A stretch of DNA of 19,098 nt from the NCBI GenBank assembly GCA_044236265.1, contig JBIIGV010000052.1:1-19098 (forward strand). The letters are read 5' to 3'. Of this stretch, positions 1-19,098 are shown piece after piece (the first letter of the stretch is position 1; every line of letters begins with the position of its first letter). Both the position numbers and the translations under genes were made by a program. The stretch comes from Oligoflexales bacterium. GTDB taxonomy: Bacteria; Bdellovibrionota_B; Oligoflexia; Oligoflexales; RGVZ01. The notes beneath the pieces are model-generated. The model searched no databases, was not told the DNA's origin, and saw nothing but the letters and a program-made list of their open reading frames with translations.

Positions 1-83
1 GTGGATTGAAATGGTCTATAATCGTGAGAGACTTCATTCAACGCTTGGATATTTGTCACCTGCATTGTATGAAGCAAAAACAA

Positions 84-132
84 GGGCGTCCTGAGTGTCT
101 ACTTTATCAGCGGAACTCCAGTGTCCCTAAAT
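84..132. repeat. Palindromic element family A, copy A1
   Basis: 91-120 CTGAGTGTCTACTTTATCAGCGGAACTCCA matches 2346-2375 at 28/30 nt. It is followed by the right end GTGTCCCTAAAT; the left end GGGCGTCCTGAG is degenerate. Confidence 0.85.
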
Positions 133-318
133 GCCCTAGGAAAAAACCCCCTGAACTTAGGCGTTTAGGCTGCCGTCGTACTTCTTTCGAGGGATATGTG
201 ACAGATTCGCTAAAAGCGATATCAAAGGTTTTTTTTATATAGTTTATTTACATCTAATATAATGTTACACGTCGCCGTGTAAATCGAGATGATAGGACCA
301 TAAAAGGAGATATCTCTT

Positions 319-786
319 ATGAAAACGCTGGCTTTCAGTTTTGCTTTGATGATTACGAGTTTTTTCTCCAATTTAGCGTTTGCCGCGATTCCCTGCGTGG
401 CTGATGACGTGGCTTCTCTACCGGCGAAGCTCGTTGGATTGACAAGTTTGAACGGCCAGAGCATTCGCCTTGAGGTTACAACACCTGGGTCGTCTAAAGT
501 GGCGCATTGCTCCGTGACCAGTACGGAGTGGGGTGATAAAATCCATTATACATTCGCAGAGCGTTTTGAGGCTGAAGTAAAAGTCAGTGTTGCCAATCCT
601 CTGAGTTCTCACCCAACTATTCATGTATTCAAGCTTAAAGACTTAGTCGTTGAGCCCATTTTAAGCGGTGATGAAAATGGTCGTTTCAACCGGACCGTGA
701 AGATTTATGACCCATCCCTTAAGATCTCATATTTGATGTTTTTAGATGCTAATGGTCGGGTTGGTCGCGTAAGGGCAAAGCTGTAA
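319..786 (+). CDS. Secreted hypothetical protein (155 aa)
   Basis: AAGGAG RBS at about 304-309, Sec-type signal peptide MKTLAFSFALMITSFFSNLAFA, no family recognised. Confidence 0.8.
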   Translation: MKTLAFSFALMITSFFSNLAFAAIPCVADDVASLPAKLVGLTSLNGQSIRLEVTTPGSSKVAHCSVTSTEWGDKIHYTFAERFEAEVKVSVANPLSSHPTIHVFKLKDLVVEPILSGDENGRFNRTVKIYDPSLKISYLMFLDANGRVGRVRAKL

Positions 787-801
787 AACGGCTTATATAC
801 T

Positions 802-899
802 GGAGACCCATAACTGATTGCCCATTGATGTTACAGATCAATCAATAGTCAATCAGTTATGTGTCCCTGAATTCTCTGAATTCCGTGTCCCTGAATTCC
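802..899. repeat. Palindromic element family B, copy B1, with duplicated right-end tail
   Basis: 802-873 matches B2 (2559-2630) at 66/72 nt and forms an imperfect long hairpin. CTGAATT occurs at 867, 876 and 891, with a second GTGTCCCTGAATTC at 885-898. Confidence 0.95.
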
Positions 900-1043
900 G
901 AGGACCGTGACGAATACTTCGAGGGCTACGATAAATCAGCTCGCCCGGCGTATGGATCCAGGCTCTCACACTTTGGTTGGTTGCTTTAAACTGAGCCTTG
1001 ACCAACAAGCAAATTTCGATCTTGAATCTCTAGTTGGGTGATC

Positions 1044-2168
1044 TTAGAACCCCATAACTCGTTTTGTCCAAGCTGCACCATAGATCTTTTTAAGGGTCTC
1101 TCGCATCGGGGCGTGGGCCGGATCCTGTCTCATTAATTCAAGGATCTTTTGAGCGCGCTGCTGAGCTATGCCATCGAAGAAATTTTTTTCGACGCCTCGT
1201 GCAATGCTCCATTCCTGGGCTACTTCCGCAAGCATGGCAAAAATGGCAATTCCATTCTTCTTAGTTAGAAACTCTGGTTCGCGTTCTGCCAGAACGCTAA
1301 TCATGGCTGCGTTGTAGTAGAGAAATTCGACGCCGCCGGCTCCCATGCCTCGAGAGTTCCCGACCTCGATCCCGTAAATTTCTTCCGTCAAATAGGCTCT
1401 CCACTCATCCACAATATTCTCACCGAGAACTTGGGTTGGGCGTGAACTGATGTAGGTATTATAGTACATGCCTTGTTTGAATATGATCTTATCAACAATA
1501 TCGCGTGTCAGCGTCTTCGGCTCGGGGAAATAAGCTCCTTTCCCATGCTGCCAGTAAATAAATTTACTGCCTGATCGAGCCTGCTCATGAAGCATGAAAT
1601 GCTGGGTCTCGTGAACATCTGTAGCTGGATCGCCGGATCCTAGATAGGGATTACGGGTATATCGCATAATCTCACAATAAAATCGCTTGAATCGACTCTC
1701 GTCACAAGTCCGACTAACAGATGGAATAGACACTAGCTCAATCTGCTTTTGCCACTCAAAGGACGAGGGGGTGGTGTCCCCTTGGATCGGTACAACTCTG
1801 ATCACTCTAACTTTCTGGATGTTGGAATCTTTGCTGGCTGCAACTAATGTTATTGTGGTAGCGCCATTGACCGTGATCACTTCGGGGAATTCGAAAAAGG
1901 CGCGTTCAGTCGAAACAAGACCTGCGCCTAGGATTTTCCCAGAATCTGGCGTACATTCAGCATCTCCAAGACAAAACCACATCGTCTCGTAACGTTTCGG
2001 AGCGGCTGCCATCAGGCGAACCTTGGAGCCCTCGGAACTCACAACCTGAGCAAATAAGTCCTCTGACGAATTGTTTTTCAGTCGCGAACTGACCTCAGGT
2101 GCTTGGCCACAAGCGCCGATCACGCTGAGACATGCGACAAATAGTAAACGTGAAGATTGTCGCAGCAT
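1044..2168 (-). CDS. Lipoprotein, putative HExxH zinc metallopeptidase
   Basis: The ORF track starts at 2261, but ATG 2168 gives a lipoprotein signal (MLRQSSRLLFVACLSVIGA-C). HETQH motif plus a downstream Glu in VDEWRAY as a possible third Zn ligand. Confidence 0.7.
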   Translation of the reverse strand: MLRQSSRLLFVACLSVIGACGQAPEVSSRLKNNSSEDLFAQVVSSEGSKVRLMAAAPKRYETMWFCLGDAECTPDSGKILGAGLVSTERAFFEFPEVITVNGATTITLVAASKDSNIQKVRVIRVVPIQGDTTPSSFEWQKQIELVSIPSVSRTCDESRFKRFYCEIMRYTRNPYLGSGDPATDVHETQHFMLHEQARSGSKFIYWQHGKGAYFPEPKTLTRDIVDKIIFKQGMYYNTYISSRPTQVLGENIVDEWRAYLTEEIYGIEVGNSRGMGAGGVEFLYYNAAMISVLAEREPEFLTKKNGIAIFAMLAEVAQEWSIARGVEKNFFDGIAQQRAQKILELMRQDPAHAPMRETLKKIYGAAWTKRVMGF

Positions 2169-2334
2169 TTTTTTGCCCGTCTGTGGGTTTGGGTTTAAAT
2201 TACAATCCATGTCGAGATGGATGCAAGAATTATCCCAAGCAGTAAATATTATTTTATTCAATAAGTACGGGCGGTTATATCGCGGATCTCGATTTGCTCT
2301 GTTGGTTTTTTTGACATTCCGTCAAAAGAAATAA

Positions 2335-2464
2335 ATTTGGGGACACTGAGAGTCTACTTTATCAGCTGAACTCCACACACGACGAAACCTAAATAGCCTA
2401 TGATCACTCTTGCTAGGGCTGAACGGCAGGATTCTATTTGGGTTTCGTCGTTGGTCCCCCAAAT
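2335..2464. repeat. Palindromic element family A, copy A2, with nested inner hairpin
   Basis: Left end ATTTGGGGACACTGAG, A core to 2375, inner 18-bp inverted repeat 2379-2396/2434-2451 (1 mismatch), right end GGTCCCCCAAAT. Confidence 0.85.
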
Positions 2465-2558
2465 GTCTAATCATTTAAGCTTTTGTTCGTTTTGTAGTGG
2501 GTCATGATAACTGCGCGGTACGAGGCCAGACCAACCATATGACCGCCAATATATAATC

Positions 2559-2662
2559 GGGGACACATAACTGGTTGACTATTGATGTTACAGATCAATC
2601 AATAGTCAACCAGTTATGTGTCCCTGAATTTCCTGAATTTCTGAATTGTCTGAATTAGAATT
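2559..2662. repeat. Palindromic element family B, copy B2 (perfect 27-bp stem) with CTGAATT stutter
   Basis: Arms 2560-2586 and 2598-2624 are exact reverse complements around an 11-nt loop. CTGAATT at 2624, 2633, 2641 and 2650, then GAATT at 2658. Confidence 0.97.
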
Positions 2663-2707
2663 ATCAGAATCATATTCTCATTCGATGATATTTCCGAATT
2701 AGGTGTT

Positions 2708-3868
2708 TCAACGACTAGGACATGTCACACGCCCTTCATTATAACGAATATCGCCATTGGAATACTTATAGCATAGGCCCGAGGAGCGATTTAAACAGAT
2801 ACCGCTATTCGTGGAATTAATAATCCGCAGATAGTCACGATTGCAATCTAGGATCTCTGAGGGTTGAGATGGCTGTTGCTGTGATGAGCCTCCGCTATTG
2901 CCTGGGCTTGAATTGTTAGGTGGGTTGCCTGAGCCACCTGGTGCTCCAGAGCACGCGACCCGTCCGAGATCATACAAAACATCGCCTGAATCAAATCGAT
3001 AACAGAATCCAGATGTTCGATTGATGCAGATACCAGTGCCGCCTGCGCGAATTAGCGAATAATCTCTTACACAATCGACTTCAGCCGAATTTGAGGGAGG
3101 GGTGTTCTGACTGCTGTCTGATGATTGGTTATCCGATGGGTTATCATTATTTTGATTGTCTCCACCCTGAGATGGCGAATCTGCCGTGGATAAGGTTTGA
3201 CTTATGAATCGTCTATTTTCTTCGCTAGTAAGGTCGGCCCAGAAACTATTTATATTTCCACTGCTCCAAGTTATACGGGAGGCAACGCCTACTAGCTCAC
3301 CTTGCTCGCTCAATAAAGGCCCGCCACTATCACCGGGACAAGTATCCACGTCACTATCTATAGCTGCTAAATATCCCGCCTGGATCAAATCAATTTTTAT
3401 ATTTCCGGCCCGTTTTGTACCAGCTCCTCTGGTAGCTTCCTCGTCGTCCGGATCAAATGCATTGCAGCCGAACCCAATGGCCCGCGCTGTATCCCCATGA
3501 GAAGGTGCAGTTGAGGAAATGTTGACATAGGTTTCCGACAGAGACTCGCCGAAAGTTAGAATTCTTAGATCGTAGCGAGCATCCCCGGTCGCGGAAGACC
3601 CTCCTTTAGGATAACGTGGGTGTGGGATGTCTCTAGCTGGAGTCTTACCTTTGTATTTCATGCCAAGGCAGTGGGCTGCTGTCAAAATTGCATTCTTTGC
3701 TACAAAAGTCCCTGTACAGCCTGAACGCTCGCTTCTAACAAAGACAACAGCCTTATTTTCATCCGTTTCAATACCTCCAAGGATCTTTAAGTGTGACCGT
3801 TCCTCGGGTGGAACACATCCCCACAGCGTCATTCCAGAAATAGCGATAGCACTAATCCAAGAATTCAT
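2708..3868 (-). CDS. Trypsin-like (S1) serine protease lipoprotein with two C-terminal Cys-rich repeats
   Basis: Lipobox LWG-C, ILGG mature N-terminus-like motif, LTAAHC, DLRIL and GDSGGPL catalytic motifs. Asp at the 189-equivalent position (DTCPGDS). GGAGG RBS. Confidence 0.93.
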   Translation of the reverse strand: MNSWISAIAISGMTLWGCVPPEERSHLKILGGIETDENKAVVFVRSERSGCTGTFVAKNAILTAAHCLGMKYKGKTPARDIPHPRYPKGGSSATGDARYDLRILTFGESLSETYVNISSTAPSHGDTARAIGFGCNAFDPDDEEATRGAGTKRAGNIKIDLIQAGYLAAIDSDVDTCPGDSGGPLLSEQGELVGVASRITWSSGNINSFWADLTSEENRRFISQTLSTADSPSQGGDNQNNDNPSDNQSSDSSQNTPPSNSAEVDCVRDYSLIRAGGTGICINRTSGFCYRFDSGDVLYDLGRVACSGAPGGSGNPPNNSSPGNSGGSSQQQPSQPSEILDCNRDYLRIINSTNSGICLNRSSGLCYKYSNGDIRYNEGRVTCPSR

Positions 3869-3901
3869 AGTTCCTCCAGTTTTTAAAAACGAGACCCGGT
3901 T

Positions 3902-3929
3902 TTATCGGTGGCGCTTGCAAAAAACTAAA
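3902..3929 (-). promoter_or_regulatory. Putative sigma28 (FliA) promoter of the protease gene
   Basis: Minus strand reads TTAG-N15-ACCGATAA versus consensus TAAA-N15-GCCGATAA, about 35 nt upstream of ATG 3868. Confidence 0.5.
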
Positions 3930-4080
3930 GAAAGTCTTCTTTTTGCTGTGATTTGTGCGACTTAATTTGGCGCATTAAGGAATAATTATTGCCGTGGTTT
4001 TCAAATTAATCAGCCATTTAGTTCCGCGCCCACGTTACTGTCCTAGCCCGAACAATTTGATTAATGCGGGCTAAATGCCA

Positions 4081-4110
4081 GTGAGAGCGACTTTTATCGC
4101 TAAGACTGAG
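4081..4110. repeat. Possible degenerate family A core (A3)
   Basis: GTGAGAGCGACTTTTATCGCTAAGACT resembles CTGAGAGTCTACTTTATCAGCTGAACT. It is preceded by CTAAATGCC (also found after A1) and lies just before B3. Confidence 0.35.
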
Positions 4111-4116
4111 GGAAAA

Positions 4117-4222
4117 ATATTTCGGGGATATTTGGGGAAAACCTAACTGATTGCTCATTGATGTAGCAGATCAATCAATAGTCAAGAAGGTATGTGGCCC
4201 TGAATAACAGGTCCTGAATAAC
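4117..4222. repeat. Palindromic element family B, copy B3 (degenerate), both ends duplicated
   Basis: 4135-4206 matches B1 at 59/72 nt, with the invariant CAGATCAATCAATAGTCAA. CCTGAATAAC occurs at 4199 and 4213; ATATTT(C)GGGGA occurs twice at 4117-4138. Confidence 0.92.
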
Positions 4223-4496
4223 CGTTCAAAATATTAATTGCGGCGAACGGGTCGTATTTGATCCGTTAAAAGATAAAATCCAACTTCAAAGTGGCATGTC
4301 GTGCGACATCAGCGTAGGCACCCTAAATGATGGCCTAGGTAAGAATTTTAATTTTGTCTACATTGTTGACGTTAAATAATTTATTCTGGGTGATGGTACG
4401 TGTAGCTCGATGGATTTGGTCGACGTAGAGTGCGTCTTCAAAGATCCTATCGGTTGCACGGATGTAAATCGGCGACAAATAACTGATAACGATTGA
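4218..4496 (+). pseudogene. Possible gene fragment between B3 and B4
   Basis: One frame stays open for about 93 codons apart from a single TAA at 4377-4379 (…NCGERVVFDPLKDKIQLQSGMSCDISVG…VK*FILGDGTCSSMDLVDVECVF…). No proper 5' start or RBS. Confidence 0.3.
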
Positions 4497-4541
4497 TTGA
4501 TCTTCGCCAGCAATAAATAATCAATTAAGTGTCTCTGAATT
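4471..4541. repeat. Palindromic element family B, copy B4 (degenerate, core inverted)
   Basis: GGCGACAAATAACTGAT…ATTGATTGATCT (reverse complement of AGATCAATCAAT)…AAGTGTCTCTGAATT. Confidence 0.75.
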
Positions 4542-4564
4542 TAACATTCTTTCGGCTTAAATGC

Positions 4565-5095
4565 TTAGTGACACGAGTCATAGTCAAGTATGCCGTCGCC
4601 CCTCGCCGGAATATTTGCCCAGCCCGTGGCACCTCTTTTTGATTTTATACGGAGCCAGCTTTCTGTTGATGCTTGTTTGAGGTTATCGTCGCAGACATCT
4701 TCTCCCAAATTGCATTCAGTAGCGCGGACGTTTTTACCATCCCAAATCGACACGTTGCCTTCAGCGACGTAAGTGAAAACCTTCAGTTTCTTTCCATTGA
4801 CCTTTGTCGAGCCAAACTTCAATATCTTAATGAAGAACTCAACGCTGTCTAACACTTCGCCTTTTTTTATAACGCCAACATTTTTAGACCCTCTACCTGG
4901 ACCTTCCGCAAGATTAATATCGGCAAGTGCCTTTTGTGATTTCAACAGCCCGCAGCATTCCCCTTCACAGCCCTCGGCAAGTATGGGGAGCCTAGGCAGT
5001 GACTTCAGGGTAAAAATATCAACCACAGGAATTTTTTCACCAGCTAAACATTTATATGAAACAACCATGAACAAAACCAAAAGGACATTTTTCAT
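4565..5095 (-). CDS. Secreted hypothetical protein, bacterial SH3-like motif
   Basis: ATG 5095 with GGAGG RBS and signal peptide MKNVLLVLFMVVSYKCLA. CEGECC motif and C-terminal WLRIKSKRGATGW, an SH3b-like pattern. Confidence 0.75.
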   Translation of the reverse strand: MKNVLLVLFMVVSYKCLAGEKIPVVDIFTLKSLPRLPILAEGCEGECCGLLKSQKALADINLAEGPGRGSKNVGVIKKGEVLDSVEFFIKILKFGSTKVNGKKLKVFTYVAEGNVSIWDGKNVRATECNLGEDVCDDNLKQASTESWLRIKSKRGATGWANIPARGDGILDYDSCH

Positions 5096-5597
5096 AAGGC
5101 CTCCGAGATCTCGCCTCAATAAAATTTTGATAATATATTTTCGAATATGTTAGTTGCGCTTGATTGCGAATCAGATGTCAGTTTAGGCGGCGATTACTCA
5201 AAATTCACCTTAAATTCGATTGAATGCCTCAACTTAGTCTGAGGTCGTTTGGAGCAGTGTCAGAAATTTTAAAAATTCGATAGACGTCCTGCTGGCGCAA
5301 AAAAACGTATCAGCTAGTAAATCGGCAGGTTATCTGTGTCAGCGGTTTCCCCCGGGGTAGCAGGCGAAACGCCGAACACTGCCGAACAGAATAATATTAC
5401 CAACGTCCGTATTTTCTTGTCTGAAGTTGGCGGGACAGGCATCCTCCGGCGTCGGCATACGGATATCTGACCGCCGCTCAACGGCGCGTATTTGAAACCT
5501 GGTTCAAGATTAAGGAGTGGTTTTAACCGAGATATCGTTTGAAGACGTTCAGGAGGATATGATGATGCAATTTTTCACTGGAAAAAAGTTGTCGGTA

Positions 5598-5611
5598 GGG
5601 TCTCTGAATTC
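5598..5611. repeat. Isolated right-end remnant of the repeat family
   Basis: GGGTCTCTGAATTC resembles the B4 end GTGTCTCTGAATT and lies immediately 5' of the RBS of the next gene. Confidence 0.4.
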
Positions 5612-5624
5612 TGTGGAGGCTCTT

Positions 5625-6263
5625 GTGAAGAATGTATTTGGAATATTTTTGATGTTTGTGATCTTTGCGTCATGCGACAATCCGAAGACGTCAAAAACTG
5701 AACCAGAGGCGGCACCTAAACAGTCAGAGAGCGGAGCTACGGACTCTGAAAATCCAGATTCTAGAGAACTCAAAATCTGCAGTTCACTTGATGACGTTCA
5801 AAATCACATAAATTCAAATGAGAATGAGCCAGAGGCCTTTTGCTTTCATAAGGTTGAGGACCCAACTCGCAATTTGGAGACTGGTCGCGCCATCAGGGCG
5901 GAAGAGCAACTTTCACCGGGTGTAGAACTAGCATTCCTCAATAAGCAGAGAGGCTTTGTTGACGCCAAAGACGCTTGTAAATCGATTGATGGTGATAAGT
6001 GGTCTCCGCCTGAGAGCGCAAGCGATATCGCGTCACCTAGAGCAGCGTCGGCCTCCCATTCATTTGAGGCGATGGTCAGTTATTTAGGCGGTCATTCATG
6101 GGAAATCAGAACTGACGGTCATCATCGCTGGTGGTTTTGGTCCGGATCATATGCTCTTCCATTGGAACGTTCCTGCGTGATGGCCGCTAATTTAATTTCT
6201 AAGGTCACGTTCAGCGAAGCATCCTATGGCCGCAGTAGCGTTGTTTGTTTGAAGCGCAAGTGA
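5625..6263 (+). CDS. Lipoprotein with DUF1566/Lcl- or C-type-lectin-like C-terminal domain
   Basis: GTG 5625 with GGAGG at 5615-5619 gives the lipoprotein signal MKNVFGIFLMFVIFAS-C (track start 5517; an alternative ATG lies near 5562). Motifs DAKDACKSI..KWSPP, WFWS and VVCLK follow the DUF1566-like pattern. Confidence 0.7.
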   Translation: MKNVFGIFLMFVIFASCDNPKTSKTEPEAAPKQSESGATDSENPDSRELKICSSLDDVQNHINSNENEPEAFCFHKVEDPTRNLETGRAIRAEEQLSPGVELAFLNKQRGFVDAKDACKSIDGDKWSPPESASDIASPRAASASHSFEAMVSYLGGHSWEIRTDGHHRWWFWSGSYALPLERSCVMAANLISKVTFSEASYGRSSVVCLKRK

Positions 6264-6358
6264 CCAAATTATTCAGATTTTAAAGTATTCGTAATATTTT
6301 TGGACTCCAGATTTTATTTAAAAATACGTCGATCAAAAGAGGTATTAATGGATTATAA

Positions 6359-6402
6359 AAAATGCTGCATGCGGACCTGAACCGGGCCACATGCAGCATT
6401 TT
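6359..6402. terminator. Bidirectional intrinsic terminator-like hairpin
   Basis: 13-bp inverted repeat AAAATGCTGCATG/CATGCAGCATTTT with A/T-rich flanks, between convergent genes. Confidence 0.75.
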
Positions 6403-6493
6403 ATTTAAGAACGCTCGTTCTAGTTATCCAAAATTCGCTTATTCTCAGCAAGATTTTCTGTAGTAGGGGAGCGAGTGGCCCCTAAATTTATTC

Positions 6494-7069
6494 TTAACCT
6501 ACTTTTTGTGTGCCAGGTGCCGAGCTATGGCTTTTGGCAGCTGAGATGATTTTTGAGACGCTTAAAATTCCGACTAAATGCTTGTCGCGTTTTGAGACGC
6601 CAGACATAAGATCTAGACCTGTTTCGGCAGCTGGTTGGGCTTGTTCATCAATATCTGCGGCCGTGACGGAGATAATTCCTGTTACGGCGTCAACGATAAT
6701 TGCAATTGGGCCAGCATTATCCCCAGAATCGCAAACAAGAACCCTGGTGCTGGCTGTCGCCTGCTCGCGCAGTCCACCTAGCATTTTCTTGAGGTTGATA
6801 ACTGGAATAATCTTCCCACGGAGGTTCATGACGCCCTCTGCGTAGGTTGGGCCGTTCGGAACAAATGTTAGCTTTGGCACCATGAGAATCTCAAGAATTT
6901 TTTCTGACTCCAGTAAATAGGCTAAAGCGCCAATTTTTAAATGCAGGAATCGAAGCTGATTCGGTTGACCAACGACCTGATTCTCATCCAACGAACGCGT
7001 GATGGCGAACAGACCTCGATATACATCGCCACCGTCTTCGTTTTCTTGGCCCCATACGTCTATTCCCAT
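6494..7069 (-). CDS. cheW: Chemotaxis coupling protein CheW
   Basis: LTFVPNGP..EGVMNLRGKIIPVINL and IIVDAV motifs; directly downstream of cheA. Confidence 0.93.
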   Translation of the reverse strand: MGIDVWGQENEDGGDVYRGLFAITRSLDENQVVGQPNQLRFLHLKIGALAYLLESEKILEILMVPKLTFVPNGPTYAEGVMNLRGKIIPVINLKKMLGGLREQATASTRVLVCDSGDNAGPIAIIVDAVTGIISVTAADIDEQAQPAAETGLDLMSGVSKRDKHLVGILSVSKIISAAKSHSSAPGTQKVG

Positions 7070-7096
7070 GTCCGTCCTCCGTGATCAGTTCAACAC

Positions 7097-9349
7097 TCAG
7101 GCAGCGCTGATCCTGGTTTTCTTGCTTTTATGAAAGTCTTCGAGTTCCGCGGTATCCATGACCAAAACAACCTCGCCGTCACCCAGAATGGCACCGCCTG
7201 CAATGCACGGGATGCCCTGCATAAGGTTACCTAAAGGTTTGATAACCATTTCTTGTTGGTTGATCAGAGAGTCGACGACCACGCCATATCTACGCTCTGC
7301 GTTGCCGATGATAACTGCATATTTTCGATCGTCACTGCGTGCTCGTTGTGATGTCGTAGGAGTTCCGTGAGAAGACTGCTTAGACGTTCCGTACCATGAA
7401 TCCGCATGTTTGCGGTCCAAACCAAGAATTGATTCCAGGTGGTAGATTGGAATGACCTTATCCCGTAGTTTCAGGACTGAGGATTCACCTACAGTCTGAA
7501 TATCAGTTGTTTTGATGCGAATGCTTTCAATCACCGAGTTTAGCGGTATAGCCACCGTTTCTTCGCCAACCTCAACCATCAGACTGTGGACAATTGCCAG
7601 GGTTAAGGGAAGGCGAATGGTTATAGTTGAGCCTTTTCCGACTGCAGAATCGATGTCAACTGTGCCCTTTAATTTAGAAATCTGCTTACGAACCACATCC
7701 ATTCCGACCCCTCGGCCGGAGACTGTTGTCACGGCTTCGGCTGTGGAGAACCCTGGTTCAAAGATCAAATTAAAAATTTCGTGGTCACTCAAGACCGCAT
7801 CACTCTTGATAAGGCCTTTTTCGACACCCTTGCTGCGAATCCTTTTTACATCCATGCCTTTGCCGTCATCGGCAATCTGTATAACGATTTGGTTGCCTTC
7901 TTGCTTGGCTGATAAAATAACGGTCCCCATCTCGTCTTTTCCCGCTGCTGCGCGTGAATCAGGAGACTCGATGCCGTGATCGCAGGCGTTGCGAATCAGA
8001 TGCACCAATGGATCGGCGATCTGTTCGACAAGTGTTTTATCGAACTCGGTTTCTTCACCTTGAATGACGAGGTTGATGTTTTTTCCCAGTTGCCGTGCGA
8101 GGTCGCGAACGATGCGGGGATATTTATTGAATATGGTTCCCACTGGTACCATTCGCACCTTCATGATGATTTCCTGGATCTCGTTCATGTGACGGCCAAA
8201 CTGCTGTAATGTCTCTGTCATGGAGCTCGTATACTTTCCATGAGAGTTCTGCAGTCTCATGGATTCGGCAATGTTTTGAAACTTGGTGCGATCAATCACA
8301 AGCTCCCCGACTAGGTTGACCAACGCGTCAAGCTTTTCAAGGTCGACTCGAATAGTTTCAGATGTCTCAGTTTTTTTCTTTGCTTGCACAGCCTTGTCGT
8401 CGTTGACGTGGCTATTGGATTTTTCGACTGTTTTTTCGGCATGGCTAATGTCACTGCCAGCATTCTTTTTTTTGTTCGGCCGCTCTTGGGTGGCTATGAT
8501 CTTGGCAGGTCTGCCTGCTGCTGCATCTTCCAAGTGTCTTATGATTGGTGCGGTCTTGATACCAGATGGTTCTTGATTGAAGACGGCCTCTATGAGTTTT
8601 TTTAAACAGTCGATCGCTGCCAATATGATATCGATGGTATCGGATGTGGGAGTTAGTTTGCCTTTGCGAACGTTATCAAACAGGTTTTCCAGTCTGTGGG
8701 TGAGTCGTTCTATGGCACGAAATCCAAACATCCCGGACGCGCCCTTAAGTGTGTGGGCGGCGCGGAATATCTCTTCGATCGTATCTTTGCTTTCAGGGTT
8801 TTGCTCCAAGCGCAAAATGCACTCGTCTAGAGTTTGCATGATTTCGGTGGAGTTAGACTGGAAATCTTTCATCATCTCAGGATCGGAGGCAAAGTCGTTG
8901 GACTCCCACTCCTCAATTTCGGGTATATCTCGCGTATCTGAGGGAGGTTCCCTTGCTGGCGGCTGTGTCGCAATTTTGGGTTCGCTGACAGGAGTCGGTG
9001 CGTCCATTTCGGCGAGTAGCCGCTGTGCTTCGTCGTCTGACATCGCAGATTCGCTGCTTTGTTGTGGGCTAGGGGCATCCATTTCCGCCATGAGACGTGC
9101 AGCTTCGTCATCCGACATGGGCTCATTTGCGATATTAGTATCGGTGGTCTCTAACTGAGGTTTGACGGTCCAATTGAGGACTAGATTCATCAGGTCGGAC
9201 GTTTCGATCAATGCCGCGCGCAGGCGTGAGCGAGTCTCGTCCTGTAGAGTTCCCGTTAACCGAATTTCATCCAGCGCAGCGATGACGATGGGTAGGCTCT
9301 CTCGGCGCAAATTGTCAAGTGCTGCGCTGGTCAGAGCATTGTTATCCAT
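7097..9349 (-). CDS. cheA: Chemotaxis histidine kinase CheA with N-terminal extension
   Basis: Hpt motif IFRAAHTLKG, dimerisation motif IRVDLEKLDALVNLVGELVI, HATPase motifs HLIRNACDHGIE/DDGKG/SGRGVGMDVV, and a C-terminal CheW-like domain. Confidence 0.97.
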   Translation of the reverse strand: MDNNALTSAALDNLRRESLPIVIAALDEIRLTGTLQDETRSRLRAALIETSDLMNLVLNWTVKPQLETTDTNIANEPMSDDEAARLMAEMDAPSPQQSSESAMSDDEAQRLLAEMDAPTPVSEPKIATQPPAREPPSDTRDIPEIEEWESNDFASDPEMMKDFQSNSTEIMQTLDECILRLEQNPESKDTIEEIFRAAHTLKGASGMFGFRAIERLTHRLENLFDNVRKGKLTPTSDTIDIILAAIDCLKKLIEAVFNQEPSGIKTAPIIRHLEDAAAGRPAKIIATQERPNKKKNAGSDISHAEKTVEKSNSHVNDDKAVQAKKKTETSETIRVDLEKLDALVNLVGELVIDRTKFQNIAESMRLQNSHGKYTSSMTETLQQFGRHMNEIQEIIMKVRMVPVGTIFNKYPRIVRDLARQLGKNINLVIQGEETEFDKTLVEQIADPLVHLIRNACDHGIESPDSRAAAGKDEMGTVILSAKQEGNQIVIQIADDGKGMDVKRIRSKGVEKGLIKSDAVLSDHEIFNLIFEPGFSTAEAVTTVSGRGVGMDVVRKQISKLKGTVDIDSAVGKGSTITIRLPLTLAIVHSLMVEVGEETVAIPLNSVIESIRIKTTDIQTVGESSVLKLRDKVIPIYHLESILGLDRKHADSWYGTSKQSSHGTPTTSQRARSDDRKYAVIIGNAERRYGVVVDSLINQQEMVIKPLGNLMQGIPCIAGGAILGDGEVVLVMDTAELEDFHKSKKTRISAA

Positions 9350-9375
9350 GCGCCGCCCCCTTACGAAAACGGTGA

Positions 9376-9897
9376 TTAAGAGGCTTTACTGACTTTTGAC
9401 TCAGTAGGACTCAGGAATAGGAAATAGCTGTCAGCCATGGCGTCAAATATCAAGCTTTGCTGGCATTTCTGACAAGCTTTTTCAGGGGCCGACTGTGCCG
9501 TGATAGATGCCTTGTCGCCTTTTACGTCGAGAAGTACTTCCATGTCTCCATGATCTTCGCAAACATAGGGTGCAAAAAATGACTCAACGGTTCCGTTACC
9601 TATGGATTCGGGGACCATGTTGAATTGGTCGACCATTGGAATCGAACATTTCCTGAACGTGAGTTGACCGAGTTTTTCCAGATCTTTAATCAGGAAAACC
9701 CATTCGCGAACGCCGCAGGAGTTGAAGTTTGTAATGCCTTCAAGATCCATGGTAATTGAATTGGCTTGAATGCGAGGAACATCCTGTTGTCTGAAGGTGT
9801 CGTCAACATCACCTTTGAAGGTATAGAGAACGCCGTTTCCGGACTGTTCGATTTCAATCGTCAGACTGCCAAATGTGATTTTGTTGGACATGGTCAT
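9376..9897 (-). CDS. STAS/anti-anti-sigma-like protein with C-terminal Zn-ribbon-like motifs
   Basis: FKGDVD and MDLEGITNFNSCGVREW (STAS-like Ser motif); CEDH and CQKC pairs. Confidence 0.7.
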   Translation of the reverse strand: MTMSNKITFGSLTIEIEQSGNGVLYTFKGDVDDTFRQQDVPRIQANSITMDLEGITNFNSCGVREWVFLIKDLEKLGQLTFRKCSIPMVDQFNMVPESIGNGTVESFFAPYVCEDHGDMEVLLDVKGDKASITAQSAPEKACQKCQQSLIFDAMADSYFLFLSPTESKVSKAS

Positions 9898-9953
9898 TCT
9901 CCGAGTAAGCCGTAGCTATTTCCTGGCAAACAAAACAATGTTTACCAGGAGAG

Positions 9954-9981
9954 GTTTCGGAGATTGGGTGCAAAAGCTTAA
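9954..9981 (-). promoter_or_regulatory. Putative sigma28 (FliA) promoter of the STAS-cheA-cheW operon
   Basis: Minus strand reads TAAG-N15-TCCGAAAC, the same spacing as the site at 3902-3929; the context is a chemotaxis operon. Confidence 0.45.
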
Positions 9982-10045
9982 ACGCACTTATTTGGCAAAA
10001 ACCAAAAAAACACGAGAAATCTCGACAAATCCAAAAGTTGCCTGG

Positions 10046-11434
<1,389 letters not shown>

Positions 11435-11519
11435 TTACGGGTCGTTTCATGCATAAATTTGACGCTAGTCACTCGTTGTTTTGTAAACGCCCTCAATTTG
11501 CTTAGGAGCGATCATCATT

Positions 11520-13046
11520 ATGAAAACTGGATTTAATAAAGAACCATGGAAAGCACTTCTACCAGAGACCTATGACTGGGCTGCAAAAGTTAAGCTCGAT
11601 ATGGTCTCCGCCATCGTTCCCGGTGCGACCCATGTTGTTGCACTTTCTGAATCTAAAGAAGGTGACGATTCCGTTAACTTGAACGCGCCTGAATTGCCTG
11701 CCGATGTGAACAAGAAAATTACGGAGGCAGTAGCCGCCGCAGGATGGAAAGGCTCTGGGAGTTTCGTTGCCATCGTTGACGGCAATCCTTACGTATTGGT
11801 GTCCCCCACAAAAGTTAAGACGTCGAAGCCGCAGAAAAGTCGAGCGCTGGGACTTGATGCAGCGAGCGTCTTGAAAAATCTTAAGTCGTCTCGAGTTGTG
11901 CTCTGCAAGGCGGAGGGTCTTTGCACGAAGTCAGTTTTTGACGGTGTGGCCCAAGGATTTTATGCTCAAGGGTCATTTAAGGGTAAAAAGAAAGATCCTT
12001 CCAAAAACCCGCTCCCGGGACATTTCAGTTTCTTTGGCGGAAAAATTGACGGTGATGACGAGAAGCACCTGCGCTCGATGATTCGGGCAACAGCTCTAAC
12101 GCGGTTTATGCAAGATGCTCCGGCCAATTGGTTCGACCCACTGCGTTTTGCGGAAATCGCTGAAGACGTCTGCAAGGAAAACGGCATCAAAGTGACAATT
12201 CACGATAAGGCATCATTGCAGACGCTTGGCATGGGTTCATTTCTCAGTGTTAACGCAGGTTCTGCAAACGAAGCGCGGATGATTGTCATGGAAATTGATG
12301 GTCAGGATAACTCTAAGTCCGTCGCTCTGATCGGCAAAGGACTAACGTTTGATGCCGGTGGAGTTTCCCTCAAGCCCGGACTTGGCATGGAAGAGATGAA
12401 GTATGACATGTCAGGTGGAGCAGCCGTTTTGGGTTCGGCGTTCTATTTCAGTCAGGTGAAACCGCCTGTTAAAACGATCTGCATCATCGGTGCGACAGAA
12501 AACTTGATTAACTCGCACGCCACTAAGCCAGGTGACGTCGTCGTGGCTATGAATGGTAAGACGATCGAGATTCAAAATACGGACGCTGAAGGGCGACTTG
12601 TGTTGGCGGACTTGGTTCACTATGCAAATGTCACGTTCAAGCCAGAAATGATGATCGACGTGGCAACGTTGACGGGTGCCGTTTTGATTGCGCTTGGTAC
12701 TGTTGGCGCAGGACTGATGTCCAACGATGACGCAACCGCAGAGCATATCCTCAAAGCAAGTAAAGAAATCGGTGAGCCATTCTGGCAATTACCACTTTGG
12801 CCTGAGCTTGAGCAGGAAACAAAGGGTACGACAGCCGATTTGAACAATATTGCAAAATCTTCAGTTAAAGCCGGAACCATCATGGGTGCCATGTTTATCA
12901 AGGAGTTTGTAGGTAACGCTAAGTGGGCTCACCTTGATATTGCTGGTACTGGTTGGAACTGCAAGGCCGTTGGATTCCCGGGCTCTGGAGGTTGTGCTTA
13001 CGGCCTTCGGACCATGGTTGAGTCGGTGAAGCGTTTTGGCAAGTAA
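11520..13046 (+). CDS. pepA: Leucyl aminopeptidase (M17)
   Basis: IGKGLTFDAGG, MKYDMSG, NTDAEGRL and HLDIAG motifs; AGGAG RBS. Confidence 0.96.
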   Translation: MKTGFNKEPWKALLPETYDWAAKVKLDMVSAIVPGATHVVALSESKEGDDSVNLNAPELPADVNKKITEAVAAAGWKGSGSFVAIVDGNPYVLVSPTKVKTSKPQKSRALGLDAASVLKNLKSSRVVLCKAEGLCTKSVFDGVAQGFYAQGSFKGKKKDPSKNPLPGHFSFFGGKIDGDDEKHLRSMIRATALTRFMQDAPANWFDPLRFAEIAEDVCKENGIKVTIHDKASLQTLGMGSFLSVNAGSANEARMIVMEIDGQDNSKSVALIGKGLTFDAGGVSLKPGLGMEEMKYDMSGGAAVLGSAFYFSQVKPPVKTICIIGATENLINSHATKPGDVVVAMNGKTIEIQNTDAEGRLVLADLVHYANVTFKPEMMIDVATLTGAVLIALGTVGAGLMSNDDATAEHILKASKEIGEPFWQLPLWPELEQETKGTTADLNNIAKSSVKAGTIMGAMFIKEFVGNAKWAHLDIAGTGWNCKAVGFPGSGGCAYGLRTMVESVKRFGK

Positions 13047-13692
13047 GGCGCCTTTTGTTCTCTTCGACATGGATGGAACGCTGCTCGACACGCGTCACGA
13101 TATTGCGCGCGCTGCTAACAACGCACGCAAGGAGTTAGGGCTGTCGCAGCTTTCGCTCGAGGAGGTGGTGCGTGCTGTGGGTGACGGTGTTAATTTGTTT
13201 GTTAGCCGAGTTACCTATCCTCAAGAAGACGCGCGGTTTCTTGATGCAAAAAAAGTTTTTATGCGTCACTACGCTGCGAATGTTACCGGTGATACAAAAC
13301 CCTATGATGGCGTACCTGAGCTGTTAAATTTTTTGCGGGACAGTGGAATTCCCATGGGGGTCGTCAGTAACAAACCAGCTGCGCTTGTCGACGAGTTGGT
13401 GCGTTTTTTTAATTGGCAGCCCTTCTTCAAGACATGGCTTGGTGGTGATTCCACGGCAAAACCTAAACCGGACAAGGGACCTCTTGTACACGCGTTAAAT
13501 GTTAGTGGATTAGATTTGACTCATCCTATTGTGATGGTTGGTGATGGGCATCAGGATGTGCTTGCAGCCAAGGCCATGCAGTGTCAGGCAATCTGGGTCA
13601 GCTGGGGCTTTAATCCTGAGCCTCCCGCTGATTATCCAAGTTTTCGCGCTGATCACCCGCGCGATGTTTCACGCTTTCTAATGACGCGCTAG
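13036..13692 (+). CDS. gph: HAD-superfamily hydrolase, phosphoglycolate phosphatase-like
   Basis: FDMDGTLLD, VSNK, KPKP and MVGD..QD motifs; overlaps the pepA stop codon. Confidence 0.85.
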   Translation: MASKAPFVLFDMDGTLLDTRHDIARAANNARKELGLSQLSLEEVVRAVGDGVNLFVSRVTYPQEDARFLDAKKVFMRHYAANVTGDTKPYDGVPELLNFLRDSGIPMGVVSNKPAALVDELVRFFNWQPFFKTWLGGDSTAKPKPDKGPLVHALNVSGLDLTHPIVMVGDGHQDVLAAKAMQCQAIWVSWGFNPEPPADYPSFRADHPRDVSRFLMTR

Positions 13693-13728
13693 GCTAGTTC
13701 GTATCGTTGTCAGTGATCGTCTGCCCAA

Positions 13729-14073
13729 TTAGAGACATTCACCTTGGTAATATTGAATCATCACGTTCATATCTTTTGGCGACTGTAAGTCGCATGTAGC
13801 TTTTGTTTCGTACCAAATATAGGCAGACGGATTGTACCATCGATTGTCGATGGCCGTCGCTTTTACTGCTGATGGATCGATGGAGCAAGGCAGGGCCTTT
13901 TGCTTCAGTTTTTCCACCGCATCTTCAAGACAGTGTTTGACAATGTGAAGGTCTGAGGCTGTTGTCGGTTTGCCAACCGATGTGACATGGCTCGTGCTAT
14001 TTTGAGAGCCCTTTACGCCGCAAGCAGATACTGCGAGCGCGAGTAGTGACGTCATGTAAAAGCACTTTGTCAT
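13729..14073 (-). CDS. Small lipoprotein, hypothetical
   Basis: Lipobox VSA-C, GGAGG RBS, additional Cys residues. Confidence 0.8.
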   Translation of the reverse strand: MTKCFYMTSLLALAVSACGVKGSQNSTSHVTSVGKPTTASDLHIVKHCLEDAVEKLKQKALPCSIDPSAVKATAIDNRWYNPSAYIWYETKATCDLQSPKDMNVMIQYYQGECL

Positions 14074-14112
14074 ATTTGGCCTCCAAAGCTCGGTGACACC
14101 TGGATTTTCCGG

Positions 14113-14129
14113 AGCAAATGGCAGGCCAA
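14113..14129 (-). promoter_or_regulatory. Putative sigma54 (-24/-12) promoter
   Basis: Minus strand TTGGCCTGCCATTTGCT gives GG-N10-GC, about 40 nt upstream of ATG 14073. Confidence 0.6.
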
Positions 14130-14373
14130 TTTTAAGGTCCTGAATTCATTGATGCCTTACCAGTCCAGATGTCAAAGGCATTGACGCCTTGGATCGGCGG
14201 TCTGAGTTCGTTGCTTGTTCTAAAGGGTTAAAGTGCGCACCGTTTCGACGTGATTTCGAATTCTGCGCATTCACCGCAGATAAGCATCTGAAAATACAAG
14301 AATAAGTTGCCTTAAACCTCCCTGATCTCATCTAATCTTAGTAAGTTACCGAAGAGTGGCCTGGGAGTCGGCG

Positions 14374-16080
14374 ATGAGGGTCAGGCGAAAAGATTATAAA
14401 TTTCAGAAGACTGCGGGTGAAGAGGGTAGCCTGAGTATTATCTTCGTGGTGCTGCTTTCAGCGGCGTCCCTTGTAGGTGTTTCCGCATTAGTGAAGAAGT
14501 ATGCTGATGAGGGCAAGGTTGCCAAGCTAAATGAGCGTAGGGCCGACGCCGCGTTAAATCCGATCAATGCGGCGATCGTGGCGAAGTCCCTTTTCTCTCC
14601 GCCGGGTCTGTGGACAACGCCTAACTTGGTTGGTCAACCCGCGAGGATGCCGAGTCTATATGTAGATCCATATATCCCCTCGGCAGCTGTATTCGCGGGT
14701 ACCCCTCCTGCAGGATTGACGCTGGTAAATCCAAGTCCTGCCGGTAGCGCTATATGGAGTAGCGCTGCCTATGCTAGTTCCCGCAGTATTGATGTCTTTG
14801 CGGTTGATAGAAATCGATTAAATCCAGCTGGTCTCAACAGTTTATTGACCGATGCGGCTGATGGCGGTTCCTTCGACGCTAGTTTGCTGTCACGAATGCC
14901 AACAACAAAGTCTACGATCAAGAACTTCGTTCTGTCCCATTGTACGCCCACCGGTGCGCCATCTGCTAGCTATACTGGCGTATATTGTGTTCAGGCTGAT
15001 TTCATCACAGCAAACTATAGCGTCAACAGTAATGCTGCATCGGGAAGTAACTCATCAACGGTATTTTTAGGGACACTTCCAGTTCCACCCCCACCTGTGT
15101 GCAATAGTGTCGTCGTTCCGCCAAACATCCAGCCCGGTGATACCAGAACCGTGACGGTTTCAGCATCGGGAGTTGTAACAGGCTACACGTTCTCCGTTAG
15201 AGCGATGGTTGGTGGAGTGATGCGAACGTACGTCAATCAGGATGTGAGTAGGGTTTTGACGGCAGCCAACAGCGTTCGGGGAACGGCTAATCTCGCGCCC
15301 TTGACCATCAACTTGTCAGATCTTAACTCGTTCAACTATACGACGATGCCGAGTGGAACCAGGCTTAGCGTTAATGTTTCCTTGAAAGGTGTTACCGGTG
15401 CGGCAGTCGCTTGTCCTGCGCCCAACATCGTCGTCACAAGGCCTAGTTGCTCGTTGGCTTTCAATAAGACGACGCCCTATATGGCCGGAGAACTTGTGAC
15501 TATGAATTACGGCCTTGCAAATTCGCGAACGGGCGATGTTTCGGACTATCAACAACAAAATATTGCCATGAGCGGACGACCTCCAGCGTCACCCGATGGG
15601 AATCGGCAATATTCAGGCACAGCGCCCGGAGGCAACAACGTGCCTATATCTGCCTCAGTGACGCTGCGGCGCGGGCCTTTGGTGGTGGCGCAGTGTAGCA
15701 CCTCGGGAGTTAGCACCATTCCTTGTCGACCAAATCCAAACTTTGCAAGAGGTACACATTATGGAAATCAAGCGAACTGGGATCCGAGTCGGTTTTTAAG
15801 TATTCCGGGACGTTTGCCGTTTGAACTTTACAATCAAATTGCCGGAAATCCCGGGAACTCATCTCTTGTCGATTCAGCAGGCAACCGTACAGAGTTGTGT
15901 CAGCGAGTTTTTGGGCCTTATGCAGCGCCTTGGGGCGGGGGAGCATTGCGATACAGTAGTCCTGGTAACAACACGGTTTGTTTTGGTGTCAATGGGCGAG
16001 ACTGTCGAAATGCAAAAGCCGCTGGTAATCCGCCTCACATCACCTGGACACTATGTCGCTGTGACATTAGATTTCCGTAG
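14374..16080 (+). CDS. Large pilin-like (PilX/GspK-type N-terminus) protein with Cys/Pro/Asn-rich extracellular region
   Basis: Basic leader then EEG|SLSIIFVVLL hydrophobic helix lacking Glu+5. Start is ATG 14374 or GTG 14356. Confidence 0.7.
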   Translation: MRVRRKDYKFQKTAGEEGSLSIIFVVLLSAASLVGVSALVKKYADEGKVAKLNERRADAALNPINAAIVAKSLFSPPGLWTTPNLVGQPARMPSLYVDPYIPSAAVFAGTPPAGLTLVNPSPAGSAIWSSAAYASSRSIDVFAVDRNRLNPAGLNSLLTDAADGGSFDASLLSRMPTTKSTIKNFVLSHCTPTGAPSASYTGVYCVQADFITANYSVNSNAASGSNSSTVFLGTLPVPPPPVCNSVVVPPNIQPGDTRTVTVSASGVVTGYTFSVRAMVGGVMRTYVNQDVSRVLTAANSVRGTANLAPLTINLSDLNSFNYTTMPSGTRLSVNVSLKGVTGAAVACPAPNIVVTRPSCSLAFNKTTPYMAGELVTMNYGLANSRTGDVSDYQQQNIAMSGRPPASPDGNRQYSGTAPGGNNVPISASVTLRRGPLVVAQCSTSGVSTIPCRPNPNFARGTHYGNQANWDPSRFLSIPGRLPFELYNQIAGNPGNSSLVDSAGNRTELCQRVFGPYAAPWGGGALRYSSPGNNTVCFGVNGRDCRNAKAAGNPPHITWTLCRCDIRFP

Positions 16081-16110
16081 ATTAATTTAAGCGATGGAGT
16101 TTGTTCAGGC

Positions 16111-16857
16111 GTGAAACTAGGAGCAAAAAATATTTTCGATTTGATTGTAAGGCCTCTGCTGTGGGGTGAGGTTGGAGCCTCTATGCCTGCAATTTTAGTG
16201 TCATCAGGAATTCTCGGTATTTTGGGCTTTGGTGTCATAAAGTCACTGGGTGAAGCTGGAAAATTTCAAAATGAAAATGCTGTGCGTGCCTCTGCGACAA
16301 AATTTCAAGATGTGATGCGAGCAGAGCTCGCCAAAACTGCCAGAAAATTCATTGCCGATGATTGTACTGGTAGTCGTTTTGGTGGGGTGTCTAATCCGCT
16401 AAAGTTTGCGTTTGACAAGCTTGATATAAACTCTTTGGATAGCGGTGACAGCGTTTCCATGCGCTACACGACGACGCCAGTTGCACGCGCGTCTGAGCAT
16501 AAAGATGCTGCCAAGCGCTGTACACAGCCTAGAAATGGAATTGCCAATGGGGCGAGGATCGGGGCTGGAGAGTACGCGTATTTCTGTTTAAAGTTTGAGG
16601 CATCACAGAATTATGTTCAAAAAGGCAATCTCAGTGCCCAGTCTTTTTGGCGTGTCCCAGATGCGTTCATGGAAGTTATGATAGTACCTGTTCAGCTACA
16701 GACAGATACACCCATTTTGTGCCGCGACGTCAATGGTGGTGCTCAAGGTGCTAAGATCCTGTACTCAGTTTACTACTCTAGTCAATTTGGTGCGTCGTCT
16801 GGAGGGTCTCTTGGAAAGCGCCTTTACGGGGTATTTTACGTGAGTGGTGATCAATGA
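16111..16857 (+). CDS. Pilin-like protein (class III signal-like N-terminus)
   Basis: EVG|ASMPAILVSSGILGILGFGV followed by an amphipathic helix; four Cys; co-oriented with its neighbours. Confidence 0.65.
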   Translation: MKLGAKNIFDLIVRPLLWGEVGASMPAILVSSGILGILGFGVIKSLGEAGKFQNENAVRASATKFQDVMRAELAKTARKFIADDCTGSRFGGVSNPLKFAFDKLDINSLDSGDSVSMRYTTTPVARASEHKDAAKRCTQPRNGIANGARIGAGEYAYFCLKFEASQNYVQKGNLSAQSFWRVPDAFMEVMIVPVQLQTDTPILCRDVNGGAQGAKILYSVYYSSQFGASSGGSLGKRLYGVFYVSGDQ

Positions 16858-16870
16858 TGAGCAGGCTGAC

Positions 16871-17656
16871 ATGAAGAAATTTTTGAATTATTTTGATACC
16901 AAAAGATCTTGGAGAGGTTGGGATCGTCGAGCTGGAATGAGCCTGGTTGAACTTTTGGTCTCCATAGGTATTGCTGGAATCGTCATGACTTTTGCGGTTC
17001 GCTATTATCGCACATATCTAGAGCAGAAATGGGTGCAGGAGACCAAGTCAAATATGCAGGCGACCAAAGAGCATGTGGCGGCTGTCTTGCGCAAAAAGAT
17101 TCCTCGCTCCATCGCTGCACTTAGTGTTTCGCCGCCAACTACGAATGCGGCAGTCTGGACTTGCCCTTCCGGGGGGCCGTGTCGACTTTCCACAGATGCT
17201 GTCAATGGCATCCGAATTGAAGTGACTTGTACATCGACAAGTGGAATTTCGATTCTCGATAAAACCCCTTTTGATCAAGTTTCTGCGAATTTGACTGGCC
17301 AATGTATCAAATGTGGAAAAGGAACCAGGCCGGTGATGACCATCCAGTTATACACTGGAGGCGTTTTGACGAGTAGTAAGCAGTTTCCGCAGACTAATGC
17401 CTATAATAATTTAGTGGCGATGGGTATGTGCTTTGATGCTCCGTTGTACCAAGAAAACACTGGTACCGCGGCAGTCCCAAATATGGTCAATCGATGGGAT
17501 CGATGGAAGATCACACTTCTGCCGTACTATTTTACGCAGATGCCGACAGTAAGCCACTCTGCTGCTGAACTGGTGTCGCGAATCAAATTCGTACCTGAAC
17601 AGATCATGCTAGCGCCAGATGCCCAGCTTGGGCCCAACATGCGGATTATCAGATGA
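16871..17656 (+). CDS. Prepilin-type N-terminal cleavage/methylation domain protein
   Basis: RAG|MSLVELLVSIGIAGIV, a canonical type IV prepilin motif with Glu+5. Start is ATG 16871 (track gives GTG 16844). Confidence 0.85.
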   Translation: MKKFLNYFDTKRSWRGWDRRAGMSLVELLVSIGIAGIVMTFAVRYYRTYLEQKWVQETKSNMQATKEHVAAVLRKKIPRSIAALSVSPPTTNAAVWTCPSGGPCRLSTDAVNGIRIEVTCTSTSGISILDKTPFDQVSANLTGQCIKCGKGTRPVMTIQLYTGGVLTSSKQFPQTNAYNNLVAMGMCFDAPLYQENTGTAAVPNMVNRWDRWKITLLPYYFTQMPTVSHSAAELVSRIKFVPEQIMLAPDAQLGPNMRIIR

Positions 17657-17701
17657 CTCTTTGAACTTGTTTGAGCGGCTTGCAAAAGCTACGAACACAA
17701 A

Positions 17702-17950
17702 TCAGTTGCATGTTACCTGTATATTTGCACAGTAAATGTAATCGCCATCATGACCTGTCATAACTTCGTTTCTGAAGCAACGTGGACCCAAGTTCATCCG
17801 ACCATAGTCCACATTGACCTGACAAGATCCATCCTGAATCATGGTTCTGGCTCGCTCGGAAACTTGCTCAGCGTATGATGGTTGAAAAAAAGATAGCATT
17901 AGCCCGGCGCCAACTGCGCCAGAGATGACAGAAATAATCACTGTTTTCAT
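17702..17950 (-). CDS. Small secreted Cys-containing hypothetical protein (82 aa)
   Basis: Signal peptide ending SYA, GGGAG RBS, four Cys. Confidence 0.7.
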   Translation of the reverse strand: MKTVIISVISGAVGAGLMLSFFQPSYAEQVSERARTMIQDGSCQVNVDYGRMNLGPRCFRNEVMTGHDGDYIYCANIQVTCN

Positions 17951-17973
17951 GCAGGATCTCCCGTGTTGTTGTT

Positions 17974-18960
17974 TTACAATCTAATGACGGAGCACTGAAT
18001 CGCTGCTCCCTTCAGACCGTTCACATCATCCATGATAACAAAAACCGGTATTGATTTCAGTAGCTCACTGAATCGACCTTTATCTGTAAATCCGCGCATA
18101 AAGTATTTTTGCAGATCATTGCTTATACGTGGGGCGATACCTCCACCAAGGAAGACGCCCTGACGCGGAACGCATTTTACGGCCAAATTGGCGGCCTCTC
18201 GTCCATATAGCGTTGCATAAAGCGCGACGACGTCGCTTGCAAAGGGGTCTCCCGCAGCGTTTGCTTTGATGATGGGTTCGCCCCAGTCAAATTGGCTTGA
18301 TGGCAGGCTTCCCAAGTATGCAGGAAGTTCCGTCTTTCGATGTCCTGCCAAAAAGCGCGATAAATTCCTAAAGCCATCTCGTCCCCCAAGCACTCTTTCC
18401 CAACTTACGTGCTCGGGGTATTCGCGTCGTAAATACAGAAGCAACTCGTCTTCGATAGGGTTTGTGGGACTAAAGGATGCGTGGCCGCCTTCTCCTGGCA
18501 TGGGGTGATGGGTTTTCCCGTTCCAACCGATAATCGCTTCGCCGAGGCCCGTGCCTGCTGCGATCAATGCCATGGCTCCGGGGCCCGGTGAACCGGGATT
18601 GATCGTAAATTTTCCAGATGCCTCGAGACCAAGAAGCCCCCAGCCGTGGGATTCCATGTCGTTACAAATTTTAAATGGAGTGTGGAACGTGTGTTCCATC
18701 TCATCGGAATCGATACTCCAGCCAAGGTTTGTCAGATGAACGCGGCCATCGATCACGGGTCCAGCAACCCCAGCTCCAATGGCGTCAAATTTCAGTTCAG
18801 GGTTTTGATTACACCAAGTGGTGACCATGGAAGGTAAAGAGCGAAAGTCGCTACTCGCAAATTTTGTTAATCCTAGAATCTTTGTGACCTTGGTTCCTTC
18901 AATCGTGCACTGTCCCAATGCAGACTTGGTCCCTCCGATATCGATGGCCAGAATTTTCAT
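17974..18960 (-). CDS. glk: Glucokinase
   Basis: IDIGGTK, NDMES, AGTGLGEA, EGGH, SWERVL and GGGIAPRI motifs; start placed at MKILAI (ATG 18960). Confidence 0.95.
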   Translation of the reverse strand: MKILAIDIGGTKSALGQCTIEGTKVTKILGLTKFASSDFRSLPSMVTTWCNQNPELKFDAIGAGVAGPVIDGRVHLTNLGWSIDSDEMEHTFHTPFKICNDMESHGWGLLGLEASGKFTINPGSPGPGAMALIAAGTGLGEAIIGWNGKTHHPMPGEGGHASFSPTNPIEDELLLYLRREYPEHVSWERVLGGRDGFRNLSRFLAGHRKTELPAYLGSLPSSQFDWGEPIIKANAAGDPFASDVVALYATLYGREAANLAVKCVPRQGVFLGGGIAPRISNDLQKYFMRGFTDKGRFSELLKSIPVFVIMDDVNGLKGAAIQCSVIRL

Positions 18961-19098
18961 AGTGTGCACAGCCCCCCCCCTCACTCCTTCGGTAATCTAC
19001 CGAGAGAAAGTCCACATCGCTAGTAGATAATCATCACCCAGCAATACGGCCGGAGTTTGGCGGCAAAGGTTGTTTTGCCCGTTGAAACCTTGATGCCT

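What the first reader, a model, noticed from the sequence alone, without database searches (positions are those of the whole stretch)
84..6263. Array of single exported-protein genes delimited by GGGACAC...GTGTCCC palindromes: candidate non-integron gene-cassette system
Seen in sequence: the order is A1 | secreted ORF(+) | B1 | metallopeptidase-like(-) | A2, B2 | trypsin(-) | A3?, B3 | gene fragment | B4 | SH3-like(-) | end remnant | lectin-like lipoprotein(+). The genes are unrelated, all carry export signals, and are in mixed orientation. The repeats are confined to this block, and no full copy was seen in the 12.6 kb core region. Established: HUH Y1 RAYT/IS200-like enzymes and integron integrases both act on folded ssDNA hairpins. 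Inference: the hairpins are recombination or insertion sites through which secreted effector genes are captured or shuffled by an enzyme encoded outside the window. The weaker alternative is that they are REPIN/MITE-like elements accumulating in a variable region.
Basis: partly seen in the sequence, partly recalled or inferred. Interest (0 to 1): 0.85.

Follow-up and report, generated by a model that had tools for sequence, protein, structure and literature searches.

The report
Transposase-end hairpins bordering swapped genes
The palindromes are real, but they belong to a genome-wide family of short inverted repeats of the kind that flanks a single-strand DNA transposase gene elsewhere in this genome, and they likely act as cut-and-join points where extra genes are gained and lost rather than as a dedicated gene-cassette system.

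Summary
The 'B' hairpins are real, but they are not confined to this block. About 52 loci in three subfamilies share the AATTGG(G/T)G(A/C)CAC end, and 11 of 15 B loci lie on other contigs. They match the GGGGWSAS terminal inverted repeats (TIRs) of TIRYT, the subclass-2.1 TnpA-REP Y1 transposases. One such gene, flanked by these TIRs, lies on contig C88. 'A1' and the core of 'A2' are ends of an IS3 element inserted into TIRs. The block is an accessory island between flgE and cheW, empty in 5 of 7 relatives. No attC cores, no IntI, and no excision joints in 8 metagenomes were found. Still, TIR outer ends sit on gene gain and loss breakpoints: two strain alleles diverge exactly at the B1 and B4 ends, and in relatives an 89-bp dimer replaces a 1.56-kb gene region and a 2-kb arm-gene-arm unit fills an empty site. 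Best reading: miniature TIRtron derivatives whose transposase probably drives one-ended joins and adjacent deletions that build and trim such islands. The repeat class is known, this role is little described, and catalysis is untested. The scan reached a similar repeat identity in two other genomes.

The parts
1..120 (+).
   Evidence: 99-100% identical at the ends of C2, C108, C168, C169; 80% aa identity to the C-terminus of a full IS3 OrfB of G001 (NF033516 E 6e-103)
121..132 (+). Right half of a C-type TIR dimer split by the IS (GTG target duplication); the left half is at the start of contig C9, just after the flgE terminator
   Evidence: a contig in run X5 joins the C9 arm directly to position 121, i.e. 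an IS-free allele (table 7)
319..786 (+). 155-aa secreted protein, no family; stop codon 11 bp before B1
   Evidence: found in 0 of 20 relatives, with one 40% paralogue in the own genome
798..872 (+). B1: TIR dimer (hairpin), followed by duplicated end pieces to about 901
   Evidence: loose end of a strain contig exactly at 798 (X2); 9-bp tail indel in X11
1044..2168 (-). 374-aa lipoprotein with HETQH (HExxH-type) motif, no family
   Evidence: full-length orthologues in 2 of 20 relatives (71% and 59%), at other sites and without TIRs
2334..2463 (+). A2: C-type TIR dimer; 2347-2375 is a 29-bp IS3-end scar between CAC duplications (2344-2346 and 2376-2378)
2555..2629 (+). B2: near-perfect TIR dimer (27-bp perfect stem, 11-nt loop), with TGAATT tail repeats to about 2660
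2708..3868 (-). Trypsin-family serine protease with a lipoprotein-type N-terminus
   Evidence: PF00089 E 2.4e-15
4082..4109 (+). 'A3': decayed IS3-end-like stretch
   Evidence: alignment to the A2 scar beats 99.9% of 1949 random windows
4131..4205 (+). B3: decayed TIR dimer
4218..4466 (+). Gene fragment with one in-frame stop, cut at both ends by B3 and B4
   Evidence: no homologue found for its first 53 aa; a strain contig runs on past 4468 without B4 (X5)
4467..4540 (+). B4: decayed TIR dimer with its loop flipped relative to B1-B3
4565..5095 (-). 176-aa secreted SH3-like protein; stop codon about 25 bp from B4
   Evidence: found in 0 of 20 relatives
5596..5612 (-). Possible decayed TIR arm upstream of the last gene (weak; below the PWM threshold)
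   Evidence: (family D4)
5625..6263 (+). 212-aa lipoprotein, Lcl_C-like; likely start is GTG 5625, after GGAGG
   Evidence: partial homologues in 2 of 20 relatives, with no TIR seen beside those checked
6494..7069 (-). cheW-like gene, right border of the island (hairpin at 6353-6408); flgE on C9 is the left border
   Evidence: gene names are recalled from the sequences, not from a family scan

Best explanation
The hairpins are paired terminal inverted repeats of the kind that flanks a TIRYT (subclass-2.1 TnpA-REP) Y1 transposase gene on another contig, and that enzyme likely nicks single-stranded DNA just outside the repeats' AATT ends and joins it to new DNA, which would insert repeats at gene 3' ends, delete or replace neighbouring DNA, and so help build and trim accessory islands like this one. 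Shown: repeat identity, genome-wide spread, the TIR-flanked transposase, IS3 insertions into the repeats, the island's position between flgE and cheW, and breakpoints at repeat outer ends. Inferred: that the transposase, not host recombination, makes those breakpoints; a cut site 0-5 nt outside AATT, read from the duplicated tails; and that B and E copies are relics of related TIRtrons lost or unassembled here. The incoming genes are probably ordinary accessory genes from relatives or from elsewhere in the chromosome, not preformed cassettes.
For: Identity: the single Y1_Tnp of the genome (C88, 232 aa; NHVH, WQ, YIELNP, SS) matches the subclass-2.1 motifs in PMC6006769 Table 1. It has a GGGGACAC arm at its 3' end and an IS-split arm upstream, and GGGGACAC fits the GGGGWSAS consensus of PMC3733652. 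Of 12 related transposase loci, 6 have such arms on both sides, 4 on one side and 2 on none. B arms align over about 35 bp with the TIRs of the G001/G006 TIRtron. Targeting: 25 of 76 strong arms have their outer end within 15 bp of a same-strand stop, against about 3% for random intergenic positions. Clustering: 21 of 52 loci have a neighbour within 2.5 kb, against a mean of 3.1 and a maximum of 14 in 2000 permutations. Breakpoints: strain contigs leave the window at 798 (B1 end) and 4468 (B4 end), and neither continuation is in the own genome. In the G001/G004/G005/G006 clade, 0 of 19 comparison rows (about 12 sites, chosen from TIR clusters) was a clean insertion; an 89-bp dimer stands for 1561 bp, and a 2011-bp arm-gene-arm unit stands for 32 bp. 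TIRs clip the last codons of flanking genes. A 2.9-kb block 90% identical between G000 and G004 ends 47 bp from an E arm's outer end. E. coli TnpA-REP cleaves and strand-transfers in vitro and was proposed to sequester flanking genes (PMC3333891).
Against: No skip or circle joints in 8 runs, and near-identical pieces bridge B1, A2/B2, B3 and B4 in the window's order (contigs only, low depth). The two breakpoint alleles rest on one contig each, and 5 and 9 loose-end rows were not shown. The C88 transposase is flanked by C-type, not B-type, TIRs, and no B-flanked transposase was found (genome 88.7% complete). Secreted-gene clusters without TIRs occur in relatives, including at this site in G008. 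A block 91% identical to G004 inside the C123 cluster ends at gene ends, not at TIRs. A glutaredoxin gene flanked by arms is syntenic in arm-free relatives. The island's cheW-side border has no clear TIR. The passages read report no assay of a subclass-2.1 enzyme, and Quentin et al. found no REP-like sequences near subclass 2.1.
Confidence: 0.58

Rival explanations
1. Passive accumulation: the island was built by ordinary horizontal transfer and illegitimate recombination, and TIR dimers later hopped locally into it because insertions there cost little; they move only themselves.
For: B copies inside the window are no more alike (52-59 of 65) than B1/B2 are to copies elsewhere (55-58 of 65). 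Many C and E copies lie between core genes, and their neighbours show no excess of signal peptides (11/33 and 11/31 against 32%). A B dimer is conserved between a methyltransferase and ligA in G008. G008 has an accessory gene at flgE-cheW with no TIR. No joints in 8 runs.
Against: It does not explain strain alleles breaking at B1 and B4 outer ends, clipped stop codons, or 0 of 19 clean insertions in the clade comparison. B neighbours are enriched for crude signal peptides (15/23, p=0.001 before correction).
Confidence: 0.22
2. True integron-like cassette system: units of promoter-gene-stop plus one TIR arm excise as circles and reinsert at resident arms through TIRYT, giving arrays.
For: G001:C44 holds three AAA_14/DUF4143 genes and an HTH gene pair, each followed by an arm on the same strand, and G005 lacks one unit. 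The same smpB-side arm is preceded by different genes in G001 and G005, and the site is empty in G004 and G006. C123 has three same-orientation E dimers with a shared spacer between M23, YdeI, cupin and SnoaL genes. In the window, three minus-strand genes each end next to a B right end.
Against: No circles or precise empty sites were seen. Junctions are imprecise and clip or truncate genes. Genes keep their own upstream regions and lie in both orientations. Orthologues of the window genes found elsewhere carry no TIR. No gene-plus-arm unit was found at two unrelated sites with arms at both.
Confidence: 0.13
3. Host recombination: RecA-dependent or microhomology events between short repeats and between IS3 copies sitting in them cause the rearrangements, with TIRYT only seeding the repeats.
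For: All 12 IS3 ends lie in or inside TIRs or TIR-like motifs. The A2 scar looks like a deletion between TGAG microhomologies. Arms are 35-75 bp repeats present at dozens of loci.
Against: Homologous exchange would join arm to arm. Several junctions join an arm's outer end to non-repeat sequence inside gene ends (B4).
Confidence: 0.07

Closest known systems
TIRtron / TIRYT (Di Nocera et al. 2013, PMC3733652) = TnpA-Y1 subclass 2.1 (Quentin et al. 2018, PMC6006769) = RAYT group 1 (Bertels et al. 2017, PMC5581495)
   Same: Single-copy ~230-aa HUH-Y1 transposase with NHVH/WQ/YIELNP/SS, flanked by inverted repeats bearing GGGGWSAS; moderately abundant TIR family occurring as singles, dimers and clusters.
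   Different: Three TIR subfamilies with only one cognate gene found; strong placement at stop codons; comparative evidence that TIR outer ends mark gene gain and loss, which the passages read do not report.
REPIN/BIME-RAYT (groups 2/3; E. coli TnpA-REP, PMC3333891)
   Same: Paired arms with a variable spacer, intergenic and 3'-biased, clustered, with local end duplications, and targets for IS elements; capture of flanking genes was proposed.
   Different: No GTAG tag; the arm itself is mostly not a hairpin (the two arms pair with each other); tens rather than hundreds of copies; different enzyme subclass.
REP-targeting IS3 elements (IS1397, ISKpn1, ISPsy8; PMC1525189)
   Same: OrfA HTH_Tnp_1 plus OrfB rve; inserts at a fixed point of a palindromic repeat with a 3-bp duplication.
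   Different: The target is a TIRYT TIR (CAC/GTG of GGGGACAC), used in two species here.
Integron cassette arrays (IntI/attC)
   Same: Accessory genes interspersed with folded repeats in one orientation, often just after stop codons.
   Different: No complementary RYYYAAC/GTTRRRY cores, no IntI, mixed gene orientation, imprecise junctions, and repeats also between core genes.
Subclass-2.1 TnpA-REP next to procA genes in picocyanobacteria (bioRxiv 2020.03.09.984088)
   Same: Same enzyme subclass, linked by genomics to variable clusters of exported-product genes.
   Different: There the transposase genes themselves sit in the clusters, and the authors later found no strong evidence for or against causality; here the gene-less TIRs do.

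Membership tests
TIRtron/TIRYT (subclass 2.1) | HUH-Y1 transposase with NHVH or NH[YF]H, W[EQ], YIELNP, SS, about 238 aa | tested here: met
   C88 protein of 232 aa; motifs from PMC6006769 Table 1; NF047646 E 1e-19, under its cut-off
TIRtron/TIRYT (subclass 2.1) | Gene flanked by terminal inverted repeats with GGGGWSAS | tested here: met
   the upstream arm is split by IS3
TIRtron/TIRYT (subclass 2.1) | Dispersed TIR family in singles, dimers and clusters | tested here: met
TIRtron/TIRYT (subclass 2.1) | B-type repeats have a cognate TIRYT in this genome | tested here: inconclusive
   none found; B matches the TIRs of the G001/G006 TIRtron; genome 88.7% complete
TIRtron/TIRYT (subclass 2.1) | C-terminal HTH-like extension | tested here: inconclusive
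   a C-terminal extension of about 110 aa is present but has no HTH Pfam hit
TIRtron/TIRYT (subclass 2.1) | Enzyme binds and cleaves the TIRs | not testable with these tools
   needs biochemistry
REPIN/BIME (RAYT groups 2/3) | GTAG-tagged short REP hairpins | tested here: not met
   arm ends are AATTGG[GT]G[AC]CAC (column counts)
Integron | attC with complementary RYYYAAC/GTTRRRY cores | tested here: not met
   4 chance core pairs in 1-6400, none complementary or matching a repeat; no covariance-model attC test was run
Integron | IntI integrase in the genome | tested here: not met
   one PF00589 match, XerD-like, with no IntI model among its NCBIfam hits; genome 88.7% complete
Integron-like cassette system (any recombinase) | Precise excision: circles or clean empty sites | tested here: inconclusive
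   no joints in 8 runs of contigs; junctions in relatives are imprecise
IS3 family | OrfA HTH_Tnp_1, OrfB DDE integrase, TG...CA ends, 3-4 bp duplication | tested here: met
   (full copy seen in G001; only ends assembled in G000)
Rfam RNA families | Match at gathering score | tested here: not met
   only two sub-threshold miRNA hits on B2

The most novel reading that the evidence does not exclude
TIRYT and its TIRs form an integron-like gene-capture system without a tyrosine recombinase. Because arms land at stop codons, any promoter-gene unit between two arms becomes a mobile cassette, and the enzyme stacks such units into arrays (this island, C123, the AAA-ATPase array of G001) that swap secreted effectors among related bacteria. 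This would give a function to the largest and least studied RAYT group.
Probability: 0.2. Interest if true: 0.82.

Novelty: new variant of a known kind. Interest (0 to 1): 0.5.

Why it matters
Subclass 2.1 / group 1 is the largest RAYT group (about 15% of sampled strains in PMC6006769), and the passages read give it no tested substrate or function. This genus supplies cognate enzyme-TIR pairs, a predicted cut position just outside AATT, and filled and empty sites in close relatives. That makes the question of what domesticated Y1 transposases do for the host directly testable. If TIR ends drive gene gain and loss, they are an unrecognised route for pangenome turnover of secreted proteins. If they are passive, the finding is an ordinary TIR repeat family plus a new repeat-targeting IS3.

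Tried and rejected
- A-type palindrome family: rejected; these are IS3 ends.
- Integron: rejected.
- Structured RNA family: nothing at gathering score.
- Idea that the 374-aa gene was moved from the ABC-permease site by exchange at C-type TIRs. In G002 it follows that permease, and in G000 the TIRtron does. Kept only as a lead, because the permease has a different downstream neighbour in nearly every relative checked.
- Exact-pattern scans for B arms found 0 in genome contigs and 0 in metagenome contigs. Both scans may omit near-identical records.
- Viral scans gave 1 and 3 hits, none a TIR dimer in the 180 bp viewed.
- No related locus for the 155-aa gene in metagenome contigs.
- The 278-kb contig carrying a 91%-identical SH3 protein (P0001) could not be reached; the genome scan gave one weak unrelated hit.
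- No homologue for the B3-B4 fragment, and no usable Atlas hit for the 374-aa protein.
- Codon and GC tests showed no clear foreign signature for TIR neighbours (only B codon p=0.02).
- No RNA holder listed.
- The trypsin gene was not searched in relatives.
- Promoter and terminator counts were no higher than in shuffles.


Full report
**Setting.** The window is the whole of contig C67 of a 3.25-Mb, 234-contig assembly, 88.7% complete. The runs holding it are mostly lake or freshwater metagenomes. The label Oligoflexales comes from earlier scan notes and was not tested here. Gene names such as flgE, cheW, smpB, pntA and ggt are recalled from the translations unless a family scan is cited.

**The observation.** Five exported-protein genes, one fragment and four B repeats are present as described. 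B1 and B2 are strong hairpins; B3 and B4 are decayed. The A repeats are something else. Bases 1-120 recur at the ends of C2, C108, C168 and C169 and encode the last 30 residues of an IS3 OrfB, followed by the right inverted repeat. A full copy in relative G001 scores as IS3. A2 is a separate palindrome (type C, GGGGACACACGAC) with a 29-bp IS-end scar between two CAC triplets.

**The repeats are genome-wide.** A profile scan gave 109 arm hits against 8 in the reversed genome. Keeping arms with score 19 or more outside ORFs longer than 150 aa, and merging within 200 bp (which merges A2's right arm with B2), leaves 52 loci: 19 C, 18 E (GGTGCCACCCGAC) and 15 B. Eleven of the 15 B loci lie on other contigs. 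Many C copies lie between core genes. A B dimer sits between the same methyltransferase and ligA genes in G000 and G008. Loci favour convergent gene pairs (21 of 46, against 152 of 1160 intergenic regions) and cluster strongly (21 of 52 within 2.5 kb of another; mean 3.1, maximum 14 in 2000 permutations). Of 76 strong arms, 25 have their outer end within 15 bp of a same-strand stop, against about 3% under a rough null built on my own ORF calls.

**The enzyme.** The genome has one Y1_Tnp match, on C88. It is a 232-aa protein with NHVH, WQ, YIELNP and SS, whose 3' end runs through a C-type arm and whose upstream arm is split by the IS3. These are the subclass-2.1 motifs of Quentin et al. (PMC6006769; passages and part 1 of 2 of section 15 read), who equate the subclass with the TIRYT of Di Nocera et al. 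(PMC3733652; passages read). TIRYT genes are flanked by TIRs bearing GGGGWSAS, and TIR families occur as singles, dimers and clusters. I did not see that paper's Figure 9 or supplements, which list the TIRs and might include this lineage. Of 12 related transposase loci, 6 have such arms on both sides, 4 on one side and 2 on none. B arms align with the TIRs of the G001 and G006 TIRtrons. Arm counts in relatives vary: 32, 13, 8, 1 and 0 pattern hits in G001, G004, G008, G012 and G011; of these five only G001 has a Y1_Tnp match. The only tyrosine recombinase found is XerD-like, and no complementary attC cores occur in the block.

**The IS3 element targets the repeats.** Of 12 IS ends in G000, 8 abut CAC or GTG in an arm, 2 lie in dimer spacers and 2 in degenerate TIR-like motifs. 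The G001 copy also sits between CAC duplications in a TIR. REP-targeting IS3 elements with 3-bp duplications are known (PMC1525189, passages).

**The block is an island.** A contig in run X5 joins the C9 arm directly to window position 121, so C9, which ends in flgE, is the left neighbour and the IS insertion is polymorphic. Among 7 relatives with the cheW orthologue, 5 have flgE and cheW directly adjacent, one has a ParA-like gene between them, and one (G008) has an unrelated 563-aa gene with no TIR. The window genes are patchy among 20 relatives: 374-aa protein full length in 2, SH3 in 0, 155-aa protein in 0, last lipoprotein partial in 2. None of the homologues checked had a TIR beside it. 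Two other B-marked sites, on C143 and C107, are shorter or empty in relatives.

**Do the repeats move genes? Evidence for.** Two strain contigs leave the window exactly at outer ends: 798 (B1; 64 nt onward, run X2) and 4468 (B4; 156 nt onward, run X5). Neither continuation is in the own genome. Two other long loose ends (4613 and 5762) are not at repeats. In the G001/G004/G005/G006 clade, none of 19 comparison rows in which homology broke at or shortly before an arm was a clean insertion. These rows cover about 12 sites, are not independent and were picked from TIR clusters; four rows resumed only on another TIR. One 89-bp dimer stands in place of 1561 bp holding a lipoprotein gene. A 2011-bp arm-gene-arm unit stands in place of 32 bp before smpB, and the arms clip the last codons of both flanking genes. 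G001 has three AAA_14 genes and an HTH gene pair, each followed by an arm, and G005 lacks one unit. C123 has three E dimers sharing a spacer between small accessory genes. A 2.9-kb block 90% identical to G004 ends 47 bp from an E arm's outer end. B neighbours are enriched for crude signal peptides (15 of 23 against 32%), while C and E neighbours are not.

**Evidence against.** Eight runs showed no skip or circle joints, and pieces bridge the repeats in the window's order. These are contigs at low depth, and X1 may be the source sample. B copies in the window are no closer to each other than to copies elsewhere. A block 91% identical to G004 ends at gene ends rather than at arms. An arm-flanked glutaredoxin gene is syntenic in arm-free relatives. 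Accessory clusters without TIRs are common in the genus. The junctions seen are imprecise, unlike integron cassettes.

**Mechanism.** By analogy with E. coli TnpA-REP, which cleaves and strand-transfers single-stranded repeats and was proposed to sequester flanking genes (PMC3333891, passages), TIRYT probably binds the paired arms, nicks just outside AATT and joins that end to other DNA. The short tail duplications after B1, B2 and B3 suggest the cut lies a few bases beyond AATT. Complete reactions would move a dimer; one-ended reactions would delete or replace adjacent DNA and join in gene-sized pieces. Selection against loss of useful genes would leave arms pressed against stop codons. All of this is inference.

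**Literature and novelty.** The repeat class and enzyme are known. A genomic link between subclass 2.1 and variable gene clusters was proposed for procA genes and then qualified by its authors (bioRxiv 2020.03.09.984088, part 1 of 2 read). Group 1 RAYTs are described as having few flanking repeats (PMC5581495 and bioRxiv 2021.07.10.451892, passages). Seven searches listed no paper on TIRYT TIRs as breakpoints of gene gain and loss, or on these repeats in Oligoflexales; the library lacks most subscription journals. Two earlier scan reports on other genomes reached the TIRtron identity and rejected cassettes. My reading before that call was already TIRYT.

**Verdict.** A new variant of a known kind, interest 0.5. 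The dedicated cassette system is not shown, but the repeats look more active than passive, and the system is directly testable.

Noticed in passing
G000 IS ends on C2, C9, C16, C51, C67, C88, C108, C168, C169, C186, C207; L202:10570-11860: An IS3-family element inserts almost only into TIRYT TIRs, mostly with a CAC/GTG duplication, in two species; runs show further insertion sites absent from the assembly (loose ends at 120-132).
   Followed up: partly
L201 (G001:C44) 1-5400: Tandem array of three divergent AAA_14/DUF4143 ATPase genes plus an HTH gene pair, each ending at a TIR arm; unit content differs in G005. Possible defence-type island.
   Followed up: partly
L113 (G000:C123) 5650-10400: Cluster downstream of a likely tmRNA gene with E-type TIRs between LysR, M23, YdeI, cupin, DUF2237, DUF2805 and SnoaL genes. 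The SnoaL start codon region is itself a TIR arm, and its 5' part is duplicated about 1.5 kb upstream.
   Followed up: partly
L001:1165-1200 and L250:2515-2540: TIR arms supply the last codons of neighbouring genes (the transposase itself ends QFGFGRVSPN; the gene upstream of the smpB island gains NWGHPTD).
   Followed up: no
G000:C216 near 19166 and C206 near 30355: A short fourth palindrome type (GGGGAC...GTCCCC with a core of about 9 bp); in run X11 the C216 right flank follows a B-type arm, suggesting exchange of TIR interiors at one site.
   Followed up: partly
G000:C88 3966 versus L079:6744-9522: The orthologue of the window's 374-aa gene lies in G002 directly after the ABC permease that in G000 is followed by the TIRtron.
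   Followed up: partly
L117:4177-6303 (G000:C199): 708-aa lipoprotein ending at a B dimer has a weak, sub-threshold Pfam TNT-domain hit (E 8e-4).
   Followed up: no
L212:7570-8050: A stretch of about 470 bp with many copies at 71-85% identity in G002, G004, G005, G006 and G012; probably another mobile element.
   Followed up: no
L030, L036, L044, L045, L046, L049, L050: A second clade of long Y1 transposases (FRCHN...NHAH...RYKSP) in related families, several with short tandem repeats upstream rather than GGGGACAC TIRs.
   Followed up: no
window 14356-17656: Three genes with pilin-like N-termini (one PF07963 hit), probably a type IV pilin or pseudopilin cluster.
   Followed up: no
window 4625-4808 and 1506-1824: Strain alleles with dense substitutions inside the SH3 and 374-aa genes, so the island genes have diverged within the population.
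   Followed up: no
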